Source of the DNA: Planctomycetota bacterium
GTDB taxonomy: Bacteria; Planctomycetota; B15-G4; SIAN01
Direction: 5' to 3'
NCBI GenBank assembly: GCA_031409275.1
Contig: JANNXA010000037.1
Coordinates: 1 to 64,000, forward strand
DNA: 64,000 bases
Each line of letters opens with the position of its first letter. Position 1 is the stretch's first letter. This document shows positions 1 through 64,000 of the stretch, one piece after another. The position numbers were made by a program, and so were the translations under genes. The notes below the pieces were generated by a model, which saw only the letters and a program-made list of their open reading frames with translations, made no database searches and had not been told where the DNA came from.

Positions 1-152
1 GGCTCGGTCTGCCGACTCCGTACTTCGTCGAGAAAGCGCGCTTCTTCCTCAGCGGGTCAGCAAACCCGCATCGTCGAAGTCGCACTTCCCCTCCTCGTCC
101 AGAGCCGACATCCCGTCGCCTCGCAACGGGGATCATGAATAAGACGGGCTAG
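1..152. mobile_element. MITE-like repeat family A, copy 1 (left end cut by window edge)
   Basis: Colinear with 8110..8292 (e.g. CCTCAGCGGGTC, CCTCCTCGTCC, GCCGACATCCCGTCGCCTCGC); ends in GACGGGCTAG. Confidence 0.75.
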
Positions 153-214
153 CCCGCTTGATTCATGAGCCCCTGCTGCGGCCCGGTCTCTCGACGCATG
201 ACATCGTCGGAGCC
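149..214. repeat. Partial second copy of repeat family A abutting copy 1 and sharing the CTAG
   Basis: CTAGCCCGCTTGATTCATGAGCCCCTGCTGCGGCCCGGTCT matches the left end of 8110..8292; similarity is lost after about 214. Confidence 0.65.
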
Positions 215-363
215 ACCGTCGGGCGAGTCGCACCTACGCCGCCGATTCCTGGACGTTGGGCCGGCGATTTCCGCCGCATCAGGGGTTTGGCGCACCGAGC
301 CGGGCAACTGCCCCGTTGATTCCGCGCGCGCCGTGGTGACGATGGTCGCCCAGAGGTGATCCC

Positions 364-624
364 ATGAAGACTGGTCGCAACGACCCGTGCCCTTGCGGCT
401 CGGGTCAGAAGTACAAGAAGTGCTGCGAGGAAAAGGACGACGCCAAGCGCGCGGAAGCGCTGGCGGCCGAGAACGCCGCGCTGAAGGACACGCTCGACGC
501 CGACGAGGCCGAGAAGGTCAAGCGGCACGACGACGCGACGACCTTGCGCGAGGGGTTCAACTCGCGCGCCAAGCAGGCCGCGCCGGGCATGCGCGCACCG
601 AGCATCCGCAAGCGCACCGTCTGA
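364..624 (+). CDS. SEC-C metal-binding motif small protein
   Basis: N-terminal [25 protein letters not shown] upstream. Confidence 0.9.
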
Positions 625-649
625 ACGCGGCCCGCGAGCGCGGAGATCG

Positions 650-2353
650 ATGATGCAGGTGCCGCTCGGCGAGACCGCGCTGTTGGTCCAGCTTGGGGAC
701 GCAGCCGACGATGCCGCGGCCAGGCGCGTGCGTGCGCTTGTCGAGGCGTTGGCGGCGGCACGCCTTCCAGGGGTGAGCGACCTGGTTGCGGCGCACACGA
801 CGATCACGGTCCATTGCACCGAGCCGTCGGTGCGCCCGGCGATCGAGCGTTGGATCGAGCGCTGGACCGACGAGCACGCGCGATCGAACGACGTCAACGC
901 CATGGGCGAAGCCAACGGAGCGCCTGCGCGCGAGCTCGTGGTGCCGGTGAGCTACGGCGGCCGCTTCGGCGAGGACCTTGCCGCGGTCGCCGACCACTGC
1001 GGATTGACCCCGTCGGCGGTGATCGAGGCGCACGCGGCAGCGCGTTACGTGGTGCGCGCGATCGGCTTCACGCCGGGATTCCCCTACCTGGCGGGGTTGC
1101 CGCCGCAGCTTGCGGTGCCGCGCCGGCGGACGCCGCGGCTCGCGGTCGCGGCGGGCAGCGTGGCGATCGGCGGCGCGCAGACCGGCATCTACTCGATCGA
1201 GTCGCCAGGTGGCTGGCATGTGATCGGCCGCACCCATCTGGCGCTGTTCGATCCGATCCGCACGCCGGCGACCCTCCTTTCGCTGGGCGATGGCGTGCGC
1301 TTCGAGCCGATCGCCGCGACGACGTTTCGTCGGCGCCTGCGCACGCTGCCACCGACGCCGCGCGCCGCTGCGCGCCCGCGCCGTGTGTCCGAGGCGCTCT
1401 TCGAGGTCGTGGAGGCAGGGCCGCAGACCACGTTGCAGGACCTCGGTCGCCCCGGTCTTCAGGCGCAGGGGATCACCCCCGGCGGCGCGCTCGACACGCA
1501 GGCATTGCGGCTCGCCAATCGTCTGGTCGGCAACGCCGACGCGACGCTCGGGCTCGAGTTCGGGCTGGTGGGGCCGCAGTTGCGTGCGCGACGAGCGTTG
1601 CGCCTGGCGCTCACCGGCGCGAGCGTGGCGAAGGTGCCGGGCGGTCGACCCTTCGAGGTCGAGGCGGGGACGCTGCTCGACCTTCGTCTGGTGACGCGTG
1701 GCGCACGCGGCTACCTCGCGGTGGCCGGCGGCTTCGACGTGCCGCCCGTGCTTGGCGGCCGCGGCACCGATCTGCGCGCGCGCTTCGGCGGACTCGACGG
1801 CCGCGCGCTGCAGGCGGGCGACCGGCTGTTCGGACCGCGTGGTGCGCCGCGACTCGCCGCATCGCCGCTGCCGGCCCCGAACTGGTTCGTCGACGCCGCG
1901 CACTTGTGCGGCCGCGATCTGCACGCGCCGATCCGTCTCCTGCGCGGGCCGCAAGCCGATTGGTTCGCGGTGGAGACGTGGAACACGTTGCTCGCGCGTG
2001 CCTTCCTGGTGACGACGCACTCCGATCGCATGGGCGTTCGCCTTGCCGGTCCGCTGCTGCCGCTGGCACAGCCGCGCGAGCTGCTCTCCGAAGGGGTCGT
2101 GGCGGGCACGGTCCAGGTGCCGCCGGACGGCCAGCCCATCGTCCTGCTGGCCGATCGCCAGACGATCGGCGGCTACCCCAAGCTCGCGACGGTGGTCGCC
2201 GCGGATCTGGGACGACTGGCGCAGCGGCGGCCGGGCGACGCGGTGCGCTTCGAAGTGGTCCACCTGGCGACCGCGCATGCGGCGGCCGCCGAAGAGGAGC
2301 GCGCGATGGCGATGCTCGACGTGGCGCTGAAGCTGCATGGTGCGAGGCGCTGA
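650..2353 (+). CDS. pxpBC: 5-oxoprolinase PxpB-PxpC fusion (KipI/KipA-like)
   Basis: PxpB motifs GFTPGFPYL and SPGGWHVIGRT; PxpC motifs TTLQDLGRPG, SDRMGVRL, QTIGGYPK; upstream of pxpA. Confidence 0.9.
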   Translation: MMQVPLGETALLVQLGDAADDAAARRVRALVEALAAARLPGVSDLVAAHTTITVHCTEPSVRPAIERWIERWTDEHARSNDVNAMGEANGAPARELVVPVSYGGRFGEDLAAVADHCGLTPSAVIEAHAAARYVVRAIGFTPGFPYLAGLPPQLAVPRRRTPRLAVAAGSVAIGGAQTGIYSIESPGGWHVIGRTHLALFDPIRTPATLLSLGDGVRFEPIAATTFRRRLRTLPPTPRAAARPRRVSEALFEVVEAGPQTTLQDLGRPGLQAQGITPGGALDTQALRLANRLVGNADATLGLEFGLVGPQLRARRALRLALTGASVAKVPGGRPFEVEAGTLLDLRLVTRGARGYLAVAGGFDVPPVLGGRGTDLRARFGGLDGRALQAGDRLFGPRGAPRLAASPLPAPNWFVDAAHLCGRDLHAPIRLLRGPQADWFAVETWNTLLARAFLVTTHSDRMGVRLAGPLLPLAQPRELLSEGVVAGTVQVPPDGQPIVLLADRQTIGGYPKLATVVAADLGRLAQRRPGDAVRFEVVHLATAHAAAAEEERAMAMLDVALKLHGARR

Positions 2354-2355
2354 AC

Positions 2356-3114
2356 GTGGTGGGCGCGCCGTTCCTGCTCGACTTGAACGGCGATGTCGGC
2401 GAGGGAGTGGGCGACGACGCGCAGCTCCTTCCGCTGCTGACCTCGGCCAACATCGCTTGTGGCGGCCACGCCGGCGATGACGCGACCATGCGCGCGACGC
2501 TCGCCGTGGCGGTACCGGCCGGGGTCGCCGTCGGCGCTCATCCAGGTCATGAAGAGCGTGCCACGTTCGGCCGGGTCGAGCGGCCGATCGCGCCAGCGGA
2601 ACTCGCCGCGCTGATCACCCGCCAGTTCGAGCGGCTGGCCGCGCACGCCGCGCACGCTGGGGTGGCGCTCGCCCACGTGAAGCTGCACGGCGCGCTCTAC
2701 CACCAGGTCGGTCGCGATGCGGCGTTGGCGGCGGCCGCGGTGGCCGCGATCGCGCGGCTCGATCGGACGTTGCGCGTGGTCGGCGCGCCGAACAGCGCGC
2801 TCGCGCTCGCGACGCAAGCGGCGGGCATGCGCTTCGTCGGCGAGGCTTTCGCTGATCGCACCTACCGACGGGATGGAACCCTGACGCCGCGGAGCGAACC
2901 GGGCGCGCTGATCGACGACGAGGAGCGCGCGGTCGCGCAGGTGCTGTCGTTGGTGCAGCGCGGAGTGGTGCGCGCGCAGGATGGCCACGAAGTGGCGCTG
3001 CGCGCCGAGACGATCTGCTTGCACGGCGATGGCCCGCACGCGCTCGCCTTCGCGCGGCGGCTGCGGCGGGAGCTGCTGACGGCGGGCGTCACGTTGCGCG
3101 CGGTGGCGCGCTGA
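2356..3114 (+). CDS. pxpA: 5-oxoprolinase subunit A (LamB/YcsF family)
   Basis: DLNGDVGEG, SANIACGGHAGD, HVKLHGALY, EAFADRTY, TICLHGD; GTG start estimated. Confidence 0.92.
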   Translation: MVGAPFLLDLNGDVGEGVGDDAQLLPLLTSANIACGGHAGDDATMRATLAVAVPAGVAVGAHPGHEERATFGRVERPIAPAELAALITRQFERLAAHAAHAGVALAHVKLHGALYHQVGRDAALAAAAVAAIARLDRTLRVVGAPNSALALATQAAGMRFVGEAFADRTYRRDGTLTPRSEPGALIDDEERAVAQVLSLVQRGVVRAQDGHEVALRAETICLHGDGPHALAFARRLRRELLTAGVTLRAVAR

Positions 3115-3812
3115 TGGAGACGTGGCGCGAGGCGCTGAAGCTGATCGGCGTCGCCATCGTGGCCGCGGGCTTCGCGCTACGGCTCCATCCGCTGCTCGTG
3201 ATCCTGGTGGCGGCGCTCGCGACCGGGTTTGCCGCCGGCATCGGTCCGCTCGCTCTGTTGGCGCTGATCGGCACGCTCTTCGTCGACAACCTCTTCACGA
3301 CGCTGCCGATCGTCCTGCTGATGCCGCTGATCGGGTTGCTCGAAGCGCACGGCTTGCAGGAACGCGCGGCGGCGCTGATCCGGAGTGCGAGCCGAGCGAC
3401 GGCCGGCCGCATCCTGCTCGCCTACCAGGCGCTGCGCGAAGTCACCAGCATGTTCGGATTGGCCATCGGCGGCCATGCGCAGATGATCCGGCCGCTGGTG
3501 GCGCCGATGGCCGAAGCGGCGGCGGCGGCGCGTCGCGGCCCGTTGCCGACGCTGCTGCGCCAGCAGGTACGCGCGCACGCCGCTGCGGCCGAGAACTGGG
3601 GCAACTTCTTCGCCGATGACATCGTGGTGGCGATCGGCCCGGTGCTGCTGATGAAGGGCGTCTTCGAGTCGGCCGGGATCACCGTGTCGATCGCGGCGCT
3701 CGGTGGTTGGGGGCTGCCGAGCGCACTGTTCGCGTTGCTGCTCGGTGCGTGGCGCTTTCGACGTCTCGATCGATCGATCGAACGGCAGATGCCGGCCACG
3801 GAGCCGCCGTGA
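3114..3812 (+). CDS. DUF969 membrane protein (putative 5-oxoproline transporter subunit)
   Basis: Hydrophobic; GGHAQMIRPLVAPMAEAA and ENWGNFF motifs; context between pxpA and pcp. Confidence 0.85.
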   Translation: METWREALKLIGVAIVAAGFALRLHPLLVILVAALATGFAAGIGPLALLALIGTLFVDNLFTTLPIVLLMPLIGLLEAHGLQERAAALIRSASRATAGRILLAYQALREVTSMFGLAIGGHAQMIRPLVAPMAEAAAAARRGPLPTLLRQQVRAHAAAAENWGNFFADDIVVAIGPVLLMKGVFESAGITVSIAALGGWGLPSALFALLLGAWRFRRLDRSIERQMPATEPP

Positions 3813-4771
3813 CGACGCTGCTGCCCGTCGAGCTCTTCCACGCGCTGGCCGGCCTCGTCCTCGTGGCGGTCGCGTTCCAGATCGCGCGCGATCGCAGCCA
3901 CCCGCGCCGATGGGGCAGTGCGGCGTTCTGGGGGCTGCTGGCGTTGACGTTCCTGGCGGGCAAGCGGCTGCCACCACCGCTGGTCGGTGGCTGCGTCGTC
4001 GCGATGGTGGCGCTCGCTGCGTCGAGGCAGGTCGGCGCGCCGCGCCGCGCCGCCGTCGATGCGGCCGTTCGCGCGGCCGAGTCGGAACGGCTGCGCAGCC
4101 GGTTGCTGCTGCCGCCGCTGCTGCTGGCGTTGGTGGCGGCGGCGGGTGCGTTCCTGTTGCCGCGCTTCGTCTGGGACGGCGGACGCCTGGTCGATCCGAA
4201 GCAGGCGACCACCATCGCGCTGGGCCTCGGCGTCGTGGTGGCGCTCTGCTACGCGATGCGGCTGACGCGTGCGCGCGTCGGCGCGCCGCTGCTTGAAGGC
4301 GGGCGCCTGCTGCAGGATCTGGGCTTCGCGCTGATCCTGCCGCAGATGCTGGCGGCGCTTGGCGGGATCTTCGCGAAATGCGGGGTCGGCGAGGTGATCG
4401 CGCACGCGACGTCGGCGCTGCTTCCCACCGGTCAGCCGCTGCTGGCGGTCGTCGCCTACTGCACCGCGATGCCGCTCTTCACCATCCTGATGGGCAACGC
4501 GTTCGCCGCCTTTCCGCTGATCACGTTGGGCATCGGCATCCCGTTCATCGTGCGCCAGCATGGCGGCGACCCGGCGATCGTCGGCGCGTTCGGCATGCTT
4601 TGCGGCTACTGCGGGACGTTGGTGACGCCGATGGCGGCGAACTTCAACCTCGTGCCCGCGGTGCTGCTCGAGCTCGACGATCGCCATGCCGTGATCAAGG
4701 CGCAGGCGCCCTTCGCGCTGGCTTGCTGGCTCTTCAACGTGGTGGCGATGAGCGCGCTGGTCTACCGCTGA
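3809..4771 (+). CDS. DUF979 membrane protein (putative 5-oxoproline transporter subunit)
   Basis: [41 protein letters not shown] overlap with DUF969. Confidence 0.85.
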
Positions 4772-4800
4772 GCGCGGCGTCGCAGGAGGCGAGTGCAACG

Positions 4801-5514
4801 ATGGGGAGCAGGCTGCCGACCGTGTTGGTGACCGGGTTCGAGCCGTTCGATGGCGAGTCGACCAATCCGTCGGCGCAGATCGCGCTTGCGCTCGAGGGCC
4901 GCGTGGTCGCCGGCCATCGCGTAGTCGCGCGCGTGCTGCCGTGCGTGTTCGGACGCGCGCGCGAGGAGCTCCACGCCGCGCTCGCCGACCACGCGCCGCG
5001 CCTGGTGCTGGCGCTCGGCCTGGGCGGCGGGCGCAGCGAAATCAGCGTCGAGCGCATCGCCATCAACGTCGACGACGCGCGCATCGCGGACAACGGCGGT
5101 GCGCAGCCGCTCGACCTGCCCATCGTGCCCGACGGTCCGGCCGCCTACTTCGCGACGCTGCCCATCAAGGCGATCGTCCGCGCGTTGCGCGACGCGGGCA
5201 TCGCGGCGGCTGTTTCTCAGAGCGCGGGCACCTTCGTGTGCAACCACGTCTTCTATTCGCTGCTGCATGCCGTGGCGCGCCGCGGCGACGTGCGCGGCGG
5301 TTTCGTGCACCTGCCGTTCAGCGAAGAGCAGGCGTCGCGTCATCCCGGCGCCCCGACGCTGGCGCTCGACGTGATGGAGCGCGCGGTGCTGCTCGCCCTC
5401 GAGACGGCGCTCAGCCCGTTTGATTCACGATCCCCGTCGCGAGGCGACGGGATGTCGGCGCAGGACGAGGATGGAAATCGCGGCTCCGACGATGCGGGTT
5501 TGCTGACCCGCTGA
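4801..5514 (+). CDS. pcp: Pyroglutamyl-peptidase I; C-terminal tail read from repeat A
   Basis: [33 protein letters not shown] (catalytic Cys), GFVHLP. Confidence 0.93.
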
Positions 5515-5594
5515 GGAAGGAACGCGGTTTTCCGACGATGTCAGGCGCCGACAGACCGAGCCGCAGCAGGGGTTTCGTGAAGAAGACGGGCTAG
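5411..5594. mobile_element. MITE-like repeat family A, copy 2 (inverted)
   Basis: Reverse complement of 8110..8292 with scattered mismatches; imperfect TIRs TCAGCCCGTTTGATTCACGA ... TCGTGAAGAAGACGGGCTAG. Confidence 0.8.
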
Positions 5595-5657
5595 GGGAAC
5601 AGGGTGAGCGAGCACGGCGGGGCGATCGCCTGAGCGCCTCGCTGCGCACGCCGCGGA

Positions 5658-7706
5658 TCAGCCGCCGCCCGCTTCCTTCGCGCGCATCCGCGCCAGCACC
5701 CCTTCGGGCAGCTTCTCCAGCAGCGGGTGATCGGGCGGCACATCGATCGCCACGCCGCGCTTCTTCAGCTCGCGCATCACGGAGCTGAGCATCCGATCGA
5801 TGCGGCGGCGCTCCTCGGCGTTCGGGGCATTCTTCGCGTGTTGTTGCAGCCAGAAGGCGCCGCGCGCGTGTTCGCCCTTCTGGCCGTGGTACTGCGCCAA
5901 CCACTCGTACGCCTTGGTGAAGCGCGGCTCGATCGCCACCACCTTCATCATCTCGCGCACGGCCCACTCTTCGTGGCCGGTCTGCTGGTAGCACAGCGCG
6001 AGGTTGAAGCGCGAGCCCGCCTCGGCGACTTCGCTGGTGCAGAGGCGCTCGAACGCTTCGAGTGCCGCCGTGAAGTCGCCGAGCGTCAGCAGCAGGAACC
6101 CCTCGATCTTGTCGATCTCGCCGTCGCGCGGATTCGCGGCGCGCACTTTCGCCACCAGTGCGCGCGCCTCCTGCAGCTTCTGGCGCCCCTGCTCCTGGCG
6201 TTGCAGCCGCGTCGCTTCGGGCAGCGCCGCGAAGGAGGCGGCGGTCGCCGGGTCGAGCCCCATCATCACGCGGCCTTGCTGCACCAGCTCGCGAGCTCGC
6301 ATCGACAGCGCGAGGTCGCCGATCCGCTCGCGCGGCTCGGGCAGCGAAGCGTCGAACGGATCCTCCGCCGACGCGCCGGCGACGTAGCCCAGTTTCGCGA
6401 GCGCGGCACGGTCGGCGTCGGTGAGCGAGTGGTTCTCCTGCCAGCCGAGCGCCGCGCTCTCCGCCACCAGGGCGCGCAGCCGCTCCTGCATCCGCGCCAC
6501 GAGGTCGGGCTCGTCGGGGCCGCGGTCGTGCGCTTCTTGCGGATCATCGGCGAGGCGGAACAGCTGCGGATCGCGACCTTGGATCAGCTTCCAGCCGTTC
6601 CAGACCAGCGCCTGCAAGGGATGCCAGCGGTAGGAGTGGAACGGCAGCAGCGATTCGACGTAGATCGCGCGATCCGCATCGGGTTGCGCGATCGTCTGCA
6701 GCAGCGAGCGCGCCGCGGTGGCGGCTAGGCCGTCGGTGGCGAGTCCGGCGAGCTCGAGCAGCGTCGGCGCGACGTCCGTGATCGAGACCGGTTCGGAGAC
6801 GCGGCGCGCCGCCGGCACGCGACCCGGCGCGTGGACGATCAGCGGCACGTGCGCGGTCGCGTCGTAGATGAAGATGCCGTGGGTCGACTCGCCGTGCTGA
6901 TCAAGGCTGTCGCCGTGGTCGGAGGTCATCACCAGCGCGACGTTGCGGCCGTCCGCCCCGAGGCCGCGCAGCAGCAGGTCGAGTTGCGCGTCGCAGAAGG
7001 CGATCTCGGCGTCGTACGCCTCCTTGAAGCGTCCTTCGAATCCGTGCGGCACCTCGTAGGGCGCGTGCGGGTCGTAGAAGTGGACGAAGAGGAAGGCACG
7101 CTCGCCGGGCTTGACCCCGGTGAACCACTGCAGCGTGCGTTCGACCACGACGTCCGCTCGCCGCTCGATGACGTTCAAGGTGTCGCCGGCGCGCTCGGTG
7201 GTGGGGCCGTCATAGAGCTCGAAGCCCTGGTCGAGCCCGTAGCGGCGGTCAAGGATCATCGTTCCGACGAAGGCCGCGGTCCGCCAACCCGCTTCCTGGA
7301 AGAGCTCCGACACCAGGCGCGCCTGGTCGGAGAGTTCGAAGAGGCCGTTGGTGCGGATGCCATGCGCCGGCGGCAGGACCCCGGTCAGCATCGACGTATG
7401 CGAGGGCATGGTCAGCGGCGCGACCGCGCGCGCCTGCTCGAAGAGGGCGCCTTCGTTTGCGAGCCGATCGAGCGTTGGCGTGGCGCGGGCGATGGCTCCG
7501 TAGGCGCCGACATGGTCGGCGCGCGTCGTGTCGAAGCTCATCAACACGACGACGTCAGGGGGCGCGAAGTCGGTCGGACTCGGAGTGGCCGCCGGCGACG
7601 CCTTCGGCGCGGCGCCGTCCGAGGGCTCGTTGCAACTCGTCAGCGCGAGGCTGAAGAGCGCGGCGCCGGCGGCGCAGTTCAAGCCGGCGCGGCGCGGCGG
7701 CGTCAT
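5658..7706 (-). CDS. Sulfatase-like hydrolase/transferase with C-terminal TPRs, lipoprotein
   Basis: FDTTRADH, APLTMPSH, HFYDPH, SDHG, LAKLGY; signal ending LALTSC; helical repeats at C-terminus. Confidence 0.85.
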   Translation of the reverse strand: MTPPRRAGLNCAAGAALFSLALTSCNEPSDGAAPKASPAATPSPTDFAPPDVVVLMSFDTTRADHVGAYGAIARATPTLDRLANEGALFEQARAVAPLTMPSHTSMLTGVLPPAHGIRTNGLFELSDQARLVSELFQEAGWRTAAFVGTMILDRRYGLDQGFELYDGPTTERAGDTLNVIERRADVVVERTLQWFTGVKPGERAFLFVHFYDPHAPYEVPHGFEGRFKEAYDAEIAFCDAQLDLLLRGLGADGRNVALVMTSDHGDSLDQHGESTHGIFIYDATAHVPLIVHAPGRVPAARRVSEPVSITDVAPTLLELAGLATDGLAATAARSLLQTIAQPDADRAIYVESLLPFHSYRWHPLQALVWNGWKLIQGRDPQLFRLADDPQEAHDRGPDEPDLVARMQERLRALVAESAALGWQENHSLTDADRAALAKLGYVAGASAEDPFDASLPEPRERIGDLALSMRARELVQQGRVMMGLDPATAASFAALPEATRLQRQEQGRQKLQEARALVAKVRAANPRDGEIDKIEGFLLLTLGDFTAALEAFERLCTSEVAEAGSRFNLALCYQQTGHEEWAVREMMKVVAIEPRFTKAYEWLAQYHGQKGEHARGAFWLQQHAKNAPNAEERRRIDRMLSSVMRELKKRGVAIDVPPDHPLLEKLPEGVLARMRAKEAGGG

Positions 7707-7716
7707 TCGCGCGCGT

Positions 7717-8049
7717 TCAGCTCTGCGCCGTCGAGCTCGGCGGTGTTTCGACGGTGGCCGCAGGCGCTGCCGCTTCGGCTGGCGCCGTGCCGGTGGGTGC
7801 CATCGCGGCGATCGTCGCCGCGGGCGCCGCAATCCCCTCGCGCGGGGTGGTTGCCTTGGCGCTCTGGACCCGACGGTCGGCGGCGTCCACCTCGTCGTCG
7901 ACGTCCTTCAGGCCGCGCTTGAACTGGTTCACCGACTTGCCAAGCGAGCGCGCCACGTCGGGAAGCCGGCCACCGAACATCAGCAAGCCGAGCATCAGGA
8001 TGATCAGCAGCTCCGGCGCGCCGATCGGTCCGAGTAGTGCGAGCGTCAT
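7717..8049 (-). CDS. tatA: Twin-arginine translocase TatA/TatE subunit
   Basis: IGAPELLIIL..LLMFGGRLPDVARSLGKSVNQFKRG. Confidence 0.92.
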   Translation of the reverse strand: MTLALLGPIGAPELLIILMLGLLMFGGRLPDVARSLGKSVNQFKRGLKDVDDEVDAADRRVQSAKATTPREGIAAPAATIAAMAPTGTAPAEAAAPAATVETPPSSTAQS

Positions 8050-8109
8050 CGCGAGCTCCGTCGTGCTTGCGGGATCAAGGGGCGTTCCCCGTACGAGCGA
8101 GGTGGCACT

Positions 8110-8292
8110 CTAGCCCGCTTCATTCACGAGCGCCTGCTGCGGCTCGGTCTGTCGACGCATGTCATCGTCGGAAAACCGCGTCCTTTCCTCAGCGGGTCGG
8201 CAGACCCGCATCGTCGGAGCCGCGATTTCCCTCCTCGTCCTGCGCCGACATCCCGTCGCCTCGCGACGGGGCTCGTGAATCATGCGGGGTAG
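8110..8292. mobile_element. MITE-like repeat family A, copy 3
   Basis: 22-bp TIRs with 19/22 identity (CTAGCCCGCTTCATTCACGAGC vs CTACCCCGCATGATTCACGAGC on the other strand); internal hairpins; no transposase. Confidence 0.8.
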
Positions 8293-8433
8293 GAGGCGGT
8301 GCACGGAATTGCAGCTCGCATGACGAGGCGCCGCCGGCGTGTCGGCGGGTGGTTACCATCCCCGCCCGCAGCGCTTCCACGCTGCAGGGGGCTTCGCGCC
8401 GGCGATCTGCGGCGCTGCGGAGGTCGACGCGTC

Positions 8434-9849
8434 ATGCCGTTCCTCGTTGGATTCACCCTGCTCGCCGCGTTGGCGCAGGTTCCATCTGCCCCCGCCGTCG
8501 ACGACACCTCCACCCGTGCCGCCATTTCGCACGCCTCCGAGGCGGAGCTGGCCGGCGACCCCGCGCGCGCTGAAGAGCTCTTGCGAGCCGCGCTCGATCA
8601 GGACGAGCGCAGCGTCGCGCTGCATGTCGCGCTCGGTCGATTGCTCTATGCGCACGATCAGGGTGCCGAGGGACTCGGGCTGCTTTGGCGCGCGACCGAG
8701 CTTGGGCGTCGCGACGTCGCTGCCGCCGTCGCGCTCGCGGACGTCCTGCTGGAAGAGCGCGACTCCTTCGAGGCGGAAGGCGACTCCTCGAACGCGGAGG
8801 CGAACCTGCAGCGCGCGAAGGAGGTCCTCGATCGCGTGAAGGCGGAGCCGCAAGCCGCGTCGGCCGAGTACCGGACGCGGCGAGTGCGCGTGCTGAATCG
8901 CGTCGAGGGCGGCGGCGCGGAAGCGTTCGAGCTCGCCGCGAAACTGGTGGAGGAGGCGCCCGCCGATCTCGAACGCCACGCCCTGCTGGCCGATGCGGCG
9001 ACGGCCGGCCGCGCGTTCGACCCTGCGCTCGCCTGGTACGCCGCCGCCGAGTTGGAACCGTGGGTGGCGGCCTGGTTCAGCGCGGGGATCCTGGCGGCGC
9101 GCGCGACCTGGAACTTCAACAACTACGTCGACGACGGCAAGGCGATCGCGGACTACGTCGCCGCCGAGCAGCGCATGTCGATGGCGGCGCGCTTGAACGA
9201 CGAGTTGTTCGACGCCGCCAGCGAACGGATCAGCTACTACCGCTCCTGGTCGGGCTGGATCCTCCATCGGCAGGAACGCTACGACGAAGCGTTCGACCGC
9301 TTCATTTCGGCGTGGGGGCGCAATCCCGCCAACGAGAACGCCATCGCCGGCGTCTTCTGGATCTGCGGCCGCTGGTACGAGCTCGGCAACCTCGATCAGG
9401 CGCGCGAGGGCTATCGGCAGGCGTGCGTGCTGGCACCGCAGCGGCCGGAGTTCTGGAACAACTACGCGCTGATCTGTCGCGACTCCGGCCACTACGAAGA
9501 GAGCTTCCGGGCCTATCGGCGCACGCTCGAGCTGACGCCGGATGATCCACGGATCATCAATGACTGCGCGCTGATCCTGCAGTACCACCTGAAGCGCGAC
9601 CTCGACCTCGCGCAGCGCTGGTACGTGCAGGCCGAGGACCTCGCGCGCGCCAACCTCGCGGCCGCCGAGGCCGACGTCGATGAGGCGCGCGCCGCCGAGC
9701 AGCGCGCGATCCTCGGGGATGCATTGGTCAACCTCGCGCGCCTCTTCGGCGACCAAGGCAAGCTCGCGGAGTCCGCCGAGCATTGGAACGAGCTGCGCGC
9801 CATCGACCCGACGCGCGACGAGCTGCCCGAGAATCAGCCGCAGAAATGA
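8434..9849 (+). CDS. Secreted TPR-repeat protein
   Basis: Signal peptide MPFLVGFTLLAALAQ; TPR-like repeats (PEFWNNYALICRDSGHYEESFRAYRRTLELTPDD). Confidence 0.8.
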   Translation: MPFLVGFTLLAALAQVPSAPAVDDTSTRAAISHASEAELAGDPARAEELLRAALDQDERSVALHVALGRLLYAHDQGAEGLGLLWRATELGRRDVAAAVALADVLLEERDSFEAEGDSSNAEANLQRAKEVLDRVKAEPQAASAEYRTRRVRVLNRVEGGGAEAFELAAKLVEEAPADLERHALLADAATAGRAFDPALAWYAAAELEPWVAAWFSAGILAARATWNFNNYVDDGKAIADYVAAEQRMSMAARLNDELFDAASERISYYRSWSGWILHRQERYDEAFDRFISAWGRNPANENAIAGVFWICGRWYELGNLDQAREGYRQACVLAPQRPEFWNNYALICRDSGHYEESFRAYRRTLELTPDDPRIINDCALILQYHLKRDLDLAQRWYVQAEDLARANLAAAEADVDEARAAEQRAILGDALVNLARLFGDQGKLAESAEHWNELRAIDPTRDELPENQPQK

Positions 9850-10352
9850 ACAGCGCCCCCCACCATCCGCTCCAGCCGACGGTCGATCTGGTGCGCGCGA
9901 CGATTCGGGCCGCGGCGCCTGGAATCGCCGAGGGCGTCAAGTGGAACGGGCCGAGCTTCTTCGTGAAGAGCTCGCGGCTGTTCTTCGCGACCGTGAACGT
10001 CCATCGCAACGCCAAGCAGCCGGAGCACGTGCTGGTGGTGCTCCATCAGGGCGTGAAGGTCACTCGCGCGAGCACGGAGGGCATCGCCATCCGCGATCCG
10101 GAGGGGCTGCTCGAGTGGCCGGCGAAGGATCGAGCGGTGGTGCGTTTCGCCGATCTGGCGGACGCCAAGGCGAAGCGTGCAGCATTCGCGGCGGTCGTGC
10201 GGGAGTGGGTGGGGCGGCTCGGCAGTCGCGGCGCCGTCCGTGACGGTGACGGTGACGACGCGTCCGGTGGCACCCGAGCCGGAGCGATCACTTCGCCGCG
10301 TCGGACTCCCCGAGGCGGGGGAAGTGAGGGACGTGCGCGGCCCCGGCCGTGA
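9846..10352 (+). CDS. DUF1801 (YdhG-like) protein
   Basis: VRATIRAAAPGIAEGVKWNGPSF; DPEGLLEW; ATGA overlap with upstream gene. Confidence 0.8.
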   Translation: MNSAPHHPLQPTVDLVRATIRAAAPGIAEGVKWNGPSFFVKSSRLFFATVNVHRNAKQPEHVLVVLHQGVKVTRASTEGIAIRDPEGLLEWPAKDRAVVRFADLADAKAKRAAFAAVVREWVGRLGSRGAVRDGDGDDASGGTRAGAITSPRRTPRGGGSEGRARPRP

Positions 10353-10917
10353 GCTCGCCGGTCAGCCCGCCCGACATCAGGAAGGTCATGAACTTGCCGC
10401 TGTCGATGGGCAGTGCTCGGACCTGCTCCTTCGGGACGATGATCAGGTTGCCGGCGAAGTTGAGCGACTGCTGGAGCAGCACGGCGACCTCGCCCGGCAG
10501 GCCGATCTGCGAGAGGTCGTCACGCGTGACGAAGCCGAGCATCTTGGCGCTGCCGCCCGGGAAGAGGGTGACCACGACGGGGCGGTCGAACGTCTTCTTC
10601 TCGCCGCCGACGGCCTGCAGGATGTCCTTCACCGTCCCGTAGATCGTGTTCACCAGCGGGATCTGCGACAGCAGCCAGTCGGTGATCTTTTCGAGCCAGC
10701 GCCCGAACAAGTGGGAGGCGAACCAGCCGGCCGCGATCATCGCAACGACGGCCAGCGCGAAGCCAAGCCCGGGCGTGTGGAGCGGGAAGAGGTGGTCGAC
10801 CCGGTCGAACACGAGGCCGTCGACCCACTTGAAGAACTCGGTCAGCAGCCACAGCGTCGTCACGATCGGCAGCACGACCACCGTGCCACGCACGAGGTAG
10901 TGCGCGAGCTTCTTCAT
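10288..10917 (-). CDS. DUF502 membrane protein
   Basis: Two TM segments, LLSQIPLVNTIYGTVKD, LGFVT; GGAG RBS. Confidence 0.85.
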   Translation of the reverse strand: MKKLAHYLVRGTVVVLPIVTTLWLLTEFFKWVDGLVFDRVDHLFPLHTPGLGFALAVVAMIAAGWFASHLFGRWLEKITDWLLSQIPLVNTIYGTVKDILQAVGGEKKTFDRPVVVTLFPGGSAKMLGFVTRDDLSQIGLPGEVAVLLQQSLNFAGNLIIVPKEQVRALPIDSGKFMTFLMSGGLTGELTAGAAHVPHFPRLGESDAAK

Positions 10918-10981
10918 CCGACTCTCCAGGTTGACCGCGCGGCCGGACGTTGCCCAAGATGCCGCGTCACGGAGACGCAGC

Positions 10982-11962
10982 ATGGCAAGAGCACGGGTGA
11001 ATGCATCGAGGTGGCGGGAACGCAGCGGCAGGGTGGCGGCGATCGTGCTGCTGCTGGCGGCCGTGAGTTGCCGCCTGCTGGAGCCGCCGCCGCCGAGCGA
11101 GCCGCTCCCCGAGCAGCGCGTCGAGCTGCGCATCGCCGCTGGCCTGCCGCTGGTGGAGGGACGCCTCCCCGGCGACGTCCGCGCCTGGTTCCTGATCGAC
11201 ACCGGCGCGGGTGACTTCACCCTCTTCGACCAGCAGTTGTCGAGTGCGCTCGGCTTGAAGCACGAGCTGATCCGTGATCCGCTCATGCCGTCGATCCACT
11301 TCTCGACTCGCGTCCCATTCCTCGAAGTCGACGGGATGGGGCGGCGCGATTTCACCGCCTATGTCGCTGAAGGCCTTTCGGAGCGCCCGGAGCTCTCGGG
11401 GCTTGGGGTGGTGGTTCATGGCGTGCTCGGCACCGGTTGGTTTCGCGGCAAGTGCCTCTGGTTCGACTGGAACAAGCGCGAGTTCACGGCCGAGCGCGCG
11501 CGCGTTCGTTTGGCGCGCCACATCGCATTGCCGCTGCGCTTCGGGGTCGGGGGCGATCTGCACCTCACCGTGCGGCTGAATGGCATCGCCTGCGAAGCGC
11601 TGCTCGACACCGGCTCGGCGGAGACGCTGGTGACGCGCGAGCTCGCCGATCGGCTCGCGATCCGCTACGACGCCGCCAAGCTCGCGCTGCATCGACCGAC
11701 CGCCGTGGGCGACGGCGCGGTCCGCGATGGCGTGCTCGACCGCTTCGCGCTTGGCACGGCCGAGCTGAACGACCTGCCGGTGATGGTGGTCGAGCGTCGC
11801 ATCCCCAACGCCGACCTGGTGGTGGGGACCGATGTCCTCTCCCACTACGGCGTCATCCTCGATCTGGGTGATCCCGCCTACCTCGTCCTCGATCCGCTCG
11901 AGGGCGCCGCAGAGCCGCAAGCGCGCGCGCCGCTGCCATCGGCCCCGGGCGGAGCGCCCTGA
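10982..11962 (+). CDS. Two-domain retropepsin-like aspartyl protease, lipoprotein
   Basis: FLIDTGAG and ALLDTGSA motifs with GVLG/VVGTD; lipobox LLAAVSC. Confidence 0.8.
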   Translation: MARARVNASRWRERSGRVAAIVLLLAAVSCRLLEPPPPSEPLPEQRVELRIAAGLPLVEGRLPGDVRAWFLIDTGAGDFTLFDQQLSSALGLKHELIRDPLMPSIHFSTRVPFLEVDGMGRRDFTAYVAEGLSERPELSGLGVVVHGVLGTGWFRGKCLWFDWNKREFTAERARVRLARHIALPLRFGVGGDLHLTVRLNGIACEALLDTGSAETLVTRELADRLAIRYDAAKLALHRPTAVGDGAVRDGVLDRFALGTAELNDLPVMVVERRIPNADLVVGTDVLSHYGVILDLGDPAYLVLDPLEGAAEPQARAPLPSAPGGAP

Positions 11963-12056
11963 CCCCAGCGGAAGGCTTGAACTTCGGAACGACGAAGGGC
12001 CGATCTCCGTCGAAGCGCTGCCCCGCGCCCGCCGCGCCGTTGGAGAGTTGCTCGCC

Positions 12057-14090
12057 GTGACATCGTCCTCGTTGCCGTTGCGTGCGCGCTGCTCCTGGCT
12101 CGCGGCGCCGTTGGCCGCATGCCTGGCGCTCGCGGGCATGGTGGCGTGGCGGACGCGCGGCGCCGAGGCGCATGCCGCGGCCCCGGCGCGCTCCGAGTCA
12201 GCGAAGAGCCTGCTGCTTTTCACCTGGGATACGACGCGCGCCGATCGTGTCGGCGCCTACGGCTGGAGCCGCGCGACAACGCCCGGCTTCGACGCGCTGG
12301 CGGCGCGCGGCCTCCTCTACGAGCGTGCGTATGCAGCGGCGCCGGTCACTCTCCCCTCCCACACGACGATCCTCACGGGCGTCTACCCGTGCGCTCACGG
12401 TGTCCGCGACAACGCGATCTTCGAGGTGGGCGGCGAAGCGCGCCTGCTCTCGGAAGCGCTGCACGACGCGGGCTTCGCGACCGGCGCGTTCGTCGCGAGC
12501 TTCATCCTCGATGCCAAGTTCGGTCTCGCGCAGGGCTTCGATGTCTACGAAGCGCCATCGCCCGGCGAGCTCGGGCTGGGCTGGAACGTGATCGAACGCA
12601 GCGCGCCGCAGGTCACCGAAGGGGCGCTGCGCTTCATCGACCGGTTGAAGCCGGGCGAGCGCTTCTTCCTGTGGGTGCACTACTACGACCCGCACGCGCC
12701 GCACGAGTCGCCGGCCAGCGAGCGGACCGGCGAACAAGACGACTACGACGGCGAGATCGCCCGCTGCGATGCGCAGGCGCGCCGCATCCTCGAGCGGCTG
12801 GCCGCGCGCGGACTCGACGAGGGGCTGCTCACCGTCATCACCGCCGACCACGGCGAATCGCAAGGCGACCACGGCGAGCAGACGCACGGCAACTTCGTCT
12901 ACGACGCGACCATGCGCGTTCCGCTCGCGCTGGCGCCGCCGCCGCCAGGGGTCGCGCCCGGCACTCGCATCACGGCGCCGGTCTCGACCGCCGATGTTGC
13001 CGCCACGGTGCTGGAGCGGTTGGGGGTCGGGCGCGGCGCGCTGCCGGCCGCGCGCACGCCGACCCTGCTGACCGTGACACCGATCGACGACGAGCGAGCG
13101 GTCTACCTCGAGGCGTTCACGCCGTTCTATTCGCATCGCTGGCACCCGCTGCGCGCGCTGGTGTGGAAGGGCTTCAAGTACATCGAAGCGCCGCGTCCCG
13201 AGCTCTACGTGGTTGGATCGCCCGAGACCGAGGATCGTTGCGCGATCGAGCCGAAGGTGGCGGCGGCACTCGCCGCGCGGCTCGAGGCGCTCGCCGCGGA
13301 GCACGCGCCGCTGGGATGGCACGAACAGGGCAGCCTCTCGAGCGAGGACACCGCGAAGCTCGAGCAGCTCGGCTACGTCGGAGCGGCCAGCGATGGCGAT
13401 TTCAGCGACCCGAGCCTGCCCGACCCGAAGGATCGCATCGGCGACATCGAGCGCCTCGATCGCGTCGAGTTCCTGCTCTTCGAAGCCAAGCGATTGCTGA
13501 AGCTCGACGTGCTGCTGCGGACCGGTCGTCGACCGCCGGTGCCCGCCGCGGACGCGACTCAGGCCGACGCGCATCTCGCCACGGCGCGCGCCGAGATCGC
13601 CTCGATTCGCGCCGAGAACCAGAACGATCTCTTCCTCGACCAGATCGAGGCGACGATCGAGATGAACGTGCAGAACTACTCGGCCGCGATTCCGCTGCTC
13701 GAGCGTGCGCTGCTGCGATCGCCGCGCCATATGCCGCTGCGCTACAATCTCGCCGTCGCCTATTACAAGACGCAACTCCATGCGCTCGGCGTGCGCGAGA
13801 TGGAGAAGGCGCTCTTCGTCGAGCCGCGCTCGCTGCAGGCTCACCGCTGGCTGGCCCAGGTATGCGTGACCTTGAAGGATTGGCCGGCCGCAGCATGGTG
13901 GCTCGACGAGATGGAGAAGCTGCCGGGGCAGAGCGTGGGCGACCACGATGGCATCAGCAAGGCACGCGCGCGGGTCGGGTTGGAACTGACCCGGAGCGGC
14001 GGCGCACCGCGGCCGCCGCGCCCGGTCGCGGAAGACGAGCTGATGCCGGAGCGGTTGCGCGAAGCGGCACCTGCGGAAGGAGAGCGATGA
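12057..14090 (+). CDS. Sulfatase-like hydrolase/transferase with TPRs
   Basis: WDTTRADR, APVTLPSH, HYYDPH, ADHGE, LEQLGY; start estimated. Confidence 0.85.
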   Translation: MTSSSLPLRARCSWLAAPLAACLALAGMVAWRTRGAEAHAAAPARSESAKSLLLFTWDTTRADRVGAYGWSRATTPGFDALAARGLLYERAYAAAPVTLPSHTTILTGVYPCAHGVRDNAIFEVGGEARLLSEALHDAGFATGAFVASFILDAKFGLAQGFDVYEAPSPGELGLGWNVIERSAPQVTEGALRFIDRLKPGERFFLWVHYYDPHAPHESPASERTGEQDDYDGEIARCDAQARRILERLAARGLDEGLLTVITADHGESQGDHGEQTHGNFVYDATMRVPLALAPPPPGVAPGTRITAPVSTADVAATVLERLGVGRGALPAARTPTLLTVTPIDDERAVYLEAFTPFYSHRWHPLRALVWKGFKYIEAPRPELYVVGSPETEDRCAIEPKVAAALAARLEALAAEHAPLGWHEQGSLSSEDTAKLEQLGYVGAASDGDFSDPSLPDPKDRIGDIERLDRVEFLLFEAKRLLKLDVLLRTGRRPPVPAADATQADAHLATARAEIASIRAENQNDLFLDQIEATIEMNVQNYSAAIPLLERALLRSPRHMPLRYNLAVAYYKTQLHALGVREMEKALFVEPRSLQAHRWLAQVCVTLKDWPAAAWWLDEMEKLPGQSVGDHDGISKARARVGLELTRSGGAPRPPRPVAEDELMPERLREAAPAEGER

Positions 14091-16117
14091 GGATCTCGTT
14101 GGCACCGGGAGTCGTGCGGTGCGTCGCCGCGCTCCTGCTCTGCGGGCTGACCGGCTGCGGCGACGAGGTCGTCGCGGGCGGTCATGCCCAAGTGGTCGCG
14201 CCGACGTGGCGCTTTGCCGCCGAGCCGGCGAAGAGTCTCGTGCTCGTCACGCTCGATACGACGCGCCGCGACCGTCTCGGCTGCTACGGCTATGCCGCGG
14301 CGCGCACGCCGTTCCTCGACGGGCTCGCTCGGCAAGGAATCGTCTACGACCGCGCCTATTGCGTCGCACCGCTCACCCTGCCGTCGCACACCTCGATCCT
14401 CTCGGGCGTCTATCCGTGCGCTCACGGCGTCCGCAACAACGGCATCTTCAAGGTCAACCCGAACGCACGCCTGCTGCCCGAAGTGCTGCGCGAGTCGGGC
14501 TTCCGCACCGGCGGATTCGTCGGCACCTTCATCCTCGACTCGAAGTTCGGACTCGACCAGGGCTTCGAGGTCTACGACCAGCCCGATGCCTCGATGGTCG
14601 GCCAGTCCTGGAAGGTGATCGAGCGTCCGGCGGGCGAGGTGACCGACGCCGCGCTGCGCTTCGTCGACACCTTGAAGCCGGGCGAGCGCTTCTTCCTGTG
14701 GATCCACTACTACGACCCGCACTACCCGCATGCGCCCGATCCAGCGTTCGTCTACGAGGGCGGCGAACCCTACGACGCCGAGGTGCGCTACTGCGACGCG
14801 CAACTCGAGCGGCTCACGACGCGGCTCGAGGAGCGCGGACTCACCGACGGGATGATGATGGCCGTCACCGCCGACCACGGGGAGTCGTTCGGCGCACACG
14901 GCGAGCACTCGCACGGGAACTTCATCTACGAGCCCACGATGCGCGTGCCGTTGATCCTCGTGCCGCCGCCGCAAGGCGTCGCGCCGGGATCGCGCAGCGA
15001 CGCGCTCGTCTCCAATGTCGATCTCGCGGCGACGCTGCTCGATCGTCTCGGGATCGGCCGCGCGGCACTTCCCGATGCGCGCACGCCGCCGCTCCCGAAC
15101 GACCATGGCGACGAGGATCGCGCCATCTACCTCGAGAGCCTCACCCCCTTCTACGACCACAACTGGCATCCGCTGCGCGGCGTGGTGTGGAAGGGGATGA
15201 AGTACCTCGAGACGCGCCGCCCCGAGCTCTACTCGCTGGCCGAAGATCCGGGCGAGCTGAACGATTTGATTGCGGTGCGCACCGAGGTCGCGGCGGCGTT
15301 GGCCCAGCGGCTCGCAGCGCTCATTGCGGAGCATCCGGCGCTGCCGTGGGAGGACGCGGGAGTCCTCTCCGCCGAGGACGAGGCCAAGATCGTGGCGCTC
15401 GGCTACACCCACGCTTCGCCCGGCGGGGACCCGTGGGATCCGACCTTGCCCGACCCGAAGGATCGCATCGGCGATCTCGGCGTCATCGATTCGGTGATGG
15501 CGATGGTGCGTGACGGTGCCGGGCTGCTCGACATCGACGGCGCCAAGCGAACGGGTGCGTCGGGCGAGTGGGTGGCGCAGCGCAAAGAGCAGGGCCTGAA
15601 GCTCATGGATCAGGCGCGGGTGAAGCTGCTCGAGTTGCGCGAGCGCAATCCGGGCGACCCTCACGTCGACGTGATGCTCGGGTCGGCGCTGATGGGGCTC
15701 GGGCAATGGGCCGACGCGGCGACCGTGCTGGAGCGCGTGATCACCCGCAATCCCAACAACGCTGCCAACCACTACAACCTCGCCAATTCCTATCTCTACA
15801 GCCGGCGCAAGAGCTGGGCCGTTCGCGAGATGGAGAAGTCCGCTCACCTCGATCCACGTTCTCTCGCCGCGCGACGATGGCTGGTCGAGTACTGGATGGG
15901 GCAACGAGACTGGCCGTCGGCGGCATGGTGGCTCGATGAGCTCGCGAGCTGCGCCGGACAGAACGAGGCGGACCTGGCCGAGGTGCAAAAGACGCGCGGC
16001 GACGTCCAGAAGCAGCTCGATCTGCTGAATTCGAAGCCGCGCGCGCCGAAGCCGGTCACCGATGCCGACCTGCCTCCGGAAGGCGTGCTCGCGCGCAACG
16101 CCGAGAAGGGGAAGTGA
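14087..16117 (+). CDS. Sulfatase-like hydrolase/transferase with TPRs, lipoprotein
   Basis: Lipobox GLTGC; LDTTRRDR, APLTLPSH, HYYDPH, ADHGE; ATGA overlap. Confidence 0.85.
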   Translation: MRISLAPGVVRCVAALLLCGLTGCGDEVVAGGHAQVVAPTWRFAAEPAKSLVLVTLDTTRRDRLGCYGYAAARTPFLDGLARQGIVYDRAYCVAPLTLPSHTSILSGVYPCAHGVRNNGIFKVNPNARLLPEVLRESGFRTGGFVGTFILDSKFGLDQGFEVYDQPDASMVGQSWKVIERPAGEVTDAALRFVDTLKPGERFFLWIHYYDPHYPHAPDPAFVYEGGEPYDAEVRYCDAQLERLTTRLEERGLTDGMMMAVTADHGESFGAHGEHSHGNFIYEPTMRVPLILVPPPQGVAPGSRSDALVSNVDLAATLLDRLGIGRAALPDARTPPLPNDHGDEDRAIYLESLTPFYDHNWHPLRGVVWKGMKYLETRRPELYSLAEDPGELNDLIAVRTEVAAALAQRLAALIAEHPALPWEDAGVLSAEDEAKIVALGYTHASPGGDPWDPTLPDPKDRIGDLGVIDSVMAMVRDGAGLLDIDGAKRTGASGEWVAQRKEQGLKLMDQARVKLLELRERNPGDPHVDVMLGSALMGLGQWADAATVLERVITRNPNNAANHYNLANSYLYSRRKSWAVREMEKSAHLDPRSLAARRWLVEYWMGQRDWPSAAWWLDELASCAGQNEADLAEVQKTRGDVQKQLDLLNSKPRAPKPVTDADLPPEGVLARNAEKGK

Positions 16118-18111
16118 TGGCGCCTCGGTCGCTCGCGGCGTTCGCGTTCGGGTCGGCGCTCGCCGCGTCGATCGCGGCCGGGGCCATGGCGTTCCCGAAC
16201 GGCGCGCTGCGCGCCGCTGCACGGTCGCCGGAGCGCAAGCCCGACGTGCTGCTCGTCACGCTCGATACCACGCGCGCCGATCGGCTGGGCTGTTACGGCC
16301 ATGCGGCGGCGCGCACGCCGTTCCTCGATGCGCTCGCCAGCGAGGGAACTCGCTTCACCCATGCGTGGTGCGCGGCGCCGATCACGTTGCCCTCGCACGC
16401 GACGATGCTCACGGCGCGCCCGCCGGTGGGCCACGGCGCGCGCGACAACGGCTTCTATCAGCTCGACGAGGCGGCGATCACGCTCCCCGAGGTGCTGAGC
16501 ACACAGGGGTTTCGTACCGGCGCCTTCGTCGCGAGCTTCGTGCTCGACGCTCGTTTCGGCCTTGCGCAGGGCTTCTCGATCTACGACGCGCCCGGTGCTA
16601 CGGCGCTGGGTTCCGTGCAGAAGGTGATCCAGCGTCCGGCCTCCGAAGTGGTCGACGCCGCGCTCGCCTGGATCGCGACCGTGCCGGCCGACGCCCCCTT
16701 CTTCGTCTGGCTGCACTTCTACGAGCCGCACGCGCCCTACACGCCGAACTCCCCTGCGGCCGCGGGGATGACCGATGCGTACGACGGCGAGATCGCCATC
16801 TGCGACGCGCAGCTCGCGCGCTTCCACGCCGAGCTCGCGAAGCTGGCACGCGGCGCCCCGTTGCTCGAGTGGGTGACGGCCGACCACGGCGAGTCGCTCG
16901 GCGCGCACGACGAGGCGACTCACGGCCTGCTGCTGCATGACGCGACGATGCGCGTGCCGTTGCTGGCGCGCGGACCGGGCGTCGCGCGCGGCGCGGTGCG
17001 CGAGGAGCCGGTCGGCAATGGAGCGATCGCGCCGACGTTGCTGGCGCAGCTCGGGCTCGCCGGCACGCTGCTGCCCGACGCGGCCTACGCGCCGCTCTCC
17101 GTCGCGGCGGACGCGGAGCCGTCGACGATCGAGCCGTCGGCGTTGCTGCTCGAGACGTGGATGCCGCTCCATCTGCACGGATGGGAACCGCTGCGCGGCC
17201 TCGTTCTGGGGAATCGCAAGCTGGTGAGCGGCCGCTTCGACGCGCTGTACGACCTCGCCGCTGATCCCGCCGAAGCGCACGACCTCGCTCCCGAGCGGCC
17301 TGAGGAGGCGGCACGTTGGCGCGAGCGGCTCGAGGCGGAGTTCACGCGCCTCGCCGGAGCGCCCGCGACCGAGCGGGTGGTCGACGCCGCGGAGCAGGCC
17401 GCGCTGGCGGCGATCGGTTACGTCCACGTCAGCGCCGCCGCCACGTCGGATGGCGAGCGGATCGATCCGCGGGTCGCGATCGCCGACGAAGCGGAACAGC
17501 AGGCGGCGAAGGCCAAGTTCGAGCAGGCGCGCAAGATCCTCGGCCAGGACGCGATGCTGCAGGGCGCCCGTCCGCCGCCGCCCGACGAGCGCAAGAAGAA
17601 GCGCGCCATGAAACTCCTCGAAGAGGCGCGCGCGACGCTCGCCCGGCTCGAAGAGCGCCATCCCGACGATCCGTCGGTCGCCTTCGACCTCGGCAACGTC
17701 CTGTTGTCGATGAACGAGCCGGCGGCCGCGATCCCGCGCTTCGAACTCGCGGTGGTCCTCGATCCGAAGAGCCCGCAGCGACACTACAACCTCGCGATCT
17801 CCTACTCCGGCGCGGGCCATCCCGTCGCCGCGATCCGCCAGATGGAGAAGGCGATCCACCTCGAGCCGCGCCTGGTCGGCGCCTATCGCTGGCTGGTGAA
17901 GGCGCACGAGTCGCGCAACGAGCTCGGCCGCGCGACGTGGTGGGCCGACAAGCTCGCCGCTCAGCGGCTGGTGGAGGGGCAGGAACTGATCGCGCTCACC
18001 CGCTCTCGCGCGGCGCTCTACGATCGCATGGAGAAGTCGGGGCAGCGCGTGCAGCCATCGGCGACGTTTCCGCCGAAGGACCTCGACCCGGTCGGCGTCG
18101 ACGCGCGCTGA
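16114..18111 (+). CDS. Sulfatase-like hydrolase/transferase with TPRs
   Basis: LDTTRADR, APITLPSH, HFYEPH, ADHGE; TPR-like C-terminus. Confidence 0.85.
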   Translation: MMAPRSLAAFAFGSALAASIAAGAMAFPNGALRAAARSPERKPDVLLVTLDTTRADRLGCYGHAAARTPFLDALASEGTRFTHAWCAAPITLPSHATMLTARPPVGHGARDNGFYQLDEAAITLPEVLSTQGFRTGAFVASFVLDARFGLAQGFSIYDAPGATALGSVQKVIQRPASEVVDAALAWIATVPADAPFFVWLHFYEPHAPYTPNSPAAAGMTDAYDGEIAICDAQLARFHAELAKLARGAPLLEWVTADHGESLGAHDEATHGLLLHDATMRVPLLARGPGVARGAVREEPVGNGAIAPTLLAQLGLAGTLLPDAAYAPLSVAADAEPSTIEPSALLLETWMPLHLHGWEPLRGLVLGNRKLVSGRFDALYDLAADPAEAHDLAPERPEEAARWRERLEAEFTRLAGAPATERVVDAAEQAALAAIGYVHVSAAATSDGERIDPRVAIADEAEQQAAKAKFEQARKILGQDAMLQGARPPPPDERKKKRAMKLLEEARATLARLEERHPDDPSVAFDLGNVLLSMNEPAAAIPRFELAVVLDPKSPQRHYNLAISYSGAGHPVAAIRQMEKAIHLEPRLVGAYRWLVKAHESRNELGRATWWADKLAAQRLVEGQELIALTRSRAALYDRMEKSGQRVQPSATFPPKDLDPVGVDAR

Positions 18112-18132
18112 AACGTCTCGCGCAGGCGCTCA

Positions 18133-18290
18133 GAGCGCCTAACAGAACGGACGCGTCGCGCCGAGACCGAGCGAGGCCGTCCAGGGCGAGGAGACCGAAG
18201 CAGGCGACTCTGAAGAGTCGCCGATGGCGGTCGACGAAGTCATGGGTGGCCGCAGCCGGTCGAACGCAGCGGACATTCTGTTAGGCGCTC
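18133..18290. mobile_element. 158-bp MITE (family B), IS5/IS1031-like ends
   Basis: Perfect 15-bp TIRs GAGCGCCTAACAGAA (18133-18147) / TTCTGTTAGGCGCTC (18276-18290); TCA on both flanks (18130-18132, 18291-18293). Confidence 0.8.
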
Positions 18291-19658
18291 TCAGTTCGTG
18301 GCGATCAGCTCGTCGAGCCAGAGCGAGCGACAGCGACCCGCGGTGGCGCTGATCGTATGGCCATCGGCTCGTTGCGAAACGCCGAGCAGCAGCGCGCCGG
18401 TTGCCGGCCGCCAGACCAGCGCGTGCAGCGTGACGATGCCGCGGTCCTGGGCGACATGGGTCAGCCCTTCCCACGCCTCGCGGGCGTTGATGCGGTGATC
18501 CCCGTCGGCGAGGCACGCCTTCGCCGCGTCCTCGAGCGCACAGAGGCGGATCTTCGAATCGGGGATCGCGGCGAACGCGGCGGGGCGCGCGCTGAAGTGG
18601 TTGGTGGTGTGCACGATGGGCGCCGCGCCACCCGCCACGTCGGGCAGCGGCTGTTCGACGACGTCGAGGGGATCGATCTCGAAGACCGTGGTCGGTGGCG
18701 CGTCGAGCCCGGGCGTCGTCACGCGGAAGAGGAACGAGTTGCGGATGCGGGCGCCGGCCAGCAGCTCGCGCGCGCGCGGCGCGGCGCTGACAGGCGTGCA
18801 GCTCTCCACGAGTTCGCGCGCGATGGCCAGCAGCGGGCGCGTCCTGCCCGTCTCGCCGCCGCCGAACGCGCCGTTGCCGACGTGCAGGAACGCGCCGACT
18901 CCACGCGCGCTGATGCCGCTGGTGACGCCGATCAAGCCGGGGAAAGCGAAGCTCACGAACGGGATCGCATCGGCGGGCTCGAACGCCAGGACGACGTTCA
19001 GGCGAGCAATCGCCTGCTGCGGCTGGTCGACGTCGAAGTCGAAGTTCCGCGAAACGAGCACGCCGCCGTCGTCGGTGGCGCTGCCCCACGCCGTGAAGCC
19101 CGAGCAGCCGAACAGCCCCCAATGGTCGATCGTGTTGAGTGCCACGAGGTCGGCGCGCTCGAGCGGTCGCTTGAGCAGGGGCAGCGTCAGGTCGATGCCG
19201 CTCGCCGCCATCCCCGCGACGATCCCGTCCAGTTCTTCGAGGAAGCGCGCGGGCAGGTCGATCTCGTTGTCGAGCCGTTTCTGGATCTGCGCATAGCGCG
19301 CCTTGATCCCGTGGCAGCGATAGCCGAGGACGAACTGCTCGAAGCCTTCCTTGATCTCGGCCGCCAGCGCCTTGCCGTGCTGGAACCCCATTTCATGGGG
19401 CGTGCCCGCCATGCGCAGCACCCGCAGCCCGTCGAGGTCGGTGACGACGCCGATGGGGGACGGCGCGCGATGCGGCGCGACGGCAGGCGGCACGACCGGC
19501 AGGCCGCGGGTCGGGGCCACGTCGGCGACGCGATCGCGGTCGACCGTCGGTTCGAGAGCGACGCTGCAGGCGCCGGCGAGCAGCAGCAGCGCGACGAGCC
19601 AGCCTGGCCGAGCGTGCTTCGAGGTCGGCTGCCGTTCCGCTGCGATCCGTTTCGCCAT
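18291..19658 (-). CDS. C45-family autoproteolytic Ntn hydrolase/acyltransferase, probable lipoprotein
   Basis: GTPHEMGFQHG, G-CSGF cleavage/nucleophile site, SRNFD, HTTNHF; lipobox LAGAC. Confidence 0.8.
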   Translation of the reverse strand: MAKRIAAERQPTSKHARPGWLVALLLLAGACSVALEPTVDRDRVADVAPTRGLPVVPPAVAPHRAPSPIGVVTDLDGLRVLRMAGTPHEMGFQHGKALAAEIKEGFEQFVLGYRCHGIKARYAQIQKRLDNEIDLPARFLEELDGIVAGMAASGIDLTLPLLKRPLERADLVALNTIDHWGLFGCSGFTAWGSATDDGGVLVSRNFDFDVDQPQQAIARLNVVLAFEPADAIPFVSFAFPGLIGVTSGISARGVGAFLHVGNGAFGGGETGRTRPLLAIARELVESCTPVSAAPRARELLAGARIRNSFLFRVTTPGLDAPPTTVFEIDPLDVVEQPLPDVAGGAAPIVHTTNHFSARPAAFAAIPDSKIRLCALEDAAKACLADGDHRINAREAWEGLTHVAQDRGIVTLHALVWRPATGALLLGVSQRADGHTISATAGRCRSLWLDELIATN

Positions 19659-19848
19659 TGCGCATCTCCGCCGCCGGCACGCTTCGTCGCGCTGGCGCCA
19701 ACCGATCGTATCGGCAGCGAAGGAGGCTGGACCGTGACTGAGCTGCGCGCGCCGCGATCCCGGTGCGCGCCGCAGCGCCTCGCGACCGGGCTCACTAGAG
19801 TCCGCGTCGGCGTGGAATCGGCTCACCAGGCGAGCGCGGAGAGCGGGG

Positions 19849-22191
19849 ATGGCAAGGACGGCGGCGAAGTCGGGCCAGCGAATGGCGTGGTGCGGCGTCC
19901 TGTTGACGGCGGCGTGCTTGGCGCCGAAAGCGGATCCGCTGCGCCAACGACCGCTTCAGGTGCAGGGCGATGCGTACCTGCCCATCGACGGGGAGAGTGT
20001 CGCGGCGGACGGGCACCGCGCGCCGCTGCTGCCGGAGCGGCTCCTGCCGCTGGCCCTGGGCGCGGTTCGCCCGCACGGGTGGTTGGCGGCGCAGCTGAGC
20101 CGGCTCGCCGAGGGTTGCGTCGTGCGCGGCCCCGCGGCCCGCGGATTCGCCAAGCCCGCGCCGTTCGAGGTGGCGTCCGCGACGCGCGGCGACGCGTCCG
20201 ACGGTGAAGCGTTGGCGGCGTGGCTCCAAGGACTCGTGCCGCTCGCGTTCCTGCTCGATGGGGCGCCGGTGCGACGCGACGAGCTGCAGGCGCTGGCGCG
20301 CGGCTGGATCGAGGTCGTGCTGACGAGTCGAGCGGCCGATGGCTGGTTCGGGCCGCCGCGCTCGGCGGGGGATCTCACGGCCAGCGCGCAGTGGTCGCTG
20401 CTCGAGGCGTTGCGCCGCTGGCACGACGTCACGGGCGATCCGCGCGGGATCGAGCTTGGCGTCGCGTTCGCTCGCGGCCTGGCGGCCTGGCCTGCCGACG
20501 AACGGCAGCGCCTGGAGACCTCGTTGGCGTCGAGCGATGCGACGCGCGGGAGGGCGACCGCGCAGTTGCACTGGCTCTACGACCGGAGCGGCGATGCGTC
20601 GCTGCTCGAACTGGCGCAGCGCTTCGCCGCGGGCGGCGCGACCGTCGCGGCGAGCGACGGTGGCGATGACGACGCGCGTGCCGAGGTTTCGGTGCGCGCC
20701 TGGATCGCGAGACTCGATCGCTTCGAGCAGCGCTTGGCCGAGGAGGGCGACGCGCAGTGGGCCGACGCGTGCGCCGACGTGGCGTTCAACACGCTGCCGG
20801 CCTTCTTCGCGCCCGACGGCAAGGCGGTGCGCGATCGCCTCGCGGTCAACGACGTCGCGGAGGCGTCGCGTTTCGCTGCCGACGGCGATGCCGCCTTCGA
20901 TCGCGAACTGCTGGCGCTCGGCCAGGGATGGCCGAGCTACGTGCAGCATGCGTGGATGGCGACGCGCGATGGCGGCGTCGCGGCGCTGCTGCATGGGCCG
21001 ACGACGGTCTCGTTCGACCTCGATGCGCGGCGCGGCGCGTCGATCGAGGCGCAGACGACCTATCCCTTCGACGCGACGATCCGCTACACGATTCGACTCT
21101 GGTCCAGGGTCGACTCGGCGCCGCCGTCCCTGCGCCCCGCACCCGATCCGGCGCGCTTCCCCATCTGGCTCTGCATCCCGGAGTGGTGCCAGGCGCCGGT
21201 GGTCACGGTGGATGGTCGCGATTTTCGTCCGCAGCCGGGCAGCAGCCACTTCGTGCGGCTCGAACGCGAGTGGCGCCATGGCGACGTGGTTGCGCTCCAA
21301 CTGCCGATGGCCGTGCAGGTACGTCCGCGGATCGGTTCGAACGGCGCGGACGGCGCGGTGACGATCACGCGCGGCCCGCTCGCCTACTCGCTCGACGTCG
21401 GCGAATCGTGGCGCCGAGCGGGCGGCGACGACGAATGGCCGAGCCGCGAATGTGCGGCCACGCGGCCATGGAACTTCGCGCTCGCCCTCGATCCCGAACT
21501 TGCCGCGCGCGGCATCGAGGTCGTGGCGCGGCCGGACCGCTTCCGTACCGATCCGTTCGTGCTGCCGGCCCCGATCGAGCTGCGCGCGAAGGGGCGCCGC
21601 GTCCACGAGTGGACGCGGGTGGACGGCCGCTGCGGCGCGTTGCAGGCCAGTCCGGTCGCGACCAGCGCTCCGCTCGAAGAGCTGCGCCTGGTGCCGATCG
21701 GAAGCGCGCGCGCGCGCCTCGGCGTCTTCCCGGTCGCTGGGCTGCTCGGGAAGGGGACGGCCTGGAGCCGGTCGCGCGAGCTGCCGCGAGCCTCGCATCG
21801 CCACGACGACCCCTTTGCGCCGTTCGATGGGATCGTGCCCGCCCGCTCGGACGATCGCGAGGTCGCGCGCTTCACGTTCTGGGACCATCTCGGTGGCGTC
21901 GAGTGGATCGAGCAGGAGTGGCGCGAGCCGACGACGCTCGGCCGCAGTTCCGTCTTCTGGTTCGAGGATGCCGTCGTCGGTGGATGTCGCGTGCCGAAGA
22001 GCTGGCGGCTGCTGTGGCGCGATCGCAACGGCGGTTGGCAGCCCGTCGATGCGAAGGGGGCGTACGGCGTGGCGCGCGATGGCTGGAACGAAGTCGAGTT
22101 CACGCCGATCAAGACCACCGCGCTGCGCCTCGAAGTGACGCAGGTCGACGGCGCGTCGAGCGGCCTCTACGAATGGTCCGCTTCCGAGTGA
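19849..22191 (+). CDS. GH127-like (beta-L-arabinofuranosidase-like) protein with C-terminal discoidin-like domain, apparently degenerate
   Basis: LPLALGAVRPHGWL, GWPSYVQHAW, TTYPFD, LCIPEWC, REWRHGDVV.LQLPM, RGPLAYSL; Zn/Cys motifs not seen. Confidence 0.7.
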   Translation: MARTAAKSGQRMAWCGVLLTAACLAPKADPLRQRPLQVQGDAYLPIDGESVAADGHRAPLLPERLLPLALGAVRPHGWLAAQLSRLAEGCVVRGPAARGFAKPAPFEVASATRGDASDGEALAAWLQGLVPLAFLLDGAPVRRDELQALARGWIEVVLTSRAADGWFGPPRSAGDLTASAQWSLLEALRRWHDVTGDPRGIELGVAFARGLAAWPADERQRLETSLASSDATRGRATAQLHWLYDRSGDASLLELAQRFAAGGATVAASDGGDDDARAEVSVRAWIARLDRFEQRLAEEGDAQWADACADVAFNTLPAFFAPDGKAVRDRLAVNDVAEASRFAADGDAAFDRELLALGQGWPSYVQHAWMATRDGGVAALLHGPTTVSFDLDARRGASIEAQTTYPFDATIRYTIRLWSRVDSAPPSLRPAPDPARFPIWLCIPEWCQAPVVTVDGRDFRPQPGSSHFVRLEREWRHGDVVALQLPMAVQVRPRIGSNGADGAVTITRGPLAYSLDVGESWRRAGGDDEWPSRECAATRPWNFALALDPELAARGIEVVARPDRFRTDPFVLPAPIELRAKGRRVHEWTRVDGRCGALQASPVATSAPLEELRLVPIGSARARLGVFPVAGLLGKGTAWSRSRELPRASHRHDDPFAPFDGIVPARSDDREVARFTFWDHLGGVEWIEQEWREPTTLGRSSVFWFEDAVVGGCRVPKSWRLLWRDRNGGWQPVDAKGAYGVARDGWNEVEFTPIKTTALRLEVTQVDGASSGLYEWSASE

Positions 22192-22484
22192 GGCCGCTGC
22201 CAGCGCTCGAGCCGCGGCAGGCTGCGGGTGAAGAAGCTGGCGAGGAAGCCGGGGATGCGCATCTCGACCAGCTTGGCGCGCACGCGCTGGCGCATCTCTT
22301 CGACGGTGAGGTCGGGCAGGACGTAGCGGCCACCGACGTAGCAATGGCTGCAGAACTTCGCGCTTTTCGAGCCGTCCGCTTCGGTGCCGCCGCCCTGCTC
22401 GTCGCGATTCATCGGCATGCCGCAACTCTGGCACGCGCGGTAGACCTTGGCGGTCGTGCTGCCGCTCGCCATCGCATGCTCCAT
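22167..22484 (-). CDS. Zinc-ribbon domain protein
   Basis: CQSCGMPM, GGTEADGSKS..FCSHCY, LPRLERW. Confidence 0.85.
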   Translation of the reverse strand: MEHAMASGSTTAKVYRACQSCGMPMNRDEQGGGTEADGSKSAKFCSHCYVGGRYVLPDLTVEEMRQRVRAKLVEMRIPGFLASFFTRSLPRLERWQRPHSEADHS

Positions 22485-22526
22485 GTCGCGTCGTGATCGA
22501 GTCGATCGAATCGGAGTTCACCCAAG

Positions 22527-22967
22527 ATGCCACGCCCCGCGCTGCTCTTCCATCTCGCCATCGCCGTCCGCGACCTCGCGTCGACCCGCGCTTTCTACGG
22601 TGGAGTGCTCGGCTGCCCCGAGGCGCGCGGCCATGACGACTCCTGCACCTTCGACTGGTTCGGCCACCAACTCGTCTGCCACGTCGCTCCGGAAGTGGTG
22701 GCGCGTGACGAGGCGCACCGAGCGACGGACGGCTCGATGGGCGACGACGCGGTGCCGCCCCGCCACTTCGGCGCGATCTTCTCGTGGCAGGAATGGCCGC
22801 ACTGGATCGCCCGGCTGCGCACGGCCGGGGTGAAGTTCCTGGTCGAGCCGGGCGAGCACGACCACGGCGCAGGCGGCCGGCAGGCGACCTGCTTCTTCGC
22901 CGACCCGAGCGGCAACGTCATCGAGTGGAAGGCGCTGAAGGAGCCGGAACGATTGTTCGCGAAGTGA
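22527..22967 (+). CDS. VOC/glyoxalase family protein
   Basis: FHLAIAVRDL..TRAFYGGVLGC, FGHQLVCH, HFG, FADPSGNVIE. Confidence 0.88.
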   Translation: MPRPALLFHLAIAVRDLASTRAFYGGVLGCPEARGHDDSCTFDWFGHQLVCHVAPEVVARDEAHRATDGSMGDDAVPPRHFGAIFSWQEWPHWIARLRTAGVKFLVEPGEHDHGAGGRQATCFFADPSGNVIEWKALKEPERLFAK

Positions 22968-23019
22968 GCGGCGGTACGCTCCGCCCATCGTCGACGCCGC
23001 TTTTCTCGGGAGGATCGCC

Positions 23020-23349
23020 ATGCAGCGCAGTGAGTCGCCCGTGATTCGTCGGCTGGCGCTGCCAGTGCTACTGCTGCTCGGCGCCTGTCGCAGTCCAGCG
23101 CATGAGGTCGCACCGGCTTCGACAGCCGTTGGGTGCACGCTCTGCTACTCGGAGGTGGAGCGCGTTCGCGTCGCCGGTGGCAAGTCGCCGGCGGGGCGGG
23201 TGATCCGCGTGCCGCGCCACCAGTGCCCCGAGTGCCGCGGCAACGTCGAGATCGTCAGTCAGGACGGCGTCGACACGTTGAACTGCAGCCACTGCGCGCC
23301 CGAAGGCGTGGCCTGCGATCGTTGCGTGCCACCCGCGAAACAGAAGTGA
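23020..23349 (+). CDS. Small Cys-rich lipoprotein (4 CxxC)
   Basis: GGAGGA RBS; lipobox LLGAC; CTLC, CPEC, CSHC, CDRC. Confidence 0.65.
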   Translation: MQRSESPVIRRLALPVLLLLGACRSPAHEVAPASTAVGCTLCYSEVERVRVAGGKSPAGRVIRVPRHQCPECRGNVEIVSQDGVDTLNCSHCAPEGVACDRCVPPAKQK

Positions 23350-23373
23350 GATCGACGGCTCGGCTCGCGGCCG

Positions 23374-23994
23374 TCACTTGCCCCGCATCTGGTTGCGGTT
23401 CCATTCGGGGAACGGCACGCCGTCGACCAGCAACTCCTCGGTCGCGCTCCTGCCATCGGCGGCGACGCGCACTGCCAGCGTGAGCTCGGGACGCCTGGTC
23501 TCGCGCTGCCACCACTGCGTCGGGTCTTGCGCGTTGCCCGGGATGTAGTAGCGATCGAGACCGAGGTCGAGCTGGAGCCAGCTGTCGTTCGACCATCGGA
23601 CGCGGCTCTTCAGGAATGGCGAGCGCGCCTGCGCGACGGCGTCTCCGATCAGGAGGCGGCGCGCGCTGCGCGGAGTGCCCTCGGTGGCGAGTTCGAGCGC
23701 CGCCTCGTGGCCGAAGTAGCGGCCGAGTGGAACGCTCGCGTCGGCCGCCGACACGTCGCCGCCCGCCACGATCTCGACCGCGGCCGGGTCCACTCGCTCC
23801 ACCACGACGCGAATCGAGAGGTAGCGGCCCGCCAGCGGATCGAAGGGGTCGACCGGTGCGACCGCCAACACGACGCGCTCCCCGCCGGCCAGCGCACGCT
23901 CTTGCGCGGCGACCATCCAACCCAGGAATCCCAGTTGCATCAGGATCGCCAGGAACCATGCGGTCGAGTGCTTCGAAAGGGTGAGCTGGCTCAT
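23374..23994 (-). CDS. GDYXXLXY domain protein
   Basis: APVDPFDPLAGRYLSI, LGLDRYYIP; usual partner of DUF2157. Confidence 0.8.
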   Translation of the reverse strand: MSQLTLSKHSTAWFLAILMQLGFLGWMVAAQERALAGGERVVLAVAPVDPFDPLAGRYLSIRVVVERVDPAAVEIVAGGDVSAADASVPLGRYFGHEAALELATEGTPRSARRLLIGDAVAQARSPFLKSRVRWSNDSWLQLDLGLDRYYIPGNAQDPTQWWQRETRRPELTLAVRVAADGRSATEELLVDGVPFPEWNRNQMRGK

Positions 23995-25205
23995 GAGTGT
24001 TGCTCCCGGACGCGGGCGATCAGACGGCGGCGGGCACGCTCGGCGATGTAGCCCACCAGCAGCAGGGTGAGGCCTGCGCCGAGGAAGGTGATCGAGAGGT
24101 CGAGGCCCTTGGGGGTCCATTCGAAGTAGCGCGCCAGCACGGTGGCGACGAAGACGGCGATCGCGAAGTTGACGTCCGCCTCAGCGCCGTGGCGCACGCC
24201 TCGAACGATGGTGGCCAGCACGCCGATGGCGATCAGGAGGTTGGCCAGCAGGTGCAGCGAGTCGGGTCGCTGCGCGTGCATCACGCCCAGCGCGACGAAG
24301 GCGACCGCGCCAAACGCGACATCGAGCCCCTCGCGCCAGAAGACCGAGCGATCGCCGCCGCGCCAGGCTGCGAGCCAGGTGGCGAGCAGCGCGACCAGCG
24401 TGGCGACCCCGCCGGGCAGCAGCAGGTCGGCAACCAGCGATGCGAGATGGACGTGCGCGTCGCTGCTTCCCCAGCGGAACAGGTCGAGGAAACCGTGGAA
24501 GCCGAGCAGGAAGAGGACGCCGAATGCGACGACCCGCGCCAGCGGTGCGAGCAGGTCGGCGAGCGCCGCGGCGCCGCGCGCGCGGAAGGCGGCCGCCGCC
24601 GCCAGCAGCAGGTGGGCGCCGCCGAACAGCGCGAAGGTGACCGCGGTCTCGGCGTGGTGACCATGACGCAGCTCGGCCCATGCGTTGGCGAAACAGCCGA
24701 TCCAGGTCATGAAGAGCGCGCTGACGATCAGCAGGAAGAAGCGGCGCCGTGACAACAGGAGGAACGGCACGTTCAAGAGCCACCACGCCAGCAGCCCGTT
24801 CTGCCAGCGCGATTCGAGGTGGTAGGTCTGCGCCACCAGACCGATCGCGCCGCCGAGTCCGATCATCGCAGCAGCGGTCAGCGCGGTGCCGACGGCCGGG
24901 GCGCGATCGGTCGCGACGGCGAGCCAGAAGCCCGCGAGGTGGAGCAGCGCCAGCGCGCCGAGGACGACGCCGAGCTGCATCGCCTTCGACAGCTCTTCCC
25001 AATGCCAGGCGATGAAGGAGAGCAGCGAGGCGGAGAGCAGCAGCCCGCCCAGCGCCGCGACGATGCGCACCGTCATCCGGGTCGCATCGCGTGGCGCGGC
25101 CAACAGCTCGACCAGCCGCGGCGCGATGCGGCCGGCCTGTTCGCGATCGAGCAGCCCTTCGTTGGCGATCTGCTCGACCGCGCTCTCGATCGCTTCCCGT
25201 TTCAT
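23991..25205 (-). CDS. DUF2157 membrane protein
   Basis: LGGLLL..LLSFIAWHWEELS, GGAIGLVAQTYHL; many TM segments. Confidence 0.85.
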   Translation of the reverse strand: MKREAIESAVEQIANEGLLDREQAGRIAPRLVELLAAPRDATRMTVRIVAALGGLLLSASLLSFIAWHWEELSKAMQLGVVLGALALLHLAGFWLAVATDRAPAVGTALTAAAMIGLGGAIGLVAQTYHLESRWQNGLLAWWLLNVPFLLLSRRRFFLLIVSALFMTWIGCFANAWAELRHGHHAETAVTFALFGGAHLLLAAAAAFRARGAAALADLLAPLARVVAFGVLFLLGFHGFLDLFRWGSSDAHVHLASLVADLLLPGGVATLVALLATWLAAWRGGDRSVFWREGLDVAFGAVAFVALGVMHAQRPDSLHLLANLLIAIGVLATIVRGVRHGAEADVNFAIAVFVATVLARYFEWTPKGLDLSITFLGAGLTLLLVGYIAERARRRLIARVREQHS

Positions 25206-25303
25206 GCACGATACCTCGCTGCCGGTGGGGGCGCTTCACCGCGAACGGCGGTGCGCGCCCCCTCGCTCTTCTTGCGAGGCAATGGCAAGCGCGATGCCGC
25301 GTC

Positions 25304-26551
25304 TCACACCACCGGCGCGACGTCCTTCATCACCTCGGCGAGCAGCGCCGTGGCGAAGCAACCCGCCGGCAGCTGGAACGAGAAGCAGAGCGACCCTTCG
25401 TCGGGCAGCGCGACGACCTTGAAATCGACCGGCGCGAAGCGAAGTTCGCGACGCTCTCCCCACAACGCCATGCCTGCCGGCCGCGCCAAGTTCTCGGGTG
25501 GGACCTCGACGGCCGCGAACACCGAGCGCTCGAGGTCGCCGGGCACCCCTTCCGCGAGATCGACGCGCTCGCCGAAGAGCGGTCCGGTCGGGTGGAGCGC
25601 CAGCGCGGTGACGGCGGGCTGATCGGCGGCGGGGTCGGTGCAAGGCCGCGCGGTCGTGCCGTCATGCAGGAGATCGCCCACCAGCGCGACGTCGAGCTGC
25701 GCGAGCCGCTGCTCCAGCACGCGATTGAACAGCAGCGCCTGCCACGCCGAGAGCGCCATGCGGCGCATCGCCGGCGGGATCATCCCCGCGACGTAGCCCT
25801 TGGGTTTGCCGCGCGCCAGCATCTCGAGGAGGCGCGCCTCGCTGGTGAGGCGACCCGGCACCGAGGCGAGCGCTTCACGGTAGTTGCGGCGCTCGTAGGC
25901 GATGCGGAAGGTGCGCGCGCGCGGATCGCCTTCGCCGGGCGACGGAGCTCCCAGCACGAGGTCGAGCGCGCCGATCGCGTCGCGACGCAGCAGGCGCAGT
26001 CCGACCTCGGCCGCTTCGCCGCGCACCCCGAACCGTTGCGTCCCGAAGAAGTTCGGCACGCCGCGGCGCTGCAGCACGGCCACGATCTCCTTCGCGCGCG
26101 CCAGCGCCGCCATCTCGTCGCCGACGCCGCGCACGTGGATCACGAAGCGGTTGCCGGCGAGCTGGCCGGGGTGGAGCGCTTCGTGGTCGCGCGCGACCTC
26201 GACGATCTCGATGGCGCGCAGCTTGGCGGTCGAGAGTTTCTGCTCGGCCGACCACGGCACCGAGATCCACTGGCGCGAGACCGAGTCGGCGTCCTTCATG
26301 CCGGCCACGCCGATCTCGGCCGCAGGCACGTCGATCGCCGCGCTGATGCGCCGCTGCAGTTCGGGCGTCGAGATGCCGCGCTTCTCGATCAGCGCCCGCG
26401 CGAAGTCGCCCTCGCCGCTGGACTTGCGAAGCGGCACCTCCTCGACGCGGAAGTCCTCGGGACGCTCGCGCAGCACGCCGCCGATGCCCGGCAGCGACGC
26501 GGTGAGGAAGGCGGGAGGAGCGATCGGCTCCGGCAGTTCGGGATCGGTCAT
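25304..26551 (-). CDS. truD: tRNA pseudouridine(13) synthase
   Basis: PEDFRVEE, AGMKD (catalytic Asp), GNRF, PNFFGTQRFG, FQLPAGCFAT. Confidence 0.93.
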   Translation of the reverse strand: MTDPELPEPIAPPAFLTASLPGIGGVLRERPEDFRVEEVPLRKSSGEGDFARALIEKRGISTPELQRRISAAIDVPAAEIGVAGMKDADSVSRQWISVPWSAEQKLSTAKLRAIEIVEVARDHEALHPGQLAGNRFVIHVRGVGDEMAALARAKEIVAVLQRRGVPNFFGTQRFGVRGEAAEVGLRLLRRDAIGALDLVLGAPSPGEGDPRARTFRIAYERRNYREALASVPGRLTSEARLLEMLARGKPKGYVAGMIPPAMRRMALSAWQALLFNRVLEQRLAQLDVALVGDLLHDGTTARPCTDPAADQPAVTALALHPTGPLFGERVDLAEGVPGDLERSVFAAVEVPPENLARPAGMALWGERRELRFAPVDFKVVALPDEGSLCFSFQLPAGCFATALLAEVMKDVAPVV

Positions 26552-28323
26552 CGGCCACCGCCCTTCGTGGCGACGGCGGCGCCGAGCAGCGCGCGGCGCG
26601 CGAAGGCGACCGGGATCGAACCTTGCGCGAGCAGCTCGCCGTGGAAGCGCAGGTCGCTGTAGTCGCGGCCCCACGCGTTGCGGCATTCATCCTGCAGCGC
26701 GGCGATCTGCTGCTCGCCATAGAGATAGGCGCATTGATAGAGCGGCGAATAAGTCATGTAGCGGTCGACCTCGGCTTGGGCGGCGCTGCGTTCGAGGCCG
26801 GCGTGCTCGACCATGAAGTCGACCATCTGCGCCGGCGTCCACTCGCGCAGGTGGAAACGGGTGGACACGATGATGCGCGCTGCACGCAGCAGCCGCCAGA
26901 ACCGATGTCCGATCCGTTCGCGAGGATCGCGGAAGAAGCCGTTCTCGTCGAACACCTTCTCGCAGTGGACCGCCCACCCCTCGACGAAGAAGGGCGAGTG
27001 CCAGAGCGCCCGTTCCGGCCGGCGCTGGGCGTTGAAGCCCTGCAGGTGGTGGCCGGGGATCAGCTCGTGCGGGACCACGGTGCGGGTGGTCGGGCGCGCG
27101 TTGCTGCGCAGCGCCTCCTGCTTGCGCTGGTCGTCCATGTCGGGGAGCGGCGCGCCGACCCCCATGAAGTTCTCGCCGTAGAAGCCGTAGGCGAGCGTCT
27201 TCTGCGTGTCGAAGTCGGAGAGCTTGAGGCGCCAGCACTCGCGCGCCAGAGGATCGATCGGGAAGAGCTGCTTTGCCTCGGCGAAGGCGATCGCGGCCGC
27301 GGCGACCTCCTGCACGTAGAGGCGCTGGCCGCCGACGGGCACCGTGTCGCGCTTGGCCAGTTCGAGCCCCAGCCGCCAGTCGGGCGGCCCCTCGCGCAGT
27401 GCGGGCGGCAGGTCGACGGGAAGCGCGAAGCCCGGCGTCGCCAGCCACTGCACCGTCTGCGCCGTCATCTCCGCCTGCAGCACCGCGAGCTGCTCCTCGC
27501 CGAACGCCAGCATCTGCTCGGGCGTGAGGTCGATCTGCTCGAAGGCGAGCTCGGCGGCGTAGCGCTCGCGGCCGATGGCCAACGGATTGCCGGCGGCGCT
27601 CTTCTTCATCTCCTGTTCCTGCTCGCGCAGCCAGGTCGCGTGCGCGTCGAGCTCGCGGTCGAGCGCGGCGGCCGGCTGCGTCGCCCAGAAGGCGATCAGC
27701 GGCTCGGCGGGAGCGTTGCGGTGCAGCCAATCGGCGACGAAGTCGCGTGACTGGCGCGTGATCTCGGCGGCGTAGCGCAGCGCCGCTGGGTTGCTGCGCC
27801 AGGCGGCGTTCGCGGTCGCGGTGAGGTCCGCCATCGCGGAGCGCGCCGTCACGGCTGCCGCCGCGGCCGCTGAAAGTTCGGCGGCGATGGCGGCGGCGTC
27901 GAAGGGCTGCCCCGCTCGATCGAGCGACTCGAGGCGCGCGACGGCGTCATGGAACGGCAGCAACGGCGCGGCGGCGGCCGCGTCCTGCTCGCGCCAGTCG
28001 AGGCGGGTGAGCTCCTCCGCGATGCGCGCCAGCAGCAGCGCACGGTCGACGTCGCCGTCGCGGTCGAGGCTGGCCGCGTCGATCGACGTGAAATGGGCCG
28101 CCGACTGCTCGAGGAACGTGCGCCGCCGCGCGCGCACCGCCGCGGTCTCGACCGGATGGAACCGATCGAGCAGCTCCGCATCGCGCGCGAAGCGCAGCAG
28201 TTGCGCCGCCAGCGATCGGGGCGCGGTCGCCGCGGGTGGAGCCGGCGCGAATGTCACGAGGGGCGTGGCCTGTGGCGCGGCGCATGCCGCGGCGAGCACG
28301 AGGGTCAGCGGCAGTGCGCTCAT
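26548..28323 (-). CDS. DUF885 family protein
   Basis: HELIPGHHLQ, FVEGWA..E, RAARII, AEVDRY, YLYG. Confidence 0.88.
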   Translation of the reverse strand: MSALPLTLVLAAACAAPQATPLVTFAPAPPAATAPRSLAAQLLRFARDAELLDRFHPVETAAVRARRRTFLEQSAAHFTSIDAASLDRDGDVDRALLLARIAEELTRLDWREQDAAAAAPLLPFHDAVARLESLDRAGQPFDAAAIAAELSAAAAAAVTARSAMADLTATANAAWRSNPAALRYAAEITRQSRDFVADWLHRNAPAEPLIAFWATQPAAALDRELDAHATWLREQEQEMKKSAAGNPLAIGRERYAAELAFEQIDLTPEQMLAFGEEQLAVLQAEMTAQTVQWLATPGFALPVDLPPALREGPPDWRLGLELAKRDTVPVGGQRLYVQEVAAAAIAFAEAKQLFPIDPLARECWRLKLSDFDTQKTLAYGFYGENFMGVGAPLPDMDDQRKQEALRSNARPTTRTVVPHELIPGHHLQGFNAQRRPERALWHSPFFVEGWAVHCEKVFDENGFFRDPRERIGHRFWRLLRAARIIVSTRFHLREWTPAQMVDFMVEHAGLERSAAQAEVDRYMTYSPLYQCAYLYGEQQIAALQDECRNAWGRDYSDLRFHGELLAQGSIPVAFARRALLGAAVATKGGGR

Positions 28324-29459
28324 CGGTGGCTCGCGTGGATGCGGACGTCGCCGCTGTCGGTGGAGAGGCGAATGGGGGCGCCGCCGCCGCGAAGCTGCAT
28401 CACGAGGTGATCGTCGCGGGTCGTGTCGCCGCTGGCGGCGCGCGTGATCTGGCAGTCGACGCTGCCAAAGCGCGTGCGCGCGTCGAGGTCGCCGGAGAGC
28501 GTCTCCGGCGCGACGAGTTCGACATCGCCGAAGCGGGAGGCGAGGACGTAGTCGCCGCGATCGGCGGGGATCTCGCCGCAACGCAGCTCGACATCGCCGG
28601 AACTCGTCTCCGCATCGACCGCCGAGAAGACGCCCTCGAGCTCGATCGAGCCGAAGCCCGCGCGCACGTGCGCCGAGCCGGTGAACTGGTCGATCCGGAT
28701 CGAACCGCTGCGCGAATCGGCGATGACTTCGCCGCGACCTCCGCGCAGCTTGACGTCGCCGAAGTTCGAGGTCAGCTCGATGCGCGCTTTTCCGGCGTCG
28801 CTGCAGGTGACGGCGCCGCTGCTCGTGTGGGCGACGAGGCGCGCCCCGGAGCAATGGCGCAGCGTGACGTCGCCGAAGCTGCTGTTCGCCTCGACGTCGC
28901 CCGCCACTTCGGAGAGTTCGATGGCTCCGGAGCTCGAGCGCGCGACCACCTTGCCGGTGGCGCCGTTCATGCGGACGTCGCCGAACGCGGTGGTCAGGCT
29001 TGCGTCGGCGACGACGCCCTGAACCTCGATGTCGCCGCACGCCGTCTCGATCGTCAGCGTCGTCGCCGCGGGCAGCCACAGCTCGACGTCGGCGCGGACG
29101 CCTTGGCCGCTCGAGAACTCGCCCCGCACGGCGTGGAGCACGGTCTCGCGCGAATCGCCGGAGACGTCGAAGCGTGCGGTCGCCAACGCCGCTTCCGCCG
29201 CGGCGACGTTGCGGCCGTAGCCATGCCAGCGAGCGACCATCCGCGGGGTCTCACCGCTGACATGCACCGTGACGTCCCCGTCGCCCTCGCGCAGGATCAG
29301 GGTTCCGTTGGCGGCAAGCGGCAGCGCCGCGTCATCGACGCGCTCCGCTTTCGGGTCGCCGAACATCGTGGCGCCGCCATTGCTGCGGATCTCGATCGAG
29401 CAGGCGGTGAACGGCGCCGTGGCGAACCACAGCGCGGCGGCGGCGAAACGGCGATTCAT
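28320..29459 (-). CDS. DUF4097 beta-strand repeat (adhesin-like) lipoprotein
   Basis: Repeated T/S-S-(F/S)-G-D-V units; lipobox FTAC. Confidence 0.8.
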   Translation of the reverse strand: MNRRFAAAALWFATAPFTACSIEIRSNGGATMFGDPKAERVDDAALPLAANGTLILREGDGDVTVHVSGETPRMVARWHGYGRNVAAAEAALATARFDVSGDSRETVLHAVRGEFSSGQGVRADVELWLPAATTLTIETACGDIEVQGVVADASLTTAFGDVRMNGATGKVVARSSSGAIELSEVAGDVEANSSFGDVTLRHCSGARLVAHTSSGAVTCSDAGKARIELTSNFGDVKLRGGRGEVIADSRSGSIRIDQFTGSAHVRAGFGSIELEGVFSAVDAETSSGDVELRCGEIPADRGDYVLASRFGDVELVAPETLSGDLDARTRFGSVDCQITRAASGDTTRDDHLVMQLRGGGAPIRLSTDSGDVRIHASHR

Positions 29460-29486
29460 CAGAGGGCTCCTTGCGTTCAGCGATTC

Positions 29487-30254
29487 TCAATCGAGTTCGA
29501 GTACGACCGGCGCGTGGTCCGAGGGCTGCTCGCCCTTGCGCGCCTCGCGGTCGATGGTCACCGCGCGCAGACGCGCGGCCACCGGCTTCGTCACCAGGAA
29601 GTGGTCGATGCGCAGGCCCCAACCGCGGTGGAACGCGCCCATTCGGTAGTCCCACCAGGTGAAGAGCTTGCCTTCGTCGTGGCGCAGCCGCAGCGCATCG
29701 TCGAGCCCGAACGCCGCGATGTGGCTCAGCGCCGTCTTCTCCTCTTCGGTGAAGAGACACTGTCCGCGCCACTTCTCGACGTCCCAGACGTCGCGGTCGT
29801 CCGGGGCGATGTTGAAGTCGCCGCACACGACGAGCGGCTCGTCGCGCTTGCAGTTGGAATCGAGGAAGGCGCGCAGCCGCGCCAGCCAGCGCAGCTTGTA
29901 GGCGAACTTCGGGCTGCCGACCTCCTGGCCGTTGGGCACGTAGACGTCGACGAGCCGCACGCCGCCGACCGTCGCGGCGAGGAGACGCGCCTCCGCATCG
30001 GGATCGCCGTCGCCCATGCCCCGCACGACGTCGCTCGGCTCCTCGCGGGCGACGATGGCCACGCCGTTGTAGGTCTTCTGGCCGTGCACGACGACGTGCC
30101 AGCCAGCGGCGGTGAAGCGCTCGAACGGGAAGTCGGCGTCGACGACCTTCGTCTCTTGCAGGCAGGCGACGTCGGGAGCGGCGCTCTCCAGCCAGCCGAG
30201 CACGCGGTCGAGACGCGCGCGCACCGAGTTCACGTTCCAGGTCGCGATCTTCAT
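29487..30254 (-). CDS. xth: Exodeoxyribonuclease III
   Basis: KIATWNVNS, CLQETK, YNGVA, YVPNG, GDFNIAP, RIDH, SDHAPV. Confidence 0.96.
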   Translation of the reverse strand: MKIATWNVNSVRARLDRVLGWLESAAPDVACLQETKVVDADFPFERFTAAGWHVVVHGQKTYNGVAIVAREEPSDVVRGMGDGDPDAEARLLAATVGGVRLVDVYVPNGQEVGSPKFAYKLRWLARLRAFLDSNCKRDEPLVVCGDFNIAPDDRDVWDVEKWRGQCLFTEEEKTALSHIAAFGLDDALRLRHDEGKLFTWWDYRMGAFHRGWGLRIDHFLVTKPVAARLRAVTIDREARKGEQPSDHAPVVLELD

Positions 30255-30264
30255 CGCGGGGAGG

Positions 30265-31761
30265 CTACCGCCGGCCGCCGCCGTCGGACGGGGCGCCGTC
30301 CTGGGCGGGCTCCTCGCCGCTGTCGTCCCCGGTGTAGCCGAGCGCGCGCAGCTCCTCGAGGATCTGCGGATCGATGCCGCTGCCGCCGCTCACCGCGCCG
30401 CGGCGATGCAGTTCGTGGCGCTGCTTCTGGAGGGCGAGGTCGCGCTTCAGCACCTTCGCGAGCTGCTGCGCGATGCCGTCGTTGGCGGCCGCGACGTCGT
30501 GCACCTCGTGCGGATCGGCTTCGAGGTCGAACAGCTGCAGGCGGCCATCCGGCTTCTGCAGCAGCTTCCAGCGCGTCGTCGTCAGCGTGTGGATCGGGTT
30601 GTCCCGCGCCGCCTGGCCGATCACCGGTCGCGCGACGTAGTCAGCCGCCAGCACATCGACTCCGCGGCACTGGGCGGCGAAGGCGGGGTCGCGCATGCCG
30701 GGCAGCAGCGCGATCACCGTCGGCAGGAGATCGATGGTGGAGACCAGCGACTCGACGGTGCCGGGGGAGAGGCCGGGCGCACGGATCAGCAGCGGCACGT
30801 GGTACTGCTCGTCCCAGGCGGTGCCGTGGCTCATCTGGCCGTGCTGGCCGATGCCATGGCCGTGGTCTCCCACGATGACGACCACCGTGTCGGCGCGGCG
30901 ATCCTCTTCATCGAGCCGCGCGAACAACGGTGCGAGCTGGTCGTCGAGGAAGCGCAGGCAGCCGTCGTAGAGGTTGCTGGCATCGGTGGTCGCCATCGCG
31001 CCGGCGTGCTCGCCCTCGCATTCGTCGGGGAAGCTGCGTTGCGCCAGCCATTCGGAGAGCTGCGCGTCCGTCTTGAAGAGTTCGAGATAGCGCTTCGGCG
31101 GCGTCTTCGGCGGCTTCACCGGACCGTGCGCGTCGAAGAAGTGGAGCCACGCGAAGAACGGGGCGTCGCCTGCCGCATCGAGGAACGGCAGCGCATCGGC
31201 GAGCACCTCCTTGGCGGTGCGGCGCGGCTCGCGCGACGGCGGCTCGGTGAAGGTCGCGAAACCGACGTGGAGCCCGGTGCTCTTCTTCACCGGAGTCGCG
31301 GCGACGAAACCGCCGGTTCGAACGCCGAGCGCGTCGACGGATTGCGCGAAGGTGCGCAGCGTCGGTGAAGTCTTGAGCGACAGCGCCGACTGCTCGACGG
31401 CCGGACGCAGGAAGAAGTTGTCGAGGATGCCGTGCTCGTAGGGATAGACGCCGGTGAGGATCGAGGCGTGGCTCGGCGTCGTGTTGGCGATGGGCGAGAG
31501 GCAGCGCGTGAAGCGGACGCACTGCTGCGCGAAGCGGTCGAGGTTGGGCGTCGTGTCGCGGAAGTAGCCGTAGCAACCGAGCTTGTCGGCGCGCACCGTG
31601 TCGAGCGTGATGAGCACGAGGTGGCGCGCGGCGGTTGCGGCGGGAGCGGGGAGCGCGGCCGAAGCGGGCGCGTCCTGACTGGCGCTGCGAGGAGCGGCGG
31701 CGAGCTGCGTCGCGACCGCCAACGCCGCGAGCAGCCCGGTCAGCACGATTCCAGCTCTCAT
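30265..31761 (-). CDS. Sulfatase-like hydrolase/transferase (no TPR), secreted
   Basis: LDTVRADK, ANTTPSH, HFFDAH, GDHG, LRALGY; signal peptide. Confidence 0.85.
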   Translation of the reverse strand: MRAGIVLTGLLAALAVATQLAAAPRSASQDAPASAALPAPAATAARHLVLITLDTVRADKLGCYGYFRDTTPNLDRFAQQCVRFTRCLSPIANTTPSHASILTGVYPYEHGILDNFFLRPAVEQSALSLKTSPTLRTFAQSVDALGVRTGGFVAATPVKKSTGLHVGFATFTEPPSREPRRTAKEVLADALPFLDAAGDAPFFAWLHFFDAHGPVKPPKTPPKRYLELFKTDAQLSEWLAQRSFPDECEGEHAGAMATTDASNLYDGCLRFLDDQLAPLFARLDEEDRRADTVVVIVGDHGHGIGQHGQMSHGTAWDEQYHVPLLIRAPGLSPGTVESLVSTIDLLPTVIALLPGMRDPAFAAQCRGVDVLAADYVARPVIGQAARDNPIHTLTTTRWKLLQKPDGRLQLFDLEADPHEVHDVAAANDGIAQQLAKVLKRDLALQKQRHELHRRGAVSGGSGIDPQILEELRALGYTGDDSGEEPAQDGAPSDGGGRR

Positions 31762-33203
31762 CGACCGCCTCCGCCGTCGTCCTTCTTGTCGCCGTCCGTC
31801 GGTCGATTCTCGCCGCCGGCGCCGTACCCGAGTTCGTCGAGCTCGCTCGCGAGCGCGGGATCGAGCGGCGTGACGGCGGCACTGCTGCGATGGCGCCTGG
31901 CGCGCTGCGCCGCCGCGTGCTTGTAGTCGTCGATCGCCAGCGATAGCTCCGCCACGACGTCGGCGTGCTGGCTGGCGACGTTCTTCAGCTCGAACGGATC
32001 GCCGGCGAGGTCGAAGAGGTCGCACTGGTTGCCGGGCTTGCGGATCAGCTTGAAGCGCTCGGTGATGACGGCGTCGATCTCGTACTGCTCGGGCGCGCAG
32101 GCGAACGCCGGGCGTTGAACGAAGTCGGGCGCAAGGAGATCGACGCCCTGCAGTTGCTCGCGAAAGGCCGGCAGCGCGAGTTCCGGCGCGCAGCCAAGCA
32201 GCGTCGGCACCACGTCGAGCGTCGAGCAGATCGAGGCGACCGCGTGCCCGGGACGACCCGGCACCTTGAGGAAGAACGGGACGTGGAGCTGCTCGTTCCA
32301 GACGATGCCGTGGCCGCGGAAGCCGTGCTGGCCGAGTCCCTGGCCGTGGTCGGCGACGATGGCGACGAGGGTCGTTGCGGCGAGGTCGGGCTTTGCGAGG
32401 CGGGCGAGCAATGGCGCGAGCTGCGCATCGAGGAAGCGCAGCGCGCCGGCGTACTGGTTCACGGTCTCGACCGTCGGCTGCGCCTTGTTCGAGCGGCCGG
32501 CGGGGTCGGCCGGAAAGCGGCGCTGCGCGAGCCACTCCTCGAGCGCGGGTTCGCGCGAGTAGTAGTCGAGGTGCTCCGGCGGACCGAACTGCTCGGGCTG
32601 GAATGGACCATGCGCGTCGAAAAGATGCACCCACAGGAAGCAGTCGCGTTCCTGGCGGCGCTCGAGGAAACGCAGCGCTTCGCCGACGACGACCTTGCCC
32701 GGACGTCGCGTCGACGCCGGTTCGGACCAGGTGTCGAAGCCGGCATCGAGGCCGGTGAAACGCTTCACCGGCGTCGAACTGACGAACCCGCCGGTGCTTC
32801 GATCCGTCTCCTGAAGCGCTTGCGCGAGCGTGCGCAGCGTCGTGCTGGTGTTCAGCCGGAACGCCTTCTTGCCCTCTCCGCTCTCGTTGATCGAGTTGCC
32901 GATGACGCCGTGCTCGTAGGGCGACGTCGACGTGAAGAGCGACGCGTGGCTCGGGGTGGTGTGGGAGATCGGCGCGTAGCAGTTCTCGAAGCGCCACGCG
33001 TCCGCGACGTAACGATGCAGCGCTGGCATGGTGTCGCGGAAGTGGCCGTAGCTCGCCAGCAGGTCGGCGCGCACCGTGTCGAGCGTGATGACCACCAGGT
33101 GGCGCACCGTGGGAGCCTCTGGGGCGGTGGGCGCGACCTCCTGCGGCGCAGCAGCGAGCAGCGAGGTGGTGGCGAACGCGAGCAGGACGAGGCGGTGTCG
33201 CAT
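31758..33203 (-). CDS. Sulfatase-like hydrolase/transferase (no TPR), secreted
   Basis: LDTVRADL, SHTTPSH, HLFDAH, ADHG, LDELGY; signal peptide. Confidence 0.85.
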   Translation of the reverse strand: MRHRLVLLAFATTSLLAAAPQEVAPTAPEAPTVRHLVVITLDTVRADLLASYGHFRDTMPALHRYVADAWRFENCYAPISHTTPSHASLFTSTSPYEHGVIGNSINESGEGKKAFRLNTSTTLRTLAQALQETDRSTGGFVSSTPVKRFTGLDAGFDTWSEPASTRRPGKVVVGEALRFLERRQERDCFLWVHLFDAHGPFQPEQFGPPEHLDYYSREPALEEWLAQRRFPADPAGRSNKAQPTVETVNQYAGALRFLDAQLAPLLARLAKPDLAATTLVAIVADHGQGLGQHGFRGHGIVWNEQLHVPFFLKVPGRPGHAVASICSTLDVVPTLLGCAPELALPAFREQLQGVDLLAPDFVQRPAFACAPEQYEIDAVITERFKLIRKPGNQCDLFDLAGDPFELKNVASQHADVVAELSLAIDDYKHAAAQRARRHRSSAAVTPLDPALASELDELGYGAGGENRPTDGDKKDDGGGGR

Positions 33204-33473
33204 GGCGGTGCATCTTGCCGGGCTTGAAGCGAGTCGGACAGCGTCGGGAACGCGGGTTCGTCACATCCGACGACTGGCAACGCGGCGGCGTTGCGCTTTC
33301 AAGAGGGAGGTGATGGCGACGGTGATGGAACTCCATGGACGGACGGCGCGTCCGAGTGATGTGGCGACCCATTCTTCGCTGAGTCTGATGTCTGCCAACG
33401 AGGTGCGCGTGTTCGCGCGCCGCTGACGAGCCCCCTCGCCCGCGACGCCCGGTCGCGCGCTGGGGAGAACGTC

Positions 33474-36400
33474 ATGCCCAGATCCGATGGTGCGGTCCAA
33501 CGACCGCGGCTTGAACGCGCGCTGCTGGCGTTCGCCGTCGCCTGGATGCCGCAAGTCGACAGCTACTACGCCAATGACGGCACGAACCACATCGCCGACG
33601 CGGCGAACGGCGAGTTCGGGCCCGACCTCGGCGGCTTCATCCCGTTCGCGCGATTCGACGATCGGCGTGCGTTGCTCGGCCATGTGCTGGCGCGGCGCTT
33701 CGATGAGGCGCAGGCGGGGCAGTCGTTTCGCTCGTTGATGCTCGAGAACTTCCACGATCTGCGGCGGCTCGACGCGAAGCTGCGCCAGTTCGCCGGCACC
33801 GCGCTGCTGCCGCTGGCGGCAGCGGAGGCAAGCCAGGACGGTCCGGTGACGAAGCGAGCGACGTGGTGGGGCCGGCCATTCACGCTCTTCCCGTACCGAG
33901 TGCACGGCGGCCCCGCGCTGGTCTGCATCGCCGACGACACGCTGACCGCGGCGCCCACCGATCGCCATCTGCTGCTGGTCAACCTGAGTTCGCATCCCTC
34001 CGACTTCGCGCGCAACGAGAACCCGCTCACCACCTGGTTCACGGCGCCATCGGGCGGCAGCAGCGGGCCGGTCGGCGCGCCCTTCCTGTCGCCGAGCGAG
34101 CAGGCGCTCGAACGCGGCGATGTGGTGGTGGTCACGCAGGAGAACCTGAGCGAGAGCCTCTGGATCGCGCTGCAGCGCACGCAGGAGTGCGAGTGGTTCG
34201 TGCGCGAGCAGCTGCTGCCGTCGCTGGGCGTGAAGCTCGACGCCGCGGTGTCGCGCTCCTACCTCATCGGCCACTCGTGGGGCGGGCTCGTCTCGACGAT
34301 GCTGGCGCTCCTGCAACCGCAGGTCTGGGCCGGCGCAGGGGAGTTCCTGGTCGATGACCTCGGCTACGGCGTCGGCGACAGCAAGCTCCTGAAGACGCTG
34401 CACCAGACCGCGACCGGGATGCTGCCGCCGGAACTTCCGAATGACCCGTTCTTCGCGCCGTTCTATGCGATGGTCGACGTCCTCGGGACGCGCTTCGATG
34501 CGCCGCAGACGATGGCGGACGGCACCCGCATGCAGCCGTGGGACCTCGGTGGCTTCTCGCTTGCGACGCGGCGCCGCGAACTCGCGGTGCCGGTGCGCGG
34601 CTTCATGTCGGGCGAAGACTGGATCGTCAACCTGCACTGGATGGCCGATGGCGCTCGCGCCAACCCGCTGTTTCAGGTCGAGCCGCGCCAGTTCACCGAC
34701 CACGACGGCGTCTTCGGCGCCAGGGATGGCGTGAACGAGTATTCGATCTGGAGCGGCGATGAGTGGGATCGGCTGCTGAAGTCGGGGACGCTTGCCGGCG
34801 CGCCTCAGCCGCTCGTGCCGACGACCCCGCCGCCGCCCACGCGCCCGGTCTATCCCGATCCTTACAGCCACACCCTGCGCCATCACCATGTGGCGGACGC
34901 CAATGAGGACTTCCTGTCGGTGGCGGACCTCTCACCCGCGGGTGATGGGAGCAACGCCGCCACGCCGTTCCTCGGTCAGGGAGTGTGGCCGGCGTGGAAT
35001 GACTCGCTCTTCGTCGGTCAGCTCGACGGCGACGCCGCGATCGAGGTGGCGTTCGGCAACCTCGACGGCCACGTCCACGTGATGGAGATCGACGCCAATC
35101 GCGATCCGACCGACCCGCTGCGGCTGCGCGACGAGTGGATGAGCCCCTACCTCGGCTGGGGGATCTTCTCGTTGACGGTTGCCGGAAACGGTCCGAACGC
35201 GCAGATCCTCGCCAGTGACGCGCTTGGCCAGATCTGGAAGATCCAAAGCGGCGGTGGTTCCTACACGGTCGGCGCCACGCCGTTCCTTTCGGCCGCGGCG
35301 GCGCCGCAGTTCCTCTACGAAGGACCGAATCAACACCTGAAGGTCGGCGACTTCGCGAGCGCCTTGCCCGGACTCGAGCTGCTGGTGTTCAACCGTTTCT
35401 GCGACTGGTCGCTCTTCTCGCTGGCGACCGGCCAGCCGATCCCGGGTGGCCGCCTGCAGCGCAGCCTGCACGCGACGGGGCCGGCGAGTGCGACGGTGTG
35501 TGACATCAATGGCGATGGCGACGACGAACTCCTGGTACCTTCGATCGACGGCCACCTCTGGCTGCTCGATCCGGGAGCGGACGGCAGCTTCGCCACGGCG
35601 ACGGAAGCCAATCCGGTCCTGTGGAGCACGTTCACTGGCCGGATGATCTATCGCGTCGAACCCGTCCACTTCGGAACCGGTGGCGCGCTCAGCCACCTGC
35701 TGGTGTTCAGCCGCAGCGACGAACTCGATTCGCGTGTGCCGCCGATGTCGCGCAACCGCATCGCCTTGGTGGACGTGCTGACACGGAAGCTCGCAGGCGA
35801 GATGGATGCCGACCCTGAGGACACGTTCGATCCGCCCGCCTTCGCCTGGTTGAAGCGCCCGCAGGCGGGGCAGGGCGCGGCGTTCGTGATCGCCGGCGCC
35901 AACCTCGTGCAGAAGTACCTGCTGCGCCACGTGCCGGTCGGAGCGACGACCGGGAGCACCAGCGGAGCGAACGGTGGCACCACGCTGTCGCTGCGCTTCG
36001 GCGGCCAGATCAAGATGATCGACCCCGATCAGTCGCAGGGGCCCGGCGCGCATGTGACCGCGCTCGAGACGTTCTCGGTGTCCGGCCCGCGCTATGTCCT
36101 CGTCGCGCTTGGGAACGGCCGCTTCCTCACGCTCGATACGCATCTCGAGCCAGTGCGCACCTCGGCACAGGAGTACGGCGACGATCCGGACGTGACCGGT
36201 ACCCGTCCGGCGCGCACCTGGTGGTCGAACCGCTCGCTGGCGCGAACCTTCGCGCTCGACCTGGTGCAGTCGAAGCCTGGCGCTCCGGCGAGCCTCTACT
36301 TCGCCGACTTCTCGGCGCGCTATCTCCGCGGCCCCAATCGCTTTCGCCTGGGGCGCGTCGAGATCCCATTGTCGGGTGCGCCCACCTTCGATCCGTTCGT

Positions 36401-37502
36401 GAGCGCGGTCGAACATGGCGCCGGCAATCCGCTGAACGCCGACTTCACGCGGCGGCTGCGCATGGTCGACCTCGATGGCGACGGACAGCTCGAGCCGGTC
36501 ACCTTCGCCGAGAGCGGCGACCTCCATTTCGACGCGCTCAGCGCGACGACGCGGCAGTTCTGCACCGTCGCCTTCAACCCCTCGTTCTTCCACGACGATG
36601 ACCTCGGGAAGGCGCGGATGCTCGGCGGCTACCTCTTCGAGCGGAAGGATGACCCGCTCGATCCCTACGCGTACCTGAGCGGCTTCTCGATCCCGCGCGA
36701 TCCGACGGTCGCGTACGCCGACAACGGCGGCAGCGACTGGTGGTACCCGCGGGTGGGCGCGCATCGGCTCGACGGACAGATCGCGGCGCCCACGCAGAGC
36801 GCGTTCGCCCACACGCTCGGGGCGAGCTTGCGGGTCGTCGACCTGCCAGGTGCCAGCGGTCCCTCCACGCCGCGGCCACATGTCGTGGTTGGGACTGCGG
36901 GTGGCTACGTCTATGCCGTCGAGCCGGGCCCGGCGTCGACGATCTCGAGTGGCGGCATCCCGTCGCAGCTCGGCTACGCGTCGGTCGACCTCGGCTCGAT
37001 CGTGCTGGGACTCGATGCCGGCGAGCTCGACGGCGATCCCGACCAGGAGCTGGTGGTCGGCACGCTGCTCGACACCGGTTCCTCCATCGACTGGGAGCGT
37101 GGCAACGTGTCCGCCAACCGCGCGCAACTCGTCGTGCTCGATCCGCAGGCGAGCCTCGGCGCCAGCGGCGTCGGCACCTTCGACATGACGCGCATCGACG
37201 GCGACGATCGCTTCGGGCCGGGCGGTGGACTCGGCGCCGGCGTCAGCGGCGTCCGCGTCGATGACGTCGATGGCGATGGCGTGGCGGAGATCTGGTGCGG
37301 GGACGCGGTCGGCCACGTCTGGCTGTTTCGACGGACCGGCAGCGAATGGAAGACCTACTTCCGCTCGGCCGACCTTGGCGTGAGCCCCGGCGTCTACAAC
37401 AACCTCTTCCCGATCAAGGACGCGAAGGGCCGCACGGTCCGGCTCGTCGTGGTCTCGGCCGGCTACGTGATGGCGTTCGAGGTCGACTTCGCGCGGATGT
37501 GA
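33474..37502 (+). CDS. Large hypothetical protein: alpha/beta-hydrolase-like region plus FG-GAP/VCBS-like repeats
   Basis: 1342-aa ORF with GGGAG RBS; YLIGHSWGG (GxSxG); DINGDGDDELLV, DLDGDGQLE, ELDGDPDQELVVG, DVDGDGVAEI. Confidence 0.75.
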   Translation: MPRSDGAVQRPRLERALLAFAVAWMPQVDSYYANDGTNHIADAANGEFGPDLGGFIPFARFDDRRALLGHVLARRFDEAQAGQSFRSLMLENFHDLRRLDAKLRQFAGTALLPLAAAEASQDGPVTKRATWWGRPFTLFPYRVHGGPALVCIADDTLTAAPTDRHLLLVNLSSHPSDFARNENPLTTWFTAPSGGSSGPVGAPFLSPSEQALERGDVVVVTQENLSESLWIALQRTQECEWFVREQLLPSLGVKLDAAVSRSYLIGHSWGGLVSTMLALLQPQVWAGAGEFLVDDLGYGVGDSKLLKTLHQTATGMLPPELPNDPFFAPFYAMVDVLGTRFDAPQTMADGTRMQPWDLGGFSLATRRRELAVPVRGFMSGEDWIVNLHWMADGARANPLFQVEPRQFTDHDGVFGARDGVNEYSIWSGDEWDRLLKSGTLAGAPQPLVPTTPPPPTRPVYPDPYSHTLRHHHVADANEDFLSVADLSPAGDGSNAATPFLGQGVWPAWNDSLFVGQLDGDAAIEVAFGNLDGHVHVMEIDANRDPTDPLRLRDEWMSPYLGWGIFSLTVAGNGPNAQILASDALGQIWKIQSGGGSYTVGATPFLSAAAAPQFLYEGPNQHLKVGDFASALPGLELLVFNRFCDWSLFSLATGQPIPGGRLQRSLHATGPASATVCDINGDGDDELLVPSIDGHLWLLDPGADGSFATATEANPVLWSTFTGRMIYRVEPVHFGTGGALSHLLVFSRSDELDSRVPPMSRNRIALVDVLTRKLAGEMDADPEDTFDPPAFAWLKRPQAGQGAAFVIAGANLVQKYLLRHVPVGATTGSTSGANGGTTLSLRFGGQIKMIDPDQSQGPGAHVTALETFSVSGPRYVLVALGNGRFLTLDTHLEPVRTSAQEYGDDPDVTGTRPARTWWSNRSLARTFALDLVQSKPGAPASLYFADFSARYLRGPNRFRLGRVEIPLSGAPTFDPFVSAVEHGAGNPLNADFTRRLRMVDLDGDGQLEPVTFAESGDLHFDALSATTRQFCTVAFNPSFFHDDDLGKARMLGGYLFERKDDPLDPYAYLSGFSIPRDPTVAYADNGGSDWWYPRVGAHRLDGQIAAPTQSAFAHTLGASLRVVDLPGASGPSTPRPHVVVGTAGGYVYAVEPGPASTISSGGIPSQLGYASVDLGSIVLGLDAGELDGDPDQELVVGTLLDTGSSIDWERGNVSANRAQLVVLDPQASLGASGVGTFDMTRIDGDDRFGPGGGLGAGVSGVRVDDVDGDGVAEIWCGDAVGHVWLFRRTGSEWKTYFRSADLGVSPGVYNNLFPIKDAKGRTVRLVVVSAGYVMAFEVDFARM

Positions 37503-38992
37503 GAGAGCTCCTCGATCACGGCTGCGCGGGCGACGGCGGCGTCGCCGCGCGCGCCGGTGAAGTGGAGGTGCTGCACGAGTGCCTGTTCGACGAACATCTC
37601 GAGCCCTTCGATCGTCGCGGCGCCGCGCGCGCTTGCTTCTTCGAGCAGGCGCGTGCGGCGCGGGCGGTAGATCAGCTCGAAGAGAACGTCGTCCGCGCGG
37701 ATCGCCGTTGCGGGCAGCGGCGTCTCGTCGATCCGCGGCGCCATGCCCAAGGGCGTCGCCTGCACGATGAGGTCGCGCGCCACGTCGGCTCGCTGCTCCC
37801 ACGCGACCGCGGTGGCGCCGAACTCGGCGGCGAGGGCGGCCGCCCGCGCGAACGTGCGTGCGCAGACGGTGACTTCGACGCGAGCTTCACGCAACTCCAC
37901 GACCGCGGTGCGCGCCACGCCGCCGGCGCCCAGCACCAGGGCTCGTTGCGGCGGCGGTCGACTGGATGGCCACCCGTGGCGCAGCGCGGCGCGAAAGCCC
38001 GCCACGTCGCTGTTGCCCGCGCGCCAGCCCTCGACGGTGCGCATCAGCGTGTTGGCCGAGCCGGCGAATGGCGGCCACGGCTCGCCTGGCAGCGCGCCGA
38101 TGGCGCTGCGTGCGGCGGTTTCCTTGTGCGGGAGGGTGATTGCCGCCGCGGTGACGCCCAGCGCGTCGCACAAGTCGAGCGCGCTTGCGAGGTCGGGTGC
38201 GCGCATCGGCACGAAGCCGCGCACGACGCCCGCCGCGCGGTAGAGCGCGTGATGGAGCGTCGGGCTCGCGGAGTGCGCGATCGGGTCGCCGATCACGGCG
38301 GCTGCGGCCATCGTCGGGTGCTGCTCGCGCAAACGGTGCAGTCGTGCCAGCTCCGTGACTGTCGGTTGACCGGGCGCGGTGGCGGCGTAACCCGCCAGCG
38401 AGCCATACACGAACGCGGCGCCGAGCTTTCCGGCGAGCAGCCGCGTTGGCGCGCCGAGCTCTCCCATTGCGAAGCACGCAACGCGCGCGCCCTGTTCGGC
38501 GAGGCTCCGTTGCAGGCGAGCGATCCGCGCGACGTCGACGAGATCGCGCGGCGTGATCGCCAGCTTGACGACCGCATCGCGGCGGCGCGCGACGAGGGCG
38601 GCGGCCATCGCTTCGAGGTCATGCGGCGGCGCCCGCCATTCGTGGTGCGACACGATGCGCTGCGCGGGACCGAGCGGCGCGTCGGCGAGCGGGCCATTCG
38701 CCTCGAGGTCGATCCACGCGGCGACGCTTGAAGCGGCAACGAGTCGCCGTGCGCGCTCGCCCTCATCGCCCGCGAAGGCGCCGCCGTCGGCGCGCGCGCG
38801 AATGGTGACGATCGTCGGCAGCGGCAATCGAGGCAGCAGCGCGAGCCAGTTCGCGAACGCGTCGCCGGCGAGATCGGCGCGAAGTTCGAGCAGATCGGCG
38901 TCGCCCACCGCGGCGGCGGCCGCCGCCGTCAGCTCGGCGAGGTCACGGGGCATCACGCTGGCGACGATCGCACACGACATGCGCTCGATCAT
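37463..38992 (-). CDS. aroDE: Type I 3-dehydroquinate dehydratase / shikimate dehydrogenase fusion
   Basis: LELRAD, IVSHH, VVKLA, FAMGE.G..TR, APGQ; GDPIAHSASP, TLPHK, LGAGGVAR, QATPLGM, GLEMFVEQA. Confidence 0.9.
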   Translation of the reverse strand: MIERMSCAIVASVMPRDLAELTAAAAAAVGDADLLELRADLAGDAFANWLALLPRLPLPTIVTIRARADGGAFAGDEGERARRLVAASSVAAWIDLEANGPLADAPLGPAQRIVSHHEWRAPPHDLEAMAAALVARRRDAVVKLAITPRDLVDVARIARLQRSLAEQGARVACFAMGELGAPTRLLAGKLGAAFVYGSLAGYAATAPGQPTVTELARLHRLREQHPTMAAAAVIGDPIAHSASPTLHHALYRAAGVVRGFVPMRAPDLASALDLCDALGVTAAAITLPHKETAARSAIGALPGEPWPPFAGSANTLMRTVEGWRAGNSDVAGFRAALRHGWPSSRPPPQRALVLGAGGVARTAVVELREARVEVTVCARTFARAAALAAEFGATAVAWEQRADVARDLIVQATPLGMAPRIDETPLPATAIRADDVLFELIYRPRRTRLLEEASARGAATIEGLEMFVEQALVQHLHFTGARGDAAVARAAVIEELSHIRAKSTSNAIT

Positions 38993-39009
38993 GCCGCGGA
39001 CGGAGCGCG

Positions 39010-39063
39010 GCGCAGCAGATCAGCGCAGCGATCAGCGCAGCAGATCAGCGCAGCAGATCAGCG
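39010..39063. repeat. Tandem 13-bp repeat (GCGCAGCAGATCA x4) overlapping the stop of the DUF2520 gene
   Basis: Units start at 39010, 39023 (12 bp), 39035, 39048. Confidence 0.85.
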
Positions 39064-39914
39064 AGCGTGTTCGCCGTGGCGTCCGCGAGGCGGCCGCTGC
39101 GTCGCGCGGTGGCGAGCGTCGCGCGCGCGAACTCCCGGTAGGCGGGAAGCAGTGCCGGCGCCTGGCGCGCCATCGCCGCGAGGTGGAGCGCCACGATCGC
39201 CGACTCGCCGCGCTCGATCGGGCCGGTCAGTGCGGCGGGGGCGCCGAGCCGTTCGAGGTTCGCCAGCGTCGAGCGGCCGAGTGCGGCCAAGGCGGCGCGC
39301 GCTCCTTCGGGCGAGGCGCCGCCACGTTGCGCGAGCTGCTCCGCGAGCTCGAACAGCGCCACGCCGGCATTGGCGATCGTGCAAGCCGCGGCATGGAAAA
39401 GCGTCTTGCCGTCGCCGTCGAGTTCGAGCGCGACGCCGCCCAACGTGGCGATGAGGTCGCGCGCGGCCTGGCGCGCGAGCGGATCGCCGTCGAGATCGAA
39501 GGTGACGCCGGTGAAGTCGCGCGGCGCCTCGTCCGGCGTTGCGAACGCGGCCAGCGGATGGCAGCTGCCGATCGCGATCGATCGTCGGCGCAGCGGTGCG
39601 AGCACTTCGGCGGGGAGCGCGCCGCTCACGTGGAGCGCGATGGCGCCGGGGCAGTCAGGGAGCTGATCGGCGAGCTCGGCCGCCAGCGGAGCGAGGGCCG
39701 CTTCCGGAACGGCGATCAGCGTGGTGGTGGCGCTCGCGAAGAGGTCGCGCAAGGAGCCGGCCGGGTGGCCGGCGCCGATCGAGCGAATGGCGGCGGCGGT
39801 GGTGGCGGGAGTGCGGCAGCGGACGCTGCCGATCGGGACGCCGCGTGCAAAGAGGGCGCGGGCGAGGGCACGGCCGGCGCGGCCGGCGCCGAGCAGATGG
39901 AGGGGAGGAGTCAC
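39045..39914 (-). CDS. Rossmann-like/DUF2520 protein (PanG-type ketopantoate reductase candidate)
   Basis: LGAGRAG, HVSGA, SCHPL, FHAA, ALTGPIERG; panC/panD nearby. Confidence 0.82.
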   Translation of the reverse strand: MTPPLHLLGAGRAGRALARALFARGVPIGSVRCRTPATTAAAIRSIGAGHPAGSLRDLFASATTTLIAVPEAALAPLAAELADQLPDCPGAIALHVSGALPAEVLAPLRRRSIAIGSCHPLAAFATPDEAPRDFTGVTFDLDGDPLARQAARDLIATLGGVALELDGDGKTLFHAAACTIANAGVALFELAEQLAQRGGASPEGARAALAALGRSTLANLERLGAPAALTGPIERGESAIVALHLAAMARQAPALLPAYREFARATLATARRSGRLADATANTLADLLR

Positions 39915-40423
39915 TGCTCCATTTCGCGTTCCGGAGGCTTGGCGCGCAAGGGGGGGCGCGCGGGCGGGGTGGGAAGGAGCGCCGGCGCGGCCGACTCGTC
40001 CTCTTCATCGTAGTCCGCGCCGAGCTTCGGAGGGGTGTAGCCAGGAAGCTTCGAGCGCTCGACCTCGGCGTAGTACGCGTCGACGATGTGGCCTTGGATG
40101 CGGTGTCTGGCTTCGGCGTGGATCGGGTGGGCGATGTCCGTGTGAAGCTTGGCGCGTCCGCGCTCGTCGCGGCCGGCGCGGTCGGGGTCGAGGCCGCGAC
40201 CGCAGTCATTGCAACAGCGCGCTCGCAAGTGGTTCTTGCCGCCGCACGCGGCGCAGCGATCGGTGAGCTTGCGCGAGGGCATCGCGACGAACGGACCATT
40301 GGGGCCGCGGATGATCTTCAAGTCGCGGACGACGAATTCCTGATCAAAGGTGAGCGTGCAGAAGGCCAGCAGCTTGTCGTCGGGATCGTCGACGAGCTTC
40401 ACCCGGATCTCTGAGATCTGCAC
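39911..40423 (-). CDS. spoVG: SpoVG family protein with zinc-ribbon insert
   Basis: QISEIRVK, FVVRDLKII.G..GPFVAMPSRK, DIAHPI; CAAC..CNDC insert. Confidence 0.9.
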   Translation of the reverse strand: MQISEIRVKLVDDPDDKLLAFCTLTFDQEFVVRDLKIIRGPNGPFVAMPSRKLTDRCAACGGKNHLRARCCNDCGRGLDPDRAGRDERGRAKLHTDIAHPIHAEARHRIQGHIVDAYYAEVERSKLPGYTPPKLGADYDEEDESAAPALLPTPPARPPLRAKPPEREMEQ

Positions 40424-40488
40424 GTGGCCCCCTCCCCCCCGAGGAACCTGTGCGCCAACGGGTGGTGGAATCACCGTGCCGAGGCGCG

Positions 40489-41412
40489 TCAGGTGCACTG
40501 CTTTCCCTGGTGTCGATCGAAGCTGCGCACGATCCGGAGGTCGAGTTCCCGCCGGCCCTTCAACTCGTTGCACAGCGCCACTGCATCGCTCTCGTGACCG
40601 CTCTCGTTCATCATCGGCGTGAAGATGGCGGATCCGGACCCGGTCATTACCCACACGCGGCCAGTGATTTCCCGCAGCCACTGGAGCGTCTCGCGCAATC
40701 GAGGTGCAACGCGGCACGCCGCGTCTTCCAACCGATTGAAGCAGCCGAATGCTGCGATGCCCCTCTTCGCATTCCCCAGACCTTCGGCGCAGGACGATAC
40801 GTCGCGGCGGGGGCCATTCAAGTCGACCTGCGAATAGGCGAGCGCAGTCGAAATGGAGAATGGCGACAGTGCCAGCACGAAAGTGAATGGGCCCGTGATG
40901 TCGAGCGGCTCGAGTTCGTCGCCGCGGCCGCGTCCAATCGCCGTCCCGCCGCGCAGCAGGAATCCGACGTCGGCGCCGAGCTCGCGCGCGACCGAAGCGC
41001 GCTCGCTCGCGTCCAATGGCTCGACCAGATGCTCCATTGCGCTCAATACGAAGGCGGCATCTGCCGAACCGCCGCCCATTCCAGTTCCCGGCGGCACGCG
41101 CTTGTCCAAGGCGATGTGCACGCAGGGCGCACGCGGTCGGCGGACTCGGTAGCTGCGCGCGGCGCGAATCGCGAGGTTGTTCGCGACCTCGCCGTCGATC
41201 GCCAGGCCGCGCAGTTCGAGCGTGTCACTCGCCGCACCCGGGGTGAGCGTGACCCGCAGCTCGTCGCCGAGATCGATCTCGTGGAAGACGGTGGCGAGGT
41301 CGTGGTAGCCGTCCGGCCTTTTCCCGACGACCTCGAGGAAAAGATTGAGCTTCGCCGGTGCGATCCCCTCGACCCAGCCCGGGCCGCGGGCGCGGAAACG
41401 TGGTTCATCCAT
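40489..41412 (-). CDS. ispE: 4-diphosphocytidyl-2-C-methyl-D-erythritol kinase
   Basis: APAKLNLFLEV.GKRPDGYH, PGTGMGGGSADAA, LGADV, MTGSGS. Confidence 0.95.
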   Translation of the reverse strand: MDEPRFRARGPGWVEGIAPAKLNLFLEVVGKRPDGYHDLATVFHEIDLGDELRVTLTPGAASDTLELRGLAIDGEVANNLAIRAARSYRVRRPRAPCVHIALDKRVPPGTGMGGGSADAAFVLSAMEHLVEPLDASERASVARELGADVGFLLRGGTAIGRGRGDELEPLDITGPFTFVLALSPFSISTALAYSQVDLNGPRRDVSSCAEGLGNAKRGIAAFGCFNRLEDAACRVAPRLRETLQWLREITGRVWVMTGSGSAIFTPMMNESGHESDAVALCNELKGRRELDLRIVRSFDRHQGKQCT

Positions 41413-41509
41413 GGTGTGCGCACGTCTCCCCAACGGTTCGCGCGAGGCTACCATCCGCCGGTCGAGCGCTCGTCGCCGTCCGCGACGCATCGCCGCCTTG
41501 GAGTGGAAC

Positions 41510-43048
41510 ATGCGACTCTTCCGTCAGATCGCCTTGTCCTGCGTGGCCGCCGTCGGGATCGCTCCCGCCGCTGAAGCGACATGGTCGATCGTCCTGGTCG
41601 ACACCGCGACGGGTGAGGTTGCGGTCGGCTGCGCGACTTGCCTCGAGAACTTCGATCTCGAGCTCTACTGCCCGGTGGTGCTCGTCGGCATCGGCGGGGC
41701 GTGCGCGCAGTCATCGATCGATTCGAGCGGCCGCAATCGGCGGTTGATCTGGGACGAGATGCAGCTCGGCACTTCGCCGCGGGAGATCCTCACCAAGCTG
41801 CGCAGTGGCGACTCGTCGCACCAATCGCGGCAGTACGGCATCGTCGACCTCGAAGGGCGTCAAGTGACGTTCACCGGATTTCTGGCCGGCGCGTGGGCCG
41901 GTGGAGTGACCGGTGTCAGCGGCACGATCCACTACGCGATCCAGGGCAATGTGCTCACCGGCCAGCCGGTGGTCCAGGACGCCGAAGCGGCGGTGCTCAA
42001 CACCAGCGGCGACCTGGCCGCGAAGCTGATGGCTGGGATGGAGGCGGCGCAGGCGGTGGGTGGGGACGGGCGCTGCTCGTGCGATCCAGCCGATGCCGAT
42101 CGTTGCGGTTCGCCGCCGCCAGGATTCGACCCCGACACCGACAAGTCGGCCCACGTCGGGTTCATGATCGTTGCGCGCATCGGTGACGTCGACGGCGACT
42201 GCAACGTCAGCGCCGGCTGCTCGAACGGTTCGTACTACATGAACCACAACGTCGCCAACCAGGATCGCAACGACGAGGATCCGGTCCTGCAGATGCGCAC
42301 GCTGTTCGATCAGTGGCGCGACGACTGGCGCAACCATGCCGACCACCTGCTCTCGACCAAGACGATGAGCCGCGTCGGGGTGCCGGGCAACGGCACGACT
42401 CCAGCCACGTTGACGCTGGCGCTGCGCGACTGGGAAGGGACGGCGCTGACGACGGGTGGTGCGACGATCACGGTGAGCCACGCGGCGACGAGCGCCGGGC
42501 TGGCGTCGATCGGGACGGTCGAAGACAACGGCGACGGCACCTACAGCGTCGAGTTGAGGGCCGGCGTCGGGCAAGGCACGGACGTCTACGACCTCGTGGT
42601 CGACGACGGCCGCGGACCGGTCACCCTCTATCCGTCGCCGACGCTGAAGCACAACGAGACGCTGAAGGCAGACGCCGCCTCGATCTCCTCTTCGGCGGGT
42701 GGAACGATCTCCTTCGACCTCGTGGGCCCCGACGAGGAGCCGCCGGCCGACTACCTGTTGCTCTGCTCCGCGTCCGGAACGGCGCCAGGCCTGCTGATCG
42801 GCAAGAGCAACATCGTGCTCCCGCTCAACTACGACGACGTCATGTGGATCTCGTACTACTGCGCCAACACGACGACCTTCGTCAACACCGACAACGTGCT
42901 CGACGCCGACGGGAAGGCCTCGGCGCAGTTCCACGTCGAGCCCGACGAACTGCAGTTGCTGGTCGGTTTCGACCTCGCGTTCGCCTACCTGACCAACCAG
43001 AAGGTGACGTTTGCCAGCAACTTCAAGCTGGTGACGATCGATCCGTAG
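41510..43048 (+). CDS. Secreted DUF1028 (Ntn-hydrolase-like) protein with Ig-like domain
   Basis: Signal ending AEA then TWSIV..D..TGEV; RQYGIVD; QGNVL; GGDGRC; DNGDGTYSV. Confidence 0.8.
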   Translation: MRLFRQIALSCVAAVGIAPAAEATWSIVLVDTATGEVAVGCATCLENFDLELYCPVVLVGIGGACAQSSIDSSGRNRRLIWDEMQLGTSPREILTKLRSGDSSHQSRQYGIVDLEGRQVTFTGFLAGAWAGGVTGVSGTIHYAIQGNVLTGQPVVQDAEAAVLNTSGDLAAKLMAGMEAAQAVGGDGRCSCDPADADRCGSPPPGFDPDTDKSAHVGFMIVARIGDVDGDCNVSAGCSNGSYYMNHNVANQDRNDEDPVLQMRTLFDQWRDDWRNHADHLLSTKTMSRVGVPGNGTTPATLTLALRDWEGTALTTGGATITVSHAATSAGLASIGTVEDNGDGTYSVELRAGVGQGTDVYDLVVDDGRGPVTLYPSPTLKHNETLKADAASISSSAGGTISFDLVGPDEEPPADYLLLCSASGTAPGLLIGKSNIVLPLNYDDVMWISYYCANTTTFVNTDNVLDADGKASAQFHVEPDELQLLVGFDLAFAYLTNQKVTFASNFKLVTIDP

Positions 43049-43077
43049 CGGCGGCTAGGGCGATCGCGGCGCGGCGA

Positions 43078-43458
43078 TCAGCGGTTGCGCAGCTCGAATT
43101 CGCGGTTGTCGTTGCCGCTCATCACGAGGACCTGCGGGCGCAGCGCGCGCGCGGACTCTTCGTCGACGTGGACGTAGGTGATGACCAGCAGCCGATCGCC
43201 GGGATTGCCCTTGTGCGCCATGCCGCCGTTCAGCACGCACGCGCCGGTGCCTGGCTCGTCGCGCAGCGCATAGGTCCACATGCGTTCGCCGTTGGCCAAG
43301 TTGACCACCTGGATCTTCTCGAACGGCAGGATGCCGGCGCTGTCGAGCAGCTTGGCGTCGATCCCGAGGCTGCCGGTGTAGTGCAGGTTCTTGTCGGTGA
43401 CGACGATCCCGTGGATCTTCGCCTTCATCATTTCGCGCAGGATCATCGCGGTCCTCAT
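43078..43458 (-). CDS. panD: Aspartate 1-decarboxylase
   Basis: KAKIH..VVT..NLHYTGSLGID (G-S cleavage), NGER..TY, LNGG.AH. Confidence 0.92.
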   Translation of the reverse strand: MRTAMILREMMKAKIHGIVVTDKNLHYTGSLGIDAKLLDSAGILPFEKIQVVNLANGERMWTYALRDEPGTGACVLNGGMAHKGNPGDRLLVITYVHVDEESARALRPQVLVMSGNDNREFELRNR

Positions 43459-44318
43459 CCGATCCGGCGAGCGGCGTCGCCGAGCAGCAGGTTGTCGATC
43501 AGTCGCGTCGCGCCGAGGAATGCCGCGGCCGCGACGACGCCGCCGTTGCCGAGCCGTTCCGGCACGGCCAGCGACTCGTCATCACGCACTTCGAAGTAGT
43601 CGAGTCGGAAGGCGCTGGTGCTCGCGAGCGCGGCGCGGCCGACCGCTGCCAGCGCCGTGGTCGAGCGCTCGCCGCGGTCGAACGCGGCGCGCACGGCCTG
43701 CAGCGCCTGCTGCAGAGCCGGAGCCTGGCTCCGCTCGGCGGCGGAGAGGTAGCGGTTGCGGCTCGACATCGCCAGGCCATCGACCTCGCGCAGCGTCGGC
43801 AGCATGCGCACCGTGAGGTCGAAGTCGAGGTCGACCACCATCCGCTGCAGCAGTCGCGCCTGCTGGAAGTCCTTCTGGCCGAAGTAGGCGACGTGCGGCG
43901 CGACGAGGTGGAACAGTTTCGCCACCACTGTCAGCACGCCGCGGAAGTGGCCGGGGCGGCTAGCGCCGCAGAGCGACTCCGCCAGCGTGCCGGGGACGAC
44001 GTGCGTGTCGAAGCCGGGCGGGTACATCTCGGCGGGAGTCGTGATGAACAGCGCGTCGGCGCCCGCTGCGGCGAGGAGCGCCTGGTCGCCGGCGAGGTCA
44101 CGCGGGTAGCGCGAGAGGTCTTCGTTCGCTCCGAATTGCAGCGGGTTGACGAAGATCGAGGCGATCACGACGTCGCATTCTGCGCGCGCGCGCTGGATCA
44201 GGCTCTGGTGGCCGGCATGGAGCGCTCCCATCGTCGGGACGAATCCGATGGTGCGTCCCGCCGATCGCCACGCACGGCTGGCGGTGCGCAGATCGGCGAT
44301 CCGATCGAGCGTCCGCAT
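43455..44318 (-). CDS. panC: Pantoate-beta-alanine ligase
   Basis: FVPTMGALHAGH, SIFVNPLQF, RPGHFRGV, FGQKDFQQ, GLAMSSRN, RLIDN. Confidence 0.96.
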   Translation of the reverse strand: MRTLDRIADLRTASRAWRSAGRTIGFVPTMGALHAGHQSLIQRARAECDVVIASIFVNPLQFGANEDLSRYPRDLAGDQALLAAAGADALFITTPAEMYPPGFDTHVVPGTLAESLCGASRPGHFRGVLTVVAKLFHLVAPHVAYFGQKDFQQARLLQRMVVDLDFDLTVRMLPTLREVDGLAMSSRNRYLSAAERSQAPALQQALQAVRAAFDRGERSTTALAAVGRAALASTSAFRLDYFEVRDDESLAVPERLGNGGVVAAAAFLGATRLIDNLLLGDAARRIG

Positions 44319-44809
44319 CACGTCGGGCACGCGCGCGCCTCCTCGGGCAGTTTCGCCAGCAGTTCCGCCGCCGTGGCCTGAAGCGTCGGATGGCGCCAAT
44401 CGGCCGCGATCTCGGCCAGCGGCTCGAGGACGAAACGGCGCTGATGGGCGCGCGGGTGGGGCAGGGTGAGGCCCGGTTCGGCGACCACGGTCGCGCCATG
44501 GAAGAGCAGGTCAAGGTCGATCGGCCGCGCCTCGTAGGGAGCGTGGCGCACGCGACCGCCGACGCGCTCGATGGCGAGCAGCACGTCGAGGAGGGCGCGT
44601 GGCGACAGGGTCGTCTCCACCAGCACGACGCCATTCAGGAAGCGGCCTTGTTGCGGTGCACCGGCCGGCAACTCCGGCGCGGTGTCGTACGCGCGGGAGC
44701 GAGCGACGAGTCGGACTCCGGGCCACGCGGCGAGTTGCGCGAGGGCGGCAACGACATGCCCTTCGCGATCGCCGAGGTTCGAGCCCCACGCGATGGCGGC
44801 CGGCGTCAC
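44318..44809 (-). CDS. folK: 2-amino-4-hydroxy-6-hydroxymethyldihydropteridine diphosphokinase
   Basis: GSNLGDR, FLNGV, RPIDLDLL, LTLPHPR..RRFVLEPL. Confidence 0.93.
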   Translation of the reverse strand: MTPAAIAWGSNLGDREGHVVAALAQLAAWPGVRLVARSRAYDTAPELPAGAPQQGRFLNGVVLVETTLSPRALLDVLLAIERVGGRVRHAPYEARPIDLDLLFHGATVVAEPGLTLPHPRAHQRRFVLEPLAEIAADWRHPTLQATAAELLAKLPEEARACPT

Positions 44810-45666
44810 GGCGCATCCCCCTCGGGTGGGGCCGGGCGCGGCCACAACGGGCGCTTCAACACGTGCTCGAGCAGCGAGACGAGCGGGCACGCGAAGACGT
44901 AGCCGATCGACACGAGCGCGATCGCGTACTCCGGGATGAGCGAGAGCAGCAGGATCGCCAGCACGATCTGCGCGATGTAGGTGTGCGGATGGCGGCCGCG
45001 CATGAAGCGGTTCACGATGTGGACGTACTTCACCCGCGACACCATCGCCAGCGCCAGCAGCGGCAGACAGAACAGGAGGCCGTTCAGGAAGAGCGCGCGA
45101 CGTTTGGCGAGCCAGAGCGGGGCATCCGGCGCGCTGACGTCGAGGTAGAGCAGGATCCCGGCGGCGACGAACCCGGCGGCGGCAGGGCTCGGCAGGCCGC
45201 TGAAGAAGTCGTGCGCGTCGGCGTCGTCCTCAGTCGCGGCGGTGAAGCGCGCCAGTCGGAGAGCGGCGCAACTCACGTAGAGGAAACACATCAGCAGCAC
45301 GAACTTCGGCTTGAACGGCTGCTCGGCGATCAGCCGCTCCGACTCGAACAGGAACTTCACCAGCAGCGCCGGAGCGGCTCCGAAGGTCAGCATGTCGCAC
45401 AGCGAGTCGAGCATCGCGCCGAACTCGGAGGTCGCCTTGGTCATGCGTGCGAGCCGACCGTCGAGCGCGTCGAAGACGTTGGCGAGGAAGATCAGCCAGC
45501 AGCTGATCGCGAAATGGTGATGGAAGTCGACCAGGACCTCGGGCGGCGGCGGCGAGGGGGCGCGCCACAGCAGGCTGATGGCGTCGGCGCCCTTGGCAAT
45601 GGCGAGGAAACCGCAGAACGCGTTGCCGAGCGTGCACAGAGCGGGCAGGATCGCGACCGGCTTCAC
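44806..45666 (-). CDS. pssA: CDP-diacylglycerol-serine O-phosphatidyltransferase
   Basis: DALDGRLARM..SEFGAMLDSLCD, LRLARF, FSGLPSPAAA; next to psd. Confidence 0.88.
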   Translation of the reverse strand: MKPVAILPALCTLGNAFCGFLAIAKGADAISLLWRAPSPPPPEVLVDFHHHFAISCWLIFLANVFDALDGRLARMTKATSEFGAMLDSLCDMLTFGAAPALLVKFLFESERLIAEQPFKPKFVLLMCFLYVSCAALRLARFTAATEDDADAHDFFSGLPSPAAAGFVAAGILLYLDVSAPDAPLWLAKRRALFLNGLLFCLPLLALAMVSRVKYVHIVNRFMRGRHPHTYIAQIVLAILLLSLIPEYAIALVSIGYVFACPLVSLLEHVLKRPLWPRPAPPEGDAP

Positions 45667-45676
45667 GCGGCGCTCC

Positions 45677-46342
45677 TCATGCAGACGGCGTCGCGCGCGC
45701 CCCGAGCCGCACGAGCGGCGTCGAAGTCCCGCTGACCTTGTCGCCAACCTTCACCAGCACGTCTGGCTTGAGGCGAAGCGGCACGATCAACTCGGTCCGC
45801 GAACCGAACTTGATCATGCCCATGCGCTGGCCGCGCGTGAGCGCGTCGCCGACGGTCAGCGGGCAGACGATCCGCCGGGCGATCAGTCCCGCGACCTGCC
45901 GCACGACGAACGGGAACTCCGCCTCGAGACGGATCTCCTGCGCCTCGTTCAGCTTCGAGACGTCGGGGTGGCGGGCGTCGAGGAATTGGCCCGGCTGATG
46001 TTTCAGGGCCACCACCTTCGCGCTCCATGGGCAGCGGTTGACGTGGACGTTCAGCACCGAAAGGAAGATCCCGACCCGAATGCAGGGTTCCGCGAGCAGT
46101 TCGGTGCGCGGCAACTCGACGATGTCGGCGACCGTTCCATCGGCGGGCGAAACCAGCACGGTGGGATCGGCAGGGAGCTTGCGTTCAGGATCGCGGAAGA
46201 ACGAGACGGCGAACACGAGCAGTGCTGCCGGAACGAGCACCAAGGGCCACGCGACGAGGGCGAGTCCCCACGCGAGGAGGCCACACAGAACCGTGATCGC
46301 GATCAACTCGCGCGTACCGTGGGGGGTGATCGGAATGAGCAC
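45677..46342 (-). CDS. psd: Phosphatidylserine decarboxylase proenzyme
   Basis: FFRDPER, SPADG, IFLSVLNVHVNR, QVAGLIARRI, IKFGSR. Confidence 0.92.
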   Translation of the reverse strand: MLIPITPHGTRELIAITVLCGLLAWGLALVAWPLVLVPAALLVFAVSFFRDPERKLPADPTVLVSPADGTVADIVELPRTELLAEPCIRVGIFLSVLNVHVNRCPWSAKVVALKHQPGQFLDARHPDVSKLNEAQEIRLEAEFPFVVRQVAGLIARRIVCPLTVGDALTRGQRMGMIKFGSRTELIVPLRLKPDVLVKVGDKVSGTSTPLVRLGARATPSA

Positions 46343-46412
46343 AGTTTCAGCTTCTCTAGGCCTGATGGGACTGGCGTGGGGCCGAGCACCGGCGCGCCGG
46401 AACGGCGCAGAT

Positions 46413-47048
46413 GTGCAGCCGGAGCGGGACCCGTCGACGTCCGCGACGACGGCCGAGCATCCTACCCGCGCCGACCGCCGCCGCGCTTGGAGCGCGCTCG
46501 GCGACTCCGAGCTGATGGCCCACTGCCAGAACCGCGCCGAGGAAGCGCTCGAAGTCCTCCACGAACGCCATTCGCCCGGGTTGCTGCGATTCCTGGAGCG
46601 GATGCTGCGTGACCGCGCTCGGGCGGAAGACGTCTGCCAGGAAGCGTTCGTGAAAATCTGGCGACGCGCCGAACTCTTCGACCCCGCGCGCGGGACGTTC
46701 AGCGCGTGGCTCTATCGAGCGGCCGCCAATCTCGCCTACAACCGCCTCGCGCTGCGGTCCTCGAGCGAGAGCGAGCTCTCCGCACTTCAGGTCCTCCCTC
46801 CCGCGAAGGGGCAGAGCCCGATCGACGCCGCGGCCCTCGACGAGCGTCACCGCCTCCTCCACGCGGCGCTCGGTGAACTCACGGAGCGCGACCGGGCCAT
46901 CCTGGTGTTGCGCCATATCGAAGAGCGCCCGGTGGCCGAGATCGCGGCCATCCTCGACATCCCCGAGGGCACCGTGAAGTCGCGCTGCCACTACGCGATG
47001 CACCGGTTGCGCGCCGCGCTGCCGGAAGCTCTCGCGGAAACGCATTGA
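46413..47048 (+). CDS. ECF RNA polymerase sigma factor
   Basis: AEDVCQEAF, FSAWLYRAAAN, EIAAILDIPEGTVKSR; start uncertain (46365-46515). Confidence 0.9.
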   Translation: MQPERDPSTSATTAEHPTRADRRRAWSALGDSELMAHCQNRAEEALEVLHERHSPGLLRFLERMLRDRARAEDVCQEAFVKIWRRAELFDPARGTFSAWLYRAAANLAYNRLALRSSSESELSALQVLPPAKGQSPIDAAALDERHRLLHAALGELTERDRAILVLRHIEERPVAEIAAILDIPEGTVKSRCHYAMHRLRAALPEALAETH

Positions 47049-47081
47049 TCCGCGGGAGTCGTTGGCCGGGTAGGTGGCGCG

Positions 47082-47645
47082 ATGTCCTCCCTCCCTCCCG
47101 ATTCCGACGACCGTGATCCCCATTGTGACCGGGTTGCGGCGGCGTGGAGCGAACTGCTCCTCGCCGCCGCTGACGTTGATCGCGACCCGCAGCGCCTCGA
47201 CCCGCTGCTCCGCCACCTCGCCGACTGTCGCCGTTGCCGCGACGAGCACGCGGCGTTCGCGGAACTGATCGGCGACCTGAAGACGCTGCCGTCCCCGCCC
47301 ACCGATCCCCGCCGCCTGGAGGCCCTGCGTGCGGCGCTTTCGTCGGAGCCCTCCCGACGGGAGGCGCGAGTGCGGCTCGCCGAGCCGGTCTCGAGCCGCC
47401 ACGACGTGGCGCCGATCGAGTGGGCCGCATTGGCCACCGTCGCGCTGGTCCTTGCCGGCGGCCTGCTCCGCTACAGTCCCGCGGTCGCGCGCTGCTTCGC
47501 GACGGCACCGTCGAACAGCGAGTGGCTGTTGCCGATGCTCTTCCTCGGGTTCGGGTCCGTGCTTTCGTTGATCGCCCTTCCGTTGTTGCGAACGCCGCTC
47601 CTCCACGCGGCCGCGGTCGATGGCCTGCCGCCGAGTTCGACGTGA
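47082..47645 (+). CDS. Putative zinc-binding anti-sigma factor, membrane anchored
   Basis: HLADCRRC (HxxxCxxC); two TM segments; directly after ECF sigma. Confidence 0.75.
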   Translation: MSSLPPDSDDRDPHCDRVAAAWSELLLAAADVDRDPQRLDPLLRHLADCRRCRDEHAAFAELIGDLKTLPSPPTDPRRLEALRAALSSEPSRREARVRLAEPVSSRHDVAPIEWAALATVALVLAGGLLRYSPAVARCFATAPSNSEWLLPMLFLGFGSVLSLIALPLLRTPLLHAAAVDGLPPSST

Positions 47646-48142
47646 ACCCGCGCGCTTCGCTCGAGAACTCCCGTTTGATCGATTCGCTTCGACACTTCCT
47701 GATGCAGCGCCTTGGACGTCGCGGCACGATCGCGCTCGGCGTCGGGGTCGTCGCGCTCTTTGCGATCGCCGGGGGCCCGCTGCTGCTCGCGGGCGTCGGT
47801 AGCTCGGTCGCGGCGGTCCTTTTCTTCGCAGCGATCCTGCTCGGTCCAGCGGCCTGGGTGCTGTGGGACGCCCGTTCTCGGAGCATCGCCCGCCCGTTCA
47901 TCTGGGCCCTGTTCGCTCTGTTCGGCCACGTCGTCGGCGCGCTCGTCTACCTCCTCGTCCGCGACGCCCAGCCGCAAGAAGCGGCCTGCGCGAGCTGCCA
48001 GCGCGCCGTGCGGGTCGGACTCGCCACCTGTCCCTGGTGCGGCACGGCCCGCGCAACGAGCCGCAGCGGCTGCCACCATTGCGGCAGCGAACTCGAGTCG
48101 GGCTGGCGCTTCTGTCCGTACTGCCGAATCGCAGTCGACTGA
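47642..48142 (+). CDS. Membrane protein with double zinc ribbon
   Basis: TM helices, WDARSR, GALVYLLVR, CASC/CPWC/CHHC/CPYC. Confidence 0.78.
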   Translation: MNPRASLENSRLIDSLRHFLMQRLGRRGTIALGVGVVALFAIAGGPLLLAGVGSSVAAVLFFAAILLGPAAWVLWDARSRSIARPFIWALFALFGHVVGALVYLLVRDAQPQEAACASCQRAVRVGLATCPWCGTARATSRSGCHHCGSELESGWRFCPYCRIAVD

Positions 48143-48221
48143 GTGCGCTCGCGGTCAAGGGTCGCGCGGAGGGGGTCTCGATGCTCCAATGGGCGCCCTC
48201 GGGTTCCCTCGGAGTGCGCTC

Positions 48222-49406
48222 ATGATCGCTGCTTCGCTCCTCGCCGCCACGCTCATCGGTTCCTGCGCATTCGCGCGGCAGCAAGGGGACGCCTCCCCGC
48301 GACCGTTCGCCGAGCAGCTCTCGGCCGCGACGACCCGCTTTCAGCAGGCGCTCGCGAGTCACCCCGAGGCACGCGAGAAGCTCGTGTCCGCCTATGCCGA
48401 GCAGTTGCTGGCGCTGGCGGCGAGTGCCCCGGCGACGCAGCAGGGCCTCGAGGCGTGCGTGAGCGTGCTGATGCTCGAGCCGGGCCAGCCGATGGCGGCT
48501 CGCGCCATCGAAGCGATCGTCCACAGCGGCGCAGAACCGAAGCTGCTGGTGGCGCTGGCGCAGTCGTTGATGCGCGGGGCTGCGAGCTTCTCTCACGAAG
48601 CTCTGCTCGACGCGTTGGTGACGACGGTCGATCAGCGTGAGGTGCAGGGGTACGCGGCCTACGCGCTCGGCCACCTGCGGCTCGACTTCGCTGACGATGT
48701 CGCCTACTTCACCGACGCGCGCGTCGCCGAGTCGGCTCGTTCCGCCTACGCGCAGAAGCGCGGCGCGGCGCTGCTTGCCGCGAACGTCGCGCGCGGAGTT
48801 CCAGCTCTACGCGAGGCCGGACTCGCGTCGCTGCGGCGCGTCGTCGACGACTTCTACTTCGCGGAACACCGCAAGGCGGGCTACTTGGGCGCCGTCGCCG
48901 ACGCCGAGCTCTTCGAGTTCGAACATCTGCAGGTCGGCATGGTGGCTCCCGAGATCGACGGCGCGGACGAGGACGGCGTGCCGTTCAAGCTTTCCGACTA
49001 CCGCGGGAAGGTGGTCGCGCTCGACTTCTGGGGCTTCTGGTGCCCGATCTGCCGCCACAACCTTTCGGGCGAGCGGTTGATGGTCGATCGCTTGAAGGAC
49101 GCGCCCTTCGCGCTGGTCGGCATCAACAGCGATCCGAAGACGCAGCTCGAAGTCGAACTCAAGCATGACCGCCTCTCGTGGCGATCCTTCTTCGACGGCG
49201 GCGATGCCTACGGACCGATTGCGACGCGCTGGAACGTCTCGACGTGGCCGACCATGTTTGTGCTCGACGAGGCGGGCGTGATCCAGCTCAAGTCCGAGGA
49301 CCTCGACGAGGTCGAGAGGATGGTCGACACGTTGCTTGCGCGCAGCACGTCGAAGCCCGCGGCGGGCGGGGCCGGCGCTCCTGCCGTCTCGGCGGCGGGC
49401 CGCTGA
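48222..49406 (+). CDS. TlpA/redoxin-family thiol-disulfide protein with helical N-terminal domain
   Basis: APEIDG.D.DG..FKLSDYRGKVVALDFWGFWCPIC; WNV..WPT; signal peptide. Confidence 0.88.
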   Translation: MIAASLLAATLIGSCAFARQQGDASPRPFAEQLSAATTRFQQALASHPEAREKLVSAYAEQLLALAASAPATQQGLEACVSVLMLEPGQPMAARAIEAIVHSGAEPKLLVALAQSLMRGAASFSHEALLDALVTTVDQREVQGYAAYALGHLRLDFADDVAYFTDARVAESARSAYAQKRGAALLAANVARGVPALREAGLASLRRVVDDFYFAEHRKAGYLGAVADAELFEFEHLQVGMVAPEIDGADEDGVPFKLSDYRGKVVALDFWGFWCPICRHNLSGERLMVDRLKDAPFALVGINSDPKTQLEVELKHDRLSWRSFFDGGDAYGPIATRWNVSTWPTMFVLDEAGVIQLKSEDLDEVERMVDTLLARSTSKPAAGGAGAPAVSAAGR

Positions 49407-49449
49407 ATCGAGTTCGTCGACCCACACGCCGCTGCCAAGGGCTGATCCC

Positions 49450-50616
49450 GTGAGAACGTCGAAGTCGATCTCGGTCGTGGCCTGCGTGCCGCTCTTGTTT
49501 GCGATCGCTCGCGGCATGAATCAGGAAGCGCCCGTCGCGCCCGCGACGCCGGCGAGCGCGCCGGTCGCTGCGGACGACGCGGCGGCGAGGCGCGCGCAGC
49601 GACTGGCAGGCGACCGCGCTCGCTGCGAGGCGCAGATCGAGGCCATGGCGCGCTTCGGCCAGGTCGAAGGCTACAGCGCCGCGATCCGTCGATTGCTCGG
49701 CACGGTGACCGAGCGTTTCGCCGACGTCGGCGATGGCGTCTTCACCGACATCGCGCTCAAGAACTGGCTGGACTGGAACGAGAGCCGCCCCGGTGGCCCG
49801 GTACTGCCGGTCCTCGATCGCGACAACGCCACCCACCCGTTCACCGCGATCGTCGACCTGAACCGACAACTGCGAGGTCAGGGCATCGACTTCCTGCTGG
49901 TGGCCTTCCCGACGCGTCCTTCGCTCTATCCCGAACTGGCGATGGAGATGGCGACCATGGAGGGCTTTGCCGGCTTCTGCCCGGCGACGCCCCATTTCGC
50001 GAGGGCGCTGATCGACGAAGGGGTCGAAGTCCTCGATCTCACGCAGGAGTTCGTCGCGCAGCGCTACGGCGCCGGCGCGGATCGGCACGACCAGCTCTTC
50101 CTGCGTTACAACCAGCACTGGACCCCACGCGGCGCCGAGCTCGCCGCGGGCCTGGTCGCGGAACGACTCCGGCAGTACCCGTGGTTCACGCCTGGCCCGG
50201 CACGAGAGGGCGTCGACTGGATCGCCACGCAGAAGGACGTCGACGTCAAGATCCAATGGGGCGGCACTCCGGAAGGCGCCAAGCCGGAGCGGCTCCATTG
50301 CACGCAGGTCACGAAACCGAAGGGCCCGCGTCTCGACTCGGTGCGGCCGTCGAGTCCGATCACGCTGCTCTCGGGGAGCTTCGCGGACTTCCACAACTCT
50401 TCGGATTGCGACTTCACGGCGCAGCTCTACCGCTTCAGCGGCTGGTCGATCGACAAGATCAATCCGAAGGGCGGCGTCGAAGACGCCTGCCGCGAAGCGT
50501 TGGCGAAGAAGTCGGCGGCCGAATGGAAGAAGAAGAAGATCGTGGTGTGGATGCTGCCCGAGTCGGCATTCCGCGTCGGTCCGGTGTGGCGTCGAATCGC
50601 CGTCGTCGGGGAGTGA
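49450..50616 (+). CDS. AlgX/AlgJ-like SGNH O-acetyltransferase domain protein
   Basis: FLLVAFP.R..LYPE, FLRYNQHWTPRGAELAA, LLSGSF, KIVVW. Confidence 0.7.
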   Translation: MRTSKSISVVACVPLLFAIARGMNQEAPVAPATPASAPVAADDAAARRAQRLAGDRARCEAQIEAMARFGQVEGYSAAIRRLLGTVTERFADVGDGVFTDIALKNWLDWNESRPGGPVLPVLDRDNATHPFTAIVDLNRQLRGQGIDFLLVAFPTRPSLYPELAMEMATMEGFAGFCPATPHFARALIDEGVEVLDLTQEFVAQRYGAGADRHDQLFLRYNQHWTPRGAELAAGLVAERLRQYPWFTPGPAREGVDWIATQKDVDVKIQWGGTPEGAKPERLHCTQVTKPKGPRLDSVRPSSPITLLSGSFADFHNSSDCDFTAQLYRFSGWSIDKINPKGGVEDACREALAKKSAAEWKKKKIVVWMLPESAFRVGPVWRRIAVVGE

Positions 50617-50620
50617 GCTG

Positions 50621-51793
50621 GTGAGCGCGCGTTCTCGACTCGGAGCCGGGATCGTCGTTGCATGCGCCTCCGCCGCGATCGTCGCGCAGACGGTCCCGCC
50701 CGCGCCGACGTCGACGGTCGTGCCGCGCACGGAACGCCTCTCGATGCAGCGCGCGGCGCTCGAGGAGTCGTTGGCGCGCGTCGTCGCCTTCGGTCATCGC
50801 GACGAGTTCGCCGCCGGGTTGCGGGCCTTGCAGGCGCGCAAGCCGGAGGCGGGCCCTGCCGACGCCGAACCCTCCAAAGAGGGCGATGAATGGCGTCTGG
50901 TGGCGCGTGGCTGGCTGCCGCGCATGGCCATCGACCACTGGCTCGAGTGGCATCTGCCGGCGCCTGGCCAGACCGACGCGCGCGCCGTCGATTTCTCGCT
51001 TTCAGGTCATCCGTTCCAGGTGATCGTCGATGTCGAGCGGCAGTTGCGCGCGCACGAGATCGAGTTCGTCCTCGTCCTCTTTCCGAGCCGTCTCCAGCTC
51101 TATCCGGAGCTCGTCGACGCGTCGCTTGCGCCGCCCGCCGACCCCGCTTTCGGTGGCATGGTCGGCGCCACCACCGAGTTCCTGCTCGCGTTGAATGGAG
51201 CCGGAGTCGAGACGCTCGACCTCGCGCCGGCGTTCGCGTCGGCGCGCGCCGACGGCGGTCCCGAGGTCGGCGAGATCTACCTGCAGCGCAACAAGCACTG
51301 GACGCCACGCGCGGCCGAGCTCGCCGCCAGCCTCGTGGCGCAGCGCCTGCAGACGCAGTCGTGGTACGCGCCGGGGTCGGCGTCCGAGGGCAAGGCGTTC
51401 CAGACGCTGCGCCGGGTCGTCGACATCGGCGGCGCCGCCGGCGGTCAAGCGCCCGACACGACGCCCGAGAAGCTGGCGTTGAACCAGGTGCGTCAGCTCG
51501 GCGCGCGCGTCAATCCCGCCGACGTGCGGCGCAGCCCGATCGTCCTGCTCGGCGACAGCTTCGCGAAGTTCTATGCCGATCTCGGCGGCGGCTTTGCCGA
51601 CCAGTTGCGTCGCTTCACGGGTCACCCGATCGACGCGCTCACGCCGATGGGGGGCGGTGAACTGCAGTGCCGCCAGCAACTCGCCCGTCGCGGCGACGGC
51701 CTGCGCGGCAAGAAGGTCGTCGTCTGGTTGCTGCAGGAAGACAACCTGCTGCCGAGCGCGCAGTGGAAGACGGTCGACCTGTTCGAGGAGTGA
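50621..51793 (+). CDS. AlgX/AlgJ-like SGNH O-acetyltransferase domain protein
   Basis: FVLVLFP.R..LYPE, YLQRNKHWTPRAAELAA, LLGDSF, KKVVVW. Confidence 0.72.
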   Translation: MSARSRLGAGIVVACASAAIVAQTVPPAPTSTVVPRTERLSMQRAALEESLARVVAFGHRDEFAAGLRALQARKPEAGPADAEPSKEGDEWRLVARGWLPRMAIDHWLEWHLPAPGQTDARAVDFSLSGHPFQVIVDVERQLRAHEIEFVLVLFPSRLQLYPELVDASLAPPADPAFGGMVGATTEFLLALNGAGVETLDLAPAFASARADGGPEVGEIYLQRNKHWTPRAAELAASLVAQRLQTQSWYAPGSASEGKAFQTLRRVVDIGGAAGGQAPDTTPEKLALNQVRQLGARVNPADVRRSPIVLLGDSFAKFYADLGGGFADQLRRFTGHPIDALTPMGGGELQCRQQLARRGDGLRGKKVVVWLLQEDNLLPSAQWKTVDLFEE

Positions 51794-51820
51794 GCCGCGG
51801 CCCCGCGCGCGGCGCGCCGC

Positions 51821-52540
51821 TCACCGCAGCAGGAAGCTCAGATCGGCACCGATCGCGTGTTCGGTCGGCGGTTCGCCGCGGCGGAATAGGCGCACGCTGC
51901 CGAACCCTCGCAGCGCCATGCGATCGCCATCGACCTCGAGCCAGCCGCCCTCGCGGAGGCCGACGACCGGCGCGTCGTTCATCTCGTGGAACTCGCGGAT
52001 CCGCGTCTCACGCGTCTCGCCCATGTGCTTGCTCGACGGATCGGGATCGAGGTAGTGGGGGTTCAAGTTGAAGGGGACCAGGGCGAGCGCGTCGAAGCTC
52101 GGCGGCTGGACGATCGGCATGTCGTTGGTGGTCTTGAGCGACAGGCAGGCGACGTTGCTGCCGGCCGACGCGCCGAGGTAGGGCATGCCCGCCGCGACGC
52201 GTGCGCGGATCGGGGCGAGGAGCTGCTGCCGCTGCAGCGCATCGAGCAGGCGGAACGTATTGCCGCCGCCGATGAACATCGATTCGGCCGCCGCCACCGC
52301 GGCGACCGGATCCGCCGCCTCATGCAGCGAATCGACGCGGACGCCGACCTTCGCGAAGCGCTCGCGCGCCTTCGCGGCGTAGGCGCCCCGATCGTGGAGC
52401 GCGTAGGGGACGAAGAGCAGCGACCTCGCGCCGCGCAGATGGCGCTCGATCGCGTCGATGGCGTGGTCGAGATAGCCACGCTCGGGCTGCGTCGAGTTGG
52501 AGAGGAGCATCACGCGACGAAGCGGGGCAACAGGCGTCAT
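51821..52540 (-). CDS. pepE: Dipeptidase E
   Basis: LLSNST, FIGGGNTF, GASAGSN, TTNDMPI, NPHY, HMGETRETRI.EF. Confidence 0.95.
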   Translation of the reverse strand: MTPVAPLRRVMLLSNSTQPERGYLDHAIDAIERHLRGARSLLFVPYALHDRGAYAAKARERFAKVGVRVDSLHEAADPVAAVAAAESMFIGGGNTFRLLDALQRQQLLAPIRARVAAGMPYLGASAGSNVACLSLKTTNDMPIVQPPSFDALALVPFNLNPHYLDPDPSSKHMGETRETRIREFHEMNDAPVVGLREGGWLEVDGDRMALRGFGSVRLFRRGEPPTEHAIGADLSFLLR

Positions 52541-52625
52541 CGGAACGGTCTCGCGAAGGGGCCTTCGAGCGGGAAGGAGCCTAACGCGGAGCGCGGAGCG
52601 CCGCTCGCTGCTAGCTTCCTGCGCC

Positions 52626-54029
52626 ATGCCTCGCAGTCGCGTCGCCCTCTGTCTGCTCGCCTATCTCGCGCTGCGCCTCTGGCTGGCGACGACGCCCGGG
52701 TACCCGCCCGATGTCGGGCAGTTCAAGTTGTGGGCGCTGCAGTCGCAGCAGGATGGGCTCGCCTCGCTCTATGCGGGCGGCGCGGACCACGACTTCTCGC
52801 GCTACGACTACCCGCCGCTCTACGCCTACGTGCTGCGCACGATCGGCTGGATCTACTCGTGGTTCGAGCCCGACGCGCTGCGCCGCGCCGCCGACTCGAC
52901 GCTGCTCACCGTCTTGGTCAAGTTGCCGGCTCTGCTCGCTGACCTGGCGATCGCCTTGCTGCTCGCCTGGATCGTGCGAGCCACGGCACGAGCGCCGTCG
53001 GCGCGCCGCGTTGCGCTGCCGATCGTGGCAGCGTGGCTGCTGAACCCCGCGGTGCTGCTCGACAGCGGCCACTGGGGGCAGCCCGATTCGATCCACAGCG
53101 GATTCGTGCTGGCCGCGTTCGCTTGCGTCGGCGGCGTGCTCGGTCCATCGCGCGGCTCCTTCGCCAGCATCGTCGGCGGTTGGTGCCTGCTCGCGCTGGC
53201 GACGCTCATGAAGCCGCTCGGCGCTCCGTTCTTTCCGCTGCTGCTTGCCGCGTCGCTGCTGGTCGGCGGTCTGAGACGGACGCTGGCCGGCGGGCTCGCG
53301 GCGCTGGCGACCGCTGCACTCCTGTTCGCGCCGTTCGTTGCGACGTTCGGCGTGCGCGAGGTCGCGGAGCGCATCCTCGGCGACGTCACGATCATGTCGT
53401 TCACGTCGGTCAACGCTCACAACGTCTGGTGGCTGGTCGGTCCCTGGCAGCCGAGCGAGCGGCCGTGGCTAGGCACGGTGACCGCGACCGAGGTCGGCCT
53501 CGCGCTCTTCCTCTGCGCGTTGGCGGCGCTGATCGTGCTGCTGGTGCGACGCCATCGAGCGCGTCGCGCAGGCATCCATGGCGCGCAGTTGCTCTGCATC
53601 GCTGCGTTGCTCGCGGCCGCGTTCTTCCTGCTGTCGACCCACATGCACGAGAACCACCTCTTCGCCGCGCTGCCGCTGCTGCTGGGCGCGCTGGCGGCGG
53701 CGCCGCCGGGCAATGGCGCACGCCGATCGGTGCGCTGGATCGCGGCGCTGCTCGCGTTCGGGATCGCTTGGAACCTCGCGGCGCACGACTTCGTGTGGCG
53801 CCACCGGTGGCCCTTCTCGATCGGGCCGATCGAAGGAGAACTGCCCGCGGGCTCGGATGGCGCGATGCACGGCGGTGAGCGGCTCGCCGGGACGCTTGGC
53901 GCCTGGTGGAACCTGCTCGCGGGCGTGGCGCTGACCGCATTCGTCTTCGGCGCCGGCCTGATGAGGCTGGCGTGGAGCAGCGCGCGGCCCGGCGTCGAGG
54001 CGAACGACTCGGCCGACTTCGCCGACTGA
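52626..54029 (+). CDS. GT-C fold integral membrane glycosyltransferase (mannosyltransferase-like)
   Basis: DYPPLY, KLPALLADL, LNPAVLLDS..WGQ.DS, MKP, SVNAHNVW, THMHENHL. Confidence 0.78.
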   Translation: MPRSRVALCLLAYLALRLWLATTPGYPPDVGQFKLWALQSQQDGLASLYAGGADHDFSRYDYPPLYAYVLRTIGWIYSWFEPDALRRAADSTLLTVLVKLPALLADLAIALLLAWIVRATARAPSARRVALPIVAAWLLNPAVLLDSGHWGQPDSIHSGFVLAAFACVGGVLGPSRGSFASIVGGWCLLALATLMKPLGAPFFPLLLAASLLVGGLRRTLAGGLAALATAALLFAPFVATFGVREVAERILGDVTIMSFTSVNAHNVWWLVGPWQPSERPWLGTVTATEVGLALFLCALAALIVLLVRRHRARRAGIHGAQLLCIAALLAAAFFLLSTHMHENHLFAALPLLLGALAAAPPGNGARRSVRWIAALLAFGIAWNLAAHDFVWRHRWPFSIGPIEGELPAGSDGAMHGGERLAGTLGAWWNLLAGVALTAFVFGAGLMRLAWSSARPGVEANDSADFAD

Positions 54030-54082
54030 ACAGGATCGCGCGACCGGGGTCGAATCCGGGAGCTGTCGGTCCGCGTCACCGA

Positions 54083-54116
54083 GCCATCGACCGCCTCAGC
54101 AGGCGCGGTCGATGGC
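54083..54116. terminator. 12-bp stem-loop between convergent genes (possible terminator)
   Basis: GCCATCGACCGC ... GCGGTCGATGGC; no U-tract. Confidence 0.4.
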
Positions 54117-54137
54117 ATCGGGTCGCGACCGGCGCGC

Positions 54138-55439
54138 TCAGCTGAACTTGGTCACGCCCGGAATCGCGACGACGGGCGCCGGTGGGACGGTGTCGAGCGT
54201 CAGCGTCGCGAGGTCGGGGCCGAGCTGTTCCTGGCTGTTGAGCGCGGCCTCGTAGGTGACTTCGCTGCCGGTGTAGGCGGCCATGCGGCCCATGATCGCC
54301 ATCAGCGTCGAATCGCACATGTACTGGCCGTTGTTGATGATCTCGCCCTTGCGCAGCTTGGCGAACAACACGTCGTGCTCGTTCTGGTACATGTCGTCGG
54401 GCGTGCCGTCGTCGCGCCAGCGCCAGGCGTTCTCGCCCCAGATCTGGTGGCCCTGGATGTTCGCCTTGCCCTTGCTGCCGAAGAGGTAGTCGGAGACGTC
54501 GGTCGACGGCGCGCCGGCCCACTGGCGGCACGAGCTGAACAGACGCAGACCGCTCTTCCACTCGAAGACGGTGTTGAAGTGGTCGTAGACGTCGCCGTAC
54601 TTCGGGTCGATGCGATTGGCGCGCCCGCCGCTGGCGACGCACTTCACCGGGTATTCGTCCTTCATCGCCCACGCGATCTTGTCGAGGCTGTGGATGTGCT
54701 GCTCGGCGAGGTGGTCGGCCGACAGCCAGGTGAAATAGAGCCAGTTGCGCAGCTGGTACTCCATCTCCGTCCAGTTCGGCTGGCGGCCGCGATGCCACAG
54801 TCCACCCGTGTTGTAGGTGCACTGCATCGCATGGATTTCGCCGAGCGCGCCGTCCTGGATGCGGGCGATCGTCTGCTGCTTCTTCTTCTCGTAGCGGTAG
54901 CACAACCCGCTGACGAGCATCAGGTTCTTCGCCTTCGCCATGCGGCACGATTCGAGGACCGATCGCAGTCCCGGTCCGTCGACGGCGACCGGCTTCTCGA
55001 CGAAGGTGTGTTTGCCCGCCTCGATGCACGCGCGCAGGTGCAACGGCCGGAACGCCGGCGTCGTGCAGAGCAGCACGACGTCGCAGGCGGCGATGACGCT
55101 CTTGTAGGCATCGAGGCCGACGAAGACGTGGTCGGGCGCGACCTTCACTTGCGAGCCCTGCTCGCTCGCTTGCAGCGACTTCAACGCGTTCTCGGCGTGG
55201 TCGCGAAAGACGTCGCCGATCGCGACGAGCTCGACGTTGGGATCGGCCGCCAGCGCGTTGGCCGCGGCGCCGGAGCCGCGACCACCGCAGCCAAGCAGGC
55301 CGACCTTGATGGTGCTGCTGCCTTGCGAATGGACCGCGAAGCCTGGCCACGAGCCGGCGACCGGCGCGAGCGCGAGACCGCCGAGCGCGGCTCCCGACGT
55401 CTTCAGGAAGTCACGGCGGGTCGGCGAATGGGTCGACAT
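54138..55439 (-). CDS. Tat-exported Gfo/Idh/MocA oxidoreductase
   Basis: TRRDFLK signal; GCGGRGSGA; EKPVAVD; EQHIHSLD. Confidence 0.92.
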   Translation of the reverse strand: MSTHSPTRRDFLKTSGAALGGLALAPVAGSWPGFAVHSQGSSTIKVGLLGCGGRGSGAAANALAADPNVELVAIGDVFRDHAENALKSLQASEQGSQVKVAPDHVFVGLDAYKSVIAACDVVLLCTTPAFRPLHLRACIEAGKHTFVEKPVAVDGPGLRSVLESCRMAKAKNLMLVSGLCYRYEKKKQQTIARIQDGALGEIHAMQCTYNTGGLWHRGRQPNWTEMEYQLRNWLYFTWLSADHLAEQHIHSLDKIAWAMKDEYPVKCVASGGRANRIDPKYGDVYDHFNTVFEWKSGLRLFSSCRQWAGAPSTDVSDYLFGSKGKANIQGHQIWGENAWRWRDDGTPDDMYQNEHDVLFAKLRKGEIINNGQYMCDSTLMAIMGRMAAYTGSEVTYEAALNSQEQLGPDLATLTLDTVPPAPVVAIPGVTKFS

Positions 55440-56490
55440 CGTCCTCTCCTCTAGCTTCCACGGGGAGTGGCATCATCGGTGGCCAGCCGGGCGACGCGCA
55501 AGCACGCACTGCCCCTTCTTCCAGCGTCAGCAGTCGGGACGCCGCGCCAAGAACTCGACCGACGATCGCCGCGGCCCGCTCCGGCCCGGCGACCCCGCAG
55601 GCGGTGGCGAGCGCGTCGGCGGTCGCGCCATCGCGCGCAACGACAGTCGCCAGTCCGCGGCGAGTCAGCCCGAGCCCGGCCTTCGGATCGATCACGTGGC
55701 TGCGCCGTTCGCCTGCGACTTCGCTCCAACGGAACCGGTCTCCCGACGTTGCCAGGGCGGCGTTGGCGAGCTGCAGGGTCAGTCGCGGCGACGGAGCCGG
55801 CGCCGCGTCGTCGTCGGAGAAGTCGGAGAGCTCGATGCGCCAGCCATCGCGATCCGGCGGCGGATCGCCGGCGCGCAGGTCGCCACCGCCGACGAGCAGC
55901 GCGCGGGGAAATCCACGCTCCGTGACGACGGCGAGCGCCTGATCGAGGGCGTCGCCCTTCGCGATGGCACCGAGGTCGAGCGCCATTCCGGCCACCGCGA
56001 AGGTGAGCGTGCGCGCGTCGCGATCGACCGTGAGGAGCTCGAACCCCGTCGCTGCCCGCGCCCGCGCGAGCGCCGCGGCGTCGGGCTCGACCCCTTGGCG
56101 GTGCGCCCGTCGCCAAAGTTGCACGAGCGGGCCGACGGTGATGTCGAAGGCGCCCTCGCTGACCGCCGACAGCTCCTGTGCTCGCGCCGCGACCCGCGCG
56201 AGGTCGGGTCCGATCGCGATCGGGGTGCCCGGTGCGGCGTTCGCGGCGCGGCCGACGCGGGACAGTTCGCTGTCGCTCTGCCAGTCGGAAAGGAGTCGCT
56301 CCAGTTCGTCGACCCGGGCGAACGCGGCGTCCGCGGCCGCCTGCGCATGGGCGGCGTCGTCGGCGTAGAGCAGCAGGCGGAAGCGCGTCCCCATCGCCGG
56401 GTGGTCGAAGGTGAAACGCTCGAGCGGCGCGCTGCAGCCGGCGAGCGAGACGCTCGCGATCAGCAGGAGTTGGAGGAGAGCGGCCTTCAT
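55411..56490 (-). CDS. apbE: FAD:protein FMN transferase (ApbE), lipoprotein
   Basis: Lipobox LAGC; AMGT, GAFDITVGPL, DLGAIAKG, GGD, ATSG, HVIDP, ADALATA. Confidence 0.92.
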   Translation of the reverse strand: MKAALLQLLLIASVSLAGCSAPLERFTFDHPAMGTRFRLLLYADDAAHAQAAADAAFARVDELERLLSDWQSDSELSRVGRAANAAPGTPIAIGPDLARVAARAQELSAVSEGAFDITVGPLVQLWRRAHRQGVEPDAAALARARAATGFELLTVDRDARTLTFAVAGMALDLGAIAKGDALDQALAVVTERGFPRALLVGGGDLRAGDPPPDRDGWRIELSDFSDDDAAPAPSPRLTLQLANAALATSGDRFRWSEVAGERRSHVIDPKAGLGLTRRGLATVVARDGATADALATACGVAGPERAAAIVGRVLGAASRLLTLEEGAVRACASPGWPPMMPLPVEARGEDDVDPFADPP

Positions 56491-56592
56491 CAGTTTGCGG
56501 CGCGGGAGTATAGGTGGCGCCTCGCGGCGCGCTCGGTGCCGACTTCCAGGACGCGGCGAGGACGCGGCAAGGTCGCGGAGAGCGAAGTGGCG

Positions 56593-57738
56593 ATGACGAC
56601 GCGCACGGCACGAAGTCGACCAGCGATCGCGGCCGGCGCATGCGCCACGCTCTTCGTCTCGATCGCGGCCGTGACCGCGCAGGAGCGCATCTCCGTCTAT
56701 CCCGAGATGCCGCCCGGCCGTCCGCCGCTCGAAGCCAATCCCGATGCGCTCGCAACGGACGCGGCATCGATGAAGCCCTACCGCGAGATGATCCCGGGCA
56801 GCACCATTGGCTTCGAGCTCGTGCCGATCCCCGCTGGTCGCTTCGTGATGGGCAGCCCGGAAACAGAGGCCGACCGCAAGTCGGACGAGGGGCCGGCGCA
56901 CGCGGTGGCGATCGATCCATTCTGGATCGGTCGCTGCGAGGTGACGTGGGACGAGTACCTGCAGTTCATGTCGAAGCTCGACCTGCAGGCGCGCGGCGGC
57001 GGCGAGAAGAAGCAGCCCGGCGACGACTGGGCCGATGCGGTCAGCCGACCGACGCCGCCCTACGTGCCGATGGACTTCGGCTACGGCGTGAAGGGCTTTC
57101 CGGCGATCTGCATGACGCAGTTCGCGGCGCGCCACTACACGAAGTGGCTCAGCATGAAGACCGGCCGCTTCTTCCGCCTGCCGACCGAAGCGGAGTGGGA
57201 GTACTGCTGCCGCGCCGGAACCACCACCACCTGGTCGTTCGGCGACGACGTCAAGCAACTCGGCGACCACGCCTGGTACTTCGAGAACAGCGACGCGGCG
57301 CCCCGTCCGGTGGCGCAGAAGAAGGCCAATCCGTGGGGCCTCTTCGATATGCACGGCAACGTCGCCGAGTGGACGCTGGACGCCTTCGATGCCGGCTACT
57401 ACGCGAAGTCGGCAGGCGAAGCGGCCGCCGACGGCGCAGTCGCCGGGCCGGTGAACTGGCCTCAGGCCGAGTACCCGCACGTGGCGCGCGGCGGCTCGTG
57501 GGATGACGATGCCGATCGGCTGCGCAGCGCGGCTCGCCGCGCGTCGAGCAAGGCGTGGAAGGTGCAGGACCCGCAGCTCCCGAAGAGCATCTGGTACTTC
57601 ACCGACGCGCGCTTCGTCGGCTTTCGCATCGTGCGTCCCTTGCGCGACCCGACGCCGGAAGAGCAGCAGAAGTGGTGGGAGCCCGGAGTCGCGCAGATCG
57701 CCGAGATCCTCGATCGCCAGCGCCACGGTGGCCGCTGA
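56593..57738 (+). CDS. FGE-sulfatase (SUMF1-like) domain protein lacking catalytic Cys
   Basis: F.MGS, EVTW.EY, RLPTEAEWEY..RAG, NPWGLFDMHGNVAEW, RGGSW, GFR. Confidence 0.88.
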   Translation: MTTRTARSRPAIAAGACATLFVSIAAVTAQERISVYPEMPPGRPPLEANPDALATDAASMKPYREMIPGSTIGFELVPIPAGRFVMGSPETEADRKSDEGPAHAVAIDPFWIGRCEVTWDEYLQFMSKLDLQARGGGEKKQPGDDWADAVSRPTPPYVPMDFGYGVKGFPAICMTQFAARHYTKWLSMKTGRFFRLPTEAEWEYCCRAGTTTTWSFGDDVKQLGDHAWYFENSDAAPRPVAQKKANPWGLFDMHGNVAEWTLDAFDAGYYAKSAGEAAADGAVAGPVNWPQAEYPHVARGGSWDDDADRLRSAARRASSKAWKVQDPQLPKSIWYFTDARFVGFRIVRPLRDPTPEEQQKWWEPGVAQIAEILDRQRHGGR

Positions 57739-57778
57739 CGCCATGAACGGCCCAGTTGAACGGCCCATCGGAGCAGCC

Positions 57779-59107
57779 ATGAGTTCGCGCAACGATCCGA
57801 CGCGTCGCAGCTTCCTCAAAGTCTCAGGTGCAGCGCTGCTGACGTCGACGGCGCTCGATCGCGTCGCCCACGCGGCGATGCAGCGGCTCGCGCCGGGCGC
57901 CTTCCTGACCGGCGACGACACGCTGAAGGTCGCGCTGATCGGATGCGGCGGCCGCGGCACCGGAGCGGCGGCGCAGGCGCTGTCGACGGCCGGGCCGGTG
58001 AAGCTCGTCGCCGTGGCCGATGCCTTTCGCGATCGTCTCGACAGCAGCTTGAACGCGCTGCGCGCCGACCACGCCAACAAGGTCGACGTGACTCCCGACC
58101 GCTGCTACGTCGGCTTCGACGCCTACAAGGCGGCGATCGACCAGTGCGACGTCGCCATCCTCACCACTCCGCCGGGTTTCCGGCCGCTCCACTTCGAGTA
58201 CGCCATCGCGAAGGGCAAGCACGTCTTCATGGAGAAGCCGGTCGCCACCGACGCTCCCGGTGTGCGCCGCGTGCTGGCCGCCGCCGCGATGGCGAAGCAG
58301 AAGAACCTGAAGGTCGGCGTCGGACTGCAGCGCCACCATGATCCGGGCTACATCGAAGCGGTTCGGCGCGTGCAGGATGGCGCCATCGGCGACGTGATGT
58401 TCCAGCGCGTCTATTGGTGCGACGGTGGCGTCTGGGTGAACCCGCGCCAGCCCGGTCAGACCGAAATGGAGTACCAGATGCGCAACTGGTACTACTTCAC
58501 GTGGTTGTGCGGCGACCACATCGTCGAGCAGCACATCCACAACCTCGACGTCGCCAACTGGGTGAAGAACGGTCCGCCGGTGCGAGCGCGCGGGCAGGGC
58601 GGTCGCCAGGTGCGCACCGGCATCGACCACGGCGAGATCTTCGACCACCACCAGGTCGAGTTCGAGTACGCCGACGGCAGCAAGCTCTTCAGCTACTGCC
58701 ACCATTGGCCCAATGCCTGGAGCAGCGTCAGCGAGCACGCGCACGGCACCAAGGGCTACGCTGATCTCTCGGCCAAACGCATCGAAGGCGCCGCCGCATG
58801 GCAGTTCGCACGCGCTCGCGGCGAGGAGGGCGTCGATCCCTACCAGATCGAGCACGACGTCCTCTTCGACGCCATCCGCAACGACAAGCCGCACAACGAG
58901 GCGGTCTACGGCGCCAACAGCACGATGACGGCGATCTTCGGCCGCATGGCGACCTACAGCGGGCGCGAGCTCACCTGGGACCAGGCGCTCGCGTCGGAGC
59001 AGAACCTCCTCCCCGACGTGCTCGATTGGAAGGCGATGCCGAAATCGCTGCCCGATGCCAGCGGCCGCTACAAGATCGCGCTGCCCGGGTCGGCGATGAA
59101 TTCGTGA
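57779..59107 (+). CDS. Tat-exported Gfo/Idh/MocA oxidoreductase
   Basis: TRRSFLK signal; GCGGRGTGA; EKPVATD; EQHIHNLD. Confidence 0.92.
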   Translation: MSSRNDPTRRSFLKVSGAALLTSTALDRVAHAAMQRLAPGAFLTGDDTLKVALIGCGGRGTGAAAQALSTAGPVKLVAVADAFRDRLDSSLNALRADHANKVDVTPDRCYVGFDAYKAAIDQCDVAILTTPPGFRPLHFEYAIAKGKHVFMEKPVATDAPGVRRVLAAAAMAKQKNLKVGVGLQRHHDPGYIEAVRRVQDGAIGDVMFQRVYWCDGGVWVNPRQPGQTEMEYQMRNWYYFTWLCGDHIVEQHIHNLDVANWVKNGPPVRARGQGGRQVRTGIDHGEIFDHHQVEFEYADGSKLFSYCHHWPNAWSSVSEHAHGTKGYADLSAKRIEGAAAWQFARARGEEGVDPYQIEHDVLFDAIRNDKPHNEAVYGANSTMTAIFGRMATYSGRELTWDQALASEQNLLPDVLDWKAMPKSLPDASGRYKIALPGSAMNS

Positions 59108-59150
59108 CTTCCCGCGGCGTTCGATTCCCCTCCCGACGAAAGGAACGGTC

Positions 59151-59651
59151 GTGACGACGAATGCTCTTGCCGCAGCGACGGTGCTGCTCGCGGCGTCGGT
59201 GGCCTTCTCGAATCCGTGGCAGGACGCGCCGAAACCGGCTGACCCGCCTGCGCGTCCCGCGTCTTCTCCTCAGGAGGAGCGCGACCACCAGGAAGCGGAG
59301 GAGACTCCGCTCGCCGCGGAGATGGAGAAGGTCGAGCACGCCGAGCACTTTTTGCGGCGAAGCATCGGCGATGCGGCGCAGGACGCCGAGTCGCTGAAGC
59401 GCATCGCAGAAGCGCAGCAGGCGATCCTCGCGGCGAAGCTGCTGCAGCCGAAGATGACGGCGAGCGTGCCCGAGGCCGAACGGGCGAAGTTCTTGTCGGA
59501 CTATCGCCGCGAGATGGCCGGTCTGCTGATCGAGTTCACTCAGCTCGAGCGCGCGCTGCTCGACGGCGATCGTGAAGCGGCGAAGGCCTCCTACAAGAAG
59601 CTGCACGCGATGGAGGAGGTGGGCCACAACTCCTTCACCTCCGGCGACTGA
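59151..59651 (+). CDS. Secreted cytochrome b562-like four-helix protein
   Basis: Signal peptide; LAAEME near the N-terminus and GHNSF at the C-terminus match the b562 Met/His ligand layout; all-helical. Confidence 0.55.
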   Translation: MTTNALAAATVLLAASVAFSNPWQDAPKPADPPARPASSPQEERDHQEAEETPLAAEMEKVEHAEHFLRRSIGDAAQDAESLKRIAEAQQAILAAKLLQPKMTASVPEAERAKFLSDYRREMAGLLIEFTQLERALLDGDREAAKASYKKLHAMEEVGHNSFTSGD

Positions 59652-59772
59652 CGGGCGGCTGACGGGCGGCGAGGCGGCATCTGCTGCGTCGGATCGCCCT
59701 CGTTGGCTCCTTTCGGAGCCAGACTTCGGGCCGATCCTCCTTGCATCTACCACCTCGGCGCTCCGTCAGCGT

Positions 59773-60000
59773 GAGCGCCGGCGAAGGCGGCGTGAAGTGG
59801 TGAGGAGCGGCGTGAGGTGGAGGGGAGCGGCGCTGCGCGCCGGCTCGCGAAGGCGAGGGTGGCGCGAGGGGGTGAAGAGCGGCGCTGCGCGCCGGCTCGC
59901 GGAGGCGAGGGGGGCGCGAGGTGGAGGGGAGCGGCGCGAAGCGCCGGCTCGCGAAGGCGAGGGGGGCGTGAGGGGGTGAGGAGCGGCGCGAAGCGCCGGC
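59773..60000. repeat. 52-bp-period G-rich palindromic tandem array (REP-like)
   Basis: GAGCGGCGC units at 59825, 59877, 59929, 59981 plus a degenerate unit at 59773; internal CTCGC-G(A/G)AG-GCGAG hairpin. Confidence 0.85.
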
Positions 60001-60031
60001 TTGGGAGAGAAGGGCGGCTTGGGAGGGACGG

Positions 60032-60631
60032 GTGGCGGCGCGGATCGAGGAGTTGCGGGAGCGATTGGCGGAGATCGCGGCGGCGCCGAAGGACGAAGGG
60101 GTGTTGCGCGCGCTCTTTGTGCGGCCCGAGGTCGGGCAGCGGCGTGCGGTCGAGAGCGTGGAACTCGATTGCGTCTTGGGGGTGGTGGGTGACAACTGGA
60201 GCCGGCGCGGGAGTCGACGCACGGCCGATGGATCGCCGCATCCCGAGCAGCAGATCACGCTGATGAACGTGCGCGCGCTCGACGCGATCGCGGAGCGCGA
60301 CGACCGCTTCGCGCTGGCCGGGGATCAGTTGATCGTCGACTTCGATCTCGGCGTTGCGAACGTCTCGTCGGGCACGCGTCTCGCCATCGGCACGGCGGTG
60401 ATCGAGGTGACGACGCTGCCGCACACCGGCTGCGCCAAGTTCGCCGAGCGCTTCGGCGCCGACGCGCTCGCCTTCGTCAACTCGGTCGAGGGGCGCGCGC
60501 TGCGGCTACGCGGCATCAACGCGCGGGTGGTCGAGCCAGGCGCGGTGCGGATCGGCGACTCCATTCGCAAGCACCCGTTCGCGGCACCGTCCGCCCGGGC
60601 GACTCCCCCGGGCGCGACTCCGTCGCCATGA
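60032..60631 (+). CDS. MOSC domain protein
   Basis: APKDEG.L, GVVGDNW, QITLMN, LAGDQL.VD.DL, PHTGCAKF, LRGINARV..PG.VRIGD. Confidence 0.85.
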   Translation: MAARIEELRERLAEIAAAPKDEGVLRALFVRPEVGQRRAVESVELDCVLGVVGDNWSRRGSRRTADGSPHPEQQITLMNVRALDAIAERDDRFALAGDQLIVDFDLGVANVSSGTRLAIGTAVIEVTTLPHTGCAKFAERFGADALAFVNSVEGRALRLRGINARVVEPGAVRIGDSIRKHPFAAPSARATPPGATPSP

Positions 60632-60695
60632 TCCCGGCATTGAAGAGGCGCCGCGCCGAGAGGAGCGCGGGGTCGCGCTTCGGGAGATCAAGGTC

Positions 60696-61736
60696 ATGGA
60701 ACGACGTGGACGGTTCCTGTCGCTGTTGGCGCTGCTTGGAATGTCAACCGGCGCTCCGGCGCAGGAGGAGGGTGCCGTGAAGGGTGAGATGAAGCGGCCG
60801 AGCTACAGCAAGCTCGGCTACGACCTGACGCCGCCGAGTGCGGAGGCGAAGGCGAAGCGCCTCGCCGAGCTGACGCCCGAGCAGATCCGCGTCACGCAGA
60901 ACGCGGGCACCGAGCCGGCAGGCTGCGGGCTGCTGCTGAAGGAGAAGCGCGCCGGACTCTTCGCCTGCGTCGTCTGCGGGCTGCCGCTCTTCAAGTCGGG
61001 CGCGAAGTTCGAGTCGGGCACCGGCTGGCCGTCGTTCTTCGATCCGTTCGCGCCGGAGCACGTGCGCGTGAACGCCGATCGCAGCCACGGCATGGTCCGC
61101 GAAGAGATCGTCTGCGGTCGCGATGGCGCGCACCTCGGTCACGTCTTCGATGACGGCCCGCCGCCGACGGGCAAGCGCTACTGCCTCAACTCGGCGTCGC
61201 TGCGCTTCTTTGCCGATGGCGAAGCGCTGCCGCCCGAGAGCCTTCCGGTGGCAACGCAGGTGACCTACTTCGCGGGCGGCTGCTTCTGGGGTGTCGAAGA
61301 TGTCTTCTCGACGGTCGAGGGGGTGGTCGACGCCGAGTCGGGCTACATGAACGGCAAGACCGAAGCGCCGACCTACAAGCAGATCTGCAACCACGACACG
61401 GGCCACGCCGAAGCGGTGAAGATCGTCTTCGATCCGGCGCGAACGAGCTTCCGCAAGCTCGCGCAGTTCTTCTTCAAGATCCACGATCCGACCACGCTCA
61501 ACCGCCAGGGGCCTGACATCGGCGATCAGTACCGCTCGGCGATCTTCACGGCCGACGCGCAGCAACAGGCCGACGCCGTCGCCCTCATCGCCGAGCTCGC
61601 GAAGCTCCCGAAGTACGAGAAGCGGCGCATCGTGACGGTGGTCGAGCCGGCGAAGACCTTCTGGCGCGCCGAGGAGTACCACCAGGACTACCACCTGAAA
61701 AATGGCGGCAGCTGCCGGCTCCCGACCGACGACTGA
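60696..61736 (+). CDS. msrAB: Exported MsrB-MsrA fusion peptide methionine sulfoxide reductase (Cys form)
   Basis: KFESGTGWPSF, HLGHVF.DGP, RYCLNS; FAGGCFWG, TGHAE, QYRS, AEEYHQDY; signal-like N-terminus. Confidence 0.95.
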   Translation: MERRGRFLSLLALLGMSTGAPAQEEGAVKGEMKRPSYSKLGYDLTPPSAEAKAKRLAELTPEQIRVTQNAGTEPAGCGLLLKEKRAGLFACVVCGLPLFKSGAKFESGTGWPSFFDPFAPEHVRVNADRSHGMVREEIVCGRDGAHLGHVFDDGPPPTGKRYCLNSASLRFFADGEALPPESLPVATQVTYFAGGCFWGVEDVFSTVEGVVDAESGYMNGKTEAPTYKQICNHDTGHAEAVKIVFDPARTSFRKLAQFFFKIHDPTTLNRQGPDIGDQYRSAIFTADAQQQADAVALIAELAKLPKYEKRRIVTVVEPAKTFWRAEEYHQDYHLKNGGSCRLPTDD

Positions 61737-61835
61737 GACGCAAGGCCGCGACGGCGCATCGCGCCGCATCGCGGTTCAAGGCAAACGGTTCACGGCATTG
61801 CCTTCCACCTCGGCCCGCTCTCCTCGAGGCTTTTC

Positions 61836-62855
61836 ATGCGATTCGCCCTTCTTCGTCGGTTGCCGCGGTTGCCGTTGCTGGCGCTGCTCGCCCTTTCCGG
61901 TGCGAGCTGCCAGCAGTCGGAGAGCGGCGCCGCCGCCACTGGCAGTCGCGTGGGCGGATCGTCGCGCGGCTATGACCTCGCGGCCCCGAGCGCGCAGGCG
62001 AAGGCGAAGCGCCTCGCCGAGCTCACGCGCCAGCAGCTGAGCGTCACCCAGGACGCCGACACCGAAGCGCCTGGAAGCGGCGCGCTGCTGCACGAAGAGC
62101 GAGCCGGTCTCTTCGTCTGCGTGGTCTGCGGGCTCCCGCTCTTCGAATCGTCCGCCAAGTTCGATTCGGGGACGGGTTGGCCGTCGTTCTTCGCACCGTT
62201 CGCTCCGGACCATGTGGTCGTCCGCAGCGATTCGAGCCTTGGCATCACGCGCGACGAGATCGTCTGCGGCCGCGACGGTGCCCATCTCGGGCATGTCTTC
62301 GACGATGGGCCGGCGCCGACCGGCAAGCGCTACTGCCTCAACTCGGCGTCGCTGCAGTTTTTCGCGGAGGGTGAAACCTTGCCGGCCGACAGCAAACCGA
62401 TCGAAGCGCAGACCGCCTACTTCGCCGGCGGCTGATTCTGGGGCGTCGAAGACGCCTTCGCCGCCGTCGGCGGCGTGATCGATGCCGAGTCGGGCTACAT
62501 GAACGGCACCACCGACCATCCAAGCTACGCGCAGGTTTGTGGCGGCTCGACCGGCCACGCCGAGGCGGTGAAGGTCGTCTTCGATCCGACGAAGACCAGC
62601 TTCAAGCAACTGATGCTGCGCTTCTTCGAGCTGTGCGACCCATGGGGCCGGCCTGGCGAATCGGTCGACCACGGCAGCCAGTACCGCACCGCGATCTTCA
62701 CCGCGAATGGCGAACAGCTCGCGCAAGCGCGCGCGCTCGTCGCCGAGCTCGCGGCGCAACCGCAACATGCCGGCCAGCGCTTCCTCACGCTGATCGAGCC
62801 CGCGCAGACCTTCTGGCGCGCCGAGGAGTACCACCAGGACTACTACAAGAAGTAG
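61836..62855 (+). CDS. msrAB: Second MsrB-MsrA fusion, lipoprotein, with in-frame TGA (probable selenocysteine) at the MsrA catalytic site
   Basis: ORFs 61836..62435 and 62475..62855 share a frame; TGA at 62433-62435 gives FAGG*FWGVE versus FAGGCFWGVE in the paralog; lipobox ALSGASC. Confidence 0.8.
62440..62475 (+). promoter_or_regulatory. Candidate bacterial SECIS hairpin(s)
   Basis: GGGGCGTC-GAA-GACGCCTT (62440-62458) and CGCCGCC-GTC-GGCGGCG (62459-62475) just 3' of the TGA; both loops start with G. Confidence 0.5.
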
Positions 62856-62878
62856 CGCGCATTCGGCGGGGGGCCGGA

Positions 62879-63607
62879 ATGGAACGTCGGTCGGGGCTCG
62901 GGAAGACGCTGCGCGACCTGCGCAATCGCTTCGACTTCTTCGTGCGCAGCCGCCTCCGACTCGGCCGCACCGTCGACGCCGCCGCGATGCTCGCGCAAGA
63001 CGAGCCGCTCCAGGCCGAGTTCGCCGACTGCCTGTCGCGCTTCGACTGGCGGTCGGCGTTGGCCCGCTTCGCCGGCCGCGATCGGCTGGCGGTGGCGGAC
63101 GTCGGCTGCCGGACGTTCCTCTTCGCGCCGGTGCTCGAGCGCTGCTTCGCGGCGCACGGGTTGCGCGTCGCGCTGCACGGGATCGAGCTCGACGCCTTCC
63201 GCCGCTTCACCGACCTGCGCACCCGCGAGGATCACGGCCGCTTCTACGCTGCGCAAGTCGAGGCGGGGCGCTACCACGCGATCGACGTGCGCGAGTTCCA
63301 TGAGGCGCTCGACGTCGCGTTCCTGCTGAACCCCTTCGTGACCCGCGAGCCGCTGCTGCGATGGGGGTTGCCGCTGCGGACCTTCGCCCCCGAAGCGATC
63401 GTCGCCCACCTCTTCACGTTGCTGCAGCCGCGCCGCGGCCTCCTCTTCACCAGCAATCCGACCGAGGCGGAGCTCGCCATCACCCGGTCGATCGCGAGCG
63501 ACCGCGGCTTCCGCCTCCTGCAGGAGCATCATTGGCAGGCCGCCGCGCCGAGCGAGTCGACCGACCGCTGGTGCGCGCTCTGGAGCTCCGGCGGCGCCGA
63601 GGGCTGA
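62879..63607 (+). CDS. Hypothetical protein, SAM-methyltransferase-like fold
   Basis: VADVGC motif-I-like, GIELD, FLLNPF. Confidence 0.55.
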   Translation: MERRSGLGKTLRDLRNRFDFFVRSRLRLGRTVDAAAMLAQDEPLQAEFADCLSRFDWRSALARFAGRDRLAVADVGCRTFLFAPVLERCFAAHGLRVALHGIELDAFRRFTDLRTREDHGRFYAAQVEAGRYHAIDVREFHEALDVAFLLNPFVTREPLLRWGLPLRTFAPEAIVAHLFTLLQPRRGLLFTSNPTEAELAITRSIASDRGFRLLQEHHWQAAAPSESTDRWCALWSSGGAEG

Positions 63608-63702
63608 GGCCGGCGGGGTGCCGTGACGGCTGGCCGATCGCGCGGAAGCGCCGTAGGCTCGCCCCTCCTCGATCCGATTCGCGGATCGTCGTGGAGTTCC
63701 CG

Positions 63703-64000
63703 ATGGGCCGTCGCCGTCGTCTCGCCCCGCTCGCCGTCGTTGCGGCGGCACTCGCGTCGATCGCGCCCGGCACCCCGGCGCAGCAGCGCTTCGAGCGCGT
63801 CTCCGTTTCCGGCAGCGGCGTCGAAGGCAACGCCCACCAGCCTTCCGACTTCGCGCGCGTCTCCGCCGACGGGCGCTTCGTCGCGTTCAGCAGCAACGCC
63901 ACCAACCTCGCGCCGAACGACGCGAATGGCCGCCTCGACGTCTACCTGCGCGATCGGCAGCTCGGCACCACGGTGCTGATCAGCGCGACGGCGGCCGGGT
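63703..64000 (+). CDS. Secreted TolB/PD40-like beta-propeller protein (runs off window)
   Basis: Own translation: MGRRRRLAPLAVVAAALA...VSADGRFVAFSSNATNLAPNDANGRLDVYLRDR; GGAG RBS. Confidence 0.8.
   Translation, partial: MGRRRRLAPLAVVAAALASIAPGTPAQQRFERVSVSGSGVEGNAHQPSDFARVSADGRFVAFSSNATNLAPNDANGRLDVYLRDRQLGTTVLISATAAG

What the first reader, a model, noticed from the sequence alone, without database searches (positions are those of the whole stretch)
61836..62855. Probable selenocysteine MsrB-MsrA lipoprotein hidden as two ORFs
Seen: the two ORFs 61836..62435 and 62475..62855 are in one frame, separated only by TGA at 62433-62435, which falls exactly on the catalytic Cys of the MsrA GCFWG motif (FAGG-TGA-FWGVED). 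The frame then continues intact through TGHAE, QYR and AEEYHQDY, giving 339 aa with read-through. Established: Sec-for-Cys MsrA exists in some bacteria and bacterial SECIS elements lie just 3' of the UGA. Inference: an exported, lipid-anchored MsrB(Cys)-MsrA(Sec) fusion that standard annotation would call a pseudogene or split gene.
Basis: partly seen in the sequence, partly recalled or inferred. Interest (0 to 1): 0.88.

Follow-up and report, generated by a model that had tools for sequence, protein, structure and literature searches.

The report
Hidden selenocysteine MsrB-MsrA repair lipoprotein
An apparent stop codon sits exactly on the catalytic cysteine of a two-domain protein-repair enzyme and is very likely read as selenocysteine, so two annotated fragments are likely one selenium enzyme, predicted to be exported and membrane-anchored, lying right beside an ordinary cysteine copy of the same gene.

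Summary
Observation confirmed. TGA at 62433-62435 is the only stop in a 339-codon MsrB-MsrA frame and replaces the MsrA catalytic Cys. The genome has selA, selB, selD (itself TGA-containing) and tRNA-Sec. Congener G001 and two further metagenome sequences have TGA at the same codon and keep the hairpin, through one compensatory change. An 84-86% identical orthologue is split at the same residue with both halves intact. Downstream of the TGA, 36 of 37 family-conserved columns are kept. Selenocysteine is therefore very likely (about 0.93); no expression or selenium data exist. The Sec copy lacks the C-terminal resolving Cys and nests among Cys orthologues, suggesting a Cys-to-Sec switch inside this planctomycete genus. 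Lipid anchoring and the reductant are inferred only. Sec-MsrA is a known family; I found no paper describing an exported MsrB-MsrA(Sec) fusion, but this scan already reported the fused form in a separate marine Planctomycetota clade (e1-897268). Verdict: new variant of a known kind.

The parts
61836..62855 (+). Single gene for MsrB-MsrA(Sec), 339 aa on read-through of one TGA
61826..61829 (+). GAGG, Shine-Dalgarno-like, 6 nt before the ATG
   Evidence: sequence; function inferred
61836..61910 (+). Predicted lipoprotein signal peptide: basic N-region, Leu-rich h-region, LSGAS then Cys25
   Evidence: matches a recalled PROSITE-style lipobox pattern; Cys at residue 18-25 in 12 of 13 close homologues listed, absent in the upstream paralog
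62022..62360 (+). MsrB domain (Pfam SelR aa 63-175); catalytic Cys167 in RYCLNS; Ser81 (62076-62078) where the upstream paralog, G001 and PDB 3hcj have Cys
62433..62435 (+). In-frame TGA at the MsrA catalytic Cys position (GUFWG); likely selenocysteine 200
62459..62475 (+). Candidate bacterial SECIS: 7-bp stem, loop GUC (62466-62468) starting 30 nt after TGA, -12.8 kcal/mol
62412..62852 (+). MsrA domain (aa 193-339) with Tyr231, Glu243, Gln282, Tyr283, His333, Tyr336 kept; ends at YYKK without the C-terminal Cys; lineage-specific CDPWGRPGESVD loop with Cys267 (62634-62636)
60696..61736 (+). Tandem paralog: all-Cys MsrB-MsrA, 346 aa, TGC at 61281-61283, keeps both candidate resolving Cys, no lipobox Cys, no SECIS-like hairpin in register
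62879..63607 (+). 242-aa ORF without Pfam or NCBIfam hit; with the Sec gene it forms a 1.9-kb block absent at this site in congener G004

Best explanation
This is one gene whose in-frame TGA, on the catalytic codon of MsrA, is very likely decoded as selenocysteine, giving a fused MsrB(Cys)-MsrA(Sec) methionine sulfoxide reductase that is predicted to be exported and lipid-anchored and would repair both forms of oxidised methionine in envelope proteins. Shown: the frame, both domains, the Sec machinery, the hairpin, conservation of TGA and of the downstream frame. Inferred from the known SelB pathway: SelB with Sec-tRNA binds the GU-loop hairpin 30 nt downstream and inserts Sec200. Inferred from Msr chemistry: Sec200 reduces Met-S-sulfoxide and Cys167 reduces Met-R-sulfoxide. 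Because the C-terminal resolving Cys is gone, the oxidised Sec would be reduced directly by a partner, most likely one of the exported thioredoxin-like proteins of this genome fed by DsbD (least supported step, about 0.4). The Sec form likely arose from Cys inside this genus; this genome keeps the Cys gene next door, likely as a selenium-independent back-up.
For: Machinery: selA 484 bits, selB 334, selD 338.5 with one in-frame TGA, all over cut-off; tRNA-Sec 76 bits, anticodon TCA. TGA is otherwise the main stop (2568 of 3079 confident genes), so this is site-specific. Same codon is TGA in congener G001 (61% identical) and metagenome loci L160, L162. The closest orthologue is split at the same residue: P0094 (84%) ends at YFAGG and P0158 (86%) is the intact MsrA half, with the same source, contig count and contig length. 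Hairpin: all 28 cells paired in the 4 TGA sequences, with one C-G/U-A change that costs two amino-acid changes; 6 of 14 cells broken in 2 Cys congener genes. My coding of the published bSECIS model (PMC13188914 Fig. 2A legend) passes this site, fails the Cys paralog, passes 6.3% of 3000 random TGA, 44 of 87 TGA-MsrA loci, 3 of 25 Cys-MsrA, 1 of 21 chance matches. Similar GU-loop hairpins follow the TGA of selD and of other candidates here, three of which pass curated NCBIfam selenoprotein cut-offs. Selection after the TGA: 36 of 37 conserved columns kept; against the Cys paralog 2 of 37 conserved versus 55 of 102 other columns differ, Fisher p 5e-8. Across GTDB, 84 of 88 TGA-MsrA loci (80 of 84 genomes) lie in genomes with a selA match, versus 6 of 21 chance pattern matches (kin not independent). 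C-terminal Cys is present in 143 of 147 full-length homologues and absent in 32 of 64 scorable TGA-MsrAs versus 0 of 23 Cys ones. DsbD-type transmembrane domain and several signal-peptide TlpA-like W-U-GPC proteins are in the genome.
Against: No RNA, protein or selenium data. selA is nearly universal in this order (39 of 41 relatives), so its presence is necessary, not discriminating. Whole-region folding does not single the site out: z -1.97 for the 68 nt after TGA versus -2.61 for the Cys paralog, and the minimum-energy fold places the loop in a shifted register. The compensatory change is a single event. Rfam has no match. This copy is on a long branch (0.38 versus 0.09 for the paralog), pairwise dN/dS on its MsrA side is 0.48-0.79 against 0.24-0.39 on the MsrB side (dS is saturated at GC3 near 0.9), it scores 303.6 bits, under the 330 cut-off of NF004042 that the paralog passes, and the usual H-D-P-T..R-Q-G loop is replaced. 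The orthologue P0094 has His before the lipobox Cys and fails the pattern; its stop codon and hairpin could not be seen. One versus two origins of Sec in the genus is unresolved (p-AU 0.23-0.29).
Confidence: 0.88

Rival explanations
1. TGA is a true stop. The duplicate survives as an MsrB-only lipoprotein of 199 aa and the MsrA half is a dead or decaying remnant, tolerated because the upstream Cys paralog supplies MsrA.
For: TGC to TGA is one base change; a functional paralog is adjacent; long branch, raised pairwise dN/dS and an altered loop in the MsrA half; databases annotate it so.
Against: Active-site and conserved columns are selectively kept after the stop; the 86%-identical orthologous half is intact, same length, and shares the altered loop; in G001 the TGA gene is the only match found and sits at the orthologous site, with dN/dS 0.20 after the TGA against L160; hairpin conserved with a compensatory change.
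Confidence: 0.04
2. Sec is inserted, but this diverged copy is no longer a standard MsrA: the replaced loop and new Cys267, plus loss of the MsrB Cys at position 81, give changed substrate range or a new internal resolving route, so it is a specialised rather than general repair enzyme.
For: Cys267 occurs in 1 of 91 aligned MsrAs (His in 69) yet is shared with orthologue P0158; both P0002 and P0094 lack the Cys that aligns with the TEAPFC Cys of PDB 3hcj; faster protein evolution on this branch.
Against: All residues named as active site for C. oremlandii MsrA have counterparts (PMC4333827 passages); other TGA-MsrAs also vary in this loop; no model was obtained to place Cys267.
Confidence: 0.2
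3. The TGA is a sequencing or assembly error of TGC.
For: The genome is a metagenome-type assembly in 55 contigs.
Against: Contigs of two runs agree with no other letters; other species have TGA or a split at the same codon.
Confidence: 0.005
4. TGA is reassigned genome-wide (Trp, Gly or Cys) or read through non-specifically.
For: None found.
Against: TGA ends 2568 of 3079 confident genes; the only TCA-anticodon tRNA found is tRNA-Sec; in-frame TGAs with coding on both sides mostly fall on redox-Cys motifs followed by hairpins.
Confidence: 0.01

Closest known systems
Selenoprotein MsrA of Clostridium (Alkaliphilus) oremlandii, and the bacterial Sec-MsrA family (GUFWG; PMC13188914, PMC4333827)
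   Same: Sec for the catalytic Cys in GCFWG; same active-site residues; no C-terminal resolving Cys.
   Different: Here fused behind an MsrB domain, with a signal peptide, without CoMsrA's extra C-terminal helical domain, with other Cys residues, in a planctomycete that has haem-copper oxidase genes rather than an anaerobic firmicute; CoMsrA is recycled by glutaredoxin, which is untested and less likely outside the cytoplasm.
Bifunctional MsrB/A, PRK05550 / NCBIfam NF004042
   Same: B-then-A domain order over the whole profile (E 1e-90); upstream paralog is a full member.
   Different: TGA at the MsrA catalytic codon; 303.6 bits, below the 330 cut-off; lacks the C-terminal Cys found in 143 of 147 full-length homologues.
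Neisseria PilB (periplasmic or outer-membrane MsrA/B fed by DsbD through a thioredoxin domain; PMC3322552 passages)
   Same: Envelope-located fused Msr; DsbD and TlpA-like proteins available as an electron route.
   Different: No fused thioredoxin domain, opposite domain order, Sec instead of Cys.
Marine Planctomycetota MsrB-MsrA(Sec) clade (loci L053, L058, L063, L088, L107 and kin; also earlier scan note e1-897268)
   Same: MsrB-MsrA fusion with TGA at the same codon.
   Different: Separate well-supported clade (100/100); no signal peptide seen and a C-terminal Cys kept; different downstream hairpin.

Membership tests
Bacterial selenoprotein (SelB/bSECIS recoding) | In-frame UGA aligned with a conserved Cys of homologues | tested here: met
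Bacterial selenoprotein (SelB/bSECIS recoding) | selA, selB, selC, selD in the genome | tested here: met
Bacterial selenoprotein (SelB/bSECIS recoding) | bSECIS: 3-9 nt loop, 4-16 bp stem, G[G/U] in first loop positions, 16-37 nt from UGA, at most -7.5 kcal/mol | tested here: met
   model from PMC13188914, my own coding of it: loop GUC, 7 bp, 30 nt, -12.8; 6.3% background; bSECISearch itself not run
Bacterial selenoprotein (SelB/bSECIS recoding) | UGA conserved in homologues from other Sec-encoding organisms | tested here: met
Bacterial selenoprotein (SelB/bSECIS recoding) | Selenium physically in the protein | not testable with these tools
   needs 75Se or mass spectrometry
Sec-MsrA (C. oremlandii type) | GUFWG motif plus Tyr/Glu/Gln/Tyr/His/Tyr active-site set | tested here: met
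Sec-MsrA (C. oremlandii type) | No C-terminal resolving Cys | tested here: met
   Cys235 and Cys267 remain in the domain, so it is not Cys-free like CoMsrA
Sec-MsrA (C. oremlandii type) | Extra C-terminal helical domain | tested here: not met
   protein ends three residues after YHQDY; it works like CoMsrA but is not of that subtype
Sec-MsrA (C. oremlandii type) | Recycling by glutaredoxin, not thioredoxin | not testable with these tools
   biochemical assay needed
MsrB/A fusion NF004042 (PRK05550) | MsrB then MsrA in one frame | tested here: met
   (on read-through)
MsrB/A fusion NF004042 (PRK05550) | Score over curated cut-off 330 bits | tested here: not met
   303.6 bits; paralog 346.1
Bacterial lipoprotein (signal peptidase II) | Basic N-region, hydrophobic core, lipobox ending in Cys | tested here: inconclusive
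   recalled PROSITE-style pattern matches Cys25 and 11 of 13 listed close homologues, but the nearest orthologue P0094 fails it; no SignalP available
PilB-type Trx-MsrA-MsrB | Fused N-terminal thioredoxin domain and A-then-B order | tested here: not met

The most novel reading that the evidence does not exclude
An oxygen-respiring planctomycete genus is caught switching an envelope repair enzyme from sulfur to selenium: a de novo SECIS built by amino-acid changes, loss of resolving cysteines, and a selenium relay outside the cytoplasm (DsbD to Sec-TlpA to Sec-MsrA). In this genome the tandem pair acts as a selenium switch: with selenium, a lipid-anchored MsrB-MsrA(Sec); without it, the same gene yields a usable MsrB-only lipoprotein while the Cys paralog covers MsrA. 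More widely, most hidden Sec-MsrAs, including those of Melainabacteria, are exported enzymes.
Probability: 0.3. Interest if true: 0.72.

Novelty: new variant of a known kind. Interest (0 to 1): 0.52.

Why it matters
It corrects a systematic mis-annotation (MsrB plus a fragment) and gives a clean natural experiment: Cys and Sec versions of one enzyme side by side in one genome and alternating among congeners, which makes the long-standing question of why and how Cys becomes Sec directly testable (SECIS gain, loss of resolving Cys, change of reductant). It also runs against the statement in a 2026 review (PMC13188914, passage read) that aerobic bacteria rarely keep selenoproteins: this genome has two haem-copper oxidase subunit I matches and many exported Sec candidates. 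The chemistry itself (Sec-MsrA) is known.

Tried and rejected
Rfam scan of 60000-64000 found no SECIS family (1 weak unrelated match). Whole-region folding did not discriminate Sec from Cys copy. Pairwise dN/dS was unreliable because of saturated GC3; conserved-column tests were used instead. Sliding-window and informative-site scan showed only a 93-95% identity peak with G001 around the TGA, no clear mosaic tract, so recombination import of the TGA-SECIS cassette is neither shown nor excluded. Trees did not resolve one or two Sec origins; the large MsrA tree is the quick version only. No RNA holder was listed; low-share runs X5-X7 and X9 gave only short fragments and are no evidence. No sigma-70 promoter or convincing terminator. 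A single-sequence structure job did not finish, so the position of Cys267 is open. No complex prediction was run. Two key papers (PMC2671064, PMC3062254) were not held; a search for X. campestris MsrB Cys31 found 0 papers, so the role of that Cys as recycling residue is recalled, not read. The GUFW search returned unrelated papers. 21 of 109 pattern matches were not MsrA and were used as the chance control, not counted as homologues; L155 is the same gene as L023 and was dropped from the hairpin and Cys counts. The first hairpin rule was shaped on these sites and was replaced by the published model.

Full report
Observation. The frame 61836-62855 has one internal stop, TGA at 62433-62435, in YFAGG*FWGVED; read through it gives 339 aa with complete MsrB (aa 63-175) and MsrA (aa 193-339) domains. 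Contigs from two runs cover 62326-62835 with no differing letter (both may be this genome's source). Directly upstream, 60696-61736 encodes a 63% identical all-Cys MsrB-MsrA with TGC at the same place. These two are the only Msr matches in the genome. Comparison with congener G004 shows that 61742-63620, holding the TGA gene and a 242-aa orphan ORF, is an extra block; G001, G002, G003 and G004 each show one msrBA at the syntenic site. The protein of G001 is named as from a Planctomycetota bacterium, which places the genus.

Machinery. The genome has selA, selB and selD over curated cut-offs, selD with its own in-frame TGA, and tRNA-Sec. TGA remains the main stop (2568 of 3079 confident genes). 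A codon-usage and hairpin screen listed 22 TGA sites, about 19 of them on redox-like motifs; of 20 sites scanned on read-through, three pass curated NCBIfam selenoprotein cut-offs (NF041199, NF041106, NF041383), and many resemble TlpA, Prx or AhpD. selA is present in 39 of 41 relatives of the same order and tRNA-Sec in 4 of 4 congeners, so the trait is ancestral and its presence alone does not prove this site.

SECIS. A 7-bp stem with loop GUC lies at 62459-62475, the loop starting 30 nt after the TGA, -12.8 kcal/mol. It meets all four constraints of the consensus model in PMC13188914 (figure legend and passages read). My coding of the model passes 6.3% of 3000 random TGA triplets, fails the Cys paralog, and passes 44 of 87 TGA-MsrA loci, 3 of 25 Cys-MsrA and 1 of 21 chance matches. 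In 4 TGA sequences of the genus all 28 cells pair, with one C-G versus U-A change that alters two amino acids; in 2 Cys genes 6 of 14 cells are broken. Against: this is a single compensatory event, and global folding is no better than for the Cys copy (z -1.97 versus -2.61).

Conservation of the TGA. Among four congeners, G001 has TGA, G002 and G004 TGC, and G003 is cut before the codon but has the Cys-type C-terminus. A metagenome scan gave 10 loci, all TGA-MsrA: two are the G001 sequence again, L160 and L162 are new relatives of it, L159 is a more distant fusion, five are one stand-alone sequence. The nearest relative of this very copy is stored as two proteins, P0094 (195 aa, 84%, ends at YFAGG) and P0158 (118 aa, 86%), matching in source, contig count and contig length; their DNA could not be seen. 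A GTDB pattern scan gave 109 matches, 88 true MsrA, 20 fused to MsrB; 32 are labelled Melainabacteria and 31 Planctomycetota. 84 of the 88 loci (80 of 84 genomes) lie in genomes with a selA match, against 6 of 21 chance matches; related genomes are not independent and the pattern only catches [GA]G*FWGV[ED].

Is the part after the TGA alive? 36 of 37 columns conserved in at least 85% of 90 other MsrAs are kept, including counterparts of the residues named for the C. oremlandii active site (PMC4333827 passages). Against the Cys paralog, 2 of 37 conserved and 55 of 102 other columns differ (p 5e-8). GC at fourfold sites is 0.94. Against a simple picture: the branch is long (0.38 versus 0.09), pairwise dN/dS on the MsrA side is 0.48-0.79 with saturated dS, the score is under the NF004042 cut-off, and the HDPT..RQG loop is replaced by CDPWGRPGES. 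That loop, with Cys267, is shared by P0158, so it is a fixed lineage trait rather than fresh decay.

Anatomy and mechanism. The N-terminus reads as a lipoprotein signal ending in Cys25; a Cys at this place is general in the genus, but the upstream paralog has lost it and looks like a cleaved soluble export, and P0094 has a non-canonical residue before it (the pattern used is recalled). MsrB keeps its catalytic Cys167 and three of four usual zinc Cys, as its congeners do, but has Ser81 where the paralog, G001 and PDB 3hcj have Cys; that this Cys is the recycling one is recalled. MsrA ends at YYKK, without the C-terminal Cys seen in 143 of 147 full-length homologues; the G001-type Sec genes lack it too, and so do 32 of 64 scorable TGA-MsrAs against 0 of 23 Cys ones. 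By the known Msr cycle (PMC6316033, PMC13188914 passages) the enzyme would form a selenenic acid that needs direct outside reduction, as in C. oremlandii MsrA, which is 20-fold more active than its Cys form and uses glutaredoxin. In the envelope the known route is DsbD to a thioredoxin-like protein (PMC3322552 passages); this genome has a DsbD-type membrane domain and several signal-peptide TlpA-like proteins with W-U-GPC. That partner assignment is inference only.

Evolution. With the codon and hairpin masked, both Sec lineages fall inside a genus clade (100/97) whose basal member and nearest outgroups are Cys, separate from the marine Planctomycetota Sec fusions. Cys-to-Sec change within the genus is the simplest reading; one origin is not rejected and not shown (p-AU 0.23-0.29), and Sec ancestry with reversions is not excluded.

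Literature. Sec-MsrA is catalogued (PMC13188914, PMC9312934, PMC1794560, PMC2398784; passages read). In those passages MsrB is not mentioned with it (0 occurrences in PMC13188914 and PMC2398784). Searches (listings and abstracts only) showed no paper on a bacterial MsrB-MsrA(Sec) fusion, an exported Sec-MsrA or planctomycete selenoproteomes; one search showed none on Sec in Melainabacteria. The library lacks most subscription papers, two key MsrA papers were not held, and I did not read supplements of large surveys, which may list such sequences. Earlier scan notes, looked up after my own reading was formed, report the fused form in the marine clade (e1-897268) and a large exported selenoprotein set in this genome (e1-9814121).

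Verdict. A real, very likely Sec-decoded gene hidden as two fragments; a new architectural and evolutionary variant of a known selenoprotein family. Interest 0.52.

Noticed in passing
window 60696-61736: All-Cys MsrB-MsrA paralog directly upstream; unlike congeners it has lost the lipobox Cys and looks like a cleaved, soluble exported protein.
   Followed up: yes
G000 genome-wide (e.g. C47:5887+, C7:86341-, C7:112758-, C9:117722+, C45:88346+, C51:406320-, C33:63551+, C28:70576-): About 19 further TGA-plus-hairpin sites on redox motifs, many in signal-peptide proteins; four TlpA-like paralogs share an identical hairpin; genome has two haem-copper oxidase subunit I matches.
   Followed up: partly
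G000 C14:295797- (L180) and C34:64177- (L185): Large FG-GAP-repeat proteins with a C-terminal TlpA-like domain carry an in-frame TGA and a strong GU-loop hairpin at an equivalent place, not in a CxxC motif; no selenoprotein family hit in NCBIfam.
   Followed up: partly
G000 C28:70576- (L196): VPGUxxT thioredoxin-like selenoprotein (NF041383) whose C-terminal part is MsrA-like (YCFWE); the profile also hits the MsrA domain of this protein weakly, hinting at a thioredoxin-Msr link.
   Followed up: no
L052, L057, L064, L067, L076, L120 and about 30 similar GTDB loci: TGA-MsrA is frequent in Melainabacteria/Obscuribacterales genomes that carry selA, in several subclades, some with two copies; Cyanobacteria were reviewed as lacking Sec (PMC9312934 passage).
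   Followed up: partly
L050-L158 stand-alone TGA-MsrA loci: Most show an N-terminal hydrophobic segment (lipobox-like in Planctomycetota, anchor-like in Obscuribacterales), suggesting Sec-MsrA is often an envelope enzyme (hydropathy screen only).
   Followed up: partly
window 62879-63607: 242-aa ORF without family hit, methyltransferase-like by eye (VADVGC), found in 0 of 7 same-family and 4 of 12 neighbouring-family genomes; came in with the Sec copy relative to G004.
   Followed up: partly
window 60032-60631 and 59151-59651: MOSC-domain gene and a signal-peptide cytochrome b562-like gene upstream; neighbourhood syntenic in congeners.
   Followed up: no
window about 59750-59980: Intergenic stretch that appears to hold short GC-rich repeats, seen only as repetitive spurious ORFs.
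   Followed up: no
L073, L064, L083, L100: Four TGA-MsrA loci in genomes without a selA match; L073 (Coxiellaceae label) also lacks a hairpin and may be a true nonsense allele.
   Followed up: no
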